Part shown: in pieces, positions 1 to 64,000 of the stretch
Numbering within the stretch: position 1 is the stretch's first letter
How the letters are laid out: each line of letters begins with the position of its first letter
Virus record (IMG/VR): IMGVR_UViG_3300005841_000032
Coordinates: 1 to 64,000 of that record
DNA: 64,000 nt
Direction: 5' to 3' (one strand)
DNA from: a virus
Notes under the pieces: model-generated
What the model was told of the DNA's origin: nothing
Seen by the model: only the letters and a program-made list of their open reading frames with translations
Databases searched by the model: none
Program-made: the position numbers and the translations under genes

Positions 1-308
1 GTATTATTATTTGTTGTGATCAGGCTGTTGGCATGACCCACATCGCCAACGTTCAGCGTGCCTCCCGAATTTACGGTCAGCGTGTTGTTGTTGGTCAGGG
101 TGGTTGTTCCAACTGTCAGGTTGGTTCCGTTATTTACGGTGGGGTTGATATTGTTATTGATTGTAACCGTTTCGGTTACATTATCTCCAATGTTGCCGCT
201 GGTCCAGTTGGCTGTCGTGACCCAGTCGCCCGAGGTTGTCATATCGGCTTGCGCAAAAACGCTCCCGACTGAGGAAATCAGCAGAGCAAGAAAAAGGGGT
301 ACTCTCAT
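1..308 (-). CDS. Host-like secreted protein, N-terminal part (runs off window)
   Basis: Own translation from ATG 308: MRVPLFLALLISSVGSVFA|QADMTTSGDWVTTANWTSGNIGDNVTETVTINNN...; Sec signal with Gln+1; Thr/Asn/Gly-rich; 148/300 GC by hand count. Confidence 0.75.
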   Translation of the reverse strand, partial: MRVPLFLALLISSVGSVFAQADMTTSGDWVTTANWTSGNIGDNVTETVTINNNINPTVNNGTNLTVGTTTLTNNNTLTVNSGGTLNVGDVGHANSLITTNNN

Positions 309-315
309 TTTTATC

Positions 316-534
316 TCATTTTTTATTATCATAAAAATACTCATGAAGTTCACCTATTTCACGATCTGTTAAATATGAAGTACCATATTCCTCTTTCCAT
401 GCTTCATATTCATCTTGAGTTAAGCCCATTGATTGAACCATTTGAATTAAACTTCTATTTTTACCATGAGAATAACCGATAAATTGAGCATCAGCTAACT
501 CTAACATATGTTCATTTACTTTTTTCTTAGCCAT
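316..534 (-). CDS. Hypothetical phage protein
   Basis: 72-aa ORF packed directly after the helicase. Confidence 0.6.
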   Translation of the reverse strand: MAKKKVNEHMLELADAQFIGYSHGKNRSLIQMVQSMGLTQDEYEAWKEEYGTSYLTDREIGELHEYFYDNKK

Positions 535-546
535 ATTGTTTTTATT

Positions 547-3060
547 TCATAGTTCAAGATAAACAAATTCATTCTTTGCACGGGTTAAACAAACGAAGGA
601 CAAATTCGATTCTTGTATTAATTGTTCCTTTGTTACCGCATACTGACTCGGTATTAGTTTTTTTCCTTCGTATTTCTCAATGAAGAACACCCTATCCGAT
701 TCAAGGCCTTTTGCCTTGTGCACAGTCATTAATGCTATTCCATCCCTTTCATTATCATCAAATACTGTTTCTATAAACGTTTCTACCTCTGATAAGGTGT
801 CAAATTTATCAAATAACATTCGTAGTATTTCTATTTTTTCAAGAATTATAGCGTATTGGGGGTGATTTTTAGGATTAATCAATTTTTTTCCGGTTTTCTT
901 TGAAATATTTTCAATTTTCTTCACTAAAATTTGTTGAAAATACAATTCTATCTCTTCTTTATCCTCTGTATCCGGACAATTTACAAGTAATGCTAATAAT
1001 CCCTTTTCTAATTCCTTTCCCACTATATAAGCTTTCTTTCCCATCTTTATTAGCTGCATGAATGCATCTACAAGTGGACGAGTATTGCGGCACAAAACAA
1101 AATCTCCGTCTTGCGCTTCTTCTAATTTTCCTTTTCTTACTATTCCTTCTTTTCCTTCTGGATTCTCTTCGATTTCTTTATATACCTTTTGTGCTTCTTT
1201 TACAATGTTCTTAGCGCACCTGTAACTTATTGATAATGGGAGTGTTACGGTATTAGGTTGGCTTGCAAAGCTGTCAAATGAATTAACATCTGAACCGCGA
1301 AAAGCGTAGATAGATTGCCGAGGATCACCGACCAAAATATTTCTTCCTGTCATTGGTTTTACTAACCTGTTCAAGAACAATTGATCTAGCTTACTCATAT
1401 CCTGTGCCTCATCGATTGCCAAGTAATCATATTGTGGCATTCTTATTTCTTTATTCCTTACCGGCATCTCTATAAAGTCCTGAAAATCTACATTTAAACT
1501 ATAATCATTTGTATCGTTGTATTTATAGAAATTCTTAATTGCTCTTATCATTATACTTATCTGTTCTTCTTCTAAATCTATCGCATAATTTTCTAATAAT
1601 TTTTCTACTTCTTCTTTTTCTGGCTTTGTCATTGTTGCTCTTGCCAATTTCATTACTCTGTCTACCTCATAGATTGTACTCCATTTCTTTCTATTATTTT
1701 TTTCTCTTTCTAATAATGGAAGTATAAAATCTATCTGTTTGTTTTCTTTTAATGTTACGTTGCCGGGATAATGTTTTCTAATTGCTCCAAATCCAATGGA
1801 GTGCATCGTACTACATTCGAAGCTATTTTCTAATCTTTCTTTCAGTTCATTTACTATGTGTTTATTAAATGCTACAAATAAACCTCTTTTTCCATAAGGA
1901 ATTAACTTGGATATTTCTACAAGAACAGTTGTGTTGTGTGTAACTGTAAAATCTCCAAGAAGGAATCGACCATCGCCATCTATTTCAAAACCATAATAAT
2001 TCCCTATACCTTTATACTCTATAGAAAATCCAGTATTTAAGACATCTTTCTTTTGCTTTCTAATCTTCGCCTTTTTTCTTTTTATTTTACATGGTATTTC
2101 GTGAACATTTCCACAAATAGAAATTCGCCAATAATATCCAATAAAATTACTATCCTTAATCGTTGATTTTTTATAAGTATAATTGGAATAAAATCCCAAA
2201 CTTCTAGCTAAAAATAAAATATCATTCTTGAGGACATCAAACTTAGTAGAAATCTCATAATATCCTCGTGAATAATGACCATCAGTATCAAGTAAGCCTG
2301 CCAATAATTGAAGTCTGTTTTTTCTTGAATTTATAAGATATTCTTTTGGTATAAATACCTCTTTGTCACTTAAACATCTTAAAAATTCATTTCTAAACTT
2401 ATTTCTTCCTGATCTTTTGCCGCTATTTTGAGTGGTTAATGAAATTCTATAGCATGAATCTCTATCATTATCAGAAACCATTTTAACTTCAATACCTTCT
2501 TCTTTTATATTCTTTAAGTAACTGATTAGCTCAATGTCTTTCGCATTTATAGAAACTGTAGGGGTTCCATTATGCTTTGTTCCATCTCCAATCCATACTC
2601 CCAATAAATAAGGATCAATGTTAGTTTTTTGTTTTGCAAACTCAACTCCAACCCTAAACTGTTTAAATTGATGTCGTTGCCATTTGGGCACCAATAGCCA
2701 ATCATTTAATGGAATATCTATTGTATCGTTTTTATTTATTCCTGACTCAGAATAGGAAGCTTTTAAACTTAATATGTGACTTTTATTGCACCCCCATATA
2801 TCCCCCTTTACAGGAATAACGTCATACATTTCATCTTCTCCCATTACAGTCGATAAAACATTTCTAGGCATCGAATCCGGCCCCATCAATTGATCACCTT
2901 GTTTTACATCTTGAACCTTTTTTATTTCGCCGCTAAACATCAAAACAGGAGTGTCAAATTTTAGACACTTACCGGCACCCGCTGTCGCCTGTATAGCTAT
3001 GTTCTTATTAGTAGTAATTACTTCTGAGAATATATTTTCTTGGTAGTGGCTGAACTTCAC
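547..3060 (-). CDS. UvrD/Rep-like SF1 helicase with intein
   Basis: Walker A ATAGAGK|T, IDEAQD, VGDPRQSIYAFRG, SYRC, TVHKAKGLE, VCLTRAK. Confidence 0.92.
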   Translation of the reverse strand: MKFSHYQENIFSEVITTNKNIAIQATAGAGKCLKFDTPVLMFSGEIKKVQDVKQGDQLMGPDSMPRNVLSTVMGEDEMYDVIPVKGDIWGCNKSHILSLKASYSESGINKNDTIDIPLNDWLLVPKWQRHQFKQFRVGVEFAKQKTNIDPYLLGVWIGDGTKHNGTPTVSINAKDIELISYLKNIKEEGIEVKMVSDNDRDSCYRISLTTQNSGKRSGRNKFRNEFLRCLSDKEVFIPKEYLINSRKNRLQLLAGLLDTDGHYSRGYYEISTKFDVLKNDILFLARSLGFYSNYTYKKSTIKDSNFIGYYWRISICGNVHEIPCKIKRKKAKIRKQKKDVLNTGFSIEYKGIGNYYGFEIDGDGRFLLGDFTVTHNTTVLVEISKLIPYGKRGLFVAFNKHIVNELKERLENSFECSTMHSIGFGAIRKHYPGNVTLKENKQIDFILPLLEREKNNRKKWSTIYEVDRVMKLARATMTKPEKEEVEKLLENYAIDLEEEQISIMIRAIKNFYKYNDTNDYSLNVDFQDFIEMPVRNKEIRMPQYDYLAIDEAQDMSKLDQLFLNRLVKPMTGRNILVGDPRQSIYAFRGSDVNSFDSFASQPNTVTLPLSISYRCAKNIVKEAQKVYKEIEENPEGKEGIVRKGKLEEAQDGDFVLCRNTRPLVDAFMQLIKMGKKAYIVGKELEKGLLALLVNCPDTEDKEEIELYFQQILVKKIENISKKTGKKLINPKNHPQYAIILEKIEILRMLFDKFDTLSEVETFIETVFDDNERDGIALMTVHKAKGLESDRVFFIEKYEGKKLIPSQYAVTKEQLIQESNLSFVCLTRAKNEFVYLEL
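1933..2967 (-). mobile_element. Class 1 intein with LAGLIDADG endonuclease (345 aa)
   Basis: CLKFDT...VTHN followed by Thr, inside Walker A; LLGVWIGDG and LLAGLLDTDG motifs. Confidence 0.92.
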
Positions 3061-3075
3061 GTAGTCAATTATATT

Positions 3076-3318
3076 TTAACTCTGTTTATTAGTTTTATTC
3101 TCTAGGCTTTTTAATATAGCTAATGTCTTTTCTCCATGCTCAATCAATTCTCTTTCTTGTTCAGCTATAAATTTCTGATTGTTTTTAAGCCAAAATCTAT
3201 ATCTATCTTTCCTTCTTGCTATAATTGCTTCAAATGATTCTATTGAAACATTATTTCTTATCAGCGTTTCCGCAGTTGTTTGCGGTAAATCCTTTAACCA
3301 ATCATCAGGCTTTTTCAT
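3076..3318 (-). CDS. Hypothetical phage protein
   Basis: 80 aa, ATGA-coupled. Confidence 0.55.
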   Translation of the reverse strand: MKKPDDWLKDLPQTTAETLIRNNVSIESFEAIIARRKDRYRFWLKNNQKFIAEQERELIEHGEKTLAILKSLENKTNKQS

Positions 3319-3551
3319 ATTGCTTCTCCTATTATTCCATAATCATAACCGTCTAATTCTAATCTATCGATTCTAAATCCATAAGCTTCAACAATACCGC
3401 TTAATTTTTCTATTTCTTCCTGCTGCTTGTTTATAATTTCAATCAATTCATTTATTTTTAAAGCAATATCTACTGTTATTGCAGGAACATGTTTCAGTTC
3501 TTCTGTTTTCCCTTGTGCCATATTAATTACCCCATTTATGTAAATCATCAA
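3315..3551 (-). CDS. Hypothetical coiled-coil protein (start probably MAQG at 3521)
   Basis: Coupled ORF in small-gene array. Confidence 0.5.
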   Translation of the reverse strand: MMIYINGVINMAQGKTEELKHVPAITVDIALKINELIEIINKQQEEIEKLSGIVEAYGFRIDRLELDGYDYGIIGEAI

Positions 3552-3711
3552 CTATTTCATTATAAATGTCATCATCTTCTTTTTGAACTTTCTCTTCTTC
3601 TCGAAGCATAACACCAATTAAATTTGCAAGGTGCGATAGCGTTAAAGACTTATCGCCGTTTCTTTGAATACTAACTCTAAGATATTCTTGCAGTTTTTCT
3701 AATTCTCTCAT
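3523..3711 (-). CDS. Hypothetical phage protein
   Basis: 62 aa, coupled. Confidence 0.55.
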   Translation of the reverse strand: MRELEKLQEYLRVSIQRNGDKSLTLSHLANLIGVMLREEEKVQKEDDDIYNEIVDDLHKWGN

Positions 3712-3920
3712 AATGTAAAATCTGGTTCGCCTGTTATTTTCTTTAATTGCTTTTGCAACTTATTTCGTTCTTTTGTAAGAGTTTTCAATCGCTCTTTCCA
3801 ATATACCATTCCTTCAAATAGTATGATGTGCACTTCATTTGCTTGCTTACATTCTATATTTACTTCCTTAAGTTTTGTTCTTATTTCTTGTTCTGTTTTC
3901 ATAATTTTATCTCCAAGCAT
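3708..3920 (-). CDS. Hypothetical coiled-coil protein
   Basis: 70 aa, coupled. Confidence 0.5.
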   Translation of the reverse strand: MLGDKIMKTEQEIRTKLKEVNIECKQANEVHIILFEGMVYWKERLKTLTKERNKLQKQLKKITGEPDFTL

Positions 3921-4350
3921 AAATTTCTGCTTCTGGATTTTCTTTGCATGCTGCCAAATATCTATCGATAAATGAAACTAATGTCTCGTAACTTCCCCAT
4001 CCATTTGGCGGGTTATATAATTTATATTTTTCTGGTTTATCAGTTAAATCTTTCAGCCCCCTCTCAAGAGGGTCAATTAAATCTTTTGCTATTTTAATTC
4101 CTTGTTCTTCAGGTCTCCAAATACAATAGTATAATCCGGCTTTCTCTGCCATATCAACGAGATTGTGAGTTATATTGCCTTCAAACACCTCAATAGTTTC
4201 TAATGGTTGCCGATCGCTATAATATTGCTCAATGGTCGGTAACAAATTAAACAATTCATGTTCTTTTACTTCTTTCAGTGATCGTTCCAGGTTTTCTTTC
4301 CACTCCTTATATTTATGATTTAGGATTCTTAGCGATATATCTAGACTCAT
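3907..4350 (-). CDS. Conserved hypothetical phage protein
   Basis: NITHNL..MA..AG.Y..IW and NP.NGWGSY motifs recognisable from phage hypotheticals. Confidence 0.65.
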   Translation of the reverse strand: MSLDISLRILNHKYKEWKENLERSLKEVKEHELFNLLPTIEQYYSDRQPLETIEVFEGNITHNLVDMAEKAGLYYCIWRPEEQGIKIAKDLIDPLERGLKDLTDKPEKYKLYNPPNGWGSYETLVSFIDRYLAACKENPEAEIYAWR

Positions 4351-4581
4351 AGCTTTCTATATTTTTTCTTAAACCATTGTACAAATTGACTTTTAGCGTT
4401 ACCCTTATAAGGATAATCTTCATTATACACATAATCATGTATTCCGGCATTCCATGCTTGTCTCATTTTCATTCTTACAAATACAACTATGCTATTTGTA
4501 AATTCTTCTGGAGTAATTCCATCCATCTCAGTATCAATATAATCAAAATTGTCATAGATTTCTTTTTTCCAGCTTATTCAT
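4347..4581 (-). pseudogene. Frameshifted hypothetical gene (extra A in A6 run)
   Basis: ATG AAT AAG CTG GAA AAA A|GAA ATC...; removing one A gives a 77-aa ORF whose TGA overlaps the ATG at 4350. Confidence 0.6.
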
Positions 4582-4607
4582 TTTACTTTCTGTTTTAAAT
4601 TGATTTT

Positions 4608-5216
4608 TCATATTTCTTTTATGTAAATCCTTACTTCATTTGGAGCCGTTAATTTACCCCCGTAATAGGGGAATAATTTAAATCTAAGCCCATCGTATTT
4701 CTTTTCCATTGGCACTACCGTTCCACCTATCAAATCAGTTTTCCCTTCACCCTGATACACTCTTATTTCATACATCTCATCGCTTTCTCTATACATTAAT
4801 ATTCGATAATTTTCATAACAATGAATGGTGCATAACTCAGTCCAATATCTCTTTCCATCAAGGTAGTTATAAGCATATAATTTCACCATTTCTCCGCCCA
4901 TCGTTTGCCACCCTAGTCTAATTGATCTGTAATGCAAATCAAATCCAAATGCCATTCCGTACAACTTATGAGTTGATCTATCTTCATACCAATTATCAGG
5001 GCTTGTTCCATCACTAAACATTACATTAAATTCCAACCTATCTTTAGTTACCAATCCCAATTTATAAGGCAATTTGATCACGTCATTAAATCGAGTCGAG
5101 TAATGTTTCCCTTTCTTTATTCGATACAAGGTCATTTGTTTTGCGCACAAATGGCTCATCCAAAACATTAATGCAATGAATGAGAGAATGGGGATGGCTA
5201 GGATTAGTAGTATCAT
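4608..5216 (-). CDS. Membrane-anchored beta-rich protein
   Basis: N-terminal hydrophobic helix, aromatic beta-strand-like remainder. Confidence 0.6.
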   Translation of the reverse strand: MILLILAIPILSFIALMFWMSHLCAKQMTLYRIKKGKHYSTRFNDVIKLPYKLGLVTKDRLEFNVMFSDGTSPDNWYEDRSTHKLYGMAFGFDLHYRSIRLGWQTMGGEMVKLYAYNYLDGKRYWTELCTIHCYENYRILMYRESDEMYEIRVYQGEGKTDLIGGTVVPMEKKYDGLRFKLFPYYGGKLTAPNEVRIYIKEI

Positions 5217-6061
5217 TTTTTTCCTTTTATTCTTTCTTGTACCTCAATCGGAAAACTTGCAATTCGTTTCTCAGTAATTGCGTCTGCATCGTGATATTGT
5301 TTATCCTCATTCTTTTCCCAATCTGCATAAGTCATAACCCAAAAAGGGGTTGGTTGCTTAATCCAAGTTGGCAAAAATTTTCCACATTCTTGCATCAACT
5401 TAATATTTGAAATCACAGCCTCTCTGCAATCATGATTACCAATCCACACAGTTCTTTTACCATTACCAAATGCTCCTTCCAATAAAATTTGTTGATCTTC
5501 CCAAATTTGCTTATTCTCTAATTTAAATTGTTCACAAGATTGGCTTGTCCAAGGTATTTCTTTTGGATAATTCGGAATTCTATATTCATTCAAATTTTCA
5601 TCAATTAAACCAATATGCATTTCGCCTTCTGAGAAATAAAAACCGCCGGACGACGTGCAATTACCAGTTTCAAATCCAATATTTGGAGACCAATTATAAT
5701 AAAATTTACCACCATTCACGCTATTTCCAAAGTAAGTGTCAAAACTCAATAAGATTCCCAAATCATAATGATACAATACATATAATTTGTTATCCTTTCC
5801 ATCTTTATCTGAAAAATCTTCAACATAAATATCTTCAAATCCAAACCCCTTTATTACTCGGAAATAATCGGACAATTTCATACTAAATGTCGTATCACCA
5901 ATTGCATTTAAAACTCTATTCTTTTTTTCATTATGTTTTATATGAAGCCACAAGCCCAAGTTAGATGTATCTTTATCTTCCTTATAAGATTTTCCTGTAA
6001 TTTCTTCTGCTAAGCTTAACGGATCAACCATTAACATTTTCTTAATATCTTCTGTTTTCAT
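5213..6061 (-). CDS. Hypothetical phage protein
   Basis: 282-aa coupled ORF. Confidence 0.65.
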   Translation of the reverse strand: MKTEDIKKMLMVDPLSLAEEITGKSYKEDKDTSNLGLWLHIKHNEKKNRVLNAIGDTTFSMKLSDYFRVIKGFGFEDIYVEDFSDKDGKDNKLYVLYHYDLGILLSFDTYFGNSVNGGKFYYNWSPNIGFETGNCTSSGGFYFSEGEMHIGLIDENLNEYRIPNYPKEIPWTSQSCEQFKLENKQIWEDQQILLEGAFGNGKRTVWIGNHDCREAVISNIKLMQECGKFLPTWIKQPTPFWVMTYADWEKNEDKQYHDADAITEKRIASFPIEVQERIKGKK

Positions 6062-6525
6062 AAATCTTTTATTTTAATTGTTTTGTGCGCTCCTTTATTT
6101 GCAAGTATATCCGCGACATGGTTATAGTAATTGTGTTCCTGCATTTGTGTATGGCCACGTATCCAATTCAGTTTCACCTTCCCATCTAATCGAAAGTACT
6201 CATCTACAAATATAATCCAAAGATCGGCATGCGTTCTATTTTTAAAATTGTTTCTATACCATCTGAATACCCATTCTTTTTCTACCGAATTTACTATCCA
6301 TTCACAATCCATGAATATGTTTGCGTGTTCGCCTTTATTTACGTACTTCAATGATGAAACTAATGCTTTCAATTCCATTCTCGCACTAGAGGTGTTAAAA
6401 TAACTTCCTCCACAAAATTGCCTAATCGTCCGTCCTCTTTTTAACACTATACCATATCCTCCTCTGTCATGAGTTAAATTATGTGCGGAGCCATCAGTCC
6501 ATATTTCTACGTTCATTTCTAACAT
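6058..6525 (-). CDS. rnhA: Ribonuclease HI
   Basis: WTDGS, RMEL, D, WIRGH, N..AD.LA catalytic motifs. Confidence 0.92.
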   Translation of the reverse strand: MLEMNVEIWTDGSAHNLTHDRGGYGIVLKRGRTIRQFCGGSYFNTSSARMELKALVSSLKYVNKGEHANIFMDCEWIVNSVEKEWVFRWYRNNFKNRTHADLWIIFVDEYFRLDGKVKLNWIRGHTQMQEHNYYNHVADILANKGAHKTIKIKDL

Positions 6526-7243
6526 TTATTAGCCTATCGATCCAACAATTAAAGTCTTCATAAGTCATATAACTTTTAGCCTTATTGCAAGTTAAACAGC
6601 AACTAACAACATTATCTAACTCATAACCTTTATTATTATCAAGCCTGTCAACTCCATTATAATAGTAAAAAGACCAAAAATTTGTTTTTCTTACAATTAA
6701 TAATTGTTTAGCGGGTATTCCGCAATAGTGACAATTCTGTTTAGTTAAATAATAAAATTCTTTTTTGCTTAAATCAAATGATCTACCATTTTTTACAGCG
6801 CTATGCCTATAAGTCGCATATAATCTATTAAAAGTTGAATCGGCCTGTTCAAATTTTTCATTTATATCAATCTTTGCTCTATCTATACCGACCACACTAT
6901 ATCGCAAACAACCACAGCTTTTTTGAAATCTCAATTGCCCTCTGTGAACTTTAGAAATTCTTCCACATTGACACAAACAATTAAAATAAGGAGTTTTGCT
7001 TTTACCACTTCTACTTATTTTATACCCAGCAAATGAAACTATTTTCATTATTCCAACTGATTCTCCTATTCGATCTGCATAATCTTGCTCCTGACATTTG
7101 CCTCTTGGAAATTTTATACCATATTCAGAAGTATATCTCATTACGGTACTTGGGTAAACTCCATTCTCTTTAGCAATTTGCTTAATTGTCTTGCCTTCCT
7201 TTAAGCACTTCTTTAAATATTTCTTATCAGTATATTTTTTCAT
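6494..7243 (-). CDS. HNH homing endonuclease with N-terminal HTH
   Basis: CLCQCG/SCGC, CHYCG, GVDRLDNNKGY..DNVVSCC..CN.AK; start re-called to MKKY at 7243. Confidence 0.8.
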   Translation of the reverse strand: MKKYTDKKYLKKCLKEGKTIKQIAKENGVYPSTVMRYTSEYGIKFPRGKCQEQDYADRIGESVGIMKIVSFAGYKISRSGKSKTPYFNCLCQCGRISKVHRGQLRFQKSCGCLRYSVVGIDRAKIDINEKFEQADSTFNRLYATYRHSAVKNGRSFDLSKKEFYYLTKQNCHYCGIPAKQLLIVRKTNFWSFYYYNGVDRLDNNKGYELDNVVSCCLTCNKAKSYMTYEDFNCWIDRLINVRNERRNMD

Positions 7244-7308
7244 ACTGATTAAAAATACCAAAAATCACTATTACTGATGGAACGTTATCAACCTAAACGT
7301 CTATTTTG

Positions 7309-7383
7309 TGGGCCTTGATGGATTTGAATCAACGACCTACAGATTATGAGTTCTGCCGCTCTAACCATCTGAGCTAAAGGCTC
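7309..7383 (-). tRNA. Degenerate tRNA with CAU anticodon (Ile2/Met-like), possible pseudo-tRNA
   Basis: GAGCCTT-TA-GCTC-AGATGGTTA-GAGC-G-GCAGA-ACTCATAA-TCTGT-AGGTC-GTTGA-TTCAAAT-CCATC-AAGGCCC-A; mismatches in acceptor and T stems; 8-nt anticodon loop; no CCA. Confidence 0.75.
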
Positions 7384-7389
7384 TATTAT

Positions 7390-7620
7390 TTATTCAATTC
7401 TATAACAATACAATTCTCCATTTTCATCTTTCCTTACACTAAACTTCCATTCAGGCGATTGTCTCTTTGCGAATGAATGAGCAAGTGTGCTAATCGAATA
7501 ACGTTTCATTGGGTCTATTTTCATTGCATCACCTTTATTCATTTCTGCAAATGGATACTTGCTTTGACCTTTCTTTTTAGTCGTTCGCACCTTTGGTATT
7601 TTCTTTCGCTCTATATTCAT
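7390..7620 (-). CDS. Small basic putative DNA-binding protein
   Basis: SKYPF..M..GD motif, Lys-rich. Confidence 0.6.
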   Translation of the reverse strand: MNIERKKIPKVRTTKKKGQSKYPFAEMNKGDAMKIDPMKRYSISTLAHSFAKRQSPEWKFSVRKDENGELYCYRIE

Positions 7621-7623
7621 TTT

Positions 7624-7728
7624 CTACCCTATTAAAATTTTAACCACAAAATACAACACTAATACTATCACAATAATAATCAATTTTGTATCTGTGTTGT
7701 TATGTCGGGGATTTTGATATATGTTCAT
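7624..7728 (-). CDS. Small membrane peptide (34 aa)
   Basis: Own translation MNIYQNPRHNNTDTKLIIIVIVLVLYFVVKILIG; fills the intergenic gap. Confidence 0.45.
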   Translation of the reverse strand: MNIYQNPRHNNTDTKLIIIVIVLVLYFVVKILIG

Positions 7729-7731
7729 TTC

Positions 7732-8112
7732 TTACATTTTGTTTTTATAAAGAGCTTCTATAGCAATGTCCTTAATATCCTGTATGGAGCCATATGGTTC
7801 AGAAGGGTTAAAATCAAATTGAGTTATTTGCTTCAACGCTTCCCGCAATTCCGATAACTCACATTTAAGTCCTCCATTATCTAAAACAAAATTTTTAACT
7901 GTTTCCTCTTGTTTTAAAATAAGTTCGAAAGCCTTTTTGTTTTGATCTTTTAACTTACCATTCTCTTCTTTCAAACGATCAATTTCCGATATATAACGAT
8001 CATGTATCTGATTTAAAGCTACGTTGTGGCCAGAGGCTTTTATAAAGTCGCTCCAATATCTTATGAAGTCTGTATATAAAAAGGGCATTGGTAACTGATT
8101 ATCGTTTTCCAT
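7732..8112 (-). CDS. Coiled-coil hypothetical protein
   Basis: LREAL..I...IA..AL C-terminus shared with the neighbouring ORF. Confidence 0.6.
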   Translation of the reverse strand: MENDNQLPMPFLYTDFIRYWSDFIKASGHNVALNQIHDRYISEIDRLKEENGKLKDQNKKAFELILKQEETVKNFVLDNGGLKCELSELREALKQITQFDFNPSEPYGSIQDIKDIAIEALYKNKM

Positions 8113-8125
8113 TTAGCGTACTATT

Positions 8126-8587
8126 TTATTTTTTATCGCTATTGACTTTGAGTGCTCCGGCGGCTATCTTATAAACTTCCTTATCGCCAAACACCATCTC
8201 ATCGTGATCTGAACGTCGGCTTAGCTTTTGAATACTCTCCAGTGCTTCGCGTAGACGCTTGATTTCATTCCTATTTGCTTGCGCTATAGTTACGGCTTCT
8301 TCGAAGTCTGAGCGTAGACGCTGGTTCTCAGTGTTTTTGCTTAGAAGTTCGGACTCTAGCCATGCGGTTGATTTTTTATATGCTTCGTCTCGCCCTTTGC
8401 TGTCTCTCAAAAGTCGTTCGTACATTTCTGAGATTTGTCTACAATAACGCTCAGCCATTATTATACGGTCATTTTCAAACCAATGTAATTTAGCTTTGTG
8501 TTCTTTACTTACTTCTTCTGCTTTGACTTTTAGTTGCTTGACTAATTTATTTAATTCGTCAAATCCGTTTAAATCTGGTGTATTCAT
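8126..8587 (-). CDS. Coiled-coil hypothetical protein
   Basis: LREALESI...IAAGAL C-terminus; follows a promoter. Confidence 0.6.
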   Translation of the reverse strand: MNTPDLNGFDELNKLVKQLKVKAEEVSKEHKAKLHWFENDRIIMAERYCRQISEMYERLLRDSKGRDEAYKKSTAWLESELLSKNTENQRLRSDFEEAVTIAQANRNEIKRLREALESIQKLSRRSDHDEMVFGDKEVYKIAAGALKVNSDKK

Positions 8588-8615
8588 GTTTTATTTCTCT
8601 TTACTATGTTTAACG

Positions 8616-8623
8616 CAAATGTA
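8616..8623 (-). promoter_or_regulatory. Bacteroidota-type -7 promoter element TACATTTG
   Basis: Matches TAnnTTTG, intergenic, ~30 nt upstream of ATG 8587. Confidence 0.6.
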
Positions 8624-8655
8624 TAAGATTCGGATGAAGTTTTTAAAGAAATTTT

Positions 8656-8817
8656 TTAACTATTTTGAGCAATATACTCAAGAATTGCTTGAGATTCTTC
8701 TTTCGCTCTTCCATGCACACCTGATTAATTGATGAAATCTTCGATCTTAAAATACAAACTGTCTTTCTCTTCTGAGTTAAGAAGGTCAATAAGGATTGCG
8801 ATGTTTGGAGCATTCAT
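8656..8817 (-). pseudogene. 54-codon ORF with internal in-frame TAA
   Basis: MNAPNIAILIDLLNSEEKDSLYFKIEDFIN*SGVHGRAKEESQAILEYIAQNS*; stop at 8725-8727. Confidence 0.45.
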
Positions 8818-8829
8818 ATATTCGTTTGT

Positions 8830-9078
8830 TTAAAATTCTATCAATCTTTTGTACTCAGAAATACCAACTTCAGTTAGCCAACAAGTTTCTTCGCCCTTAG
8901 TAGTATTATCTACCCCCGCTAACCCTTTTTTAACAAGAGAACCAAGATAACCTTTATCTTCTACTGTTTCAGTGCAACCCCAAACTACATCGGATAAATC
9001 ACCGTCTCTATATTCAGATTCAGCAATTTTGCGAAGCATTCTAAATTCACCTTGTGTTAAATTAGTCATTGGTTTCAT
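8830..9078 (-). CDS. Winged-helix-like early protein
   Basis: LGSLVKKGL...LTEVG pattern; start re-called to MKPM at 9078. Confidence 0.55.
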   Translation of the reverse strand: MKPMTNLTQGEFRMLRKIAESEYRDGDLSDVVWGCTETVEDKGYLGSLVKKGLAGVDNTTKGEETCWLTEVGISEYKRLIEF

Positions 9079-9099
9079 ATTTCTTGCTGTTTTGATATA

Positions 9100-9135
9100 C
9101 AATTATACGGCGATTCCGATTCCAAAGCAATACTT
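9100..9135 (-). promoter_or_regulatory. Putative early promoter (TTGCTTT...TATAATTG)
   Basis: Follows a terminator; shares TTGCTTT and downstream ATCAAAACA with the promoter at ~39284-39330. Confidence 0.5.
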
Positions 9136-9149
9136 TTTACAAATATTTT

Positions 9150-9186
9150 TTAAAATAAAATAGGCAAGCCTTTCGACCTGCCTATT
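9150..9186 (-). terminator. Intrinsic terminator
   Basis: ATAGGCAGGTC-GAAA-GGCTTGCCTAT then TTTATTTT. Confidence 0.8.
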
Positions 9187-9206
9187 CTGACTAAAATTAG
9201 GGCTTT

Positions 9207-9659
9207 TTAGTCCAAATGAGCCACCCCTTCTACTTTGCTGAACTTAATCCCCGGCACCTGATAGAGGTACAATTGGAGCCTTTTAGCGGTCATTAAAGGA
9301 TATTTCTCTTTTACCCGCTCAATAATATGGTCAAAGGTAATAGTCTTTGTTCCGTGGCCCTTAGATTGCTCAAAATAGCCTTTAAGGAAGTCAAATATGC
9401 CTATGTTGACCCTTTGGTGTTTTTTTAAACGAGGGCGGGTTATCGGGTTGACTTTAACCATTTCCCTTCTTTCTTCACCATTTACGACCTCTTCCTTACT
9501 TACCTCCATTTTCACGCCGTTGATCGTGTTACCCTTTACCTCATAGATTGCCTTTGTGAGATTCAAGGAATGACGGTCTCTTAAATACTCCCTCAGCACC
9601 TCAAAGAGTTCAAGACGATTCAATTCTGCGTTTCCTACTGTTTTCAATTCTGTTTTCAT
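9207..9659 (-). CDS. Hypothetical basic protein, possibly DNA-binding
   Basis: Start re-called to MKTELK at 9659; followed by terminator. Confidence 0.6.
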   Translation of the reverse strand: MKTELKTVGNAELNRLELFEVLREYLRDRHSLNLTKAIYEVKGNTINGVKMEVSKEEVVNGEERREMVKVNPITRPRLKKHQRVNIGIFDFLKGYFEQSKGHGTKTITFDHIIERVKEKYPLMTAKRLQLYLYQVPGIKFSKVEGVAHLD

Positions 9660-9729
9660 TTTTGTTTGTTTTTGTTTCCAGACTTTTAACAAACCTTATG
9701 CCATTACGCTAAACCCTCATAGGAATGCG

Positions 9730-9810
9730 AGAATTAATTTCTGTTAAACGATCTTTACTTGAGTGTGTGGAACTTAGGGTAAAAATTTGGACGCCTTAGA
9801 AATTAATTCT
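9730..9810. repeat. 13-bp perfect inverted repeat AGAATTAATTTCT / AGAAATTAATTCT
   Basis: Arms at 9730-9742 and 9798-9810 in a divergent intergenic region. Confidence 0.75.
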
Positions 9811-9838
9811 ACATTTATTACACACTAACCCTCATTTT

Positions 9839-9934
9839 ATGATTTATGTTTTATGGTCGGCAAAAAACATTACATTTCAGGTTGGCAAGGAAGTAGAAGT
9901 ATGGGATATGAAATTTGTAATGTTCAACAATTAA
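9839..9934 (+). CDS. Putative 31-aa peptide (or sRNA)
   Basis: MIYVLWSAKNITFQVGKEVEVWDMKFVMFNN between TTTG-N20-TACATTTA and a + strand terminator. Confidence 0.45.
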   Translation: MIYVLWSAKNITFQVGKEVEVWDMKFVMFNN

Positions 9935-9936
9935 TT

Positions 9937-9963
9937 GAGAGGGCTTCGGCCCTTTCTTTTTTA
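9937..9963 (+). terminator. Intrinsic terminator, + strand
   Basis: GAGAGGGC-TTCG-GCCCTTTC then T6. Confidence 0.85.
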
Positions 9964-10024
9964 TATGCTTTTGCTTTCAATATAACTACACTGTTGCCTT
10001 TTATATCTTATAACGTATAAAAAG

Positions 10025-10408
10025 CTATATAACTCTTCTGGATACAAGGAAAGAGCAAAGAGAATCGCAATCCAGATTCCAAACGTAACTATTTTCCAGC
10101 CTTATTGTTTTAACTCCTATTGATTTCAAGTAAATCTCTTTTCGGCTATCCTGTTCTTTTTGCTTTTTCTTGTTGTGAGACTTTCCATCTAGTTCAATAG
10201 TCGTATTTGATTCATGGAAATAGAAATCAGAAATAAAGAATGCTTCGTCTTTGTACCACCCTTTCTGAAAATTCATTTTGAATTTAAATCTATATTTCTT
10301 TTTCAATTGACTTATTAGTTTCTTAAACTGTTTTTCTGTAGCTGTAATATTCTGTCTTAGTTCTTTTTCATATTGCTTGCCTACTTCTAACTTTTTTCTA
10401 TTGATCAT
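10025..10408 (-). CDS. DUF559 / Vsr-like endonuclease
   Basis: LRQNIT.TE, FQ, ISDFY, IELDG.SH, D..K..YL...G...IR..N. Confidence 0.85.
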   Translation of the reverse strand: MINRKKLEVGKQYEKELRQNITATEKQFKKLISQLKKKYRFKFKMNFQKGWYKDEAFFISDFYFHESNTTIELDGKSHNKKKQKEQDSRKEIYLKSIGVKTIRLENSYVWNLDCDSLCSFLVSRRVI

Positions 10409-10504
10409 TATTATATTAGAATCTTATTTTAGTTATTAAAGATACCTATAAGATTATTTAAGTATTTAGTAGTGTATTTCCTTGTGTTATATAATTAGTG
10501 AATT

Positions 10505-10740
10505 GGGTAAAGCACGCCCCGTACTAAGTCTTTCAACATAGGGACGTTGCTATTTGTTGGTTAATTATAGAACCCTACTTGTCGAACGTATTAACCCGTC
10601 CGTCTACTCTTGCCTGTTCGGTTCCTTTCTAAGCACCACGGCTTTGCTTTAAGTAGATGCACCACAGTAACAAATTGTTTTATACTAGCAATAATCGCTG
10701 CTGTACGGCTGCGTCCTACGACCAATTAAAGCTAGTTATT
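10505..10740 (-). ncRNA. Candidate structured ncRNA (~230 nt)
   Basis: No ORF, raised GC, nested stems (ACTAGC/GCTAGT; ATTTGTT/AACAAAT; GCAACGTCCC/GGGGCGTGC with GTT-GAAA-GAC tetraloop). Confidence 0.5.
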
Positions 10741-10741
10741 C

Positions 10742-10872
10742 AAAAAAAAGAAAAACCTCATCGGTTCCCGCTTTTTTTGAAAGATTGCTTAGGTCTTTTT
10801 TAGAAAGTTAGAAAGGAAAGAAACCGAATGAGGTTAATATTTTCAAAACTAACTGCTAAAATACCTAAGCAA
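10742..10872 (-). ncRNA. Candidate c4/CI-like antisense or attenuator RNA (~130 nt)
   Basis: Promoter motif 10876-10883; closing stem 10822-10835/10754-10766 plus U tract; loop CCTAAGCAA complementary to the 5' TTGCTTAGG. Confidence 0.55.
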
Positions 10873-11014
10873 ACGTAAAAATACAACTTATTAATTTATC
10901 TTTTTCAAAATAGTTGTATTTAAATTAAATGAATTTGAGATTTAATGTTTAAGGCGACTTTGATTTGACCTTAGTCGAACATGCCTGAGTGTTAAATCTT
11001 TTAATTGTGAAAGT

Positions 11015-11563
11015 TTATTTGATTCCTATGATCTTTTTAATTGCTTTATCTATCTGTTCGACTGTCAAACCATACATCCACTCACCTCTAACTCTGAATT
11101 TATCAAGGTAACGATGTACCGCATGTTCCTCTTGAATGGAGCCGACAAATTTCTTTAAAAGCTTAATTGTAGGCTTCTGCGCTTGGAGCGTGTATTCGCG
11201 ATGGGAAGGTGATTTGCTAAAACCCACTTTATAGTAACCGGGAAGTGAAGCGTCTTCCATTATATAAATAAATCCTTGTTTACTTTTTATATCTCCATTT
11301 AATCCAATTGGTATATATCGTAGGATTCTTTTATTTTCTTCATTATATACTTGTTCAATGTAAATAAGCTTTAAAAGTTTATTCAGTAGAGTAGGCAGAG
11401 AGGCAATGTTTATATTTAGAGCCTTAGCAATTTGCGAGTCGGTCTCAATGAAGTTGCCAGACTCATCGATATTTTGCTGTATGTAACAAAGCAAAAGAGC
11501 TTCGATAATCGTAAGCTCTTTATAATATTCTGATAAAGGCGTTTGGATTTTAATTTCCATCAA
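11015..11563 (-). CDS. HTH + T5orf172/GIY-YIG-like domain protein
   Basis: N-terminal wHTH (QIAKALNI); GFIYIM..YKVGFS..P..R..LQ, E..VH..L..FRVRGEW. Confidence 0.8.
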   Translation of the reverse strand: MMEIKIQTPLSEYYKELTIIEALLLCYIQQNIDESGNFIETDSQIAKALNINIASLPTLLNKLLKLIYIEQVYNEENKRILRYIPIGLNGDIKSKQGFIYIMEDASLPGYYKVGFSKSPSHREYTLQAQKPTIKLLKKFVGSIQEEHAVHRYLDKFRVRGEWMYGLTVEQIDKAIKKIIGIK

Positions 11564-11793
11564 TAATGCTCTTTTCTATTTAAGCGGTGTTCTGTAAGTC
11601 TATTATTAATTTTTTCTAATCTAATAAGCAAATCTTCTATTTTTTTAGGAACTTCTTCGCCGACATAAAATATAGTTGAATAATTATCTAATTGAAGATA
11701 AATTTCTTTATTTGCATTTGCTGTTCTTAATGCTGTATTTTCCGCAATTAAATCTTGATATTCTTTAAGCGGCATCGTAATAGTTTTTTCCAT
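11560..11793 (-). CDS. Hypothetical phage protein
   Basis: 77 aa, coupled. Confidence 0.55.
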   Translation of the reverse strand: MEKTITMPLKEYQDLIAENTALRTANANKEIYLQLDNYSTIFYVGEEVPKKIEDLLIRLEKINNRLTEHRLNRKEHY

Positions 11794-11807
11794 TTTTATC
11801 TTATTTT

Positions 11808-11891
11808 TTAATCTTCGTAAATTTTTTTGACTAGTAAATAGCCAAAAGCAAAACTAATAATCAGTACAAATATGATCACTAAATTAAACAT
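11808..11891 (-). CDS. Small membrane peptide (27 aa)
   Basis: Own translation MFNLVIIFVLIISFAFGYLLVKKIYED; TAATG coupling. Confidence 0.4.
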   Translation of the reverse strand: MFNLVIIFVLIISFAFGYLLVKKIYED

Positions 11892-12187
11892 TATACCTTA
11901 TAAAAATAATCTTTAAACGTATGCTGCTTAAATCCTTCTATTTCAATAGGCGCCCAAATAAGAATGTTGGAGGATTTGCTGCATGTTAATTTACCTTCCT
12001 TAACAAGAGATTTAAGAAGCAATCTGGTTTTATTGCAAGTAAGACCTAAATGTTCAGCTATGCGAGGCGTTCCCATCCACTTCCAATAGTATTCATCTTT
12101 ATTACCCGTAATCTTTTCATAATGTTTTACGCGAAATAAAAAATCGCGTTTCATGAATGCGATTGCTTCTTCTTTCAGTTCTTTCAT
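11891..12187 (-). CDS. Winged-helix protein
   Basis: RIAEHLGLT...TR..L..LVKEGKL. Confidence 0.6.
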   Translation of the reverse strand: MKELKEEAIAFMKRDFLFRVKHYEKITGNKDEYYWKWMGTPRIAEHLGLTCNKTRLLLKSLVKEGKLTCSKSSNILIWAPIEIEGFKQHTFKDYFYKV

Positions 12188-12567
12188 TATCGCATCTTTT
12201 CGTGGTCCTTAAATTTTGTTCCCTTATACTTTCTTTCAAAGTATGGCTTCATTTGTGGGTCAGGGTGATTAGGCAATATTTCATTTTTGAAATGATGCTT
12301 GGAGCGGATGCCTAGCTTCTTTTGCTTATCTTTCAAGAGAATTTTTTCAGGAACAAAAGTGCCACCAAGAACCCCCATTAATTCGGGAACTCCCTGTTTA
12401 GGTGCAATAAATTTAACAGATGATGAACATTTGGGGCAAGTAAGTTTTTTATTTCCTTTCTCTTTATACTCGTTTTCAGGAGATTTTATAACAGTAGTAA
12501 ATTCAGCAACGTAAAATTTGAACTTACATGCATTACATTGAAAGTTTTTAGGTTTCTTCATAGGCAA
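12187..12567 (-). CDS. Zinc-ribbon (FmdB-like) protein
   Basis: FQCNAC...CPKCSS. Confidence 0.6.
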   Translation of the reverse strand: MPMKKPKNFQCNACKFKFYVAEFTTVIKSPENEYKEKGNKKLTCPKCSSSVKFIAPKQGVPELMGVLGGTFVPEKILLKDKQKKLGIRSKHHFKNEILPNHPDPQMKPYFERKYKGTKFKDHEKMR

Positions 12568-13130
12568 ATATCTAATTTTTTTATTTCTTCTGATAAAGAC
12601 TCATAGTCTGATTTTAAGTATACAGAAGAAATAGATTTCATAAATTCTTCATCGTATTCATCAGCGGTTACTAACATGCCGTAAACTTTAATATCAAACC
12701 ATTTTAGTTGATCTGTAATTTGTTTTACGCCTTGTTTGTAATCAGGTTGACCATCAGATACAATAATAATGATTTTACGAAATCCGGGTCTGCCGTTATT
12801 TACTAATTCATTAACGGCCAATTGTAAGCCGTCAACCATATTAGTTGAACCAGAAGAGTGATAAATATTAGAAATGGCAACTTGTAAAGATTTCTTGTCA
12901 TTTGAAAGAGGTGAATCTAAAACGGCATTAGTGGCAAATGTGACTACTCCTATCTTTACAGTCTCTTCGCTTAATTTGACTTTGTTTAATAATGATAGAA
13001 AAGACTTCTTCATGTATTCCTCATGCCCATTAACTGAAGCAGAAAAGTCCCCCACAATTAAAATATCAATTTGTAAACAGGGATTTTCAGGAGTGATAAG
13101 GATACAAAGAAGAAATAATAAGACTTTCAT
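12558..13130 (-). CDS. vWA domain protein
   Basis: MIDAS DFSAS, GSTN, IIVSDG; hydrophobic N-terminus. Confidence 0.85.
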   Translation of the reverse strand: MKVLLFLLCILITPENPCLQIDILIVGDFSASVNGHEEYMKKSFLSLLNKVKLSEETVKIGVVTFATNAVLDSPLSNDKKSLQVAISNIYHSSGSTNMVDGLQLAVNELVNNGRPGFRKIIIIVSDGQPDYKQGVKQITDQLKWFDIKVYGMLVTADEYDEEFMKSISSVYLKSDYESLSEEIKKLDICL

Positions 13131-13996
13131 AAATATTCTCTTAATTGATCAATATTTTTTAATGCCTTTAATCTTTTTAAAACGCGCGGCTTGAATTTGG
13201 CCACATCCTTACTTTTCATTTTTAATTTTCCAGCTATATTGTCTGTTTGTTGATGATCTTCACCATTTAACCCAAACATAAAAATGAAAATGTCATATTC
13301 GCGTTGACTTAATTGATACAGGAACTTATTCAGATCGAAAGCTAGTGAGCCCTCGATATCCTCTGCATCTATTCCTAATTCATTGTTGCTTAATACATCT
13401 TCAAGGGTATCTTCATTATCATGTTCCTTGCTACTTCCTATGCCGTCTTGCAATGATGGATTATAACCGGCGTGAAGAACGGCTTCAATAATATCATCTT
13501 CATTTAAATCTTGATATCGTTCACATATATCATCTACATTTGGATACCGTTGTAATTTTTGTTCAAGTTCTGAAATGATCTTTTTAATTTTTGTAACAAG
13601 GGCTTCGCGGTTAGCAGGTAATTGAATGGTACGAACATTATAGTCAAATGATGAAATGATGCGTTTTCGAATCCACCATACAGCATATGAAAAGAATTTC
13701 CATTCCTTTCTAACATCAAATCTATAAGCAGCTTCTATGAGACCATCATTGCCTTCGCTGATAAGATCAAGTAATGGAACACCACCGCCTTGATATTTCT
13801 TAGCAACTGATATAACGAATTTGACATTGGCTTTGACTAATTTATCAAGTGAGGAAACATCATTTGTTTTTTGAATCTTGGCAATGAGTATCTTTTCGTC
13901 CGCTTTACTCAGTGGCTCATAATCTCTTATTTCATTAAAGAAACGATTTAGATTATCGTTATAGACGTCAGCCGTTATTTTTCGGGATATTTTCAT
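13127..13996 (-). CDS. RNA polymerase sigma-70 family factor (RpoD-like)
   Basis: LVKANVKFVISVAKKY, DLISEGN.GL..AA.RFD, KFFSYAVWWIR, region 4 LSQRE...FGL. Confidence 0.93.
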   Translation of the reverse strand: MKISRKITADVYNDNLNRFFNEIRDYEPLSKADEKILIAKIQKTNDVSSLDKLVKANVKFVISVAKKYQGGGVPLLDLISEGNDGLIEAAYRFDVRKEWKFFSYAVWWIRKRIISSFDYNVRTIQLPANREALVTKIKKIISELEQKLQRYPNVDDICERYQDLNEDDIIEAVLHAGYNPSLQDGIGSSKEHDNEDTLEDVLSNNELGIDAEDIEGSLAFDLNKFLYQLSQREYDIFIFMFGLNGEDHQQTDNIAGKLKMKSKDVAKFKPRVLKRLKALKNIDQLREYL

Positions 13997-14427
13997 ACTC
14001 CTTTTTTATAAACTTTAGCTTTCAAATAAACCGTTGTTTCGGGAGTATAATAGCCTTGCGCGTTTACATTTTGTTTCCATATTTCAATACATCCATTATT
14101 CAACATTTCTTTTGCCATTTTTTGTACACGTCTTTCAACTTCCCATTTCACATGAGAACCGTTTTTATCAACTAATACACTTCTTTCATTTTCATTGATA
14201 TATTGTCCAATACTCCACTTACCACCCCAAATATCAGCTTCATCAACGTAACGGAATGAATCAACGTAGTCAATAGCATGATAAGTCTCGTGAACTACAA
14301 ATGGAGGATTTTGGTAAGCAAAGAAATTAGCGATCATATTATGATTTGCCATAAACTTAATAGTATAAGCAATAAATACAATAGTGGCAATTATCACTGC
14401 GAGGAATAGGTAAATGAAATAGATCAT
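13993..14427 (-). CDS. Membrane-anchored hypothetical protein
   Basis: N-terminal TM helix. Confidence 0.55.
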   Translation of the reverse strand: MIYFIYLFLAVIIATIVFIAYTIKFMANHNMIANFFAYQNPPFVVHETYHAIDYVDSFRYVDEADIWGGKWSIGQYINENERSVLVDKNGSHVKWEVERRVQKMAKEMLNNGCIEIWKQNVNAQGYYTPETTVYLKAKVYKKGV

Positions 14428-14431
14428 AAAT

Positions 14432-14965
14432 TTAATAGTTACGTCTGCAAAATTCTGCCATTAAACAAGCGTCTACAATTCCGTCACTAGGAACTTTTGA
14501 TCTTTCGGTAGCAAGAAAAGTTTCTTTAGGGAATAACCTTTTTGCGGCTATCAATGACGTTGCTTTGGTATCCACTTTATATTTTGGTGAACCGTCTTTA
14601 TTTGTTTTTCCTTTAACTGGAATTTCAATAGGACGTATTCCCTCCCACATCTGTTTTTGCCAACGTTTAGGAATAACCTTTGTAAAAGGTAATTCGAGTA
14701 CTTGTAGCATTCCGATAATTAAACCATTATTTACTCCGAAGGCAAAGTTTGATTTTGCGGAACTACCAAAAACGCTATGGAGGTCTTCTATGACAACATG
14801 TAATCCTTCATATTTTTCTATTGATTCTACAATTATATCAGATAGAGCTTTCATATCTGCTTCCGTTTCATTATATGGGATTTTTCCATACTTATAAATG
14901 AATTTATCGTGCATAATACAATATGCACCGTCGGAACCTATGTCTATTGCTATACTTATTTTCAT
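14432..14965 (-). CDS. RuvC-like Holliday junction resolvase
   Basis: IAIDIG..G, VVIE, P..WQK, DG.VDA.L.A. Confidence 0.85.
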   Translation of the reverse strand: MKISIAIDIGSDGAYCIMHDKFIYKYGKIPYNETEADMKALSDIIVESIEKYEGLHVVIEDLHSVFGSSAKSNFAFGVNNGLIIGMLQVLELPFTKVIPKRWQKQMWEGIRPIEIPVKGKTNKDGSPKYKVDTKATSLIAAKRLFPKETFLATERSKVPSDGIVDACLMAEFCRRNY

Positions 14966-14971
14966 GTATGC

Positions 14972-15202
14972 TTATTCGGAAATTTCACCAACTTCTTTTA
15001 ATTCTTTATAATATAATTCACGCTCTTCAACAATTTTAATCACCGCATATCCGACATGAATAGCATCTTCAATACTTAGATTCGGATTTTCTCTCAATTC
15101 CTTCATGGCTGTATAAATTACCTCTACTTCCAACTGATACTTTTTACTTCCACGTAAGCAAAGTAGAATTGCGTTCATGTCGTTTTCCCTTTGATCTTCC
15201 AT
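14972..15202 (-). CDS. Hypothetical phage protein
   Basis: Start re-called to MEDQ at 15202. Confidence 0.55.
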   Translation of the reverse strand: MEDQRENDMNAILLCLRGSKKYQLEVEVIYTAMKELRENPNLSIEDAIHVGYAVIKIVEERELYYKELKEVGEISE

Positions 15203-15212
15203 AATGTTTGTT

Positions 15213-15764
15213 TTAAAGTAAACCCAACATTTTATTTGTACGAGCAAATTTACCAAAATATTTTAAGGCAGCTTTGTCATACGCGATAGCGCCCAACATT
15301 GGATCATCAAAACTACCTATTAACGGACGATACTTCGTGCCATTTTTTAATGTTGTCATAATTCTAGCTTCCCACTTTTTTGAATGTTTGTTCCAACTAA
15401 CCCCTTTAAATCCAGATGTATTATGACTCATTAATTTACTATTTTGACCATTCTCAGAAACCGTACACATTCTTAAGTTTTGCTTCCTGTTGTCTAAAGT
15501 TATTCCATTCTTATGGTCTATTATAACTTTATCATTTAAATCTAAATTTAATAAAAATCTATGTAAACTTATCTTCTTTTTCCTATTCCACTTATCTGTA
15601 AACTGTGAAGCTCTACCCTCTACATAAATTAAATCTTTGGTTTTAGTCGTAAACCAAGTACACGCATTCATTACTTTATCATAATCTTCTTTATCAATTA
15701 TCGTTGAATAATTTCCGTTAATTACGACAATTTTATCATTTTTAGATAAGTTTGGAAATACCAT
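15213..15764 (-). CDS. HNH-AP2 homing endonuclease
   Basis: LHR, IDHKNG.TLDNRKQNLR; SGFKGVSW...W.A.I...A.AYD.AA...FG.FA..N. Confidence 0.9.
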   Translation of the reverse strand: MVFPNLSKNDKIVVINGNYSTIIDKEDYDKVMNACTWFTTKTKDLIYVEGRASQFTDKWNRKKKISLHRFLLNLDLNDKVIIDHKNGITLDNRKQNLRMCTVSENGQNSKLMSHNTSGFKGVSWNKHSKKWEARIMTTLKNGTKYRPLIGSFDDPMLGAIAYDKAALKYFGKFARTNKMLGLL

Positions 15765-17604
15765 TATTTTTTTCTATATGTATTAAATTATCAAAATTAA
15801 TATCTGCTCCAGAATGCGTTACTAACAAAATTGTTTTATCCAAATCATTAAGGGCATTAGCAACACTTTGAACCCCAATTGAATCAATAGCATTTAAAAG
15901 TTCATCTGAGACATATAAATTCAAACCACCATATTTACTTGAATTATTTATTAATTGCTGAAATGCTAAGTCACAACAAATATTTAATCTAGCTACTTCA
16001 CCAGCGGAAAATCTATAAATGTTTTGGGGGTTTAAGCCATTTCTATAAATAATAGGTTCCAAAGCCTGTTTAATTTCTCCGCTCTTTAATTTCTTAAATC
16101 CTTCTATCTCTAAGTTTAAGTCAGAGCCGGTATATTCGAGATACTGATTTACTAGTCCTGTGATTATTTGCAGTGGCTTATTGCCAAGATAGAATTTGAA
16201 GTCAGAGAAATAATTGACCCATTTAGACTTAAGTTCTAATTGCTTATCTAAATCTTCTCTCTTTTCTTGTAGTCCATGTAGTTCTTTCTGTTTAATAGAT
16301 ATTCGTCTATTAATATCTTTAGTCGTATCGCTGAAAGAGTTCCCCTCAATGAACTTTCTCCGTAATTCGAGTCCGTCGATTTCTTTGACGTATCGTTGCT
16401 GTTGTTGTTCAAGTGATTTAATTGTTCGGGCGATTGCATCTAATTCGGATTGAATGGTTTTATTTTCTCTTTCTTGTTTATATATTTCATCCAAAAGAAC
16501 ATCTATTTCTTTGCACTGTTCTTTTTTATTCTTAATGACTACCTGAATTTCTGCCAGTTGCTTTTCGTACTTTTTTAAATCCTGTTCCGTGTATGCTTCC
16601 TTGCTTCTCAAATGAAATTTATGACTGCATTCGGGGCAAGTAATTAAACCGGCAAGATGATTTTTTATGTGCTGAATTGATTTTCCCAATTCTGTTTCTT
16701 CGTCTTGTTCGCTTGTTGTGTCGAATTGTTCTGAAAGTTCTTCCAGTTCTTTTTTAGTAGCAAGGTCAATTTCATGAAGTTTGAATTTCTTTAGCTTCTT
16801 TTTATTGGCCCCTATTTCTTCCTCCGATTGTAAAATTTTATCCCCATAATCTGAAATTTCTAGATTTACTTTCTCAATTTTTACAGCCTTTTCGTTTTCA
16901 AATTCCTGTTCAGCATTATCATTGAACGAAGATTCGAGAGCAAGAATAAACCCCTCTGTTTCTGAAATGTTTTTTATGCAAATCTGAATATCGTCTTTAA
17001 CTTTGTTAATGTCCAGTTCGAGATTCTCAATTACCTTATCAACTATCGTTGTATTAGTGAACCTGCCAATTACTTCCAATTTCCTATCGGTGTTTACTTT
17101 CAAGAAAGGCTGATAGTATTTACCTGAAATCAAATAGTAGTTTAATAGGTCGTCTGCTTTAATATCTAATATCTCTTTCAAAATATAAGCATCACCAGCT
17201 TTAACGTCTACTCCGTTTTCAACGCCTCTTTTTGTTGGTAGTGTTTTAGGAACTATTCCATTAACAAGTATGCTTAACTCACTAGACGTTTTGTTGCTAT
17301 AAATTTTACGGGATATATCGCAAGTTAAATCGTGCTCTTTATTCAATAGACGAATGCCTACGGTTAAATATCCATCTTCACAAAACCAGCTTACTAAGTC
17401 TTTTGAACTACTTCCAGTAAGCGAATATCCTAATAGAGCAACGGGGATAATATCCATGAATGAAGTTTTGCCGCCCCCGTTGCTCTTTTGACCGCTGTTA
17501 TCGTTGTTCAATGCAGATATGACGAAGCATTTGGAGTCAAAAAAATATTTGACTTCTGCGAATGACACAAAGTTATTAGCTGATATGGAATGTATGCGCC
17601 ACAT
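15742..17604 (-). CDS. SbcC/Rad50/gp46-like ATPase
   Basis: NGGGKTS, coiled coil with CPEC hook, FSAGE, DE..D, VTH. Confidence 0.9.
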   Translation of the reverse strand: MWRIHSISANNFVSFAEVKYFFDSKCFVISALNNDNSGQKSNGGGKTSFMDIIPVALLGYSLTGSSSKDLVSWFCEDGYLTVGIRLLNKEHDLTCDISRKIYSNKTSSELSILVNGIVPKTLPTKRGVENGVDVKAGDAYILKEILDIKADDLLNYYLISGKYYQPFLKVNTDRKLEVIGRFTNTTIVDKVIENLELDINKVKDDIQICIKNISETEGFILALESSFNDNAEQEFENEKAVKIEKVNLEISDYGDKILQSEEEIGANKKKLKKFKLHEIDLATKKELEELSEQFDTTSEQDEETELGKSIQHIKNHLAGLITCPECSHKFHLRSKEAYTEQDLKKYEKQLAEIQVVIKNKKEQCKEIDVLLDEIYKQERENKTIQSELDAIARTIKSLEQQQQRYVKEIDGLELRRKFIEGNSFSDTTKDINRRISIKQKELHGLQEKREDLDKQLELKSKWVNYFSDFKFYLGNKPLQIITGLVNQYLEYTGSDLNLEIEGFKKLKSGEIKQALEPIIYRNGLNPQNIYRFSAGEVARLNICCDLAFQQLINNSSKYGGLNLYVSDELLNAIDSIGVQSVANALNDLDKTILLVTHSGADINFDNLIHIEKNNGISKLI

Positions 17605-17726
17605 TAGATAAAAAATATACTTATTAAAGCAATAATAAAAACAAGTTTAACTATGAAGCTTGCAATTTTGACTGTTCGCATTACGTCTTCTATATAAGAA
17701 TCGTTTAAGTCGTCTTGATCGAACAT
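17604..17726 (-). CDS. Small membrane peptide (40 aa)
   Basis: Own translation MFDQDDLNDSYIEDVMRTVKIASFIVKLVFIIALISIFFI; abuts both neighbours. Confidence 0.5.
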   Translation of the reverse strand: MFDQDDLNDSYIEDVMRTVKIASFIVKLVFIIALISIFFI

Positions 17727-18767
17727 TTATATAAAATCATTTAGGAGTTGACGACCAAATTCAGGATTTTCTATTTCCTTGCTAGTTGACCATTCATCAA
17801 AGCTAGTAAGAATATCGTTATCATTCATAACTAATGTTTTATTAGCTGAAATATTTTGCACTTCAAATGACTCTTTTTCAATCAATACTTTTGCTCCCGT
17901 ATCTTGTAGCAATACAACTAAGTGTTTCTTTTCTTCGCTTACTTCACCTTGTACCCGGATTCTTATGTTCGCCTCTAATTGTTTCAATTTAACGCTATCA
18001 ACTAATTCTTTAGTTATATCTTCTGGCAATACGTCTACTGTTATATATTCAGGGAAATCTAATTGCAGAAAGTCAAATATTTCGTTTTTGTTTTCTGTAT
18101 CGTAAATTACAATTACTCCTTTATTCCTATCTTCTCCGAAATTAGCTTGATAGCCGGACCCAGTATAAATTATCTTACCGCCTTCCAATACTTGCCTATT
18201 ATGATAGTGGCCGATAATAACATAGGTGAATTCATTAAATTTATTCGATGTCACTTCACTTTCTTTTTTTGCTCCTTTGTTTGTAAATGAACCTTCAATG
18301 CCCACATGAGTACATAAAATGGATATGCGGCCCTGAGCCATATTCTCAATAATCGCTTTGAGCTTTTCGACATAAACTAATTTCTCATCGTAATAAGGTA
18401 AAAAATACAAGTCAACGAATTCATTTGAAAACATTTGACCTGCTTTTAATACTTTAAAAGCAGGATGACCGTCAAAGGCATCAAGAAAAGATGCGTCACT
18501 TGTTAAATCTGTTTTATCGTGATTGCCGGGGATAGCGTAAATAATGATTTGTCTTTCTGCTGCTTCGTCAAGAATGCTTTTCCAAGTGTTTAATACTTGC
18601 TCAGGCTGACCCTTTCTGGAATTGAAAATATCCCCTAAGTGTAATAAAGATTTAACCCCTAACTCATCGCATATATTAAAAGCCTGTTTGAATATTGATA
18701 TATTTATCTCAATCGTATTTTCAGACAAGTGGGTGTCTGTAATTGAAACTGCTATTGGTTGCTTCAT
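17727..18767 (-). CDS. SbcD/Mre11/gp47-like nuclease
   Basis: TDTH, LGD, GNHD, TH, GHYH; start re-called to MKQP at 18767. Confidence 0.9.
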   Translation of the reverse strand: MKQPIAVSITDTHLSENTIEINISIFKQAFNICDELGVKSLLHLGDIFNSRKGQPEQVLNTWKSILDEAAERQIIIYAIPGNHDKTDLTSDASFLDAFDGHPAFKVLKAGQMFSNEFVDLYFLPYYDEKLVYVEKLKAIIENMAQGRISILCTHVGIEGSFTNKGAKKESEVTSNKFNEFTYVIIGHYHNRQVLEGGKIIYTGSGYQANFGEDRNKGVIVIYDTENKNEIFDFLQLDFPEYITVDVLPEDITKELVDSVKLKQLEANIRIRVQGEVSEEKKHLVVLLQDTGAKVLIEKESFEVQNISANKTLVMNDNDILTSFDEWSTSKEIENPEFGRQLLNDFI

Positions 18768-18831
18768 ATAAAGAATTAAAAAAATAGAGCCGATATATTC
18801 CGAGTTATACCGACTCATTAACCACAACTAC

Positions 18832-20106
18832 CTATTTACCTTTATTCAATTTAGCGCGAATAGCTGCTAACTTATCATTTACATTTGCAATGTGCGCTGG
18901 TTCTTGTTGAGTTTGTGCAACATTGATCGTTTTGCCACCCACTATTTTAGGGACAATAGGAGCTTTTACTTCTTCTTCTGCATTTTCATCTTCTGCTTGT
19001 TCATCAACTTGTTGTTGAATAACAGGTTTTGCAGGGCGACCACGTTTAGGAGCCTCAATAGATTGAACTTGTTGAACTGGTTTCTTAACAATAGTAGGTT
19101 TATTTACTACTTTAGGTTGTTCTTCTAGTTCTGTCTGATTTTCTTCGTTCTCCTTCGCAGCATCTTCGGGCACAAGTGAAAACATTTCTTCAACCTTATT
19201 CAAAAACTCATCATAAGCAAAAACATTAATTGGATAACCTTCTTCCGCCAGTTTCTTATCGAACCTTTCAAGTCCTTCTAATTGATAATCCAAATCCTTA
19301 CGTTTGAATGAATTCACAAAACGCTCCCTGAGAGACTTCTGCTTATCAAATGCTGCCAATTGATCATCAGTCAATGGGGTTGGAGTGAGAGCATAATTAA
19401 ACTTATCTATCGCTTTCTTATCAAGTGAAACCGCATATTTAGTTTTAATGCCTTCGCCCGACTTGTTAATTACAATAGCAATTCCATCTTCCGGGTCTGA
19501 ATATGGATCGGGACTATTGGGGTCTTTACTTACACTTGCTGCAAGCTCACTTAATTGTTCTTTTACAGTCTTTTTAATTGAAAGAGTGGCAAGTTTACCT
19601 GAACGGTCAAGCGCATAACATTCCCAAGTATCAATTGGTCGCAATCCACCTTCTTTCTTTACAGGATCGAAACCTGAAATCTTATTCCAGATGATCTTTT
19701 CCTTTTTCTCATCACCGTCTACAAAATTAGGAATAGCTACTTTCTTAGCAAAATCCATATATTCTTCTACAAGATCAAATGGATAACCGCCATGAACTTT
19801 AGCGTTAAAGATAGGTTTTTGTTTTACTTCAAATTCCCCTTCAATTATTTTCTTATTTTCATCCCTTTTAGGAGTTTTTATTTTGAGGAAAGAAACACAT
19901 TTAGCTACAAAAGGAGAAAGTTCTTCCTGTGGTACATTTTCATCGGGGTGAAATGGCATAATGCGAAACCAATTGTCCCCATCTTTTACTTCATGTGCGT
20001 CACTATTGAAACTATTAGATGGCCTTACAAGTGCTTGTTTGCTTTCTTGACTCTTAATGTTTGCTAAAGACGCTGCTTTGTACTTACTTCTGTCGAATCC
20101 GGGCAT
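18832..20106 (-). CDS. gp32-like single-stranded DNA-binding protein
   Basis: FRIMP, D.Y.DP.DG..I.I.K.G.G..T.Y; low-complexity tail; context. Confidence 0.65.
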   Translation of the reverse strand: MPGFDRSKYKAASLANIKSQESKQALVRPSNSFNSDAHEVKDGDNWFRIMPFHPDENVPQEELSPFVAKCVSFLKIKTPKRDENKKIIEGEFEVKQKPIFNAKVHGGYPFDLVEEYMDFAKKVAIPNFVDGDEKKEKIIWNKISGFDPVKKEGGLRPIDTWECYALDRSGKLATLSIKKTVKEQLSELAASVSKDPNSPDPYSDPEDGIAIVINKSGEGIKTKYAVSLDKKAIDKFNYALTPTPLTDDQLAAFDKQKSLRERFVNSFKRKDLDYQLEGLERFDKKLAEEGYPINVFAYDEFLNKVEEMFSLVPEDAAKENEENQTELEEQPKVVNKPTIVKKPVQQVQSIEAPKRGRPAKPVIQQQVDEQAEDENAEEEVKAPIVPKIVGGKTINVAQTQQEPAHIANVNDKLAAIRAKLNKGK

Positions 20107-20111
20107 AATTA

Positions 20112-20393
20112 TTAAAATTTAATTGTTGATTTAATTGTGTTTGAAAGTTTTTCTAGTTGTGAAATATATCCCTGAAGTGAAAATGATTTAACTGTGCTAT
20201 TTGCTAATTTAAATTTGGCTATTTTATCAAGTGCGTTGCCTAGATGACTGTAATAACCCCACGGTTGCACTTCACCCCGCTTTAAAATTGAAAAAGAAGA
20301 ATCTTCTATTTTTATATAAAATGGTTCTAAAATTTCATCAACTATTTGCGGTCTAACTTCTCTTTTGGAACCTTTTACTCTACCCCTTGGCAT
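20112..20393 (-). CDS. Hypothetical phage protein
   Basis: GYYS.L..AL motif. Confidence 0.55.
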   Translation of the reverse strand: MPRGRVKGSKREVRPQIVDEILEPFYIKIEDSSFSILKRGEVQPWGYYSHLGNALDKIAKFKLANSTVKSFSLQGYISQLEKLSNTIKSTIKF

Positions 20394-20397
20394 ATTT

Positions 20398-20658
20398 TTA
20401 CAGGATTAAAAAATTTGCTGCATTAGTATATTCATAAGAATCTGCTAAAAGAGTTACACTATCTAACTCTCTATCTTTTGCAAATCCTAAACCGCTCTTA
20501 TCAAGATAATCGCGTAATTTACAATAAGCTTTATGTGCATTATCAGCAATCACATAAGCAATTCCATAAGAAACGTCCGTAGTATTATGTTGCATCCCAC
20601 GACACTTAACTAAAAACAATTTCTTATCTTTTGTTTTTTCAACTAATAATTCTGTCAT
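20398..20658 (-). CDS. Hypothetical phage protein
   Basis: 86-aa ORF in operon. Confidence 0.55.
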   Translation of the reverse strand: MTELLVEKTKDKKLFLVKCRGMQHNTTDVSYGIAYVIADNAHKAYCKLRDYLDKSGLGFAKDRELDSVTLLADSYEYTNAANFLIL

Positions 20659-20663
20659 AATTT

Positions 20664-21200
20664 CTATCGTTTATTTGAGAATAAGTTTTTGCTTGATTTG
20701 ATTAATACACTATTTATTGTCCCTTCTAGTATTTCTTTTTCAAATTCTTCTGGTTTCAATTTAGCAGAAATGGCGTTTAATTTTTGATCTTTAGATTTTG
20801 CCGACCAATAAAGACCATCAACTATATCAGCTTGTTTTTGAACTTTAAATACGTTCTCTTTCTTGATCTTATATTGAGGGTCGCGGGTTACTGCCATATC
20901 AATTGAATTCTCAGTTGCTTTTTCTCCTAAGCCAATTAGAAGTTTTTTATGCTTCTCGTACAATTGAGCTTCAAAAATAGTAAAATCTAATTGAACTTTC
21001 CTAAGCAAGTCATCGATTTCCGCTTTAATATTTGCAATGCGATTAAATATAACCGGAAAAGTTATTATATCGTACATTGGTGCATTCATGTCTATTTGAA
21101 GTAAATCCTCAATAGCTATTTCGCTAGAACCAAAGTCTTTTATTTCAAGAGTTAGGATTTTTTTTCCTAACTCTATTATCGTTTTCTCTGATTGCTGCAT
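20664..21200 (-). CDS. UvsY-like recombination mediator
   Basis: Helical, ATE..ID..V..DP.Y; near SSB and SbcCD. Confidence 0.55.
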   Translation of the reverse strand: MQQSEKTIIELGKKILTLEIKDFGSSEIAIEDLLQIDMNAPMYDIITFPVIFNRIANIKAEIDDLLRKVQLDFTIFEAQLYEKHKKLLIGLGEKATENSIDMAVTRDPQYKIKKENVFKVQKQADIVDGLYWSAKSKDQKLNAISAKLKPEEFEKEILEGTINSVLIKSSKNLFSNKR

Positions 21201-21203
21201 TAA

Positions 21204-21782
21204 TTATTTGCCATATTTTTTCAACATTGAATAGGCATAGGGCAAAGAGAAACCGCCTTTCTCGGAAAGTTCTTTTGCTTTAAGTATGCCAGATTCAATG
21301 AGAGATTTTGCAGTTGCTTCTTTGTTGTTTTTCGAACCGTCTTTGTTTTTTACCTTTGCAGTCTTTGCTGTTTTAACGGGAACCTCAATCTCAATGGTGT
21401 TCGTTTCATCATTAGAAAGCGTCAATTTCGTTGCATCAATTTCATCTTCGGGAAGAAACTCTTCTTCAATCACATTTACTTCTTCTGATTGTTTTATTAC
21501 TACTGTTTGTTGTGTACTACGCGATTTCATATTTGTTTTATTTAAGTTTTGTTTACGTGCTTTTATTTCTTCTTCAATATTATAGAACCTTGCCGCTTGA
21601 CCTGTTGAAACTTTTAATTGACTCATTATTGCTCTACCTCTAGGAGTGGTTCTGATATTATGCCATGCTTCTGATACTTCTTTTTGATCATAACCCAAGC
21701 CAGTATACAAGCCTACAAAAGTAGATTTAAAACATTTAGCGGCATCTTCGATTACAAGATTGTCTTGAGTATTAAGTTTCAT
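21204..21782 (-). CDS. Hypothetical protein, possible C-terminal HTH
   Basis: AKELSEKGGFSLPYAYSML. Confidence 0.55.
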   Translation of the reverse strand: MKLNTQDNLVIEDAAKCFKSTFVGLYTGLGYDQKEVSEAWHNIRTTPRGRAIMSQLKVSTGQAARFYNIEEEIKARKQNLNKTNMKSRSTQQTVVIKQSEEVNVIEEEFLPEDEIDATKLTLSNDETNTIEIEVPVKTAKTAKVKNKDGSKNNKEATAKSLIESGILKAKELSEKGGFSLPYAYSMLKKYGK

Positions 21783-22297
21783 TTTTCAAGCTCTTTTCTT
21801 TCTGCTAAAAGATCACGATTTTGAGCAAGCTCATCTGAATATTTTTCAGGATAGCGTTTTTTTAATTTGTCAATATTATTTTGCAAACCAGTTTCAAAAT
21901 CACATTCTCCATTATCAAAATTAGCCAAAATATTTAAAAGTATTTGGCAATATTCTTTTTCAATTTCTTGTGGAATTTCTTTATTATAAATAATCCATTT
22001 TTTAGCAAGATCAGTAAGCAAAGAAACATACCTAATCAAGTTACTGAATGTGCCACCGATCTGACCATAAGTAGAATCAGCAAGTTCAATGTCTCTCACA
22101 TTTACATACAAAGATAAATACCAAGCAATATCGCTGAGTTCTTCTGATCTATTAACAAAATCTCCACTAGCCATTGCGTCTTGCAATTCATTCAGTTCAC
22201 TAGTCATACCAATCAAAGCATGGGCTAAATCAAATTGTGAACTTAATAACCATTTGTTTGTTCGTGTCGATAAAAGTTTGTACTCTGAAAATTTCAT
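21779..22297 (-). CDS. MazG-like NTP pyrophosphohydrolase
   Basis: G..SE..E, EELSDI.WY, NI.KL..RYP. Confidence 0.85.
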   Translation of the reverse strand: MKFSEYKLLSTRTNKWLLSSQFDLAHALIGMTSELNELQDAMASGDFVNRSEELSDIAWYLSLYVNVRDIELADSTYGQIGGTFSNLIRYVSLLTDLAKKWIIYNKEIPQEIEKEYCQILLNILANFDNGECDFETGLQNNIDKLKKRYPEKYSDELAQNRDLLAERKELEK

Positions 22298-22533
22298 TTT
22301 CTTATTTTGTTTAATATGTATTTTGCTATGTTGCCCTCAAAGAATCTGCGAATTAAATACCCACGTCCTACGCTTATGATCGTAAACAATACAGTGGATA
22401 GCGTCATTTGACCACCACTCATTTCTATTCCACAAATCTTATTAACTACCGGAAGAAATGCAAATGTGATTAACAGACCAATAAACGTATTTACTGAGGC
22501 TTCAATAAGAGACTCTTTACGGGATTGGCTCAT
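22294..22533 (-). CDS. Small two-TM membrane protein
   Basis: QSR..SL.EA..N..IG...RGY.IRRFF. Confidence 0.7.
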   Translation of the reverse strand: MSQSRKESLIEASVNTFIGLLITFAFLPVVNKICGIEMSGGQMTLSTVLFTIISVGRGYLIRRFFEGNIAKYILNKIRK

Positions 22534-23228
22534 AAATTTAAATTTTTAACAATTGAAATTATTTGTTGCTCCAAATAATTAAGATCATAAATATTATCTA
22601 CAATAAAATCCCAATCTGAATAATTATCCAATGATGTTTCAGAAGGGTGATTGGAGATTTTATCTGACTTTCTATTAATACGAATTAATATACCGCCATT
22701 ATCTTTAATGGCTTTTGCCTCATTGGGGAATCTAACGTCTGTTATTAACCAGTTAGAATTTTCATGCAAATCAGCAAACAAACAATTAACCCAAATTTGA
22801 GGATGAATCAAATCTCTTCCCGCTTCTGTTCCCAGTATCTGTAAAATTTTACGCGGAGTTAAAACTTCCGATTCTATTCTATATTTCCCTTCGCCACTTA
22901 TTTCAACTAAATACTTATGATTCTTTTTTGCTTCATCCTCACTTGCAAAATAATCGGGATAAGTAAAATCTTTAAATATTCCATCGTGATCTATTCCATT
23001 ATTCACAAAAAACCATCGACGCCAATTTTCATTCAATGGTGCATTTTTAACTTCTTCTTTCTCTAATTCTTCAATAGGAATATTAGTAAGCAAAGAAACT
23101 ATTTGTTTGAGTTTATAAGCAAACTTTTTGATCTCCCAACTATATTCAGAATGATGTCTAAACATAGATGCAAATGTATCTTTACCAGAACCTATCTTGC
23201 CGCTAATTCCAATTATATCTCTTTTCAT
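22530..23228 (-). CDS. Deoxynucleoside monophosphate kinase
   Basis: GKIGSGKDT, FA..LK, TPR.ILQ.LGTE.GR, TDVRFPNE, H.SE. Confidence 0.92.
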   Translation of the reverse strand: MKRDIIGISGKIGSGKDTFASMFRHHSEYSWEIKKFAYKLKQIVSLLTNIPIEELEKEEVKNAPLNENWRRWFFVNNGIDHDGIFKDFTYPDYFASEDEAKKNHKYLVEISGEGKYRIESEVLTPRKILQILGTEAGRDLIHPQIWVNCLFADLHENSNWLITDVRFPNEAKAIKDNGGILIRINRKSDKISNHPSETSLDNYSDWDFIVDNIYDLNYLEQQIISIVKNLNL

Positions 23229-23250
23229 ATTTTGAGTTTGTAAAACTATA

Positions 23251-23982
23251 TTATTTTTTAGAATCTACCAAACGTTTTATATAAAATTCTGATTGAACAG
23301 GATTTTTTATTTTTATTATCCAGCCTTCTTTTGATTCTTTATGTACATATAAACGGTCCCATTCATTTTCACTTTCTAATTCAAATTCATCTTTATCAGT
23401 ACGTTCTTCCCATTGTTTTTCTGTAAGCCGTTTCTTAACTTTTGTTTTACTTCCATTAAAAGGGTTGTTGATCATTTTTTTATTTCTAGTTTCAAATTCG
23501 CTTAATTTAGTTCTATTTAAATAGTAAGTGATTAACGCCTTACTGATTCCCATTTCCTCTGCTATTTCTTTGTTTGTGTATCCATTTAGTCGTTTGGTTA
23601 AAATCTCTTTTGTTGTTTCTTCATTGCCCGTAAATACTGCTCTATCTTTTGGAACTGAATTTATCAACTCCATATATTCGCCTAATAATTCAGTTGCTAT
23701 ATATTCATCTTCTGGAGTAGTCGCATAAAAAATATTTTCATCAAATTCAACAAATTTTCTCTGTCCTTGATTTACCTTATTATAAAACCAAACGTTATTT
23801 TTCAAATGAGCAAAAAAGGTATACTTAACAGTCTTAATAATTGTACCTATATGTTCATCAAATAAATCTCTTTCACATTTATTCCACCAAGCTAAATAAG
23901 CATCATGTAGTATGTCTCTATATAACTCACTATCTAATTTAAATGAATAGCTTCTAGCCTTTCTATAATTTTCAACATTCAC
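23251..23982 (-). CDS. Divergent sigma-like factor with region-4 HTH
   Basis: DILHDAYL (region-2-like), GYTNKEIAEEMGIS. Confidence 0.6.
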   Translation of the reverse strand: MNVENYRKARSYSFKLDSELYRDILHDAYLAWWNKCERDLFDEHIGTIIKTVKYTFFAHLKNNVWFYNKVNQGQRKFVEFDENIFYATTPEDEYIATELLGEYMELINSVPKDRAVFTGNEETTKEILTKRLNGYTNKEIAEEMGISKALITYYLNRTKLSEFETRNKKMINNPFNGSKTKVKKRLTEKQWEERTDKDEFELESENEWDRLYVHKESKEGWIIKIKNPVQSEFYIKRLVDSKK

Positions 23983-24533
23983 GCTATATGTCCTGCTAAT
24001 TTCAAATGTTCTTTATTTCTGTAAATACTATACAAATCTGAAATGATTCCCTCATAAACATTAAATAATGTAATGGGAAGAGGTTTAAATATAAATTCAG
24101 GTATTTGAATGACCGCTATTGCTTCGCAATCTGGCTCAGTCATTTTATATGCAGTCAATTGCAATACCTGCTCAAGATAAACATTTGTGTTACTCTTAAA
24201 GTCACAAAGATATTTCTTTCCATTAGCTTTTAAGTAAATATCATATCGGCCCACAAACCAATCATGTTCTACTTTCTTTTCAATGGCGTATATTTCTTCT
24301 ACGTTATGCTCTTCAAAAAATTTAAGAAAATTTGCTTCATGTTCAGAGTTTTCAAAAGGAATAGAATCTTTAATAAAACGATCTATTTGCGAATGTAAAC
24401 TTATACCTTTACTTGTTGATTGTTTACGATGTTCTGCAAGTGAAATTCCTTCAAGTCCTATTTTGTTTGCCCAGCCCAAAAGAGCGGGTTTATCAAGTAA
24501 ACCTACGAGAGTTGAAATTGAGGGTTTTTTCAT
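23979..24533 (-). CDS. PD-(D/E)XK exonuclease
   Basis: PSIST, G..LH..I, GRYD, DFKS, LQL.AY. Confidence 0.8.
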   Translation of the reverse strand: MKKPSISTLVGLLDKPALLGWANKIGLEGISLAEHRKQSTSKGISLHSQIDRFIKDSIPFENSEHEANFLKFFEEHNVEEIYAIEKKVEHDWFVGRYDIYLKANGKKYLCDFKSNTNVYLEQVLQLTAYKMTEPDCEAIAVIQIPEFIFKPLPITLFNVYEGIISDLYSIYRNKEHLKLAGHIA

Positions 24534-25411
24534 GCTGCTTGTTTGAATGACGATCTTCTAATTGATTGATTCTTATTCCTAGATTCCTGAACGCATTCTT
24601 TAGAACAATATTTTACTTTATTAGCCATTGGAATAAAAGTCGCATTGCATATTGCGCAATTAATAGTTCTTCTTTGTTTAAAGACAGGAATATGATTCTT
24701 TAATTTCCATCCAAAGCAACCGTTCGATTTGCCAAATGCAACACTTTGTAATGAGGACGGTTTTAATCCAATTGATCTGGCAAACTTAGCTACGTTATGA
24801 ACTTTAACTTCTTCGCCGCTTGGAGAAATTAAAACTACATCACTACACTTAAACATCTCAATTCCATTAGCAACGTTTTTAACTCGCGTCTCATTGCGTC
24901 TAATTTTAGTCTCTTCGCTCTGCTTATAACCTTTTTGCTTTTTGGTTTCTAATCCACGCAAAGTAGCTTCTTTTGGAAATTCCTTCCCCAACCAATATCT
25001 AGTTGGATTTTTTAATTTAGCTTCACGCTGCTTTTGTTTAGTTGTTTCCTTTGTTGAATAACCATAGTTGCTAAAAGCTTTTTTAGAAATATTAAAACCT
25101 ATTAAGGATTTATATGGCTGAAATACATCTAAATAATTTTGCTCTATAACATTAACCAGTCGCATCTTAAAATTTTCTTTAGATTCGCCTTTTATTTTAT
25201 CTACATGTTCTAATACCTCAAACTTAAAACACTCGCGGCCATATTTATTGAATGAATTTTGCAACTTTGAATTCTCATGATAATTACCACGCAATCGACA
25301 AAAATGATCTTGTTTTCTTTTATATAAATTATATGTACTGCCAATATAAATTAATCCATTACGAATACAAGTTATGCAATATATTCCGGGATTTTTAGTT
25401 ATCTCCTTCAT
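24530..25411 (-). CDS. GIY-YIG homing endonuclease with C-terminal Zn finger
   Basis: GIY..YIGS, R...H, EQ..LD, FN; CAIC...YCS.EC. Confidence 0.88.
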   Translation of the reverse strand: MKEITKNPGIYCITCIRNGLIYIGSTYNLYKRKQDHFCRLRGNYHENSKLQNSFNKYGRECFKFEVLEHVDKIKGESKENFKMRLVNVIEQNYLDVFQPYKSLIGFNISKKAFSNYGYSTKETTKQKQREAKLKNPTRYWLGKEFPKEATLRGLETKKQKGYKQSEETKIRRNETRVKNVANGIEMFKCSDVVLISPSGEEVKVHNVAKFARSIGLKPSSLQSVAFGKSNGCFGWKLKNHIPVFKQRRTINCAICNATFIPMANKVKYCSKECVQESRNKNQSIRRSSFKQAA

Positions 25412-26078
25412 TTTCTTCGTCTAATTCTATACTCATCTCTTTTTCATCCCACGCTTTGGAGAAATCTATATCTGCAAACAAAGACGCAAGTCCAGTAATT
25501 TGTTTAAGCCTAAGCATCTCTTCTCTATCCATTCCGAGATGTCTTTGAATCCATGCGTCACTCATACCGGCTTGCACTAATTCCCCAACAATATTAGACA
25601 TAAGATCAATTGAATGCACCCCACGTGCCCTATTGTGTCTTATAGTACTTGCCATCCTGTTAGCAATATCCTTTTGAGAATTGCGAATAAACGTCAATGG
25701 TATCCTGCCCTTAGTCGATTCACTAATATCATTAAAAGTCTTTTCTATTAATCGCCTGTGTGCGCCATCCACCACTTTAATCTTTCCCTCTTCCGTTTTA
25801 TCAGTTACAATAGACATTGTATAACCATCTTCCGAAACAGAAGTGTGTAACAAATCCAAACTCAATTTATCCATTTTGTTTGGATTATATTCATTGACTT
25901 CTACGTCATCTGATTTAATCCACAAAACGCAATCAACTGGATGATGCTTTAGGGGGCTTACTGAATGTAACTCTAAACGTATCTCATTCAGCAAATCAAT
26001 TTGGTCATCAACATTTGAAACGCTGCTTATTTGTTCTTTAAGCAAGTCAACAAGTTCTTGGACTATACTATTCTTCAT
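25395..26078 (-). CDS. IbrB-like ParB/Srx-fold protein
   Basis: HPVD.V.W, NEYNPN, VVDG.HR, STIRHNRARG, LGM..EE.LRLKQ.TGLA. Confidence 0.9.
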   Translation of the reverse strand: MKNSIVQELVDLLKEQISSVSNVDDQIDLLNEIRLELHSVSPLKHHPVDCVLWIKSDDVEVNEYNPNKMDKLSLDLLHTSVSEDGYTMSIVTDKTEEGKIKVVDGAHRRLIEKTFNDISESTKGRIPLTFIRNSQKDIANRMASTIRHNRARGVHSIDLMSNIVGELVQAGMSDAWIQRHLGMDREEMLRLKQITGLASLFADIDFSKAWDEKEMSIELDEENEGDN

Positions 26079-27444
26079 TTTCTTCTTCTTTTTCTAATTG
26101 TTTAGATTGTACTCTAGCATCCTTCAACCTTCCATATCTCTCCAACGCCTTCTGCCTGATTATATTCTGATCCTTTGTACGAGAACATCCCATATACTGC
26201 AAAGCGTAATCGTTCTTCATTATTGTTGCGCATACTGCTTTCCAACTTGGACAATGACGGAAATCTGATATTGAAGTGTCTTCAGGGAATCCAGATTTGA
26301 TTTTCACAATTTCATATACTCCCGGCTTGGTGCAAAGTTTAGAAATTTCATGCGTATTTTCAATCTCAATCCCCTCTTCGATCATTGTCTTTATCACCTT
26401 TGGATTTCTTCCATATCCCTTTTCAGCCCAAGTCTTTTGAAATCTCTCAAGATTTTCAACTACTTTTTTTTTAAATCCTTCCGGCAATGTTGTCAAAAGA
26501 AAGTAGGCGTATTCCTTCCATGTAAAGTGATTTGGTTTAGTTATTGTTTTCCATCCCATTGCAGTTGTACCACCATACAAACCACCAAAGTTAACGCCAT
26601 TAACGCGACTTAACATTTTACCCCAACTATTCGGATCAATTGCCTTATATAGCTTTAGGTTTTCCTGCCCCGATTGATGGAATGGACTAGCAACCCTCAT
26701 TTGATCTACACTTAACCCAGCTTGCCAATACAAGTCGTAAATCTTATTGTAGTCAAATTCAAACTTATAATTCGCTACCCAAATATCCTCAGTAACCCAA
26801 TCATACAAAGGATAAAAATTCACTGTGTTTTGATCGACTACCTTTGAATATTTCAATCCCTTATGCATATACTTTCTATGCTTTGAGGTAAATATTGCCC
26901 TTCGGGTAAGTGACTCTTGCGCCCTCAATCCAATTAACACGGCTGTTCTGCCGTATGTTTTACCATACCACTCTGAAAACTGGATACGAGCATCGAAACC
27001 CTTAGTTCCTTTTATAAACTCATAGGGACAATTGCTATGATTTATCACATAGTCATGTTTAGGCATTGGCCTAACCCACAATTCTTTCTTATCTTCATCC
27101 CACGGTATCCAACGAGGTTCATACATTGATACAGAACATGCAGCCGAAATAGGTAAGCAAAGCCAATATCTACCCTTAACGTCACTCATTGCCTCAAAAG
27201 TACGTTCTGCATATTCGTGTGTATACTTGTAATCGGCTTCGTAATCTTCATAGTATACCGATAACTTATGTAATAAATTGTTTTCCTTTGCATACTTATA
27301 AGCCAAATTCAATAATACGCCACTATCCTTACCACAAGAAAAAGCTACCAATACATTTTCAAAATCTTCAAAGATTAATTTCAAGCGTTCCATGACTGCC
27401 TGATAGACATTCTTTGACTTTTCTTGCTCTTTCATCCAGTTCAA
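26068..27444 (-). CDS. IbrA-like PAPS-reductase-family (PP-loop) protein, DUF3440
   Basis: AFSCGKDSG, W.PWD, GLRAQES..R, YPLYDW...DIW, YN.IYD, QMRV. Confidence 0.9.
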   Translation of the reverse strand: MNWMKEQEKSKNVYQAVMERLKLIFEDFENVLVAFSCGKDSGVLLNLAYKYAKENNLLHKLSVYYEDYEADYKYTHEYAERTFEAMSDVKGRYWLCLPISAACSVSMYEPRWIPWDEDKKELWVRPMPKHDYVINHSNCPYEFIKGTKGFDARIQFSEWYGKTYGRTAVLIGLRAQESLTRRAIFTSKHRKYMHKGLKYSKVVDQNTVNFYPLYDWVTEDIWVANYKFEFDYNKIYDLYWQAGLSVDQMRVASPFHQSGQENLKLYKAIDPNSWGKMLSRVNGVNFGGLYGGTTAMGWKTITKPNHFTWKEYAYFLLTTLPEGFKKKVVENLERFQKTWAEKGYGRNPKVIKTMIEEGIEIENTHEISKLCTKPGVYEIVKIKSGFPEDTSISDFRHCPSWKAVCATIMKNDYALQYMGCSRTKDQNIIRQKALERYGRLKDARVQSKQLEKEEENEE

Positions 27445-27646
27445 TTCTTTTTAAGAAGCTATAAAGTTCACATTTTTCTCTCGAATATCCAAGAGATTCT
27501 AATTGACGATCATTTTTTAGTATTGCAATGCAAACACGTTGATATGAAGGCACTTTATCGAATATTTCAGGTGGCGATTCATCCGGGAATTCAGGATAGC
27601 ACCTTTTTTGCCATGTTTCTATGTACTCTTCTAACTTCTTTCGCAT
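27368..27646 (-). CDS. Stand-alone paralog of the IbrA C-terminal domain
   Basis: TWQKRCY..FPDES..VPSYQRVCIAILKND..L..LGYSR aligns with the C-terminus of 26068..27444. Confidence 0.75.
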   Translation of the reverse strand: MRKKLEEYIETWQKRCYPEFPDESPPEIFDKVPSYQRVCIAILKNDRQLESLGYSREKCELYSFLKRIELDERARKVKECLSGSHGTLEINL

Positions 27647-28013
27647 ATTTTATTTTCCACTTATCAATAGTTTGTTGCGCTATTGCGTCCGCATCTTCTC
27701 TCTGTTTATCGGTTAGCTCTTTCCACGCCATCCTAGTTATATATTCTGGAATACCAAGTTTCCAATGAACAGCGCAATGGCCTACAAAAGCACGTTGATT
27801 CACTGAGGCGTTAGTAAGGCTATTGATCATTGTTTGCGGCCATGCTTTTACTACTTTCTTCATTGCTCTACCATACTTAACCCAATCTCCTGTAAATCGT
27901 ATGGCTTTTCGCAACATCTTTCTTTCTAATTTTTCATCTTCAATCTTTTTCCACATTCCCGCTTTATAATCTTCCCACTCCCAATACGGTATCCAAACTT
28001 GTTTTAACTTCAT
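27591..28013 (-). CDS. Trp-rich hypothetical protein linked to IbrAB
   Basis: PYWEWEDY.AGMW, N.RAF.GH.A; overlaps the module. Confidence 0.7.
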   Translation of the reverse strand: MKLKQVWIPYWEWEDYKAGMWKKIEDEKLERKMLRKAIRFTGDWVKYGRAMKKVVKAWPQTMINSLTNASVNQRAFVGHCAVHWKLGIPEYITRMAWKELTDKQREDADAIAQQTIDKWKIKYAKEVRRVHRNMAKKVLS

Positions 28014-31000
28014 TAGAACAATTCTATTTGCGTTTTTTCGTTGCCATAAACAACGTTCTTTTTATTATATGTGTCAAATTTTATTTGTCCATTCATCATT
28101 AATCCTACTCCTTCACCTCTTTCTTCTATCTTATTTTTAAATCTTTCCCATTCACTGTTCCACAAAGTAATATCTACCAAATCATTATTATGATCAATAG
28201 TTAATTTACACATTTCCCCTTTCTTTGTTTTACGCTTAACTATTTCTTGAATGATTCCGCCTATCACCACATTACATCCTTCATTCTCTTTCATTTGAAC
28301 TTGATCGGACGTTACGTGTTGTTGATAATCGAATCCTAATTCGTCTACCATTGTACTGTAATCAAAATAACCAAAGCCCGATAAATTACGCTGCATTTTA
28401 TACCAATAGAATTCTTTGTAATGATCTTCGGGCAAGTCAGAATCTAATTTATATAGTGCATAAAATTGCTCCATTAGTTTTTTTCTTTGTAATGGATGTT
28501 GAATAGCATGTAAACTATCAAAACAACCTGAATAAATTAAATGCTTAACTACTCTACTGTTTACCGCTTGAGATTTGCAGCGTTTTACAAACTCTTCCAG
28601 CGAAAAAAAATCACCACGCTCTTCCCTTTCTTTAGCAATATAATTCAATGCTACTTCGCCTACGTGTTTAATCCTACCAATAGACCAATAGATTGAATTA
28701 GTTTCAAAATCGGTGTAGAATGTTGATTTAGATTTATTAACATCAGGCGGGTGAAGTTTTATTTGATCGAACTTTCTTAGCTCACTTACTCTTTTTGCTA
28801 CTTCATCATCACTTGCATGTTGTAAAGATACTGTCCAAAACTCAAGTGGATAATAATGTTTTATCCATGCTGTTTGATAACCAATGAGAGAATATTCAAT
28901 CGCGTGACTCAAGTTAAAAGAATACGCCGCAAACGCTTCAATCTTATTCCAAATTTTTTCTGCTTCAAATTTTACACAACCTCTTTCAACGCAACCCGCT
29001 ACAAATTTATCTCTATAACTTTGCATTTTCTCCAAATCTTTTTTACCTGTAGCCTTCCTTACGCCATCGCCTTCCGTTAAAGTAAATCCAGCTAATACTT
29101 GAACCATCCTAATAATTTGCTCTTGATACGTATAAAGACCGAAAGTATCCTTTAATATTTCTTCCGTTCCCCAATCATATTCAGGCTCTTTTTTACCAAA
29201 CTTAATCTTCGCATAATTCTCATGCGCTCCTGAATCCATAGGGCCGGGACGATAAAGGGCATTCATCGCTGCAAGTTCTTCTATGCTTTCAGGTTTTACT
29301 TCCCTACAATACGCCGCAAGTCCATCAGTAGTAAATTGGAATATGTCTTGCGTTAATCCTCTTTTGAATAAAGAATCGAACACCCTTTTGTCCTTAGTGT
29401 CTATTTTATTCAAATTTATTTTTACGCCATTGTGTTCTTCAATTAAGTCTATCATTTCTTTCAACTTGTCCAATTGACTTAATCCAAGAATATCAGCTTT
29501 CAAGAAACCACAATCATCTAATTGCGTTCCGTCCCACTCACTTATTAAAACCCCATCTATTAATTTACAAGGAAACCAATCGTATATGGTCATTCTTTGG
29601 CCATGCTTATTTTTTGTTGGTGTAATAATTACACCCGCCGCATGTATAGATGATGACTTTGGTTGGCCTAAAACTAATGGTATATCCTGAATAGCTTCTA
29701 AATGCTCATTGATAAATTGCTTTAACTTATTATTCCCTATTGTGGCATGAAAAATACTTGAATATTCTTCATTGCTTTCTTCAATCATTCCGCCAAAGTA
29801 ATTTATGTTTTGAGGTTCTTCACCGCGGAAACGCAACAAATCTCTAAACGCTGCCTTACTTTGCATTGTTGAATATGTACCAATGGAACAAACATTGTCT
29901 TTACCAAATCTTTGTTCCATATATCTTTTTACATCCTCTCTTCTTTCAGAGGCAAAATCGGTGTCAATATCCGGTAATCCTTTACCGATCCTAGATTCAT
30001 TCAAAAACCTTTCGAAGATAAGTCCATATTCAATCGGGTCTACTTTTGTAATATTACAAAGCAAAGCTATTAAACTACCACCAGCACTACCACGTCCAGT
30101 ACCCACCATTACATCATTAGCTTCGCACCAATTGATTATGTCTCTAAGAATTAAGAAATAATCAATGAAGCCACCTCTTGAGATTACATCATATTCTACT
30201 TCAATTCTTTGTGTATAAATATCTAAATCCTTTCCCTTATCAATGACATTAGTTTGTAATCCATCTTGAATTACACTCCAAAATAAATCTTCATTAGTTG
30301 CAAATTGTTCTTTCTCTTCTTCTGTCATTTCATATTTAGGCAAGTGAATTTCACCCGTCTTAATCTGAAAATTACATCCATCTGCTATTTCATTGGTGCA
30401 TTCTAGTGTCCTTTGCAATATTTCTAGTGCCCAATCTTCGCCTTTTGTTTCAAATAGTTCAATAGATTGCGCCGCTATGTCTTCTAATGACTTAAAATAT
30501 TGATCTTCCGATTGGTATTCAAATCCTACCTTTCCAATGAAGTTCAATATTTTCTTAACTGGATAATCTTCTTTATCCAGATAATAAGAATCAGGAATTA
30601 AAACTAATCCAATTATGTCATTATAATATTGTAAATATGTTTTAAGACAATTTAGACATTGAATGTCTCTTTGCTCTGCTTTATATTGAACGGGGTCGAA
30701 TTGAAAGTAATATTTTTCAAACTGTGATTCTAAATACCGCTCTATCAAATCAGGATTCAACATCGTGTCATTTTGAAACACACAATACAATCCTTTTGAA
30801 TTATTCAATAGATGTTCTTCTGTGATATGAGTAGAGTTATTATCTACATTTAATTGCTTGTGAATCCTTAGCAGATTAGCCCACCCTATGTCATTTTTGA
30901 CATATAGTTTTACCTTATATTCTTCCTTTTCTTTTCGTACCGTGTAAGTTGCTCCAATAATTGACTTTAATCCTGCTTTCTTTGCTGCCTGTTGGAATTT

Positions 31001-31438
31001 CAATGCCCCCGCAAGCGTATGTTTTTCAGCTATACCTACTGTTTTTATTCCTATCCATTTAGCTTTATTGCACCAATCAGTATAATTTCGAGAGCCTACA
31101 CATAGCTCATAGCCACCATGAATTCCAAGATATGGAAACCCGCTTAATTCTTTCGCTTGCCCTATGTGCTTTAGTATATTGAGTTGTATTTTTTCTTCTT
31201 TCGTTGAGCTTCTATATACCTTTCCTCCAAAAGAGAAACACCAGAAATCTACTAATATAGCTTCTGGTGCGTTTAATTCATCTTCATCAATGATTAAATT
31301 AAAATCATCATCAAATAATTTTCCTCTCTTTGGCTCTATACATAGATGATCTTTGCCATCTAACTTAAATGATCTATTACTAGTCCATTCAACATTTAGA
31401 TTATTAGACTCTATCCATTGTTTTATGAAGTCGATCAT
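28013..31438 (-). CDS. dnaE: DNA polymerase III alpha subunit (family C)
   Basis: PHP domain, GRGSAGGSL, FERFLN, PDIDTDF, HAAGV, YRPGP, YQEQ, YSFN.SHA. Confidence 0.95.
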   Translation of the reverse strand: MIDFIKQWIESNNLNVEWTSNRSFKLDGKDHLCIEPKRGKLFDDDFNLIIDEDELNAPEAILVDFWCFSFGGKVYRSSTKEEKIQLNILKHIGQAKELSGFPYLGIHGGYELCVGSRNYTDWCNKAKWIGIKTVGIAEKHTLAGALKFQQAAKKAGLKSIIGATYTVRKEKEEYKVKLYVKNDIGWANLLRIHKQLNVDNNSTHITEEHLLNNSKGLYCVFQNDTMLNPDLIERYLESQFEKYYFQFDPVQYKAEQRDIQCLNCLKTYLQYYNDIIGLVLIPDSYYLDKEDYPVKKILNFIGKVGFEYQSEDQYFKSLEDIAAQSIELFETKGEDWALEILQRTLECTNEIADGCNFQIKTGEIHLPKYEMTEEEKEQFATNEDLFWSVIQDGLQTNVIDKGKDLDIYTQRIEVEYDVISRGGFIDYFLILRDIINWCEANDVMVGTGRGSAGGSLIALLCNITKVDPIEYGLIFERFLNESRIGKGLPDIDTDFASERREDVKRYMEQRFGKDNVCSIGTYSTMQSKAAFRDLLRFRGEEPQNINYFGGMIEESNEEYSSIFHATIGNNKLKQFINEHLEAIQDIPLVLGQPKSSSIHAAGVIITPTKNKHGQRMTIYDWFPCKLIDGVLISEWDGTQLDDCGFLKADILGLSQLDKLKEMIDLIEEHNGVKINLNKIDTKDKRVFDSLFKRGLTQDIFQFTTDGLAAYCREVKPESIEELAAMNALYRPGPMDSGAHENYAKIKFGKKEPEYDWGTEEILKDTFGLYTYQEQIIRMVQVLAGFTLTEGDGVRKATGKKDLEKMQSYRDKFVAGCVERGCVKFEAEKIWNKIEAFAAYSFNLSHAIEYSLIGYQTAWIKHYYPLEFWTVSLQHASDDEVAKRVSELRKFDQIKLHPPDVNKSKSTFYTDFETNSIYWSIGRIKHVGEVALNYIAKEREERGDFFSLEEFVKRCKSQAVNSRVVKHLIYSGCFDSLHAIQHPLQRKKLMEQFYALYKLDSDLPEDHYKEFYWYKMQRNLSGFGYFDYSTMVDELGFDYQQHVTSDQVQMKENEGCNVVIGGIIQEIVKRKTKKGEMCKLTIDHNNDLVDITLWNSEWERFKNKIEERGEGVGLMMNGQIKFDTYNKKNVVYGNEKTQIELF

Positions 31439-31623
31439 TTATTAATCAGTGTATCTCTATATAATTTACATCCAAAATTATTCAAAAGATCATCAACTTC
31501 ATGAGTTATTAAAAATGATTCATCTAATGAATCTATTACTAATTGACATTCCCCCTTATGCCATATTTCATCGCCTATTTGCAATGATTCGTATCCAGTA
31601 TATTCAACTTCTTTCATTCTCAA
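31435..31623 (-). CDS. Hypothetical phage protein
   Basis: 62 aa, coupled on both sides. Confidence 0.5.
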   Translation of the reverse strand: MRMKEVEYTGYESLQIGDEIWHKGECQLVIDSLDESFLITHEVDDLLNNFGCKLYRDTLINK

Positions 31624-32162
31624 AATGTTTTATGTGTAAAGAATCTTTTTATTTTGTAGCAGGTATTTAAAGTTAACCCGGTGTAATTATCAGTTTGAAA
31701 GAAGTTATATTGTTGAGTTAATAGCATATCACTATCATCATCAATAATAGCGTATCTATAAAAGTCATAATATGGAACATTGAAATACTTTTCACAATTA
31801 TCTTTTAACCATAAACTAATTTCGGTTCCTCTTTCATATCCGGTTACGGGCGTTTTGTCAATAATGTTAAATGTGCCGCCACAAAATGAAAATATTGTTT
31901 TTAGTTCATCTACCGTCTTGTTCTTTCTCCATGTACTCGAAATTACGACTACGCTTTCCGTTTCTTCGCATAGCGCATTCAGTAACTTAATTCTCTCTTT
32001 ACTTATTTGGCTTGAATAATATTCTAACTCTTCTATTAGTTGTTTCTTAACACTTTTACGCAATTGCTTTTTAGCTTCTTTATAATCTTTAAATTGCAAA
32101 GATTCATAATGCAGTTGGCAATTAAGAACACCATCTATATCTAAGAAGATTAAATTTTTCAC
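31620..32162 (-). CDS. HAD-superfamily (Swiss-army-knife type) phosphatase
   Basis: IFLDIDGVLN, ISSTWR, RG.EI..WL, IIDDD.D. Confidence 0.85.
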   Translation of the reverse strand: MKNLIFLDIDGVLNCQLHYESLQFKDYKEAKKQLRKSVKKQLIEELEYYSSQISKERIKLLNALCEETESVVVISSTWRKNKTVDELKTIFSFCGGTFNIIDKTPVTGYERGTEISLWLKDNCEKYFNVPYYDFYRYAIIDDDSDMLLTQQYNFFQTDNYTGLTLNTCYKIKRFFTHKTF

Positions 32163-33145
32163 AGTTTACTTGTTAAATAACTCATATTGAAATCCATCCA
32201 ATCCTTTGAATTTTCAAGTAAACTTAATGCTTGTTCGCTATCAATTTCATTTGGATCGGCTTCATAAAGATAACTGATTCGTACATTAAAATGCAAGGCT
32301 GCTTTACTCGCTACTTGTTTTACTTTATCTAAAACATCTGCTTCGAACCATAACCAAATATTCTTTACTTTCTTTTTTTTCAATAGTTCTATTTGTTCAA
32401 TAGAAAGTTTCGCACCAAAGGTGGCTAAACATTTCATTTCTTCATTACCATCTAAACCTAAATTTGTATCTGTTTTGGTTTTACTGAATATTCCTTCCAC
32501 CAAAATCACGTCTGTGATTTTACCGGGTATTACTTCATCTATTCCAAATAGCATCTTAGAAAAATCCGTACTTGAGTTCTGATAACGCAAATATATTTCT
32601 TCTGTTCCGTTTTCTTTCTGCTTTTTGTTGTAATTATCTATCCATTCTTTACTTTTCTCCGATCTACCTACGTATCCAACCGTTTTACCGTCCATTTTTA
32701 CAAGGAAAGTAACGTAGTCTTTTTTCAGTCTTGACCGACCAACCTCATATTTCTGAAAATCGCCATCAGTAAACCCTCTTTTTCTTAAATATTCGTCCTC
32801 GAAAACTCTTTTCCAACCTATCGGAGGTTTTATTTCAGGCAGTTCTGTATTTAAAGGGCTAGAATCAATTTCTAGATTACTTGTGAGACGGCCAAATACA
32901 TTTACCTCACTTCGATACCCCTCGGAAAAATCTTTTATCTTACCTAAATATTTCAATAAATAACGGACATCGGTACCCCGAAAGCCACATTTGCCCCGGA
33001 AACAGCCGAATTTGTGAGGAGGCTCTAAAGAAACCCCGAATTCCGACATGGAACATGAGGGGCATCTTCCATATACGTTTTTACCTCTGGAATCTAAGTA
33101 AGAATCCTGTATTAAATCAAGTAACTGTTTTTCAGACAGTTTCAT
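32159..33145 (-). CDS. DNA primase (Zn finger + TOPRIM)
   Basis: CPSC...CF..KCG, YL.KRG, GYVGR, LVEG.F, ATFG. Confidence 0.85.
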   Translation of the reverse strand: MKLSEKQLLDLIQDSYLDSRGKNVYGRCPSCSMSEFGVSLEPPHKFGCFRGKCGFRGTDVRYLLKYLGKIKDFSEGYRSEVNVFGRLTSNLEIDSSPLNTELPEIKPPIGWKRVFEDEYLRKRGFTDGDFQKYEVGRSRLKKDYVTFLVKMDGKTVGYVGRSEKSKEWIDNYNKKQKENGTEEIYLRYQNSSTDFSKMLFGIDEVIPGKITDVILVEGIFSKTKTDTNLGLDGNEEMKCLATFGAKLSIEQIELLKKKKVKNIWLWFEADVLDKVKQVASKAALHFNVRISYLYEADPNEIDSEQALSLLENSKDWMDFNMSYLTSKL

Positions 33146-33404
33146 GAAATACTTTCCTGTACGTTTCGTTATCTATTTCATCAAAGTCAATGAATTTAAA
33201 GTCATTGCCGTCTTCATCGTAGTTTGTAAATACTACTTGCTTAATTCCTTCATCTGTTTTTGCAATATGGGTAAATCCAAATCCCTCACAAATAAGAGGC
33301 ATGTTTTCTCCCGGCTGCAATTGCGCATACATTTCATCTAAATCGAAGTCGCTAGACATTTCATTGGCATAGCGATCACAATACTGTTTAGAATACTCAT
33401 TCAT
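33132..33404 (-). CDS. Hypothetical acidic protein
   Basis: Start re-called to MNEYSKQ at 33404; ICEGFG. Confidence 0.55.
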   Translation of the reverse strand: MNEYSKQYCDRYANEMSSDFDLDEMYAQLQPGENMPLICEGFGFTHIAKTDEGIKQVVFTNYDEDGNDFKFIDFDEIDNETYRKVFHETV

Positions 33405-33645
33405 CGTTGCTGTGTTTATATTTATAAATGCCTCCGAATAATGCTCCAACAAAAGTTAATGCTACTTCGTCACACCCATCCATTTTCTTTTGAGAATTTA
33501 TATAGCATTGGTATTGCCAGTCTACACCCATAATAATTTCAACTCTATTCTCATTGCAAAATTGCTCGACTTCTTCAAATGAAATCTTAGACTTCCAAAA
33601 GTCAATTTCTTCTTTGTGATAATCGTGTGTAATATTATCGCTCAT
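33397..33645 (-). CDS. Hypothetical phage protein
   Basis: 82 aa, coupled. Confidence 0.5.
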   Translation of the reverse strand: MSDNITHDYHKEEIDFWKSKISFEEVEQFCNENRVEIIMGVDWQYQCYINSQKKMDGCDEVALTFVGALFGGIYKYKHSNDE

Positions 33646-33648
33646 ATA

Positions 33649-33828
33649 TCAATCGCTAATAATGAAAACAATTTCATCTGCTTCATTTTCTCCATCAGAA
33701 AATTTTATTTGCTGCACTTGTGCGTTTTCAACAAGTGTGCAAGTAAAATCATCGTTATGTTTTTCAATAAAGACGTCCATTGAATCGGAAACGTGTCTCA
33801 ATGCTTCTTTTAATTGTTTAACTGTCAT
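33649..33828 (-). CDS. Hypothetical phage protein (59 aa)
   Basis: Own translation MTVKQLKEALRHVSDSMDVFI...; ATGA-coupled to 33825 ORF. Confidence 0.55.
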   Translation of the reverse strand: MTVKQLKEALRHVSDSMDVFIEKHNDDFTCTLVENAQVQQIKFSDGENEADEIVFIISD

Positions 33829-34025
33829 ATCTCAATTATTTTGTTTCTGAATCCCCAAGCAACTGCATGAGCAGAATTATTAACATTAATTTTTTTATAC
33901 AATCTGCATTTAAGAGTTTCAATAGAACTATAAGCATACCCAAGAACTTTTGATGATTGATTAGTATCATCCCCATTAGCCATTGATCGTAAAAGAGCTA
34001 TATCTTTATTGCTTATTTCTCTCAT
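33825..34025 (-). CDS. LuxR-type HTH protein
   Basis: L..MANG...LG....SIET....LYKK..V.N.A.AV. Confidence 0.75.
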   Translation of the reverse strand: MREISNKDIALLRSMANGDDTNQSSKVLGYAYSSIETLKCRLYKKINVNNSAHAVAWGFRNKIIEI

Positions 34026-34246
34026 AATTCAGGCGCTTCAAGTGGTTGCCATGCAATAGGTTTTGAGTTACCGCGACCCCACCCACTATCGTCTTGTCCC
34101 CAATTATAATGCTTCCCGCCAGAATAACCATAGTCAACAACTGATTCAAGCCAACCAAATTCATATCTTTTATTACCCATATACATAAGAATCTTTTCGC
34201 CTATGTTAGGTAACTGGTCTTCTGGTTTTATCCAAAGGTTTTTCAT
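34022..34246 (-). CDS. DUF551-like small protein
   Basis: WI...DQLP...AWQPL..P. Confidence 0.6.
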   Translation of the reverse strand: MKNLWIKPEDQLPNIGEKILMYMGNKRYEFGWLESVVDYGYSGGKHYNWGQDDSGWGRGNSKPIAWQPLEAPEL

Positions 34247-36698
34247 CTGACTTTAATGGTTTATTCCTGATTATTTGTTTTTTCTCAACGTCCCAAAATT
34301 TCTTATTAGTTTCTGCTACATCTATAAATCTACCTTTAGCTACATCTTGCGCAATAGAGAATGTTGATTGCCAACTTTCAATCCTATAATGTCGCTTCTT
34401 TTCAATATGAAGTCTCATTACACTATTGTCATATTCATCCTCTGTTTGATTCAGAGTAAGCGCATAAGCAAATGGATCAAGTGTGGCTTTTAAATTTGAA
34501 ATATCATTTCTTGTTATTACCCAATTGGGATTATTCCAAAATTCTTTCTTTATATCGCTTGCCTGAGTTACCGCAGCTACTCCTATTTTAAATTCAGTAG
34601 CTATATTTATTATCTTTTCACTTGTTGCTTTTTTTCTTGTAGATGTTCCGTCCTGACCTGTGCTATATCTTTTACCGTCACCGGGGTCAAATCCCTCCAA
34701 AAGGTCAAATAGAACTAATCCTATCGGAGCTTCTTTTAACAAATCTATTAATATATTTCTACAATCCAAAATGGATGCGTTGTGAAATTGTTCAAATACA
34801 TGCACATAAATTTCACCTGCTTGCGCTAAATATGCTTGTTTGGCTTTTTCTATTTTTTTAATATCTGCTCCCGATAAATCACCTCTTCTAATATCATGTA
34901 CTTGCACCCCCGTCCACATTGCATCATATCCGTTTTCTATTTCTTCTTTAGTGCTATCGCCCGATGCAAGATGAAGGACTGGAATGCCTCTGAATGAAGC
35001 GTGAAAACCTAATGAGCGAAGCAAAGTTGTGTTATGAGTCACAATGCAATGGTCAGTTAAATAAAGACTCGTTGAATTATCCACTGCTATGCATTGCGTT
35101 TGCATTTTACCAACATATTCTATTTTATCTATAAATCTAGGCGTTAAATAGGATGTTTTAGGAACCACTCTTATTGCTTTTCTTTTTAAGAAGAATGGGT
35201 TAATTTCATTAGGTAAATTAATCATAACGTCATAAGCCAATCTCTTGGATATTCTTTTTTCACCCCTGTATGTATATTTTTTATATCCCCTGTTAACAAT
35301 GTGGCCGGTTCCACCTAATCCATTCACCAATTCTCTCACGTCTTCAGCTAATTTAAAGGAACTTGTATGAAATATTGAACAAGTTCCTTCTCCAGATAAA
35401 GAGCCATCAGTATCCATTAAGCCTCGTAATAAATTCACCCTATCATCTAATGATGAATATAAATAATTACATGGAATAAATTTATCGTATGAATGAATCT
35501 CTCTACCAAATAATTTCCTTAACCTACTTCCCAATTTGCAATAAGATAATCTATAGCTACATTTATCTATATGAATAGGCTTTATTTGCAGTTCATTTCC
35601 AACTCTTTCCAATATTTCTTTATCAATTGTGCTTATAGTTGGCGTTTCAAAAAAATGTCCATCTCCAATAAGCGCCCCCATAGTATATGGAGGTATTGGT
35701 AATTCTTTTTTATTAAAATTAATTGGTTTACAAATTGGCAGTTTATAATTCAAAACATTTTCGCGATCCCTGCACATGAAAATTCTTTCTTTTCCAATCA
35801 TTTCTTTCGTATTCAAGATAGTGTGTCTATCTGGGTCAATAAAGGTGGATGCATATCTCTTAGAGTCGGCTACTCTTTTTCTATCATTAGCTGTATACAC
35901 TTTCCATAAATGATTTTCATCACAATCTACGTATACCCCATCTGAAAAATGAATTCTGTATACATCTCTAATACCTTGAGGGAAAACACCAATAACTTTT
36001 ATCGTTTCACCTTTTTCAGATAAAACGCTATCTCCAACTTTTATTTCACCCATAGTGGTAAATCCATCAGGTGTATAAATTTTAGAATATAATGGTTGGG
36101 CTTTACCGCTTCCAGAACGAGCTACTACCAATAATCCTGTCCCGGCGTCAATCCCCCCGTGGGTTAAATGATCAAATGCTGGTAACCCCGTTGGTATCTT
36201 TGTTGTGCTGAAATCTCTATTCTGTCTTTCGTATTGCCGTTTATCGAATTGCTCATAAATTTTACTATACTGTTTTCGCTTTAATGAAAACTCATGCAAT
36301 TCTTTGTAACCATCTTTTGCTTCCACGTAGGCTTTATCGTACTCACCTCTCGCAAATAATTCCTCTGAACCTTTATGTAATTCAATAAACTTTGCGCGTC
36401 TTATATACTCTTCAAATGTTTCAAGTATGGTATCTTTCTTATCATATATATTGCATTCAGCAATCTTAGCAATAATACTAGTCGCGTCACGTGAATTAAC
36501 ATGTTGACTTATTAACCCAACTGTTGGCGTTTTATTATTTGCACTATGAAAATCAAAGATATATTTAAATATCTGTTTTTCAGGCTCGCTATTCAAATAC
36601 GAATATTGCAAATGAGCTTTAACAATCTCTAAAATGTTTTTAGAAACTATACAAGATTTTGCAAGTTCTATTATAAACTCACTATTTAACTGACTCAA
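34206..36698 (-). CDS. DnaB/gp41-like replicative helicase with intein
   Basis: IPTG...D....GG, ARSGSGK|TT, VLFD, VTQ, LNQ. Confidence 0.88.
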   Translation of the reverse strand: MSQLNSEFIIELAKSCIVSKNILEIVKAHLQYSYLNSEPEKQIFKYIFDFHSANNKTPTVGLISQHVNSRDATSIIAKIAECNIYDKKDTILETFEEYIRRAKFIELHKGSEELFARGEYDKAYVEAKDGYKELHEFSLKRKQYSKIYEQFDKRQYERQNRDFSTTKIPTGLPAFDHLTHGGIDAGTGLLVVARSGSGKAQPLYSKIYTPDGFTTMGEIKVGDSVLSEKGETIKVIGVFPQGIRDVYRIHFSDGVYVDCDENHLWKVYTANDRKRVADSKRYASTFIDPDRHTILNTKEMIGKERIFMCRDRENVLNYKLPICKPINFNKKELPIPPYTMGALIGDGHFFETPTISTIDKEILERVGNELQIKPIHIDKCSYRLSYCKLGSRLRKLFGREIHSYDKFIPCNYLYSSLDDRVNLLRGLMDTDGSLSGEGTCSIFHTSSFKLAEDVRELVNGLGGTGHIVNRGYKKYTYRGEKRISKRLAYDVMINLPNEINPFFLKRKAIRVVPKTSYLTPRFIDKIEYVGKMQTQCIAVDNSTSLYLTDHCIVTHNTTLLRSLGFHASFRGIPVLHLASGDSTKEEIENGYDAMWTGVQVHDIRRGDLSGADIKKIEKAKQAYLAQAGEIYVHVFEQFHNASILDCRNILIDLLKEAPIGLVLFDLLEGFDPGDGKRYSTGQDGTSTRKKATSEKIINIATEFKIGVAAVTQASDIKKEFWNNPNWVITRNDISNLKATLDPFAYALTLNQTEDEYDNSVMRLHIEKKRHYRIESWQSTFSIAQDVAKGRFIDVAETNKKFWDVEKKQIIRNKPLKSDEKPLDKTRRPVT
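35031..36101 (-). mobile_element. Class 3 (Ala1, WCT) intein with LAGLIDADG endonuclease (357 aa)
   Basis: AQPL start; HLW (block B), QCI.V (block F), VTHN|T; LLRGLMDTDG. Confidence 0.88.
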
Positions 36699-37210
36699 AT
36701 CTTTTCCTGTTTTTTCTTGATAACCATTATTTGTTTTTTGATCAAATGATTAACGTGAATTGTTTTCGTTCTTTTCCAATCAAACCAAACTCTTTCGAAA
36801 TCTTCTTTAGGTAACTTCTTAATTTTTCCATCCCACGGATCAAGTAAGAAAATATAGTTATCATTAATTCCAGCAACTACCGATGAATGACCGTTAGGGG
36901 TTCCGTTTTCTGTTGCATCTCCCGTAAACCAATCTACTATTAATGGTATTTCTTGCGCAAGATAATATTTAATATCTTCAAAGGAGCTATTATTTTTTAT
37001 TTTACATGATAAGCCGTAAGACTCTACGGCTTTTTTCATGTTAGTGTCATTTGTTCCTCTTTCGTATGTATGTTTGCTTCTTTTTGCTATCTCTTCTTCA
37101 CTCGCTTTTATTCCATAATACGATAAAACTATCCTAATAGATGCAGGACCACAAAGAGAATCATCGCTTTGTTTATACTTTCTTAATTTTAGCAGTTTGG
37201 GCCTAGGCAT
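36695..37210 (-). CDS. C39-like cysteine peptidase
   Basis: Q.....CGPA, GT, GH..VV.G, LLDP. Confidence 0.85.
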   Translation of the reverse strand: MPRPKLLKLRKYKQSDDSLCGPASIRIVLSYYGIKASEEEIAKRSKHTYERGTNDTNMKKAVESYGLSCKIKNNSSFEDIKYYLAQEIPLIVDWFTGDATENGTPNGHSSVVAGINDNYIFLLDPWDGKIKKLPKEDFERVWFDWKRTKTIHVNHLIKKQIMVIKKKQEKI

Positions 37211-37212
37211 TA

Positions 37213-38043
37213 TTAAAAAAATCCTATTCTTCTTTTACCTTTATTTATTTGATCAAACTCAAACATTTTATCGATGCAAAAATGCTTAATTTCATCTATA
37301 GTTTTGCCCCTCAATTCAATTGCATAATTTTTTACATCTTGTTCTTTGAAAATATTTTTAAAGGTATTTGTTATTATCTCAAATATTTCCTGTTCAGAAT
37401 TTATTCCTCCTATTTCTATTGTGTATTTAAATCTACTTGGTCTTTTTTTAATTGCGTCTGGTATTAAATCTATATAGTTAGTGCTACCAAAAAATATACT
37501 ATTGTCAATAGATAGGTGTCCGTCTAAGATGGCTTTTAATAAAGCTTCCTTCGAAGCAAATACATCTATTTCATCCATTACTATAACAAAAGGATTAATG
37601 TGACTTTGACGTAATTGCACAACAAAATCCCAAATATCTTTTAAATGATGTTCGCTATATTCAATGTAAAATACCAAAGCATTACTGGTATCTATTAATT
37701 GCTTGCAATATCTTTTAATAATAGAAGATTTTCCCGTACCCTCTTGCCCATAAAACAAAACACCCAATTTATGAATTAATCCTAATTCAGAAACTTTTTT
37801 ATATTCGAAGTAGCCATTAATGACTTTATCTATAATCTCTTTATTGCGCCAATTAAACATCAATAAATTTTCTTTTAGTTCAATTTTATTTATTTGAACT
37901 CTATTGGCTGGATAATCAAGCCACTTTAACAAATAAGTTCCAGTCTCTAAAAATTCAATTGATTTAATCGTTTCAAAATTAGAATAATTAACCTCGCCAT
38001 TTTCTAAATAATGAAAGGATTTAAAATGACTTGATTTAAACAT
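37213..38043 (-). CDS. AAA+ ATPase
   Basis: GVLFYGQEGTGKS, MDEID, STN, RPSRF. Confidence 0.88.
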   Translation of the reverse strand: MFKSSHFKSFHYLENGEVNYSNFETIKSIEFLETGTYLLKWLDYPANRVQINKIELKENLLMFNWRNKEIIDKVINGYFEYKKVSELGLIHKLGVLFYGQEGTGKSSIIKRYCKQLIDTSNALVFYIEYSEHHLKDIWDFVVQLRQSHINPFVIVMDEIDVFASKEALLKAILDGHLSIDNSIFFGSTNYIDLIPDAIKKRPSRFKYTIEIGGINSEQEIFEIITNTFKNIFKEQDVKNYAIELRGKTIDEIKHFCIDKMFEFDQINKGKRRIGFF

Positions 38044-38611
38044 AGCCTCTGTTTTTAAATATTCGTGGATAATGTATCTTCAATAATGATTTGCAATGGG
38101 TCTTGTTTATACATTTTAAACAAGTAAGACTTTTATGATTATAAAGGGTTGTAAATTGAAGGCAGTGAAAAAGTCTGGCTTCGTCTTCGAATCTTTTCTT
38201 CTCATTTTCTTCTGCAATATTTAATTCGCCATTTGATATGCCAGTTTCTAATATTTCTTTTTTAAGCTCATCAACATTTATTCCTATAGTAGCTAAAAAC
38301 TGACCGCTATAATAACTTTCTTCGTCTTTTTTTTCAAGCCATTTTTTGAATGTAGATTTTCCTATAATCCAAGATAAAGAAATATCACGTTTGGTCACTT
38401 GACCAAACCGTCTATTAAACGACCAAGCGAAATAATTAATTAAGAAATTAACAGAGATTGATTCTAATTGATAGTGACGTGCAAGTAGACCAATGAAATT
38501 ATCTATTAGCAGAGATTGTTTCTGTAAGTTTAAATCTAGTTTGAATTGTTTCTTGTAGAAACGAGAATAAAAATGGTTGTATAACCGCTCTGTCAGTAAA
38601 TGCAAATCCAT
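38036..38611 (-). CDS. Hypothetical protein with C-terminal Cys cluster
   Basis: C..C....C; first gene of the replication operon. Confidence 0.6.
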   Translation of the reverse strand: MDLHLLTERLYNHFYSRFYKKQFKLDLNLQKQSLLIDNFIGLLARHYQLESISVNFLINYFAWSFNRRFGQVTKRDISLSWIIGKSTFKKWLEKKDEESYYSGQFLATIGINVDELKKEILETGISNGELNIAEENEKKRFEDEARLFHCLQFTTLYNHKSLTCLKCINKTHCKSLLKIHYPRIFKNRGYV

Positions 38612-38616
38612 TAGGC

Positions 38617-38624
38617 CAAAAGTA
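38617..38624 (-). promoter_or_regulatory. -7 element TACTTTTG of the replication operon
   Basis: TAnnTTTG match 5 nt before ATG 38611. Confidence 0.6.
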
Positions 38625-38649
38625 ACTAACGTTTTTCAAAAAGCCAAAA

Positions 38650-39234
38650 TTAATCGTAAGCAATATGTAGTTCTATATTTTCCTTAGTTGCCAAGCTCAA
38701 AGTATGGTCAATATATATACTTTGAAACTGTTCGTCGGATAAATTATCACATTCTGATACTTCGCTTCTAATTTCTCTGGAAATAACTAGAGCATAATAT
38801 TGACCAGCTGGAAGATCGGGCAAGAAAATAGCATTAACTTCAGTATCGGCCTCCACCAATGTAACCGAAAAAGGCTTCGATCCTATCGTTGGCAATTTTT
38901 CCTCTGTTACTAAATCTCCACATGAATCTGCAATAACGGGTAATCCAGCTATTTTAAATATGCAAAATTGTTGATCGATTACGTCCGATTCATCTGAAAA
39001 TATTTGGTCAAACCACGCACGCACATTTGTGCGATCGGCATTTGAATTATTGTATAAGGCAATGATCAAATAAGTGGGCTTTTTATTTTGTTTCCCAAAT
39101 TCACTTACGCTATCAAAAATGGCATTTAAATAATCGTTGGGAACTGGAGTGCTAGAAATATAGCCGCCAAGCGATTTATAAGCAAATTTTTGTTGCGCCT
39201 GAAATGTTGCTGCTCCTGTATAATATAAAATCAT
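38650..39234 (-). CDS. Putative virion/tail protein
   Basis: SLGGYISST...N.IFD.VS motif; end of tail module. Confidence 0.55.
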   Translation of the reverse strand: MILYYTGAATFQAQQKFAYKSLGGYISSTPVPNDYLNAIFDSVSEFGKQNKKPTYLIIALYNNSNADRTNVRAWFDQIFSDESDVIDQQFCIFKIAGLPVIADSCGDLVTEEKLPTIGSKPFSVTLVEADTEVNAIFLPDLPAGQYYALVISREIRSEVSECDNLSDEQFQSIYIDHTLSLATKENIELHIAYD

Positions 39235-39335
39235 TGACTTATTTTCCCATTTTGGGAAGTTTAAAATATTTATTTAAAATGTCTTGCTTTCTAAACTTAA
39301 AGATACTAGTTTAGAGTCATCAAAACAAAACAGAT

Positions 39336-39512
39336 ATGAAAGCACAAAAAATCACTAACAAAATGCTACGTCAAGCGTGGCGCGATGAACATAGTAAATT
39401 AAGGACTTACAAAGCACACATCTCACGCGCACCGAGATATGGCGGTGGAACCATTCACCTAATTAGCGCAGGACCAATGAATAATATAACTTCAACTGAA
39501 CTTTATTCTTAA
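39336..39512 (+). CDS. Small basic protein (58 aa), moron gene 1
   Basis: Own translation MKAQKITNKMLRQAWRDEHSK...; A-rich leader, promoter-like sequence upstream. Confidence 0.55.
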   Translation: MKAQKITNKMLRQAWRDEHSKLRTYKAHISRAPRYGGGTIHLISAGPMNNITSTELYS

Positions 39513-39518
39513 ACATTT

Positions 39519-40010
39519 ATGAAACGCATTATTTTGATCATCGGGGTAGCGGTTGCAATTGCTACATTATTTGTTAGATGCTCTTTAGTGGAAGAACCTG
39601 AATTCAAGGTTGATCCATTGCTACAGCCATATGTAGAAGAATTTTACAATGAAATGGAATCAAGAGATATTTACAAAACTAAAGTAAATCTCATTGTGAG
39701 ATTTGGTAATGAAAATCATACTTTTCATCAGGGGCGACAGGTAATTATAGAAATATTGAAATCACAATTCGATAGATATAACAATGACGTCGAACATTAT
39801 TTAAATTTTTCTATTGTAAGTCATGAAATGGGACACGCTCTGTTTAAATTAAAAGATGTGCAAGGCGATGAAATTTCACTAATGAATTATAGTTGGACGT
39901 ATACTTCATACATGAAGGTGCCATCAACTAGAAAATTGTTTTTGGATCAATTGATTTTAAAAACAAATATTACTCAAAATCAACTTTGGAATACTCTTAA
40001 TACTCATTAA
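39519..40010 (+). CDS. Lipoprotein zinc metallopeptidase, moron gene 2
   Basis: Signal peptide ending LFVR-C; HEMGH; SLM Met-turn-like. Confidence 0.75.
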   Translation: MKRIILIIGVAVAIATLFVRCSLVEEPEFKVDPLLQPYVEEFYNEMESRDIYKTKVNLIVRFGNENHTFHQGRQVIIEILKSQFDRYNNDVEHYLNFSIVSHEMGHALFKLKDVQGDEISLMNYSWTYTSYMKVPSTRKLFLDQLILKTNITQNQLWNTLNTH

Positions 40011-42724
40011 GGTTTATAAAGAATAGTAATAAATCCTCTATTTTGAGTAGCATCATCAAAATTCGAACTATCAAAAAATCCTCCCCCTAATCTATCCAAT
40101 ACTATAGTGGCAGGGCTACTGCCAAAAATTTCAGCTATTCTTCCAGAATGGAATTGTTCGTTTGGATTATTTTCATATCTATCCGCTAGAGAATAATTTG
40201 CCCTAACAATAGCTGCCGTATCATTTAGAATCATGACATTTACTGATACTATTTTTAATGCATCTATCGATGCAAGCGATACGGATACACTAGGGGTAGA
40301 CGACATGTTCCATACACCAATATCAAAGCAATAACTATTTAATTGTACGGCGTCGCCTGATTTAACAACTTGTCCAGACGCTATTTTAGTCGCAGTAATT
40401 CCTCCATCTTTTACATGTATGTTGCCTCCACCAATTTCTAATGTTGTATTGTCAACTACTCCTGAATTTAATTTTGAAGTTGTGACTCCACTATCTTTAA
40501 TTCTAAGCGTATCGGAGTTGATCTCTAATGTTGAATTGTCAACATTTACATCAATAATGAAATCTGCACTCAAATCTCCGCCCCCAGATAAGCCGCTACC
40601 TGCCCCTATACTTCTAGTTCTTGGAGGCGGGCCATTTACATAGTCAATGGAGATTATTCCGCTTGCGGAATTGAAGTCATTAGAGTTAAATGCTGATGCC
40701 CCCTTGGTTGAACCATCGGCGACGGCATCGTTTATCGCCAATGTTCTATTGGCCGAAAGATCGCCTCCGCCGGTTAACGGTGCAATTGTGCTTATCGTTC
40801 TTGTAGAAGAGACAAAGCCGGTTCCTTGAGATATATGCTTAAATAAAAACCAATTGGTTCCATCAAAACGAGCTACAAATATTAAGTTATTGTTTGCTGC
40901 TTGCTCTAAGTCATCAGAAGTTATAGAATATAATAAGTCTCCGGGGTCGCCGCTATTGATATAATTTTGCACTATATCAAAAGTAAATACACCCAGATTA
41001 TAAGTTCCTCTAAACTGAATCACAAAAGAATTACCATTCCTTAATGTACTAGGCAAATCTGTCCTTAAATCCAGATATGCATTTGTAGTTAAATTGTAAA
41101 CAGGACCAAAGTCAATACTTTCATTGTCCCCAACTACAATTGAATCGTCATTCGTAATTACTACAACTTCTTTTCTGGTGCCAACTACAAATCTGGTTAC
41201 AGGGTCAGTATCAGTATCAATGCTTACATACTCAACTCCAATTACCTGCCCTGTAGTTAATCCGCTAATAACATTTGAATAACTATTTGCAGCCAATTGC
41301 AAAGTTATATCAGTTGTATAGGCTGTTCTGCTATTGCTTATTTGAACTCCATTGTCATCAAAAGACGATTCATTCAAATAGCCAACTGCATCAACTGGAA
41401 TTGAAGTTAATTCGCTATATGATTTAAAATTTTTATAAGCGTATTGAACTGAATAGTTGGCTGGACTTTCAAATACAGTTAATGGAACAACTGCAAATTC
41501 CTGATTAATAGGAAATGAAAGTTTTTGATTCCCTAAATCTATGCCGTCGCTATCTTGTGAATTTCCTGTAAATACAATATCAATAGCCTCTGCATTAGGG
41601 GCAACAAGTAATTGCTGACTAGAATTTGCAAACTTATCTACATCTAATGTATCAAGGATGAGATTTATCTGAGTTGCAGAAAGAGAAGATTGTTTAACTG
41701 TATAATATGCCCCATCTTCCGTATACAATCTCCACCCATCAAAATCACCGTTTGTAAAGTCGGAAGTTGTTCTGAACTTACCGCCATTTCCGGCAATCAA
41801 AGTAACTCGATTTGCACTCGAATCCATAGTCCAGTTTGAACTACGAAAAGCCCATGCAATCTGAACTAAGTTTTTATCCCTAGGAGTATTAGTAGAATCA
41901 AATTTAATTGATTCTACTCCTATAAGCGCATTATCAGAAATGCTTATATTATTATTTTCATAATCGGCTTTATCGCGATATATATTAAGACTTCTTTTAT
42001 CCTGAATTGTTATTGTGCTTCCAGTTCTTTTTACTCTTGCCAATAAAAATTCCTGACCTTCAATTAATGCCGGTGGCGTATTTAAAACACTTTCAACAAT
42101 AGCTGTTAGCGTACAACTATCATATTGATAGGGGTATTTATCATCGCTTGGTACAGATATACCGGGAGTAAATGTGCCCACAATAGCAATTTGCAAATTA
42201 CTTTCTGATAAAAAATCTCCAGCAAGTAAGGCATTGTGTTCATCGATCAATTCTACAACATCATATTCAAACAAATTAAGTGTTGAATTTGGGAATGATA
42301 TGCGAGTTGGATTATTTGGCTGACCTCTTAAAATCTCTGTTAAATCTCCATCTGGGCAAACTAAATTGCCTTGCTTGTCTATTGATACAAGAAATTGTTC
42401 ATTTGGAGAGTACGTATGTGATATTTTAAGCCATCTCCATTGAGAATCGTTGGCAATTGAAATGTTATCGGTAGCCGGTCTATAAATTATATTCCCTTCA
42501 TTGTTTATAGCAAACAATTCATTGTTTTTAATAGAGCCAATATTTGTTCCCTGACTTATTTGCCCATTATCAAAATTTCCCTCAATGTAATTGGCAAATA
42601 ATCCAAACTCAATAGAGTTTTTAAGAAATAATTTTCTGAATCCATCATCATCTAAAAATTTTTTAAACCGATTAAGTTCTTGTAACCCTATAAATAAATT
42701 TGAAGATGTTTTGAAATTGGCCAC
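40007..42724 (-). CDS. Baseplate-attached tail fibre protein
   Basis: 905 aa; two GGGDLSA repeats; D.STLEI...L.IKD.G.T..K repeats; FDGTNW. Confidence 0.7.
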   Translation of the reverse strand: MANFKTSSNLFIGLQELNRFKKFLDDDGFRKLFLKNSIEFGLFANYIEGNFDNGQISQGTNIGSIKNNELFAINNEGNIIYRPATDNISIANDSQWRWLKISHTYSPNEQFLVSIDKQGNLVCPDGDLTEILRGQPNNPTRISFPNSTLNLFEYDVVELIDEHNALLAGDFLSESNLQIAIVGTFTPGISVPSDDKYPYQYDSCTLTAIVESVLNTPPALIEGQEFLLARVKRTGSTITIQDKRSLNIYRDKADYENNNISISDNALIGVESIKFDSTNTPRDKNLVQIAWAFRSSNWTMDSSANRVTLIAGNGGKFRTTSDFTNGDFDGWRLYTEDGAYYTVKQSSLSATQINLILDTLDVDKFANSSQQLLVAPNAEAIDIVFTGNSQDSDGIDLGNQKLSFPINQEFAVVPLTVFESPANYSVQYAYKNFKSYSELTSIPVDAVGYLNESSFDDNGVQISNSRTAYTTDITLQLAANSYSNVISGLTTGQVIGVEYVSIDTDTDPVTRFVVGTRKEVVVITNDDSIVVGDNESIDFGPVYNLTTNAYLDLRTDLPSTLRNGNSFVIQFRGTYNLGVFTFDIVQNYINSGDPGDLLYSITSDDLEQAANNNLIFVARFDGTNWFLFKHISQGTGFVSSTRTISTIAPLTGGGDLSANRTLAINDAVADGSTKGASAFNSNDFNSASGIISIDYVNGPPPRTRSIGAGSGLSGGGDLSADFIIDVNVDNSTLEINSDTLRIKDSGVTTSKLNSGVVDNTTLEIGGGNIHVKDGGITATKIASGQVVKSGDAVQLNSYCFDIGVWNMSSTPSVSVSLASIDALKIVSVNVMILNDTAAIVRANYSLADRYENNPNEQFHSGRIAEIFGSSPATIVLDRLGGGFFDSSNFDDATQNRGFITILYKP

Positions 42725-42761
42725 TTTAATATTTTTTTTACCCTAATAATTAATATGATTT

Positions 42762-45700
42762 TTAAAAAGTTACCCAATTTGTTCCGTCAAAAAACACCGG
42801 AACTTTTGTTGATCCACCACCAACAACGGCAACTAGGAAAGAAGGCGTAAGGGCGTCGGTAACGTAGGCAACGTCCCCAACCGTTCCAGTGGGAAGAGTA
42901 GATACTGTAAAAGATTTTAAATTTAACACAGTAGATAATTTAGTTCCAGTTGAAGATATTCTTATCCGTTCTGAAGCTGTTGCTCCTGCGGCCATAGTAT
43001 TAAATATAATATCGAAGTCTTCCGATGCAGGGGTCACATCAGTAGTAACCACATCTATTGCGGCCCCTATCTTAGAAGATCCACTAGAATTCTGTGAAAT
43101 AAATTCCATGCCAACTCCTACTCCAATTGCTGGTGTGCCAGACGTTGAGTGATCTAAAGTTAATATTCTTGTTATTGAACTATTTGATGCATTGAATTCA
43201 AGGGCATGAATAAGCCTTGTTGGAGTATATCCAACACCGTTTGATATTGCCCATTTACTACCATTCCAATCTAGTCCAACGCTGCTACTTTGCTCTACTG
43301 TAAAATGCCCAGTGCCTTTTGTATTGATTATTAGCCCAACATCAGACACAGAGCCATCCATAGCAAATATTCTATTTGATCCCGTACTTGTTGAATTGCC
43401 AAAAGTATAATTCCCTATACCCTTGGTTGCCATTATAAACCCAACATCTGTTGCTGAACCATCTGCAATTAAACTTCTATTTGCTCCTGAAATACCTGTA
43501 CCGAACGAGGCGTTACCGGCTAAAGTAGAGAATATTCCAGAAGGAACGGCATTTGTTCCGTCTGACTTCATTAATTCATTATTGGCCGCCGTATTTGTTA
43601 TGCCGCCACCGGATGATGATAAGGTATGAGTAGAATGTGTATAAGTTAGCCCTGAACCTATATTTACATTTACATTTACTCCGTCCGTATCGTCCCAACC
43701 AATAATAGAGTTCACATTTGGGTCGGTCCAATTTGTTAGACGTCCATTTGTGGTGGCAATTGGAATAAATCCAGATGTCAACGCAGCGTCATTTAACGTA
43801 TATTCCTTTCTAGCCGCACCTGTTGTTATTGTGAAATACGTTTTATCGGTAAGAAACTCTATAGCTCCTATTTCAGGTGACGTCATCAACGGTCCCGACG
43901 GAATTTTCATAGGAGCCGTACCCGCCGCTGTAGTGCCGGCTGCAAAAGTATGCGATACGAAATTTGTAATCCCGCTATTACCCACCCAGAATAAATCTTT
44001 GGTCGTGTTCCCGCTTACGCCATTATTTCCAAAAAATTTAAATCCGCCTGTTGAAAAACTTTGTGCAAACGTCATGAAACCACTAGAGGTATACGGAGTG
44101 AAATAACCAAAATTACTTGTTGTCACAGCACTAGAAATACCCTTGTTAAGTAAATATTCTAATGTGCCTTCTTGGTGTATCTCCATTACCTCTACCTGAT
44201 TTCCTGTTGTACCTCCAGATACAAACCATTGATGTGATCCAACAGCGTTGAAACCTGGTGAATAAGTAGACGAGTTACCAAAATAATTTCTGTGTTGCTG
44301 CTGTGCGCTTGTGTTCGATAGTGTAAACGTGTTCATTACCGTGGCTGAGAAAGCAGATACTATTTTTGATCCGCTCTTTAATAACCAATCTTGTGTCTTG
44401 TCGTAATTAGTTGTCGGCACAATCGCTCCTTGTCCTACCAAAGAGCCATTAACAAATGTTTTACCATCGAGCCTTGTATTAGGTCGTGTATTATTTACGA
44501 CTCCAACGTTTCCTAACGAGTCAACGCCTAATTGATAAGCCTTTGGTAAAAAAGGCGGACTAAAGTACTTGATATTGTTAAATTGACTAGCGCCGTTTGT
44601 TACCAGTGCCTGAGAGCTTATTGTGTTAAGTTGTTTAACAGTGCTATAAATTACTTCCGCGATTAATAAATGTCCCTGATCGTTCGGATGAATATTGTCA
44701 GCTGTATAAATAGTGGGACTAATGCCTTGAGATGAAAAAGGCGTCGTAATATCAACGTATATCGCACCGAGTGAACCGCACAACGTAACCAAAGCCGAGT
44801 TATATGCTGTTGGACTGTTTCCTATATACGATCCGGCGATACTCAAAACGATTACTTGACTTGCAGGCCATCCCTTAGTTGTAATCGCATTATTAAGAAT
44901 TGTCGTCATATCGTTTGAATATTGAACTGATGTCCGACCGGCGGTAAGGTCATTAATACCCAATTCAAAGCATAGATATTTATGAGTCGAAGAATTGTAA
45001 GTAGGTATACTCCCAAGATTTGATACAGCGAAAGTTTGTGCTGTTATTCCGCCTGTACCAGTAGAGGCCTCAGTTAATCCATAAAGATTAGATACCTGTT
45101 TTGAAAATCTCCAGTTAGTTGTAGACGCTCCTGTACCCGCAGTAAGTGAGTTTCCAAGCGCAACGAACGATTTTCCTGAAAGACTTTCAGAAATAGGGTT
45201 TCCAATGTTTTGTTTGGCCGTCGAAAGTCTTGTATTGGCATTATCCCATGTAAAGCTACTTGACCCGGCAAAAGCTCCTGACGAATTATACTGCACTTGA
45301 GTATCTGATCCTCCAGCAGAACCAGAAAACGAAGAAGCCGTTCTATATTTAATCTGGCCAGTTGATGAGTTTCGTACGAGTACCTGAGTTAACGCGTCGT
45401 CATTTACTGGAGTAGATGCAATATTAAAATTTGGCACATAAACTTGATCTGGGTCGGATGACCGCGCAACAATGCCATGCCCTCCCAAAATAAGAGAGTT
45501 TGGTGACGTTGATGGTATATGGTGGTCGTATCCGCCAAATATGCCTGATAATGCGCCAAGAGCACCTCTACCTGAAACCTGAGCTGAAGTATTTGCTGAA
45601 ATATTAATAGCATTGGCAAAAGCAGTAACGTGCTTACTTGAATCTGAAGATGGAATGCTAAGTCCAATAGCCATACCCCCACCACTAAATAGACCCCCAG

Positions 45701-46424
45701 ATACTTCTCCTGAATGCTTTAGTTCAGCGTACTGTCCGCCAACCATACCAACATAACCGTAGTATTTATTTCTGTTTCCCCAAACAAATCCTGCGCTACC
45801 CGAAAAAAAGTTAACATTGTCGCCAACTACATTACTAGTTCCAGTTATAAATGTATCAGTAACCGTTCCATTAGTACCGCTACCCGGATTGCCAAAAATT
45901 GTAATGTCTTCTCCAAATACCCATACATTATTGACAAAATTTAATGCATCGTGTATTGTAGGTGGAGTTTGAGTCATCCAAACTAAAGCATTAGAGTTAG
46001 CATAGAAATTATCAGTGCCTATTTTGCCAACACTACTACCGGTTCCAAATACAAAATTGTTTGCCGCAATATTTAATCCTAAATCTGATTTTACCTGAGC
46101 GATACTCCTATTGGTCCACACTCCACTCTTTCTCTGTAGGAAATCATCATTAGATGCAGTAAGTCCAATTATAGATGTTAGATCAGTTGGCACACTTGTT
46201 ATTTTAGACCACGCCAAAGAATTAAGAAATGAAGGATTTGAGTATGACCCCAACAAACTTACCTTAGATATATTCAATACATCAAATGCATCAGCTGTTC
46301 TAGATGGCAATGTTGGTTTAAGACGAATATTTGTATTTATATAAGTGGTAATGTCGCCCTCACTTGTTTGCGCAAAAGAAACATTAACTATAAGTACAAG
46401 TAAGACTAAAAGTATTTTTTTCAT
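42762..46424 (-). CDS. Tail fibre/spike-like protein with SGNH hydrolase domain and signal peptide
   Basis: MKKILLVLLVLIVNVSFA|Q; GNSLT, G.ND, D.IHP; GSDTQVQYN, paired TKG.G repeats, C-terminal FDGTNW. Confidence 0.75.
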   Translation of the reverse strand: MKKILLVLLVLIVNVSFAQTSEGDITTYINTNIRLKPTLPSRTADAFDVLNISKVSLLGSYSNPSFLNSLAWSKITSVPTDLTSIIGLTASNDDFLQRKSGVWTNRSIAQVKSDLGLNIAANNFVFGTGSSVGKIGTDNFYANSNALVWMTQTPPTIHDALNFVNNVWVFGEDITIFGNPGSGTNGTVTDTFITGTSNVVGDNVNFFSGSAGFVWGNRNKYYGYVGMVGGQYAELKHSGEVSGGLFSGGGMAIGLSIPSSDSSKHVTAFANAINISANTSAQVSGRGALGALSGIFGGYDHHIPSTSPNSLILGGHGIVARSSDPDQVYVPNFNIASTPVNDDALTQVLVRNSSTGQIKYRTASSFSGSAGGSDTQVQYNSSGAFAGSSSFTWDNANTRLSTAKQNIGNPISESLSGKSFVALGNSLTAGTGASTTNWRFSKQVSNLYGLTEASTGTGGITAQTFAVSNLGSIPTYNSSTHKYLCFELGINDLTAGRTSVQYSNDMTTILNNAITTKGWPASQVIVLSIAGSYIGNSPTAYNSALVTLCGSLGAIYVDITTPFSSQGISPTIYTADNIHPNDQGHLLIAEVIYSTVKQLNTISSQALVTNGASQFNNIKYFSPPFLPKAYQLGVDSLGNVGVVNNTRPNTRLDGKTFVNGSLVGQGAIVPTTNYDKTQDWLLKSGSKIVSAFSATVMNTFTLSNTSAQQQHRNYFGNSSTYSPGFNAVGSHQWFVSGGTTGNQVEVMEIHQEGTLEYLLNKGISSAVTTSNFGYFTPYTSSGFMTFAQSFSTGGFKFFGNNGVSGNTTKDLFWVGNSGITNFVSHTFAAGTTAAGTAPMKIPSGPLMTSPEIGAIEFLTDKTYFTITTGAARKEYTLNDAALTSGFIPIATTNGRLTNWTDPNVNSIIGWDDTDGVNVNVNIGSGLTYTHSTHTLSSSGGGITNTAANNELMKSDGTNAVPSGIFSTLAGNASFGTGISGANRSLIADGSATDVGFIMATKGIGNYTFGNSTSTGSNRIFAMDGSVSDVGLIINTKGTGHFTVEQSSSVGLDWNGSKWAISNGVGYTPTRLIHALEFNASNSSITRILTLDHSTSGTPAIGVGVGMEFISQNSSGSSKIGAAIDVVTTDVTPASEDFDIIFNTMAAGATASERIRISSTGTKLSTVLNLKSFTVSTLPTGTVGDVAYVTDALTPSFLVAVVGGGSTKVPVFFDGTNWVTF

Positions 46425-46732
46425 TAATCTTTATTGGCAATTTTGTCCCACTTATTAAACAAAGAATCGCAATTATAACCCAAACTGCCAACAATAAGAA
46501 TATCGTGTATTTGTCCAGTGGGTATAGTGAAATAATAAGATATAACTGTAATAAAAGTAGCTATTACAGCTAATAGAGTGCTTTTAAAATGATTGCTAAA
46601 GTATCCTTTGATTTCAACAAAAGTTTCTCCGGTAACATTCTTTTTCAAGAAATGACTAAACATGCCAACCATTCCTATCGCCAATAAAGAAGGCAATTCA
46701 AATAACCATTTATATTGTTCTATTGTATCCAT
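46424..46732 (-). CDS. Holin-like membrane protein
   Basis: 102 aa with 2-3 hydrophobic segments in late module. Confidence 0.45.
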   Translation of the reverse strand: MDTIEQYKWLFELPSLLAIGMVGMFSHFLKKNVTGETFVEIKGYFSNHFKSTLLAVIATFITVISYYFTIPTGQIHDILIVGSLGYNCDSLFNKWDKIANKD

Positions 46733-46739
46733 AATTCAA

Positions 46740-47069
46740 TTAATATATTTTCCATTTAGATTCATCCTGTTGCGGATTGTCATATAAAGCTCTTAAATTT
46801 AATTTCAATTCTTCTTCTACTGGGCTTGCGCCAAGCACTCCGCTTCCAACTATAATCCATTCATCGTTTTTCTTTACTAGCCCCGTATCCCCATTGCCTC
46901 TTTGAGTAGGGAATAAATTGCCGCTCGCATCCCATTCGCCACGATCATGAAAATTAATTATTGTCTCAGTAGTTACTTTTACATTACCATTATCTTGCAC
47001 CAATGGCAAAACCTCAGGTCCCTTTAAGGTAGTCGCATCATTTAATACTGATATTCTTTTATCTGCCAT
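46740..47069 (-). CDS. Short tail-fibre anchor/adaptor protein
   Basis: MADKRIS.L..A..L.G.E.LP.VQ fibre-type N-terminus; RGEWDAS. Confidence 0.55.
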   Translation of the reverse strand: MADKRISVLNDATTLKGPEVLPLVQDNGNVKVTTETIINFHDRGEWDASGNLFPTQRGNGDTGLVKKNDEWIIVGSGVLGASPVEEELKLNLRALYDNPQQDESKWKIY

Positions 47070-48500
47070 TTATTCTAATAATATTCCGTCACCGCTTTCA
47101 AGTAAAAAATGCCCCTCATTTTCCAAAGCCAAATAAAATGTTTCAATCACAGGGGCAACTGAAATTTCATTCAAAAATAATGTAGCAAAAGCGGTATTAT
47201 AATTAATGAATGTTTTTCTTAAAAATACCCTTATTTCATCATTAGTATATCTTCCGTTTTTATTGTCTCCGATAACATCAATGAAATTTTTATTATTTAA
47301 ATAACATCTATCATAGGGTAATGAACATGGAGTTATTTTTACATTCCATATGAAAATAGAAGGTTGCATATCGTATGCGCTATCACTACTAGCCCCAAGA
47401 TCAACGTCTATTGAAGTTGAATCAAAATTGTCTTGCTCGCTATCCTGATCATCGCTATTATTTGTATCAAAAAATATTTGCGGTATTATTTTAACCGCAT
47501 TTTCAGGAAATTTTAATTGATGGCCAAAACCTATATTTAGTCTCGCATCATTTTCCGATAATGTACCCTTGTCTTTATTATAAATTATACCTCTTACAAA
47601 ATACCATGTTCCTGTTTTATTCAACCGTCTAGTTTCAAAGAAAAATTTACTGTCGGTGTTGTCTATTATATTCTTTAATGAAATTTCATTTCCATTTACA
47701 TCAAAACATTTACAGCCAAACGTTATATTTTCATTTGTTATATCTTGCGCTACATAAAATGAAATCTCAAAATCTAAACGAGGATCAATTGTTCTTCTTT
47801 TACCTATATCGTCACCACCTATTCCAGAATCACTTATTGGCTGTTCAATTTCCATACAACGTTTACCTCTATAAGTAGTGATGAAAACATTTTCTGGAGT
47901 AATTAATGGATATAAACTAGAATCTTCTATATCTTCTGTGTATTCGTAACTGGAGTTAAGATCATATCTTCCAGTATTGCCCTTGAACAAGGGAGAACAA
48001 TTATCTATATTCCATCCATTTTTATGTACTTGGAATCCTCCTAGTTTAAAATATGTAAGATCATTCCAATTAAACAATCGCAAAATCTCTCCGTCTGGTA
48101 TATCATCTTCTTGTGAAACTTCAATAGATTTTATTCCACCCCTTTGCAACCTAAGTCGCAATGAATTAGACATTTCATAAAATAAATGATTAATGGACTC
48201 TGTGTTTGAAGTGAACAATCCATGTTGCACTAGATACTCATTCAAAAGAAAATCGTCATCTGTAAAGGTTTCAAATTCTCTAGTCAATTGCACAAGATAG
48301 CCCCAAAATACTGCGATTGGGAAATAATAATTTTCAAAATCAGTTGCTCCTATTTGTTCATCTTCTCTTAAAATGTATTCCGCTACCCCGCCATTAGCTT
48401 TAAGTTTTTCTAATACATTATTAGCCCAATTCTGAACATCTGCTGAATCAGCATCAAAATAAGGCTTAAATATACTTGAATCAAAAAACTTAGTTGTCAT
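47070..48500 (-). CDS. Baseplate protein
   Basis: Follows baseplate J; C-terminal LALENEGHFLLESGDGILLE. Confidence 0.6.
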   Translation of the reverse strand: MTTKFFDSSIFKPYFDADSADVQNWANNVLEKLKANGGVAEYILREDEQIGATDFENYYFPIAVFWGYLVQLTREFETFTDDDFLLNEYLVQHGLFTSNTESINHLFYEMSNSLRLRLQRGGIKSIEVSQEDDIPDGEILRLFNWNDLTYFKLGGFQVHKNGWNIDNCSPLFKGNTGRYDLNSSYEYTEDIEDSSLYPLITPENVFITTYRGKRCMEIEQPISDSGIGGDDIGKRRTIDPRLDFEISFYVAQDITNENITFGCKCFDVNGNEISLKNIIDNTDSKFFFETRRLNKTGTWYFVRGIIYNKDKGTLSENDARLNIGFGHQLKFPENAVKIIPQIFFDTNNSDDQDSEQDNFDSTSIDVDLGASSDSAYDMQPSIFIWNVKITPCSLPYDRCYLNNKNFIDVIGDNKNGRYTNDEIRVFLRKTFINYNTAFATLFLNEISVAPVIETFYLALENEGHFLLESGDGILLE

Positions 48501-48502
48501 GA

Positions 48503-49717
48503 TTATAAAACTGTTGCGCTTAAATTAACTGATATCTCCTGATCATAAAAAATTGGATTTACAACCTCTGTTCCTTGACTTATCATTACGTTACCAAATA
48601 AATCTCTAGCTATAAAGCCTCTAAATCTTGGAAATTCATTTGCTTTTAAAGTTATATCTACATTTGGGGTAAAATATCTATCAGCAACACTTTTTACACC
48701 ATCAACATTTATTACAATGGAAAGCAATTTATCCCACTCTATTTTATTCAATGAGCTATCCCAAAATCTAAAATCTACAAGCTTACTAAACTTTTGTTGA
48801 ATATCAATAACTACATCACTGAAACTTACACCTGTAAATAATTCTATGCGCATATCTACATCAATAGGAAAATAAGTTACATTTTTCAATTTAACTCCAT
48901 AGCTTTTTGTTCCTATTGGATTTAATTCAGTTAATGCAAAATATTGACTTCCTTGTTCCAGTAATGTATTTAATTCATCATCATTTAAATCAATACCATT
49001 GACCGTAAGTATAGATAATGTCGCTTTTCCATTTTGATCTATCCCATCAAAAACAACTCTTAAAACATTGCTATTAATTTTTATAAATGCTTGCGTTAAA
49101 TATGATAACGTGTCCTGAGCTAAAATATCCGGCCCCTCTTTTATTCTTTGCAAAAACGTTGCGTCATCTTCAACATCTCTCCCACCTTTTGCTCCATATT
49201 CATTTATTACAGCAATATGCCCCGATGGCTCTGGTGAAATATTTATAATGGTATACGGATCAACATTAGAGCTACCACTAGATTGTTGCGATCTTACCTT
49301 TACATAATCATATCCCTTAACACCTATAGTTAAATCGCTTTCAAGATCAAATATATTACCCTTATTATCTGATACCGTATTTATTCCAGCTTCATAAAAC
49401 GTTCCTTCATTTGCCACCATTCTTACCCATGTAGACGATTGAGCAGCATTAAATCTAGGAGCTATTCCTAACATTTCAGCTACACTATCCAAGGTAGAAT
49501 CAAAAGCAAGATCGGGGTACAAATGGGATACTGCTAAAACAATATCTTTTAATGCTTTCTTTGCCGTTCTTACGTTTCCCCTAATTAATCCACGCAAAGC
49601 AGAATGGTCTGAAACTTTGGTTATCTTATTCTGCGAGTTATTAATAAATGATTCAATGTGAATTGACTCTAATTCCTGACTAGTAGCTTGTCTAATTATA
49701 TTTTTTGCATTTGGCAT
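48503..49717 (-). CDS. Baseplate J-like wedge protein
   Basis: A....LD..A...GI..R..A, GG.D.EDD..F..RI, V.GV..V. Confidence 0.85.
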   Translation of the reverse strand: MPNAKNIIRQATSQELESIHIESFINNSQNKITKVSDHSALRGLIRGNVRTAKKALKDIVLAVSHLYPDLAFDSTLDSVAEMLGIAPRFNAAQSSTWVRMVANEGTFYEAGINTVSDNKGNIFDLESDLTIGVKGYDYVKVRSQQSSGSSNVDPYTIINISPEPSGHIAVINEYGAKGGRDVEDDATFLQRIKEGPDILAQDTLSYLTQAFIKINSNVLRVVFDGIDQNGKATLSILTVNGIDLNDDELNTLLEQGSQYFALTELNPIGTKSYGVKLKNVTYFPIDVDMRIELFTGVSFSDVVIDIQQKFSKLVDFRFWDSSLNKIEWDKLLSIVINVDGVKSVADRYFTPNVDITLKANEFPRFRGFIARDLFGNVMISQGTEVVNPIFYDQEISVNLSATVL

Positions 49718-49718
49718 A

Positions 49719-50651
49719 TTATAATGGTAATGATTGAGATATTATTTCTCTTGATCTTGTTTCTACTTCAAACTCTACAAATATTGCATCAGCATCTTTT
49801 TTTATATCCTTTATGGTGAAAGATTTAAAACAATCATCAGTAGCAAAATTTCCCGATATTTGTCTAAATATTGTAGGATAAGAAAGTGCAGCTATGGTGC
49901 CCCCTTTAAAATTCAACCCCCTATCTGAAAAGTCAGGATCGTCTCCCCTTTTTAAATCAGTAAGAATTTTTGCACTTTGAATTAATGTATCATTATAACT
50001 TAAACAAGTTAGATCCGATTCAACTGTATCAATTATTATACGTCTATCTATATCTTTCCCGTATGTTTTTTCTACTGTATCGATGTTATCAATAACAGAA
50101 TTCAATACAATGGCTGAATTGTTCTTGTAAATGACTTTAATTAAATACCCCCCTGACAATGTATAATCTTCTTCTCTTAATTGATTTTGTAATGCAGTGT
50201 CAATCCAGCTATCAGGGTCATTTGATTTTAAAATATCTCTTTCTAATTCTTCAAGTCCCTGATTTTGTGATGTGGTAGTAGTCATCACTACACTTCTTCT
50301 AAATCCATCTCTAGTTTGACTTGATTTTAACCAAATATCAGAATTAAATGCTGTTTCAAGTGCATTTCCAATATCTTCAATATATTCAGTAACTACCCAA
50401 AATTCATAGTTAGCAAGTATATTGGAATTAAGATTTATTATTTCAATTACTCTATTTTGTTCCTTGATTAAATTATCAAGCCTCTTTAATTCATCTTTAG
50501 GATTTATATCTGAAAATCCAGAATAATAATTTGCTATCGTTGAATAATCAATTTCAATGAATGAAATATAATCTGCTAAAAATTGACTTATGTCATATTT
50601 TGTAACAGACTCAAAATCGTCTAATATTTGATCAGTTATTTGTTCGTTCAC
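49719..50651 (-). CDS. Baseplate wedge protein (gp25-like C-terminus)
   Basis: Position before J; YGKDID, RGD.P. Confidence 0.55.
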   Translation of the reverse strand: MNEQITDQILDDFESVTKYDISQFLADYISFIEIDYSTIANYYSGFSDINPKDELKRLDNLIKEQNRVIEIINLNSNILANYEFWVVTEYIEDIGNALETAFNSDIWLKSSQTRDGFRRSVVMTTTTSQNQGLEELERDILKSNDPDSWIDTALQNQLREEDYTLSGGYLIKVIYKNNSAIVLNSVIDNIDTVEKTYGKDIDRRIIIDTVESDLTCLSYNDTLIQSAKILTDLKRGDDPDFSDRGLNFKGGTIAALSYPTIFRQISGNFATDDCFKSFTIKDIKKDADAIFVEFEVETRSREIISQSLPL

Positions 50652-51424
50652 CTTCTTATCAATTTTTTCAATTTACTAACCGACTTCAAATTAGATACAA
50701 TACTATTAGCTGTCTTTTGCAATGAGGAAAATGAAAGATTCTTAATAGCTGATTTTATATTGGACAATCTTGACAGTATACTGTCTAATGGCGCAACCGC
50801 CACTAGTTGTAAACTATATGCGGGTAACATATTATTTTCATTCTCATTTTGCGTATGAGTAAAATTAATCACCTCCACTTGGTAATTGTTGCCTAATATA
50901 GGATTATAAAAATATAAAGAATGCGGTTTACCATTTTCGTCTAATTGTTTAGACTTCTCTTTCATTGATTCTAAAATCTTAATGCATCCATATCCCGTCT
51001 TAGCAATAGAACTAAATTCTGGAATACGTTGCTGCAATAAATTTGGAGGCGTTATTTTTGGCACTCCATTGTTAAGCGATAATCTAAATCCAGCTAATTC
51101 TACCCTTGTATTATTTACAAGTAATTTAAAGCGTCTACCAAATGTCCCCGAAATATTTATTGTGCTGGGTGTAAATGTTGTATTTTTCAATACGTATACT
51201 CCACCTATAGTCTTTCTTACATTAGTAATTTCTTGTTGAGTTTCTCTTATTTCTTTTGGCAATACAGGCCAAGCAAAGTAATCTACAACATCACCGTTTG
51301 AATTTACAAGTTCTAACGCAAGCAAATAGAATTCGACGTCATTCGAATAAATTGCATTAAGAGCGCCTCTTCCAAGTTCCTTAATTTTCTGATTAAAACT
51401 TAATTCTACAGCTTCTTTTGACAC
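50648..51424 (-). CDS. Baseplate hub/tube-initiator-like protein
   Basis: F.WPV.P..I, KT.GG, INISGTFG, Y.LQL. Confidence 0.55.
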   Translation of the reverse strand: MSKEAVELSFNQKIKELGRGALNAIYSNDVEFYLLALELVNSNGDVVDYFAWPVLPKEIRETQQEITNVRKTIGGVYVLKNTTFTPSTINISGTFGRRFKLLVNNTRVELAGFRLSLNNGVPKITPPNLLQQRIPEFSSIAKTGYGCIKILESMKEKSKQLDENGKPHSLYFYNPILGNNYQVEVINFTHTQNENENNMLPAYSLQLVAVAPLDSILSRLSNIKSAIKNLSFSSLQKTANSIVSNLKSVSKLKKLIRR

Positions 51425-51428
51425 TATT

Positions 51429-51447
51429 TAAAAATACGAAAATGGCG
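51429..51447 (-). promoter_or_regulatory. Putative late promoter CGCCATTTTCGTATTTTTA
   Basis: Recurring intergenic motif; 4 nt before GTG 51424. Confidence 0.55.
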
Positions 51448-51449
51448 TT

Positions 51450-51680
51450 TTATGAAAGTGTGCCTGTTCCGGGTGCCGTTGTGGCCCCTGTTCCCGCAGG
51501 CACAGCTACAACTACAGGAATTCCAGCTGATACAGTTATCGTTGCAGACTTTATTGAAGCTTCGATTATATTGGCAAGCCCTGTGCAAAATGCTTCCTGA
51601 GCTTGTTTTTGCTCTAACCCCTTTGTTTGTTCAATAAGAGTGTTTATTTGAGCTTTTATGGTTGAATTTACTATTGGCAT
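51450..51680 (-). CDS. Small spike-tip-like protein
   Basis: Gly/Ala/Thr-rich 76 aa directly after the spike gene. Confidence 0.45.
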   Translation of the reverse strand: MPIVNSTIKAQINTLIEQTKGLEQKQAQEAFCTGLANIIEASIKSATITVSAGIPVVVAVPAGTGATTAPGTGTLS

Positions 51681-51683
51681 ATT

Positions 51684-52499
51684 TTATTGAACAAATGACT
51701 TTTGACTTTTTAAATCTTCCAGTTGCTCTTTTAATTGAAGATATTCAGTAGAACTTCTTAGCGGATAAGGTCCCGCCGAATCATTTCCTAACGTATTTAA
51801 AATTGATTCTAAAAGACTTACTGTTTTATTCCCCCTAAGTATAGGTTCATCAGATTCGTTTAATTGCACTGTATTAGAATTAATTAAACACCCATTCTCA
51901 TCTATTTGTATTGATATTGGTTCACTTACGCTATCCTTTTTATATTCTACCTTAAAACTAGTTGATGTTTTTATAGAAGTTACTCCATCGTTCACTATTT
52001 CTATATCTCCGTTAACATTAACGTTCAATTTACCTCCTCTATCTTTATTTGTAACTTTTATTTCCAAATTTCCACTTCCTTGATCGCCATCTACTGAAAG
52101 TATAATTTTTCCTCTTCCGTCTATAATAATTCCAGCCGTTCCAATTCCATTCTTTTTTATAAATCTAAATTGATCTTCCTTTTGAAATTGATATTGTTGA
52201 GGTGTATTAAAAACATCCATTACATAAAGTTTACCACTATAGGGAGCTTTAACACAAATTACATCAGAGCCAAAATCATCTATGGAATTTGGAAAATCAA
52301 CAAGTTGCAAAGCTATTTTACCTATTCTTATATTATGTTGATATTCCCCATTTTCATTTGAGATGGTTACTGTATTCGTAAGATAACAATTTTTAATATA
52401 AACTTCTCTGTCTACATCGATAGGCATAGCAATTCTCCACTCTGAAATATCATAGCGATTATCTGTCATGCCTACTGTTCCTATGCCATTGCTACTCAT
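51684..52499 (-). CDS. Baseplate central spike (gpV/gp5-like)
   Basis: Beta-repeat C-terminus, EP.LRG; follows hub. Confidence 0.6.
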   Translation of the reverse strand: MSSNGIGTVGMTDNRYDISEWRIAMPIDVDREVYIKNCYLTNTVTISNENGEYQHNIRIGKIALQLVDFPNSIDDFGSDVICVKAPYSGKLYVMDVFNTPQQYQFQKEDQFRFIKKNGIGTAGIIIDGRGKIILSVDGDQGSGNLEIKVTNKDRGGKLNVNVNGDIEIVNDGVTSIKTSTSFKVEYKKDSVSEPISIQIDENGCLINSNTVQLNESDEPILRGNKTVSLLESILNTLGNDSAGPYPLRSSTEYLQLKEQLEDLKSQKSFVQ

Positions 52500-54862
52500 T
52501 TAACAAATTGTCTACGCTGTAAAAAAAAGTTAAAAATGTTGCGATTTACACTCCAGTTCTTTAAAAATCCTGAATTTTTTATAGAAGCATTTGTGTCAAT
52601 GGAGGTATTGATAATATCAAAGTAACTAACCTTTTCCGGTTTAGCTCCAAATAATTCTACCTTGCCCTTAATATATTTTTCTATCATTCCTCTACTTACT
52701 GTTAAAATTGTATAACGGTCATTTAAAGTTCTTACATTTCTTACAGCGTCAACATAAAAAATTTCATCAGTTGGAACATAATAAATCATCATTCCAGATT
52801 TTATTCTTCTATCTCCATTTATAGTAATAGTTCCTTGTCTTGTAAATGGCAAATACGCATGACTTTGAATAATGTATTGTAAATCATAAAAAGCTTGAGA
52901 TTCAGCATACTCCATTTCTTTTTTTGTTACGCTGCTATCAATAAATTCCGTAGGCGAATAATTATACTCTATTTCATAAGATTTGTTGCCAAATACCTCC
53001 GCATATTCATCAAATACCACAATAGAGGCAAGCATAAAAGAAGACAATTCACTTCTTACTCCTAAACCTCTAGGGATTATTCTATACCATGAGTAAGCGT
53101 CATTGCTATAGCTTAAACTATCATTTATTATATCTTGTTCCTTTATATCTATTACTAAATCACTAATAAGAGACTCTCTACCCAATCTAGTATCTTTTAC
53201 AGATATTGTCGGCAACACAATTGCATTGTTTATTTCTGGTACTGAATTTCTACTTATGTTTCTAAGGCCCTTTTTTATCGAGCTTGTCAAATAATTTTTA
53301 GTTCTTGAAATATTGCCAAGAACGTTTATTCCATCTTTAATATCTTCTACTTCAACATCTTTATAAACCATACCTCTATATCCTTGAGCGTCAAATGGCA
53401 TTTTGCGAACTATGAAATAATATTTATCTCCATAAGTATCGCCCCTAAATTCAACAAATGGTTCTTGACAAACTTTTTTTATACTGTTAATAATGCTTCC
53501 ATTATCAGTGGAAATTGAATTATCCGCTAATACTCTATTGGCTGCGCTAGGATCAAAAACAAATTCAATTATTCTCCAAAGCCCTTGCCTTTCTTCTTGT
53601 AAAAATTTATTATTTAACGATTGTACAATGGTATTGTCTGTTACGATACTGTATTTTTTTGCTTGCGCCCTTAATCCATATGAATTAAAAACACTATTTG
53701 GAATTAACCCAATGCTGGAAAACTTATTGAAAATATATTTTAAGATTGTGCTTACGGGCTTAAAACTAGTTGCCGCTGCGCTAAGAAATCTGGATTCAGC
53801 CTCTATTAAATTTCTTTGTGTTAATATACTATCCGGATTATTAAATATTTGCGCTCCTATTTGCTCTGGGAAAAATATCGATCCGTCTTCTACTAATAAT
53901 TTCATCAAATCTCTACCGGATACAGTGATATTCTTATCTCTTGAACTGCTACTTGTATTAACTACATCAATTAGTCCAATCATATCGTATATGTTGCCCG
54001 GAACATCTTGGGGACCAAATGAACGGTCAAATAACTTATTTCTTTTTTCTGATTCCAAACCTTCAAACCTTATATATACAAGATCGTTTTCCTGTAATAC
54101 TTTATCGAATAAAAAGTCGTTTCGTCTTAAAAAACTATCATTTTTAATCTCATATTTAGATATACTAGCAGTCGAAAGTATATCTTCTCTTATTCCGCCT
54201 GAATTACGTCCAATTACATTATCCATAACCCACCCAGCCACTTTATCATAAACAGCAGCAACAGGCGTTAACCCTAATGCAAAAGAACCTAATTGACCAT
54301 TTACACTTGTTTCAGCATATTCCACAAATGAAGAAATGTCATACCAGTAACCTTCTTGATAATTACTTCCTATAAAAGTTGAGGAACGAATCCAAATATA
54401 AACAGATATATCATTGATTTGTTCTTTTAATATTTCCTGATCATTTTGATTTTTTATTATTGATATATAATTGGGATCAGTAAATAAATCTCTTAATGCC
54501 TTTGCAATAAAAGGTTTATAATCAGTTAGCTTTATTGTGTCGGGTACAATATTTGATTTTGTTACTTGCCTTTTTATTACTCCATTAGACAATACAACAG
54601 AAGTCCCTGACTTTATAATCAAATTTTCAGGAATGGTTTTGCTAAAAAGTTCTAATTCCTCTTTGGTATAATGAGATATTATTCTTTGATAATTATTCTT
54701 ATCTAATTGATCTATAAATTGGCCCGCAGAAGTGATTTTAACAATTAAAGTATCAATAAATTTTTTTGCAGTAAAATCAGGAGCTAATTCAAATTGTGAA
54801 AGGAACTCGCCTACAGTTTGCTCATCATCTACGCAAAATTCATTAAGGTCATTAATTAACAT
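52496..54862 (-). CDS. Baseplate hub protein
   Basis: VSGRD.MK.L, EPF.E, R..PF, GTIT.NGD.RI..G, FYVD.V; after tape measure. Confidence 0.7.
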   Translation of the reverse strand: MLINDLNEFCVDDEQTVGEFLSQFELAPDFTAKKFIDTLIVKITSAGQFIDQLDKNNYQRIISHYTKEELELFSKTIPENLIIKSGTSVVLSNGVIKRQVTKSNIVPDTIKLTDYKPFIAKALRDLFTDPNYISIIKNQNDQEILKEQINDISVYIWIRSSTFIGSNYQEGYWYDISSFVEYAETSVNGQLGSFALGLTPVAAVYDKVAGWVMDNVIGRNSGGIREDILSTASISKYEIKNDSFLRRNDFLFDKVLQENDLVYIRFEGLESEKRNKLFDRSFGPQDVPGNIYDMIGLIDVVNTSSSSRDKNITVSGRDLMKLLVEDGSIFFPEQIGAQIFNNPDSILTQRNLIEAESRFLSAAATSFKPVSTILKYIFNKFSSIGLIPNSVFNSYGLRAQAKKYSIVTDNTIVQSLNNKFLQEERQGLWRIIEFVFDPSAANRVLADNSISTDNGSIINSIKKVCQEPFVEFRGDTYGDKYYFIVRKMPFDAQGYRGMVYKDVEVEDIKDGINVLGNISRTKNYLTSSIKKGLRNISRNSVPEINNAIVLPTISVKDTRLGRESLISDLVIDIKEQDIINDSLSYSNDAYSWYRIIPRGLGVRSELSSFMLASIVVFDEYAEVFGNKSYEIEYNYSPTEFIDSSVTKKEMEYAESQAFYDLQYIIQSHAYLPFTRQGTITINGDRRIKSGMMIYYVPTDEIFYVDAVRNVRTLNDRYTILTVSRGMIEKYIKGKVELFGAKPEKVSYFDIINTSIDTNASIKNSGFLKNWSVNRNIFNFFLQRRQFVK

Positions 54863-56676
54863 TAGTGATAATAAGTTTTTGGACTAGTTCCTGCCGTTGG
54901 AACATAATCAACTGAACTGCCATCTTTATTGTAGTATCTATCTTTACCTTTTTCTAATGGCTTTTTACTGCCCACTGCATTATGTTTAATAACAGTTTTA
55001 TCATCACTACTTGTTAAATCAGGAAATTTAAATTTTTCTCTAAAATGTTCAGCGGCCTTATCTATTGCTTGACTAAATCTTTTTTCAAATTGCGATTCTA
55101 GTTCAATAATGCCCTCCATAAATCCATCTATAAATGCATCAGTTACTCTTGCTGCATCCTTTTGTTGCGTTGAAGTATATTTTTCAGATTCGCTTTTTAT
55201 AACATTATCAGGAATCAATTTTTGAATTTCACTTGGACTCATTGATCCTATTTTATCCCCCTGTGCAAATAATCTATCTATAGCTTCAGACGGTAAATTA
55301 AATTCACTTTTAGCAATAAATTTTTGATATGATTCACTAGCAGAACTACTTCTAATCATTTTCATCATTTCTTGCAAATAACCTGGGGTTTGTATACCTT
55401 GCTCTTGCATTTTTTGAAGCTCCCACATATCAGCATTGGGCTTTAATGATCTTAAAACAGAATAGCTCATTGCTTGCGAAAATGGAGTTTGCGGATTACT
55501 TAATCCAGAATTAATTTTATCAATATTAGACAATGAACGAGGATCGCCAATAGAAAACATTCCACCTATTCTATTAAATTCATACATTAATCTAGTTGCA
55601 TCTGATCCAGAAACATTTTCTTTTGTTTCAGAAAACTTTTGCAATAATTGAGTTTGAGTTTTTATAGCATCGCTGAATCTTGATCTATCCAATCCCTCTG
55701 CTATACCAACGCCCAAGGCTCTTTGAACATTTATTTTTGCACTGCCTCCTCCGCTACGTTCCATTCCAAATGCAGATAATGTAGCGTCTTCGCCAACACC
55801 AAATCCTCTTTGTAAGCCAAGCACCATTGCAGCATTCCCACTAGCATTATTAGTTGATCCACTTGCAAGAGAAATTCGACTCATTGCCTCTTTAACTGCA
55901 ATAGAATCAAATCCCGAATTTGCCATATTTACTCCTTCTCCCCTACCTCCAATAGCATTAAAACCAAATGTAGCTTGTTGGAATTTATCTAATGTCCTAA
56001 AATGCCTAACAACTGCATCAGCTGCCATTCCAGATAAATCTTTACCGAATTGCATTCCAATAGCAGAAAAATTAGTTTGACCGGCTCCCGTTCCTAAAAT
56101 TTTAGTTCCAGCCAATGCATCCATGCCGGTGCCAACTAATCCACCAGCAAGTCCTCCGGTTATTTGAGCAAACGGGGAAACTATATCCAATCCAGTTTCA
56201 GAATTCACAGAATTTTTTAACAATCCTGCTATGTCCCTTAAAAATCCGGCTTTTAAAACTTCTGAAAAAATATTTTTTTCTTCTTTCGGCCCATTTGATT
56301 TATTAAAATCTTGCGCTCCCCTTATTGATTTTTCTTCCCCCTTAATGCCATTAAGTTCATTTTGCAATCTTTGAATTTTTCTTTCTGCTGCTACCCTTTC
56401 TGCCCTATCTTCAAAAGAGTCTCCTAATCCACTTACTATTGATTTGGCTTGTTTTAATTTTTCTTGAGTTATTTCTTTTTGAACTTTAAGAAATTCCCTA
56501 GAAGCTTTTAACTGATCTTCAATTATCTTGAATTGTTCCTTCTGATTCTTAGTTTGTTTCGCAGCTTCATTGGCAAACGATTCATACATAGTTTTAGAAT
56601 CCGATTGCAATTTTTTCATGAATGCAGTTAACTCACTACCTTCTGCCGAAAACTTAATTTTCTTTTCTTCTGCCAT
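54862..56676 (-). CDS. Tape measure protein
   Basis: Helical Ala/Gly-rich 604 aa after chaperone genes. Confidence 0.7.
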   Translation of the reverse strand: MAEEKKIKFSAEGSELTAFMKKLQSDSKTMYESFANEAAKQTKNQKEQFKIIEDQLKASREFLKVQKEITQEKLKQAKSIVSGLGDSFEDRAERVAAERKIQRLQNELNGIKGEEKSIRGAQDFNKSNGPKEEKNIFSEVLKAGFLRDIAGLLKNSVNSETGLDIVSPFAQITGGLAGGLVGTGMDALAGTKILGTGAGQTNFSAIGMQFGKDLSGMAADAVVRHFRTLDKFQQATFGFNAIGGRGEGVNMANSGFDSIAVKEAMSRISLASGSTNNASGNAAMVLGLQRGFGVGEDATLSAFGMERSGGGSAKINVQRALGVGIAEGLDRSRFSDAIKTQTQLLQKFSETKENVSGSDATRLMYEFNRIGGMFSIGDPRSLSNIDKINSGLSNPQTPFSQAMSYSVLRSLKPNADMWELQKMQEQGIQTPGYLQEMMKMIRSSSASESYQKFIAKSEFNLPSEAIDRLFAQGDKIGSMSPSEIQKLIPDNVIKSESEKYTSTQQKDAARVTDAFIDGFMEGIIELESQFEKRFSQAIDKAAEHFREKFKFPDLTSSDDKTVIKHNAVGSKKPLEKGKDRYYNKDGSSVDYVPTAGTSPKTYYH

Positions 56677-56679
56677 TAT

Positions 56680-56964
56680 CTAAAAATCTTTCAAATCAAT
56701 CTTATCAAACGCTTCTATCAATTTTTCTTTATTTACTATACTTTCACTGATCCAGCCATCTTTTTTAAATCTTTCTTCACGCCTCTTCTCTTCCTCTCTT
56801 TCAGTAAAGAATTCTTTTATTAAATTATCTTCAATATATTCAAAATGAATATCTAATTGGTTGGCGCTTCTATGCTGCTCACTATTAAATGAAACATTAT
56901 ATTTTTTCCTCCACCAAAAGTCACGCTTCCAATCGTTATCCCATTTTAATACAAACTCTCTCAC
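56680..56964 (-). CDS. Tail assembly chaperone 2
   Basis: Position before the TMP; D.WWR.KY. Confidence 0.55.
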   Translation of the reverse strand: MREFVLKWDNDWKRDFWWRKKYNVSFNSEQHRSANQLDIHFEYIEDNLIKEFFTEREEEKRREERFKKDGWISESIVNKEKLIEAFDKIDLKDF

Positions 56965-57353
56965 TATTCATCTTTCTTTTCTTCTGTCTTTAGTTTTCTA
57001 GCTTCATCATTTAAAGCTTCTCTCCATTCCTCCATCCAAGCATAATAATTCTCATAAGCCTTAACAACTTGCTTAGATTGAAAAAGATCTAAATCAAACA
57101 AAGAGGTAACATTCATATCAGTTTTTAATTCAGGTATAAGTATCTCAAAGGTACAAGCTGATTCTACTGCAAGATAGGCTTCTCGTGAAGCCACACTACC
57201 AAATAATAGATCTTTATGCATTCCGTTTGTTACGTGTAATTTTCTAACTTCTATATCGATTAATTTGGCATTCTTAGGAAAGGCAATAGAATAAGTATTC
57301 GGACCTATGGTGACCTTCAATTCTCTAGGTGGTAGTTTCTTTGCTTCTGTCAT
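56964..57353 (-). CDS. Tail assembly chaperone 1
   Basis: Position between tube and TMP. Confidence 0.6.
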   Translation of the reverse strand: MTEAKKLPPRELKVTIGPNTYSIAFPKNAKLIDIEVRKLHVTNGMHKDLLFGSVASREAYLAVESACTFEILIPELKTDMNVTSLFDLDLFQSKQVVKAYENYYAWMEEWREALNDEARKLKTEEKKDE

Positions 57354-57374
57354 AATTATTTAATTGTGCTTATT

Positions 57375-57413
57375 AAAATTAAAAAGGCTATGGTTTATTT
57401 CATCCATAGCCTT
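57375..57413 (-). terminator. Intrinsic terminator after sheath-tube-HEG
   Basis: AAGGCTATGG-N10-CCATAGCCTT then TTTAATTTT. Confidence 0.7.
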
Positions 57414-57435
57414 AAAAATACGGTTTGTAATTAAC

Positions 57436-58425
57436 TTACAGATTCGGTGAAAGCCTCCACTTAAATCCATATAATGTATCTAAATTACTTTTCCCTCTTA
57501 TAAATCTACCAATAGCATCTGCTTTGCCACTATTATAATCGCCAGCTTCTTTTAAAGTTTTGAATTCTGCTAAAATTTCACCAGTAATAGCATCTAATTT
57601 CTGAACACTCGTTTTCCCATTTTCACTATTTTTAGCCAATAGAATTCTATCATTAAACTGATCCAAAGACATTTTTTCATAATCTGATTTGTAAATAAAT
57701 ACAAAATTATGCGCCTTACGAACTGTATTTAAGCAGCATGGAACAACTCCTGATATTTTAGTAATTTTCTTAGCTTGAGTTGCCGATTCATATTCAGCTA
57801 TCAATCTACCATTAAAATCAAATTGTAATACCCGTTTGGCATACATTTGAATCAATTTATTTTTTTCGCTTTCAGTGTAAATGCGTTTCTTTCTAACTCC
57901 CTTAAAATTTTTCCTTGCTTCTTTAGCCGAAACACTCATTTTGGCTCTTGTTTCATCACTAACTTTTTTACCCAAATTAGCCAATCTATTATTTTCTATT
58001 TCTTCTTTACTTTTAACACTGCCCTTTGGACGCCCTATTCTTTTCTTGGCTTCTGTAGAATATCTTATATCAGCTATACTCTTTTTAGCCCTTCTATCTT
58101 TATTGTACCCCAACTTATAAAATCGATTATCTTTTTCAGAAGCAAAAAGAATATCGTTCAAATATTCTTGTTCAATATCTTTTAAATGATCCTTAAATCT
58201 ATCCATAGACAAGCCTTTATTTTCTACTACCTCTAAAATATATGGAATTAAAAATAGCCCATGCATTTGATATGCTTTGCACAAATCTTTATTTGAATGT
58301 TGTTGCAAGCGCATATATCGTTCATGGTCCTTTAATCTTCTAGCCAGATTGCAAGATGAACCAATATAAATTTTTGATTTATAAAAATCAACAATAGCAT
58401 AAATGCCAGCCTTAACTGAATTCAT
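57436..58425 (-). CDS. GIY-YIG homing endonuclease with NUMOD3/NUMOD1-like repeats
   Basis: GIY..YIGSS, EQ.YL, GYN, GKK.SDETRAKMS, V.Q.D..G..IAEY.S. Confidence 0.9.
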   Translation of the reverse strand: MNSVKAGIYAIVDFYKSKIYIGSSCNLARRLKDHERYMRLQQHSNKDLCKAYQMHGLFLIPYILEVVENKGLSMDRFKDHLKDIEQEYLNDILFASEKDNRFYKLGYNKDRRAKKSIADIRYSTEAKKRIGRPKGSVKSKEEIENNRLANLGKKVSDETRAKMSVSAKEARKNFKGVRKKRIYTESEKNKLIQMYAKRVLQFDFNGRLIAEYESATQAKKITKISGVVPCCLNTVRKAHNFVFIYKSDYEKMSLDQFNDRILLAKNSENGKTSVQKLDAITGEILAEFKTLKEAGDYNSGKADAIGRFIRGKSNLDTLYGFKWRLSPNL

Positions 58426-58450
58426 GCTACAAATCTAATAAAAATAAATT

Positions 58451-58936
58451 TTATAAATTTGGTGAGAGTATAGGATTAAGATACCGGAAGCCAATATTAT
58501 GTCCAGAAATAGTATTTTCAGTAATATTAGCACCTTCTGTGTCAATGTATACTTGACCTAAGATTGCATAAGGAACTGCTTTTGGAATTTTCTTTCCAGT
58601 TTCATCTATCAAATCAGTTACTTTTTTGAAAATATCGATTTGAATTCCATCGCCTTCTAACAAAAGTTGATCATCAAACTCTTGATTAGTTTTTACATTT
58701 CTATTAATACCCCCTAATCCAGTACTTGTAAAATCAATTTCATAAAAATCACAAGAACCTCTACCGCCCCAAGATAAAATTGGAACCTCGCTAGTTAATG
58801 CCGTTCCTATTCCGCGGACTTCGCCGCGGCTCATATCTTCAGTCCAAGAAATATTACGCATTCTTCCTATCGCTGTACCATTTTTCCTAATTACTGCGAT
58901 GTTGCCGGTGAGCACCTTGCCTTCGTTTGCTGCCAT
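58451..58936 (-). CDS. Tail tube protein
   Basis: 161 aa after sheath; V.GIG....E motif. Confidence 0.8.
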   Translation of the reverse strand: MAANEGKVLTGNIAVIRKNGTAIGRMRNISWTEDMSRGEVRGIGTALTSEVPILSWGGRGSCDFYEIDFTSTGLGGINRNVKTNQEFDDQLLLEGDGIQIDIFKKVTDLIDETGKKIPKAVPYAILGQVYIDTEGANITENTISGHNIGFRYLNPILSPNL

Positions 58937-58946
58937 TTATTTTTTA

Positions 58947-60929
58947 TTAACTATTAGGGTCTAAAATTGTACCAGTAAAGAAAATAAAATTAACAGCAGT
59001 ATTGGCTACAAATGCATACGTTACTTCATATGCATCTACATTCAATACTACATTTACGTCCCTAAAACTGATTATTAAATTGTCTTGATTATCTTTTGCG
59101 CACTTTGTTTGCAGATAATTTTCAACAAAAGTTTTTACATCTTCTGCCTTTAATGTATTACGATTTGTACCATCCGGTTTCTTAAGAAGAACCGTTTTTG
59201 CATTAAATACCAACTCCTTATTTAATTGCCTTTCAATACGTGCCAGTTGCTTACTATAAGTTGAGCCGTCAGGGTTGACTAGTAATTGATCATTTTGAAG
59301 AGTATTAATTCCTTCAACAATTTCAAAAGAATTTCCAATTGCGCGCGTCATTAGCACACCATTCGACAAACCTAATTCAAGGTCATTCTTTTTAAGTGAA
59401 TGAGCTTCTCCCTCAATTCCAATGTTTTTAAATGTCAATGGAATCTGTGGCGCTAATCCTGCTTCACGACCAAGTATTGCTGCTGCTTTATAAATAGAAT
59501 CGTAATGCTTAAACCCTTGTCCGCCTATCGCTATCTTATTTGCACCACCATGTACCAATGTTACATATTGACTATCAAAAGCCACTGCTAATGAATTAGA
59601 ACTATTGGAACCCGTATTCCAATCAGAAACATCGTAGCCTCCACCAATATAAATATCTGGTTTAATTTGAAGTTCATTTGTTGCAAATTCAATAATAGAA
59701 AGATTAGAAGTAGATCGTGCATTAACACCCCAATCATCTGCAAGTATAAAATCAAACGTTAAATCTGCAATAGCCTCTAAAGCATCTGTAAGATCGTCTG
59801 AGCTATAAGATTCAGTGCCGCCTACTGCTTTTTCATAAATGCTATATGCAGCAAGATCATCAGTTGTAATTTCATCACTAGCCCCTATTGAATAATCTGC
59901 AAGCGTAAAGTAAAATTTGAATGTAAAGTTACTATTCATCCAGTTTACTAATTCCTGAACAGTGCTAACCTCTGGTGATTTTACAATCAATTCAGGAATA
60001 GTACTTAATTCTGGAATTCCATCAAAATCTTCTGGAGCGTCAATTGAAATAATGCCATCTAATCCTTTATATGTTCCCCTATAAAAACTCAAGATGAATT
60101 TAGTATCGTCTACTTTTCCAGCTGACATTCTTGCAGCATAACCACGAGTAAGAATGGTTCCCTCTACCCCACCTGAAAAATTACCACTGTTACCTGCAAC
60201 TGAACCGGTTGTCTGAATAGTAGCAGGTAATCCATTCAATGAATCCGCTGAACCATGAGGTGCGTAAATCACTATCTGAGTTGTGTTTTGTGAAAACACT
60301 TCACATAAACCATTTGCATCTATTGCCGATGCAAGTCCTGCAACAATTGCTACAATATTGTCACCGGGTTTAACTACATAGGTTCCAGCAGGTTCACCTC
60401 CAATATTTACAGCAATAGAGTCACCGACTACACCAACATTAGTAATTGTTATTGTTGCTTTTGCCCTTGTTTCGTCTCCGAGCACTCCATTCCCAATATA
60501 CCCCTCGGCATTCACTTGAATATCGAGCGAACCATCATTTTCATCACCATCACTAGCCGATGAGCCAAAAAATAAATTAATTTCAGCCGGAACGGTTTGT
60601 GCGGCGCGAATATAAGTTAGACTATCTATCCCTTTTGAAGCTCCGCCTCCGGGCAAGAACAATGGACCGGCAAGAAACCAATGTAAGCCACCTTTTTGAA
60701 ATTTTCTAAATTCTCCTAATTGATTAAAAGTATAAATAGCATCTTTACCGCTTTTCAATGTGCCATTTATACCGGAGCCTCCACCATAAAACTTTGAATT
60801 ACCCGTAGAAATTAACAAAGTATTACCAAAACCTAATTGCAATACCGGAGAAGTAATGCCTCCCTTAATTGTTGAATAAGCTCCGGGAATTGTAATAACT
60901 GAAGAGTCGAAAAAATGCTGTCCGGCCAT
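58947..60929 (-). CDS. Tail sheath protein
   Basis: IPGAYS N-terminus, GG....DAL, LTFK, I..GINT, NFIF C-terminus. Confidence 0.88.
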   Translation of the reverse strand: MAGQHFFDSSVITIPGAYSTIKGGITSPVLQLGFGNTLLISTGNSKFYGGGSGINGTLKSGKDAIYTFNQLGEFRKFQKGGLHWFLAGPLFLPGGGASKGIDSLTYIRAAQTVPAEINLFFGSSASDGDENDGSLDIQVNAEGYIGNGVLGDETRAKATITITNVGVVGDSIAVNIGGEPAGTYVVKPGDNIVAIVAGLASAIDANGLCEVFSQNTTQIVIYAPHGSADSLNGLPATIQTTGSVAGNSGNFSGGVEGTILTRGYAARMSAGKVDDTKFILSFYRGTYKGLDGIISIDAPEDFDGIPELSTIPELIVKSPEVSTVQELVNWMNSNFTFKFYFTLADYSIGASDEITTDDLAAYSIYEKAVGGTESYSSDDLTDALEAIADLTFDFILADDWGVNARSTSNLSIIEFATNELQIKPDIYIGGGYDVSDWNTGSNSSNSLAVAFDSQYVTLVHGGANKIAIGGQGFKHYDSIYKAAAILGREAGLAPQIPLTFKNIGIEGEAHSLKKNDLELGLSNGVLMTRAIGNSFEIVEGINTLQNDQLLVNPDGSTYSKQLARIERQLNKELVFNAKTVLLKKPDGTNRNTLKAEDVKTFVENYLQTKCAKDNQDNLIISFRDVNVVLNVDAYEVTYAFVANTAVNFIFFTGTILDPNS

Positions 60930-60955
60930 TAGGTGTCTTTAAAATGCGTTAATCT

Positions 60956-60974
60956 TAAAAATACCAAATCGGCG
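60956..60974 (-). promoter_or_regulatory. Putative late promoter CGCCGATTTGGTATTTTTA
   Basis: Near copy of the 51429-51447 motif, upstream of sheath. Confidence 0.55.
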
Positions 60975-60985
60975 TTTATAATTCC

Positions 60986-61744
60986 CTAACTTGAACTATC
61001 GTTTAAATCGTCGCTTTCTTCAAATTCAATTGAACCTTGTGGCGTTTCTGCTCCTTCTGGCTTCCAATATATTCTTATTTTTCTAAATATTTCCTGAATC
61101 ACAATAGATGGTGACACTTGCTCATATTCAAATGTTAACACTATCGCTTTCTGGAATAATCTATCTGGAATCTCATTTCTCATTTTCAATTCCTGACCTG
61201 CTATTTTTATATTACTTAATCCCGTTAACTCAAAGTGATTTATGCAAGAGACTAGAAGGGCTTTCATAACATTATAAATAACTGTCATTTCTACTCTATT
61301 CTCGCAAACGATTAGAACGTAATGGGTAGCTAGATAACGTCTCATATATTGAGCCCTATATTGATCTGGTTCAGGGGCGTTATTAGCTATTTCAATTTCA
61401 TCCTGATCTCCTTCACCTATCATTATTGAATTATTTGCGGGGCTTTCAGATGGTTGCGTAATGTATAATTGCGGCACCTTTGTGTCATTGTGATCAAAGT
61501 TTAGAGTGCAATTGAAATGCTTTGGACTTTGAGGAGTAGTTATAAAAATCTTTACCGCTTCGTCATATAAACTTCTATTTGATACCGTTTGATTATTTAA
61601 TAGCAAGTAAAGTAAGCCTTCTTCTTGTTTTCCTTCTATTTGCTTATTTCTGTAATCGTCTCTTATCGTTATCAATAACTGATTGATTGTTTCTAAGATA
61701 ACGTGCTCGGGCAACAGGAGGGGTATATTGTTCAAAACTGCCAT
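60986..61744 (-). CDS. Putative tail terminator/completion protein
   Basis: Position before sheath; start re-called to MAVL at 61744. Confidence 0.6.
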   Translation of the reverse strand: MAVLNNIPLLLPEHVILETINQLLITIRDDYRNKQIEGKQEEGLLYLLLNNQTVSNRSLYDEAVKIFITTPQSPKHFNCTLNFDHNDTKVPQLYITQPSESPANNSIMIGEGDQDEIEIANNAPEPDQYRAQYMRRYLATHYVLIVCENRVEMTVIYNVMKALLVSCINHFELTGLSNIKIAGQELKMRNEIPDRLFQKAIVLTFEYEQVSPSIVIQEIFRKIRIYWKPEGAETPQGSIEFEESDDLNDSSS

Positions 61745-61749
61745 TACCT

Positions 61750-61783
61750 TAAAAATACGAAAACCCGCCTTTGAAGCGGGTTC
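61750..61783 (-). promoter_or_regulatory. Hairpin AACCCGC-N7-GCGGGTT abutting GTATTTTTA promoter motif
   Basis: Terminator-like stem followed by TTTCGTATTTTTA, 5 nt before ATG 61744. Confidence 0.55.
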
Positions 61784-62012
61784 TACTTTAAGCCAAAAAA
61801 AAAGGAATTTCAATTTTTATTTTGAAGCGTCCTCCACGCAATAGTATCTAATTTTGTACTAATTCCATATCTTGGCATAACTTCAATATCACGAATCAAT
61901 TCTGAAATCAATCTACCACGAGAAACCAATCCATGTTTAACACCTGTAAATTTAGCAAGAACTTTTTAAAGGAATTTTTTAAAATATTTTTGATAAGAAA
62001 TTTAGCAAATTG

Positions 62013-62753
62013 CTAAAATATATCATCTAATATTTCCCCCACAATTTTTGGAACGTCAAAGTTAGCTAAAGTTTTCCCAAATAAATCCCTTTTTTCAAAT
62101 CCCGGATGCCAAAATGCCATTGGATCAGATTTTGAACTTACCCGCCTAAATGACGTATAGCTATTCTGCTTTGTGACACTATCTTTTTTCTTTGTTATTC
62201 CTTCATGAATACTATGCTTATGCTGATATTCTTTGATAGCATTAGTTCCCGGCATAGTTATTTTCTTAACCTGTGGCTGCTGAAACTTTTTAGGTAAATC
62301 GCCTTTCTTTATTGGTTGACCTACATCCTTTTTCTTTGCAACCTTATAAACTTCTTCCGGCATTATATTGCTAAAATTTTCAGGCAAGGCACTGGGTGTC
62401 CCGTGAGTAAATGGAACAGTATTGTAAGTTGATCCTGATTTACTTTGCTTTGCATTTGGGCCTGCCAAAAGATCAGGTTTCATATCCCAACTTGGCTTTC
62501 CGCTTTCAATGGCATTAGCTAATTCACCCGTCAATACTACCGCGCCTTGAGCAAATCCTTCATCAACTACATTAATATTAGAAATATATTCTAATCGTGC
62601 AGTATGTAAGTTGTTGTTTGCTTCTGTTTCTAATGCCTGTGCAAATCTTCCAGTTACTTCTTTTACTGTATGATCAATAAGATTCCTTACATCTTCATCA
62701 CTCAATGAATATGCTTCAACTAATGGTGTCGGATCAAAGTCAATTTTTATCAA
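62013..62753 (-). CDS. Neck/tail-completion protein
   Basis: IE.G...WDMK, VPF.H, FRRVS.KSDP..FWHPG. Confidence 0.7.
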   Translation of the reverse strand: MIKIDFDPTPLVEAYSLSDEDVRNLIDHTVKEVTGRFAQALETEANNNLHTARLEYISNINVVDEGFAQGAVVLTGELANAIESGKPSWDMKPDLLAGPNAKQSKSGSTYNTVPFTHGTPSALPENFSNIMPEEVYKVAKKKDVGQPIKKGDLPKKFQQPQVKKITMPGTNAIKEYQHKHSIHEGITKKKDSVTKQNSYTSFRRVSSKSDPMAFWHPGFEKRDLFGKTLANFDVPKIVGEILDDIF

Positions 62754-63694
62754 ATTGATTCACTTAAAAGTATTCCAAGCGCCACTTTTTGCGCACTTGT
62801 TAAATTGTCAAAAATAGTTTGCGCTGAGCTATATTTCAATTGCCTTATAAAAGCTGGCAATTCTTCCGGTTCACAAGCATTAGGTAACCAACTATTATCC
62901 AATAAACGGTCACCAGTATAGTTTTCTGTATCCTTAATTAGATGCGCTCTTTTACCAATCGCTCTTATTGGCAATATTAATTCTTCTTGACCTTGCGATA
63001 CATTATTTTTTGTTGAAGTCAATGATTCTCTTACAATATCTATAATATGAAATACGGGTCTATGAACAAAACGAATAGAAACAGAAGGCGCAGTAATATT
63101 ATTTGATTCAAGAAACGTTGTAAACGTATTGCTATATTCAATAACATTATCATGAAATGTATAGTCAATATATTCCTCTAACTTCTTTATTGGTTCATCG
63201 TCACTTACGAACAATCCAATAAAATGGATAGACTCAATATTATACTTTGTAAATGAAAAGTAATTAGTATCATCATCATTCAATGTAGGAAACATTACTT
63301 GAGTATGATGCGCTGTTGCATTTTCAATAGTTATGCGATCCATGAATGATAACTTGTTTTCATCAAATGAAGTTATCATTACGGAACCAGAATCAATCAT
63401 GCCCCAATCTACAAATTGATTTTGATTAAATTTACCATCATGAGCAATACCAGTAATAATCATTCTGGTTCTAGTGGGATTGGCAAATATATAGCCAATA
63501 CCACCACAATTCATGCATTGATTCCTATGATCTATTTCTTTAGTCTTACATGGGCAAAGAATAACGGTTTCATAGATAACCTTGTAACCTTTATTGGTTA
63601 CCATGCCATCTATATCTTCTTTTCTAAAGCTAGATTGCTTTACCTCTGTCCCCGGCAGGGATTGATTAATTATAGTTTTTTGAGACGGGCGCAT
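62750..63694 (-). CDS. Head-tail joining (neck) protein, Twort/SPO1-like
   Basis: CPC...C.NC.G.GY, L...DRI. Confidence 0.7.
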   Translation of the reverse strand: MRPSQKTIINQSLPGTEVKQSSFRKEDIDGMVTNKGYKVIYETVILCPCKTKEIDHRNQCMNCGGIGYIFANPTRTRMIITGIAHDGKFNQNQFVDWGMIDSGSVMITSFDENKLSFMDRITIENATAHHTQVMFPTLNDDDTNYFSFTKYNIESIHFIGLFVSDDEPIKKLEEYIDYTFHDNVIEYSNTFTTFLESNNITAPSVSIRFVHRPVFHIIDIVRESLTSTKNNVSQGQEELILPIRAIGKRAHLIKDTENYTGDRLLDNSWLPNACEPEELPAFIRQLKYSSAQTIFDNLTSAQKVALGILLSESI

Positions 63695-63714
63695 AAATTG
63701 CCATTTTTACTTTA

Positions 63715-64000
63715 TTAAAGTGCGCCAATAGATATACCCCGATATCTCGCAATAAGGCGAGGAATAGTAATATCCATATCTTTTTCATATTGCACAATTC
63801 TACTAGAAAAAACCCCATACATTGCGCTGGCAGAGGTACTAATAGACTGACTGACGCCATCAACAGAATTCGACACACCTGTCACCCCAACGCCAAATAA
63901 AATGTCACCCATCGCATTGAACATATTTATTGTGGCTTGTTTACCAATCACATTCAATATGTCTGCCGGAATACCTCTTTTACAATCTCCAATTCCCGTT
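63715..64000 (-). CDS. Head-tail connector, C-terminal part (starts outside window)
   Basis: P.DI.N.IGK.A, S.SVDGVSQS..TS.SAMY...SSRI..Y. Confidence 0.7.
   Translation of the reverse strand, partial: TGIGDCKRGIPADILNVIGKQATINMFNAMGDILFGVGVTGVSNSVDGVSQSISTSASAMYGVFSSRIVQYEKDMDITIPRLIARYRGISIGAL

Follow-up and report, generated by a model that had tools for sequence, protein, structure and literature searches.

Genomic setting of the element

The question raised by this locus is what a strongly folded RNA without coding capacity might do between two nuclease genes of a large phage. The IMG/VR record to which it belongs is 110,427 bp long and is rated complete by CheckV; the window, that is, the whole stretch of 64,000 nucleotides analyzed here, is the first 64 kb of that record. 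The minus strand carries 144 of the 155 long ORFs of the genome, which apparently belongs to a large phage with a virulent lifestyle. The element lies within an ORF-free gap of 606 nt (10409-11014), the second largest in the genome, with a T5orf172-domain gene upstream and a gene for a DUF559 (Vsr-like) nuclease downstream (Table 1). Both genes are of a type usually met as free-standing homing endonucleases. The T5orf172 gene is the final gene of an operon that runs into the element, and farther upstream on the minus strand this operon region encodes a sigma factor, of which only regions 2 and 3 were recognized, and a VWA protein.

A sequence-only reading of this stretch had proposed a c4/CI-like antisense or attenuator RNA with two loop-target pairs, which would act as an immunity or termination switch and control read-through into a next RNA and the DUF559 nuclease gene. 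Every motif listed in that reading was found in place on the minus strand. How these motifs pair with each other, and what the pairing might be for, is considered below.

Table 1. Positions of the element's parts and of neighboring genes in the window
Feature	Sequence	Position	Strand	Remarks
Phage sigma factor gene		13127-13996	minus	Regions 2 and 3; region 4 not detected
T5orf172-domain gene, upstream neighbor		11015-11563	minus	Pfam PF10544, E = 4.7e-07
Promoter-like motif	GTATTTTTA	10876-10884	minus	TAHHTTTa, variant of the Bacteroidota -7 element
Second -7-like octamer	TACGTTTG	10870-10877	minus	TAnnTTTG, overlaps the promoter-like motif; read from the sequence
Strand a	TTGCTTAGGT (RNA UUGCUUAGGU)	10863-10872	minus	5' side of the helix that closes the long hairpin
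Helix two of the long hairpin	UUUUAG	10856-10861	minus	Partner CUAAAA at 10798-10803; MFE and explicit energy evaluation
Strand b, helix three of the long hairpin	AGUUAG (DNA AGTTAG)	10849-10854	minus	Partner b' at 10806-10811
Arm 1 of the terminator stem	AACCUCAUUCGGUUUC	10820-10835	minus	Within the long hairpin's apical region of 37 nt
Strand b'	CUAACU (DNA CTAACT)	10806-10811	minus	3' partner of b
Direct repeat, 13 nt	CUUUC(U/A)AAAAAG	10807-10795 and 10783-10771	minus	12 of 13 positions identical, 24-nt spacing, flanks a'
Local hairpin	AAAGA/UCUUU	10780-10798	minus	Constrained fold
Arm 2 of the terminator stem	GGGAACCGAUGAGGUU	10754-10769	minus	Constrained fold and duplex test
U tract	UUUCUUUUUUUU	10742-10753	minus	Predicted 3' end of an RNA of ~126 nt
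Promoter-like variant	GTATCTTTA	10437-10445	minus	One mismatch to the motif; 28 nt before the DUF559 ATG
DUF559 (Vsr-like) nuclease gene, downstream neighbor		10025-10408	minus	Pfam PF04480, E = 1.6e-11

Stability and structure of the element

Folding of positions 10735-10885 (151 nt) with RNAfold gave a minimum free energy (MFE) of -42.8 kcal/mol, compared with -23.6 ± 3.2 kcal/mol for shuffled sequences (z = -6.03), and none of 200 shuffles was as good. When the MFE was adjusted for GC content, the 130-nt folding window ranked third among 3677 minus-strand windows genome-wide, and the remaining top windows were ordinary terminators or intragenic hairpins. Both main helices far exceed what chance would produce. 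When the downstream sequence was shuffled, 1 of 2000 shuffles offered the 10-nt a strand a partner as good as the real one, and for the 16-nt arm 2, ahead of the U tract, 2 of 2000 shuffles of the 103 nt upstream did so. The duplex of arm 1 and arm 2 has an energy of -21.6 kcal/mol.

The first of the two helix sets (A) is a long hairpin. In the MFE structure, strand a pairs with positions 10785-10794 through 10 Watson-Crick pairs, and this helix stacks with UUUUAG:CUAAAA (6 bp) and b:b' (6 bp) to form one 22-bp hairpin with small internal loops and a weakly paired 37-nt top, sited at the predicted 5' end of the RNA. The mismatched segments are pyrimidine-pyrimidine internal loops. In this structure the two proposed pairs, a:a' and b:b', are not loop-target contacts; both belong to the three lower helices of one long hairpin. 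Because a and b form one continuous hairpin together with UUUUAG:CUAAAA, their complementarity is explained without an antisense function, and the earlier drawing, with the stem formed, a' and b' exposed and a and b upstream, represents identical contacts viewed from the other side.

The second helix set (B) is the terminator stem, formed by 10835-10822 and 10766-10754 and extendable to 10835-10820 and 10769-10754. In its extended form it consists of 8 bp, a 1-nt bulge and 5 bp, followed by a U.G and a C-G pair (15 bp). The U tract is continuous with the UU that closes arm 2, so that the U-rich tract has a total length of 13 nt. Once stem B is formed, a' (CCTAAGCAA, RNA CCUAAGCAA, 10785-10793) becomes the 9-nt loop of the AAAGA/UCUUU hairpin, as had been proposed; this part of the proposal stands when the terminator stem is enforced but not in the MFE structure, where the bases of a' (10785-10794) are instead the 3' strand of the a:a' helix. 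Five CUUUC/UUUC units are found in the RNA around the 13-nt direct repeat.

Along the RNA the strands follow the order A5'-B5'-A3'-B3'. The 5' arm of the terminator thus sits in the apical loop of hairpin A, and the two helix sets cross without shared bases, so that only one of the two can be present in a nested fold. With nested folding, the MFE structure with hairpin A has an energy of -37.2 kcal/mol, compared with -24.0 kcal/mol when terminator stem B is enforced, while the lower hairpin A alone has -18.7 and stem B alone -17.0 kcal/mol. Alternatively, A and B could coexist in an H-type pseudoknot, whose linkers would measure 13, 8, and 14 nt. A rough sum of our own, in which two large-loop penalties were removed and a standard pseudoknot penalty was added, puts this pseudoknot at about -34 kcal/mol; with its penalty terms estimated in this way, it would be competitive with the nested fold.

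Which of the two helix sets forms in the nested ensemble depends on the 5' end. For RNAs whose 5' end lies at or upstream of 10870, P(A) is ~0.89 and P(B) ≤ 1e-3, whereas for those starting at or downstream of 10868, P(A) is ≤ 0.02 and P(B) is ~0.3. A shift of the 5' end by 2 nt, from 10870 to 10868, therefore flips the nested fold in silico.

The possibility has to be weighed that the feature acts at the level of DNA, or has no function, for example as a protein-bound palindrome, as the relic of a mobile insertion between homing-endonuclease-like genes, or as an origin-type hairpin. Hairpin A consists of 30 pairs, all of the Watson-Crick type; it contains no G-U pairs that would prove the strand, and both strands would fold alike. 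The flanking T5orf172 and DUF559 genes, typical mobile nucleases, and the AT-rich stretch (19% GC) just 5' of the element also agree with such a feature. However, the genome contains no second copy of the element, and no target duplication flanks it; an origin of the element among paralogues or MITEs was rejected on the absence of a second copy. The pyrimidine-pyrimidine internal loops do not look like decayed repeats, and only the coding strand has a U tract immediately after arm 2. The GC skew is monotonic and gives no origin signal, and a replication origin was rejected for this reason. We consider a DNA-level or functionless feature highly unlikely.

No ORF runs across the element downstream of GTATTTTTA. 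The only frame there, of 12 codons and started by TTG, spans arm 1 and is unsupported. Small ORFs in the gap had no PHROG matches, and the spurious small ORFs across the element had no entry in the protein collection.

Promoter-like motif and predicted start of the RNA

The Bacteroidota -7 element has the form T-12 A-11 H H T-8 T-7 T-6 G-5 and lies 4-5 nt before the start of transcription (PMC6847099). The motif GTATTTTTA reads TAHHTTT-A and is a near copy of this element. Genome-wide, the minus (coding) strand has 17 copies of it and the plus strand 3, whereas its one-mismatch variants show no strand bias (61 versus 58). Since about 2-3 copies per strand would be expected by chance in the whole genome, the presence of the motif at the element by chance is unlikely. 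Several copies stand directly 3' of canonical GC-rich terminators, and an ATG or GTG is found at +1 to +3 of the predicted start in 7 of the 17 minus-strand copies. This pattern suggests leaderless mRNAs, mostly in the region from 47 to 108 kb, which is presumed to be structural. The base after the motif is C at the element, compared with A in 14 of the 17 copies. GTATTTTTA(A) looks like a phage promoter, and a sigma factor in which region 4 was not detected would fit a promoter that is independent of a -35 element.

By the geometry of the -7 element, the start of transcription is predicted at 10871/10870. With this start, the first 8 nt of the RNA would be those of the a strand and the RNA would be ~126 nt long. 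The second, overlapping octamer TACGTTTG would give a predicted start near 10865 and an RNA that excludes the a strand. A G at -9, as in this octamer, is virtually absent from real promoters of F. johnsoniae (PMC6847099), which makes TACGTTTG a weak promoter candidate. Farther downstream, the one-mismatch variant GTATCTTTA is, by its sequence, possibly the DUF559 gene's own promoter.

Minus-strand copies of GTATTTTTA in the window have their 5' base at 340, 7258, 10884, 47228, 51437, 57421, 60964, and 61758. Two of these copies also precede short hairpins at the predicted 5' end of the RNA: at 57380-57421 the hairpin is GGCUAUGG...CCAUAGCC, followed by U5, and at 7220-7258 it is AUCAGUAU...AUACUGAU, with the start codon inside in both cases. 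A general habit of 5'-terminal hairpins in transcripts that start from this type of promoter was considered and rejected, as the pattern was not seen among the copies.

The combination of a promoter-like motif, the lack of an ORF, a very stable fold, and a stem followed by a U tract points to a small non-coding unit. The element is best read as a short non-coding phage transcription unit at which the long operon upstream also ends. The same grammar of an sRNA gene would also suit a stand-alone, trans-acting sRNA whose loops or CU-rich tract pair with mRNAs of the phage or the host. Against this, complementarity to a' or to the whole gap across the 110-kb phage genome reached at best 11-14 nt (E values of 0.2-13) and was not beyond chance, and a trans-acting sRNA is in our view unlikely.

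Termination and its possible regulation

As in an intrinsic terminator, the 15-bp stem abuts UUUUUCUUUUUUUU on the transcribed strand. A terminator scan missed this stem because the 50 nt between its arms are atypical. In the ~8 kb of the minus strand from 18787 to the element, the scan found no other terminator-like site; it was not exhaustive, as it missed both this stem and a canonical hairpin near 9150. Because the element is the first terminator-like structure found on the minus strand after ~8 kb of genes, it probably ends the operon that runs from the sigma factor gene to the T5orf172 gene.

One alternative explanation is a plain terminator at the end of an operon, combined with a hairpin for processing or stability. 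Stem B and the U tract would then always terminate the operon, hairpin A would be a site for a double-strand-specific RNase or a protector of the 3' end, there would be no switching, and the promoter motif would be fortuitous or minor. The place of the element behind ~8 kb of minus-strand genes speaks for this explanation, as do the promoter-like motif of the next gene's own and the 22 near-continuous base pairs of hairpin A, a length that is enough for a substrate of RNase III type. However, transcripts arriving from upstream carry the a strand, and under nested folding their P(B) is ~1e-6, so that the pseudoknot would be needed for termination. The other terminators of this phage are simple GC-rich hairpins with small loops, and the complexity of the structure at this site needs a reason. 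The low probability that GTATTTTTA stands here by chance also argues against a fortuitous promoter. On balance, a plain terminator seems somewhat unlikely.

We tentatively favor a cis-acting terminator/attenuator unit from which an RNA of ~126 nt would be released. If helix B forms in this unit, RNA polymerase would be expected to stop at 10745 ± 3 and a compact small RNA would be released; B could form within the pseudoknot, or when ~8 nt at the 5' end are lacking or occupied. If the full hairpin A closes the loop, only a weak hairpin of 5-7 bp would remain before the U tract, and in this state transcription would continue across the 330-nt spacer into the gene for the DUF559 nuclease. The balance between the two states might be set by where the 5' end lies, by a protein, or by nothing at all. 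Since the 5' arm of the terminator lies inside the loop of the hairpin, the arrangement would amount either to a compact pseudoknot that terminates constantly or to an anti-terminator hairpin that requires the first ~8 nt. If the pseudoknot is constitutive, there would be no switch of any kind.

Two observations on the downstream side bear on regulated read-through. With the promoter-like variant GTATCTTTA in front of it, the DUF559 gene may not need any gating. The stretch of 242 nt behind the terminator (10500-10741, minus strand) is ORF-free and enriched in GC (42-44%), but it shows no excess stability over shuffles (RNAfold z = -0.5), so that regulated read-through would have no obvious cargo there. 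The next RNA that had been placed in this region folds, by the same measure, no better than shuffled sequence. The only Rfam match in it was CRISPR-DR51 at 10625-10660, with a chance-level E value of 4.6, and a basic frame of 44 codons started by TTG (10591-10725) matched no family.

The predicted behavior can be compared with known attenuation systems. The 6S RNA of phage lambda (PR'-tR') is a short, terminated leader transcript. Like this RNA and the classical attenuators, the element is predicted to have a promoter followed by an intrinsic terminator at ~126 nt, and as in classical attenuators alternative helices are predicted to decide whether the terminator stem can form. Unlike them, it has no leader peptide, no aptamer known to Rfam, and no identified antiterminator protein; with regard to a sensor, no riboswitch, T-box, or leader of Rfam was matched in the region. 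In addition, its helices cross without shared nucleotides, and a pseudoknot is therefore an alternative to a switch.

It is also conceivable that the element is a riboregulator, in which a 2-nt difference in the start site, provided by the overlapping -7-like elements, or a factor that binds the a/a' helix, chooses between a pseudoknotted RNA of ~126 nt and read-through. Start-site-dependent 5' hairpins are known from pyrC of E. coli and Salmonella, and the homing endonuclease I-TevI of phage T4 is controlled from a late promoter. The element recalls these systems in that its fold flips in silico when the 5' end moves by 2 nt, in that the starts predicted from the overlapping -7-like elements are ~5 nt apart, and in that the next gene encodes a homing-endonuclease-like nuclease. 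In contrast to both, the predicted output is termination rather than translation, the start sites are predicted only, and TACGTTTG has the disfavored G at -9. A riboregulator of this type would be new, with read-through directed, according to the model, at a homing-type nuclease gene, and we regard it as quite unlikely.

If the proposed function is real, the element would be among the very few candidate regulatory ncRNAs of large virulent phages whose promoter signals are of the Bacteroidota type, and the RNA biology of such phages is almost unexplored. The placement of a terminator arm in a hairpin loop would, if real, be instructive for pseudoknot-assisted termination or for start-site-dependent attenuation.

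Comparison with c4 and CI RNAs

RNAs of the C4 family belong to the immunity operons of temperate phages or plasmid prophages, where they lie upstream of antirepressor or replication genes. Their loops are complementary to downstream targets at the start of the controlled gene in the same transcript, further complementary sites lie upstream in that transcript (a1/b1, seqA), and the RNAs are matured from a longer transcript through processing by RNase P and PNPase. The a1/b1-c4 layout of P1 reportedly goes back to work of Citron and Schuster in 1990. The c4-icd-ant arrangement of P1 has been described (PMC8198154).

The resemblance of the element to these RNAs consists in a short phage RNA in the leader of a transcript that it possibly controls, with internal sites a' and b' that complement sites just upstream (a and b). 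When B is formed, the order of a, b, and then a stem with both b' and a' unpaired recalls the a1/b1-c4 layout of P1, and the a' and b' loops could in principle pair with upstream and downstream copies of a and b in the same transcript and so cause immunity or premature termination. However, in RNAs that include the a strand, hairpin A takes up a' and b'. In contrast to the c4 RNAs of P1 and P7 and the CI RNA of P4, the element shows no sequence or structure match to RF01695: the Rfam C4 model had no match at E ≤ 10 in the 801-nt region or in the whole 110-kb genome. It also occurs in a phage without genes for lysogeny or an antirepressor. No Phage_integrase, Resolvase, or ANT domain was detected in the 110-kb genome, which thus gives no sign of a temperate lifestyle that such immunity RNAs serve, and the proposed immunity function is not borne out.

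A convincing downstream target pair, which the c4 and CI systems possess, is absent as well. The proposed second target, TGCTTAG (minus strand, 10635-10629), is 7 nt long and no more than expected by chance, and this a-like site stands 235 nt from the only b-like site. The latter is a perfect 10-mer complement to the b' region at codons 5-8 of the DUF559 gene (10394-10385), and it speaks in favor of a c4-like target. A complementarity of 13 bp was also noted between 10828-10816 and 10629-10617. We saw three perfect 10-mers in the AT-rich region of 800 nt, where by our estimate about two are expected; at this density, the downstream complementarities are at the level of chance. The duplex between the element and the start region of the DUF559 gene (-15.7 kcal/mol) was no better than the mean of shuffles (-16.8 kcal/mol). 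A comparison of long sequences with the downstream RNA by duplexfold gave 2 of 200, a value that is not meaningful because unlimited internal loops were allowed.

Finally, the gene downstream encodes a DUF559 nuclease and not icd/ant or a replication operon, and the presence of GTATCTTTA in front of it weakens the idea that a c4/CI-like RNA controls this nuclease. What can be kept of the proposed termination switch is, as a hypothesis, a structured minus-strand RNA with a terminator that possibly gates read-through; the c4/CI mechanism is not supported. A c4/CI-like antisense RNA appears to us very improbable indeed.

Relatives of the element and further features of the genome

With the gathering thresholds of Rfam, the window yielded only a tRNA, and cmscan of 10300-11100 at E ≤ 10 gave five chance-level matches (snoR32, RAGATH-27, CRISPR-DR51, a baculovirus element, and an miRNA). 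The gap had no blastn match in 50,697 phage records. IMG/VR was searched with the T5orf172, DUF559, and sigma proteins and with a DUF559 alignment, and no relatives were found; the GTDB genomes contained only DUF559 relatives of 28-31% identity in unrelated MAGs, and the JGI metagenomes contained no close relatives. Exact DNA patterns (the stem arms; arm 2 with the U tract; a...a') returned nothing or unrelated chance matches. The closest relative of the sigma factor gene in GenBank is 34% identical, without synteny, and the DnaE relative is 37% identical. The DUF559 protein has closer relatives, P0002-P0006, with 53-80% identity. They come from Logan assemblies, and P0004 is present in NCBI as well; their contigs reach 117 kb (117,025 bp for P0003, 78,193 bp for P0004, and 19,694 and 12,770 bp for P0002/P0006). 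The structure is real and statistically strong, and it is an orphan without a known family whose function we can only infer.

A retron ncRNA had also been considered, on account of the terminal inverted repeats and the UAGC that follows a, and was rejected: the only reverse transcriptase (RT) gene lies ~79 kb away, and the spacing between a and a' is 69 nt, compared with the 150-250 nt required. This RT gene (genome 89369-90325, minus strand, outside the window; L013:1570-2526) encodes 318 amino acids and matches RVT_1 with E = 7.6e-14, and its best NCBIfam match is a group II RT/maturase at 107 bits, far under the cut-off. ORF-free gaps are present upstream of it (90326-90527) and farther downstream (88289-88797), and blastn of 88001-90600 showed no template/variable-type repeat elsewhere in the genome.

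Several free-standing nuclease genes of the homing-endonuclease type are present, namely, those of T5orf172 and DUF559 (10025-11563) and an HNH_3-like ORF near the RT gene (genome 87815-88288), which suggests that the genome is rich in mobile nuclease genes. The tRNA gene of the window (7308-7383, minus strand) scores 47 bits with Rfam and is assigned as '???' by ARAGORN. Its acceptor stem looks imperfect, and its anticodon loop, read by eye as CUCAUAA, gives the anticodon CAU, of the Met or Ile2 type.

Follow-up and report, generated by a model that had tools for sequence, protein, structure and literature searches.

The window, a stretch of 64,000 nucleotides from the start of the 110,427-bp record of a 110-kb Bacteroidota phage, carries a minus-strand series of overlapping genes that runs dnaE, W140, mini, IbrA and IbrB. 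This series had been described in the original prediction, and all five ORFs and their junctions were read from the sequence at the positions given below, together with two genes that lie beyond IbrB.

28013..31438, minus strand, dnaE, DNA polymerase III alpha (Pfam DNA_pol3_alpha, finger, HHH_6 and PHP domains)
27591..28013, minus strand, W140, an all-alpha, Trp-rich protein of 140 aa from an unnamed family
27368..27646, minus strand, mini, a protein of 92 aa that matches the C-terminal end of Pfam DUF3440
26068..27435, minus strand, IbrA (Pfam PAPS_reduct and DUF3440; PHROG 2302)
25395..26078, minus strand, IbrB, with a ParB/Srx fold (PHROG 2159)
24530..25411, minus strand, a GIY-YIG homing-endonuclease-like gene (Pfam GIY-YIG, 1.3e-8)
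23979..24533, minus strand, a PD-(D/E)XK nuclease-like protein of 184 aa (PHROG 298 exonuclease, 6e-12)

The dnaE stop and the W140 start share the sequence TAATG, with a 1-nt overlap at 28013, and the following junctions overlap by 56 nt (W140/mini), 11 nt (IbrA/IbrB) and 17 nt (IbrB/GIY-YIG gene). The mini/IbrA overlap is 68 nt if IbrA begins at the ATG at 27435 and 77 nt if it begins at the TTG at 27444, from which the ORF is open; the ATG is probably the start, as it fits the family consensus MxKxxxxxNVY.

IbrA contains the Pfam domains PAPS_reduct (PF01507, 1.8e-11) and DUF3440 (PF11922, 5.5e-59), both above cut-off, and matches PHROG 2302 at 7e-96. The nearest structures to its AF2 model (pLDDT 83) are CysD (Z 15.1), the PAPS domain of FAD synthase (Z 15.0) and the APS/PAPS reductases (Z about 14); TilS/MesJ is also near (Z 12.6), and tRNA thiolases are found among the neighbours at Z 11-12.6. 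Structure searches with the whole protein were taken up by the PP-loop domain, and the best matches of this N-terminal domain, to CysD, the FAD synthase PAPS domain and CysH (Z 14-15), extend over about 170-190 residues at 13-20% sequence identity, to which IbrA adds a DUF3440 region of about 200 residues. Its SxGxDS loop, which would bind pyrophosphate and follow the first strand of a Rossmann-like fold, and its matches to PP-loop enzyme folds at Z 9-15 make IbrA a member of the PP-loop ATP pyrophosphatases, in the PAPS-reductase/CysD/FAD-synthase clade. In alignments of 69 and 38 IbrA sequences the S-x-G-K-D-S motif is invariant except at x, which in the 69 family members is G in 42, A in 14, C in 12 and S in one. 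The reading SCGKDS in place of SGGKDS, singled out in the original prediction, is thus present, but its Cys occupies a variable position and is not a special feature. No Cys column exceeds 80% in the 69 sequences and the 38-sequence alignment has no invariant Cys, unlike CysH, whose catalytic Cys lies in a C-terminal ECGLH-type tail. Besides DUF3440, IbrA has a C-terminal tail that is mini-like and has a conserved [KR]-N-D motif.

IbrB matches PHROG 2159 (6e-60) and, weakly, Pfam ParB_N (E 0.034). A profile of 32 homologues matches ParB 4UMK (E 1.3e-5) and also Noc, Spo0J and SbnI, with the IbrB DG(A/F)HR motif aligned to the ParB GERR box. The protein carries the conserved motif RHNRARG, its C-terminal half is helical with a putative helix-turn-helix, and no Cys column passes 80% conservation. 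It departs from a canonical partition ParB, with DGxHR in place of the GERRxRA box that binds CTP and with Pfam HTH_ParB undetected. The two genes form an IbrA/IbrB pair, in which a protein with a PAPS-reductase-type PP-loop and DUF3440 has an adjacent, co-oriented ParB/Srx partner.

W140 has nine Trp among its 140 residues and belongs to a family with 99 close homologues and 774 clusters at 50% identity. It has no match in Pfam, PHROG, NCBIfam or PADLOC, and a profile search of PDB sequences returned none. Its AF2 model (pLDDT 94) is all-alpha and has no fold match in the PDB (Foldseek best E 0.5; best Z 4.4 in a wide VIA-align search), whilst BFVD yielded just one match, from within the W140 family, and nothing usable came from the ESM Atlas. 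Residues conserved family-wide are mostly W, G and A, plus E14, N72, E90 and R94. A His79-Cys80 pair is locally invariant and was considered as a catalytic or sulfur-carrying dyad; it was rejected because across 248 family members the His is Gln in 36% and the Cys is Ala in 44%. As the fold is novel to the databases and has no clear catalytic residues, the suggestion that W140 is a non-catalytic adaptor is a guess. When longer forms were sought, the single kind that turned up was W140 fused to a GIY-YIG/NUMOD3 homing endonuclease, which is uninformative on function.

The genomic context of the cassette was surveyed at 87 related loci (80 from IMG/VR, 4 from genome contigs, and those of phages XCL1123, Gaia and Amjad_SA). 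W140 adjoins IbrA/IbrB or lies at the end of a contig in all 87, and is an obligate IbrAB partner in this subfamily; the gene order is permuted among the loci, with W140 followed by mini kept throughout. The two small genes are therefore conserved ibrAB partners, and the non-conservation that would have counted against the original prediction was not found in this gene-neighbourhood survey. They accompany a minority of IbrAB pairs; among GenBank phage records an IbrA-like match occurs in 224, in 40 of them at full length, and 5 of the 224 have W140 and mini. The proposed coupling to dnaE did not hold up, since none of the 87 loci has a DnaE homologue within 6 kb of the cassette; dnaE is context only and was rejected as a conserved cassette part. 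Placement among replication genes, unlike the dnaE adjacency, is conserved: in eight of ten sampled loci the cassette is flanked by genes for a primase or a helicase, and the phages that carry it among their replication genes are large and apparently virulent.

The original prediction had taken the 92-aa protein for a free copy of the IbrA C-terminus. Mini is indeed a true homologue, aligning to IbrA residues 386-424 with 41% identity (BLASTP, E 1e-8) and to positions 137-179 of the 182 in Pfam DUF3440 (E 7.6e-8, above the curated cut-off), but its nearest kin are the tails of another IbrA subtype, as an HMM of free mini proteins scores 73.5 bits on the tails of three-gene-type IbrA versus 30.4 bits on those of its own partner type. 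Its motif is PS[YW]..[IV]C..IL[KR]ND, with N45 conserved at 100% and D46 at 98%. A free mini is found in all 47 loci with a long-tailed IbrA and in none of the 29 in which IbrA has a mini-like tail; it is also absent from the one locus with both IbrA types. In two further loci (L041 and L085) mini is fused to the IbrA N-terminus, and fusions of W140 to mini occur in three proteins (P0076, P0135 and P0157), which are known as proteins alone and may be sequencing frameshifts. From the conservation, the complementarity and the natural fusions, the four proteins look like one complex. For experiments the rule is that W140 always needs exactly one mini-type domain, and subunits joined in natural fusions probably contact each other.

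Beyond the four genes, homologues of the PD-(D/E)XK gene (E 1e-21 to 1e-41) directly follow IbrB in 11 loci and lie between IbrA and IbrB in two others (L033 and L065, the L033 copy with a weak match to Pfam PDDEXK_1). Linked in 13 loci overall, this gene is a recurrent fifth member of the cassette. The GIY-YIG gene that splits it from IbrB in this phage has no homologue beside the cassette in any related locus, and it is an intruder outside the cassette function. After IbrA, the related loci carry an EctC-like cupin (22 loci), a methyltransferase-like gene (8 loci) or a GNAT gene (three tested loci, with a homologue in a fourth), partners that would fit small-molecule chemistry equally well. 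The copy studied here has none of these and therefore defines the minimal form of a widespread four-gene set of IbrA, IbrB and two small partners.

The same two core proteins, adjacent and overlapping, are found in IbrA/IbrB of the E. coli ECOR-9 island, in YbdN/YbdM of K-12 and in phage IbrA/IbrB pairs (PHROGs 2302 and 2159), such as those of Streptococcus phage CHPC877 and Lactobacillus phage phiAQ113; the shared core is a PAPS_reduct and DUF3440 protein with a small ParB/Srx protein bearing DGxHR. The known pairs of ECOR-9, K-12 and the LAB phages lack W140 and a free mini, whereas both are present here. In the LAB phages the pair lies in a moron-like region after the lysin gene, with an SNF2-like helicase directly upstream, and an SF2/SNF2 helicase likewise adjoins the cassette in Amjad_SA. 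Mycobacterium phage Gaia and Pseudoalteromonas phage XCL1123 share the W140 and mini families with this phage, at about 41% and 36% identity, in the same order and with the same overlap. In these two and in many uncultured phages, however, the cassette has five genes and includes an ectoine-synthase-like cupin with IbrA and IbrB (IbrA/EctC-cupin/IbrB), a gene absent from the window, where the order W140-mini-IbrA-IbrB is coupled directly to dnaE. No mechanistic study came up in our literature searches on IbrA, IbrB, DUF3440, and PAPS reductase with ParB, and no report of DNA modification was found for Gaia, XCL1123 or Amjad_SA. Sandt et al. reportedly found in 2002 that E. coli IbrAB activates prophage eib genes. 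To our knowledge, this is the only published IbrAB phenotype, and we know of no experiment on any member of the W140/mini cassette.

We tentatively read the four overlapping genes as encoding one multi-subunit, ATP-dependent IbrAB-type enzyme complex that would adenylate replicating phage DNA without the use of sulfur, an interpretation about as apt to fail as to hold. The gene structure, the homologies, the obligate co-occurrence, the complementarity, the natural fusions and the lack of conserved cysteines are observed; the physical complex, the DNA substrate, the adenylation chemistry and the biological role are what we infer. Made together with the replication proteins, the complex would have IbrA as its catalytic subunit, whose nearest structural relatives (CysD, FAD synthase, APS/PAPS reductase and TilS) transfer or activate with AMP, and IbrB as a ParB/Srx-type nucleotide-binding protein bringing the enzyme to DNA. 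W140 and mini would act as an adaptor pair, with the one mini-type domain that W140 needs supplied as a free protein (as here), on the IbrA N-terminus, on W140 or as the IbrA C-terminal tail. A group on the replicating DNA would be activated by adenylation and then replaced or decorated, with no sulfur involved. The EctC-like cupin, GNAT or methyltransferase-like protein of related cassettes would be an optional enzyme that tailors the product, and DNA that lacks the mark may be a target of the linked PD-(D/E)XK nuclease. A more specific version, which we regard as unlikely, is a new class of replication-linked DNA base hypermodification, in which a TilS-like PP-loop enzyme would adenylate a base carbonyl for an amine to be swapped in, again without sulfur. 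A clamp of the ParB type, together with an adaptor pair whose fold is novel, would guide this enzyme, and in sister cassettes enzymes like those of the ectoine pathway (GNAT, EctC-like cupin) would tailor the appended group.

The cassette might instead be a regulatory machine, in which IbrB is a ParB-like nucleotide-switched DNA clamp and IbrA its ATP-using partner, changing transcription by counter-silencing or activating phage or prophage genes and leaving no stable chemical mark. Co-activation of prophage gene expression is the one phenotype that goes with the family name, and the IbrB profile is closest to partition ParB/Noc proteins. In an E. coli ybdO mutant, de-repression of ybdNM coincides with broad expression changes, although this observation is confounded (PMC9068703). 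We consider this reading improbable, as a PP-loop catalytic motif that is both intact and invariant indicates chemistry beyond binding, as do the variable tailoring enzymes and the linked nuclease, and the location among replication genes of apparently virulent phages also speaks against it. Rather less weight is given to counter-defence, in which IbrA would adenylylate or consume a host immune nucleotide or cofactor and IbrB would be a kinase or NTPase like Srx, SerK or SbnI and not a DNA binder. The ParB/Srx fold binds ATP, GTP or CTP (PMC12704722) and includes small-molecule kinases, SbnI is among the IbrB profile matches, the closest IbrA structures (CysD and FAD synthase) act on small molecules and the moron-like setting in LAB phages is in keeping with such a role; against these stand the steady linkage to primase, helicase and nuclease genes and to SF2/SNF2 motors, and the PADLOC results, which left IbrB and W140 unmatched and gave weak hits of IbrA to DndC and BrxP.

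Modification of RNA, with IbrA working on a base of tRNA or another RNA like TilS, TtcA or ThiI, appears very unlikely: TilS/MesJ and the tRNA thiolases are structural neighbours, but CysD, FAD synthase and APS reductase score higher, the cysteines for thiolation are not conserved and the partners are of DNA type (ParB, PD-(D/E)XK and SNF2). DNA phosphorothioation of the Dnd, Ssp or BREX-4 kind, the analogy on which the original prediction drew, is the most improbable of all. IbrA shares the PAPS-reductase-family PP-loop domain with DndC, SspD and BrxP, its short PADLOC matches to DndC (1e-7) and BrxP (7.5e-5) are weak, and DndB, like IbrB, is a ParB-superfamily protein (PMC10853773) with a DGxHR-type motif. 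DndC, however, requires three Fe-S cysteines and a Cys dyad (PMC10853773), for which neither IbrA, IbrB nor W140 has a conserved counterpart, and IbrA scores 22.8 bits on the DndC equivalog TIGR03183 against a cut-off of 290.4. Where a Dnd or Ssp locus would have DndD/E- or SspB/C-type partners, the neighbours as annotated here are W140, mini, IbrB, the homing endonuclease and the PD-(D/E)XK gene. No cysteine desulfurase (Aminotran_5) was found in the whole 110,427-bp record, which is weak evidence alone because host IscS could substitute. What endures of the earlier proposal of a complex with two accessory subunits is the multi-subunit enzyme within a replication block, which is the best reading.

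Phages and prophages very commonly carry IbrA/IbrB pairs, and annotation routinely mislabels these as genes of sulfur metabolism, partition or ectoine. No cysteine chemistry is to be expected from the cassette. As Gaia, XCL1123 and Amjad_SA are cultured phages with the same four genes, its function is directly testable. Should its product prove to be a new DNA mark, phage DNA modification would gain a route through PP-loop enzymes, and many of the 'auxiliary metabolic gene' calls in viromes would be explained.

The cassette lies in a low-GC stretch in which the minus strand holds nearly all genes, and the virus record containing it is 110,427 bp long and complete by CheckV, the window being its first 64 kb. 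Five minus-strand open reading frames, encoding dnaE, a Trp-rich 140-aa protein (referred to as W140), a 92-aa protein (mini), IbrA and IbrB, form an overlapping series, as originally described and as confirmed by both the ORF coordinates and the junction sequence.

Features of the cassette (W140 to IbrB) and its immediate neighbours, in window coordinates
28013-31438, minus strand: dnaE, with the full Pol III alpha domain set (Pfam)
27591-28013, minus strand: W140, 140 aa, without a Pfam, PHROG, NCBIfam or PADLOC match
27368-27646, minus strand: mini, 92 aa, matching the last 43 positions of Pfam DUF3440 (E 7.6e-8)
26068-27435 or 26068-27444, minus strand: IbrA, 455 or 458 aa, Pfam PAPS_reduct and DUF3440, PHROG 2302
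25395-26078, minus strand: IbrB, 227 aa, PHROG 2159
24530-25411, minus strand: GIY-YIG homing-endonuclease-like gene (Pfam)
23979-24533, minus strand: PD-(D/E)XK-like protein, 184 aa, PHROG 298

Read from the sequence, the dnaE stop and the W140 start have TAATG in common, W140 and mini overlap by 56 nt (27591-27646) with mini in the +1 frame, and IbrA and IbrB overlap by 11 nt. The mini/IbrA overlap is 68 nt when counted from the IbrA ATG at 27435, the start that agrees with the family consensus. The cassette is flanked by dnaE, primase and helicases on one side and by a nuclease, a dNMP-kinase-like gene (assigned by eye), MazG and SbcCD on the other. The PD-(D/E)XK gene is immediately followed by a 243-aa ORF that lacks a PHROG match (23251-23982, minus strand), and elsewhere in the window an RNA polymerase sigma factor PHROG is matched by a 289-aa protein (13127-13996). 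Two further minus-strand products, of 837 aa (547-3060) and 830 aa (34206-36698), have PHROG matches of two kinds, to helicase or DnaB-like families and, over about 370-385 residues, to the ‘terminase large subunit’ (residues 18-401 at the N-terminus of the former, 191-560 of the latter). A shared domain of the P-loop ATPase type, or the insertion of an element, may explain the double match.

Related loci were collected by pattern scans with the W140 family alignment (80 viral and 4 genome loci), and tblastn added W140 carriers in Pseudoalteromonas phage XCL1123, Mycobacterium phages Gaia and Nebkiss, and Pseudomonas phage Amjad_SA. In the 87 loci surveyed, all ORFs were translated and searched with two-round HMMs of the window proteins. 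W140 adjoins IbrA and/or IbrB, or a contig end, in all 87, and the gene order varies (W140-mini-IbrA-IbrB, IbrA-IbrB-W140-mini, IbrA-W140-mini-IbrB and IbrB-W140-mini-IbrA), with mini directly following W140 in every locus where it is present. The two small genes are thus conserved beside ibrAB. The proposed coupling to dnaE is not conserved: an HMM search found no DnaE homologue in any of the 87 related loci, and the link is therefore local to the window’s phage. Of 10 related loci sampled, 8 have primases or helicases as their large flanking genes.

The 92-aa protein is, as first recognised, a homologue of the IbrA C-terminus (IbrA residues 386-424, 41% identity, E 1e-8), and comparison across loci reveals two IbrA architectures. 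Long-form IbrA, the window type (425-457 aa), has a tail that only weakly resembles mini, whereas short-form IbrA (about 402-413 aa) has a 75-residue tail that aligns with the full length of the mini profile (E of about 1e-29) and contains an N-terminal helix, K-I-x-x-Y-I-x-x-W-E-x-R-[CG]-Y, that is absent from long-form tails. HMMs built separately from each group confirmed the affinity, with free minis scoring 73.5 bits on short-form tails versus 30.4 on long-form tails. A free mini accompanies long-form IbrA in 47 of 47 loci, and is absent from all 29 loci with short-form IbrA; in two loci (L041, 526 aa, and L085) mini is instead fused in frame to the IbrA N-terminus. One locus (L081:4160-7634) carries both forms, with a long-tailed IbrA, IbrB, W140, a short mini-tailed IbrA and no free mini, and so stands as a natural intermediate between one architecture and the other. 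In-frame W140::mini fusions of 193-206 aa also occur (P0076, P0135 and P0157, known as database protein sequences alone); programmed frameshifting and sequencing artefact are possible origins of such metagenomic fusions. From these counts and fusions it follows that there is exactly one mini-type domain per W140, wherever it is encoded, a pattern that would be expected for subunits binding each other. Among 114 mini-type sequences, the [KR]-N-D motif is almost invariant (N45 100%, D46 98%).

W140 itself bears no family name in any library searched. It has 99 close relatives in a 90%-clustered protein collection, and a profile gathers 774 clusters (50% identity), of which 583 reach an E of 1e-10 or better. 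Its AlphaFold2 model is all-alpha and confident (pLDDT 94), and matched nothing in the PDB by Foldseek (best E 0.5) or among 48,161 representatives by VIA-align (best Z 4.4); the sole BFVD match was a member of its own family. His79-Cys80 is invariant in close relatives, but among 248 family members His79 is replaced by Gln in 36% and Cys80 by Ala in 44%, and family-wide conservation is found chiefly at W, G and A residues, with E14, N72, E90 and R94 in addition. This pattern suggests a role in binding, or as an adaptor, more than in catalysis.

By architecture, the other two proteins can be placed in the IbrA/IbrB pair family. In the IbrA model (pLDDT 83), the nearest structures to the N-terminal domain are CysD (Z 15.1) and the human FAD synthase PAPS domain (Z 15.0), followed by APS/PAPS reductases (Z of about 14) and TilS/MesJ (Z 12.6). 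A profile of 32 IbrB homologues matches the solved structures of ParB, Noc, Spo0J and the ParB-fold kinase SbnI, with the ParB GERR box aligned to DGfHR of IbrB. The SCGKDS loop of the window, noted previously as a departure from SGGKDS, is ordinary variation, because the PP-loop is S-x-G-K-D-S in 69 of 69 IbrA sequences and x varies (G in 42, A in 14, C in 12 and S in 1).

The sulfur chemistry implied by the Dnd/Ssp analogy fares poorly. CysH requires a catalytic Cys at its C-terminus. DndC requires three Fe-S cysteines and a Cys dyad (PMC10853773). No cysteine column exceeds 80% conservation in the 69 IbrA sequences, none is conserved in IbrB, and across the alignments conserved cysteines appear to be absent family-wide from all four cassette proteins. 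On the DndC equivalog model, whose cut-off is 290.4 bits, IbrA reaches 22.8 bits, and no cysteine desulfurase was found in the 110,427-bp phage genome. Phosphorothioation or thiolation by IbrA is for these reasons unlikely, phosphorothioation in particular being very improbable. Neither an SNF2 helicase nor a thymidylate-synthase-like hydroxymethylase was found in the window’s phage. Membership of DndC/SspD, CysH and canonical ParB was rejected on examination of their defining features. Cys-free PP-loop enzymes of the IbrA clade, such as CysD, FAD synthase, TilS and amidotransferases, either transfer an adenylyl group or adenylate a substrate that is then attacked by an O or N nucleophile, and by analogy with this superfamily IbrA would do likewise.

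Several optional genes accompany the cassette. An extra gene often directly follows IbrA: a cupin of the ectoine-synthase family in 22 loci (Pfam E 1e-36 to 1e-41), lying between IbrA and IbrB in uncultured phages (e.g. L006:2517-2906 and L049:7912-8286), a methyltransferase-like protein in 8 loci (weak Pfam matches), or a GNAT in L083, L059 and L064, with a homologue in L082 as a fourth candidate. Phage ‘ectoine synthase’ genes in this position probably encode subunits of the cassette and do not serve osmolyte synthesis. All of these extra genes are missing from the window, which therefore represents the minimal form. The PD-(D/E)XK gene is a recurrent partner: it comes directly after IbrB, with or without overlap, in 11 loci and separates IbrA from IbrB in 2 others. 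In the window it is split from IbrB by the GIY-YIG gene, which overlaps IbrB by 17 nt and the nuclease gene by 4 nt, has no counterpart in the loci with an IbrB-linked PD-(D/E)XK gene, and looks like a homing-endonuclease insertion. As a W140 homologue on another contig (P0100) is fused to a GIY-YIG/NUMOD3 endonuclease, the cassette seems to be a repeated target of such elements. In LAB phages and Amjad_SA, IbrAB has an SF2/SNF2 helicase as its neighbour: in Streptococcus/Lactobacillus phages an SNF2-like helicase of about 400 aa overlaps the IbrA start (L088:2279-3514, L089:2315-3484), and in Amjad_SA a 652-aa SF2 helicase follows IbrA (L003:6534-8492) and an HTH_ParB protein precedes IbrB.

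The observation behind the original prediction therefore stands, and its interpretation survives in the conserved small genes but not in the dnaE, SCGKDS and phosphorothioation components. A literature search found no mechanistic study of IbrAB or DUF3440. The reading we favour, tentatively and at just short of an even chance, is that of an IbrB-guided IbrA that adenylates DNA, with W140 and a mini-type domain as adaptor, optional tailoring enzymes and a linked nuclease. IbrB would bring IbrA to DNA in a nucleotide-dependent manner, and IbrA would adenylate a DNA group that is then replaced or decorated. W140 bound to the mini-type domain would dock on IbrA as an adaptor or regulator. In CysH-type enzymes the C-terminal tail is mobile; by analogy, the conserved [KR]-N-D tail may fold over and cover the active site. 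In sister cassettes the product may be tailored by the cupin, GNAT or methyltransferase-like enzymes, and unmarked DNA could be the target of the PD-(D/E)XK nuclease. A regulatory ParB-type machine, in line with the one phenotype known for E. coli IbrAB, is rather unlikely; a counter-defence enzyme acting on nucleotides is unlikely, and modification of RNA is quite improbable.

The window contributes the cupin-less minimal form, the rule of one mini domain per W140, two kinds of natural fusion, an apparent family-wide lack of conserved cysteines in the four proteins, and the recurrent PD-(D/E)XK partner. The cassette is a widespread system that is by now well defined for experiments.
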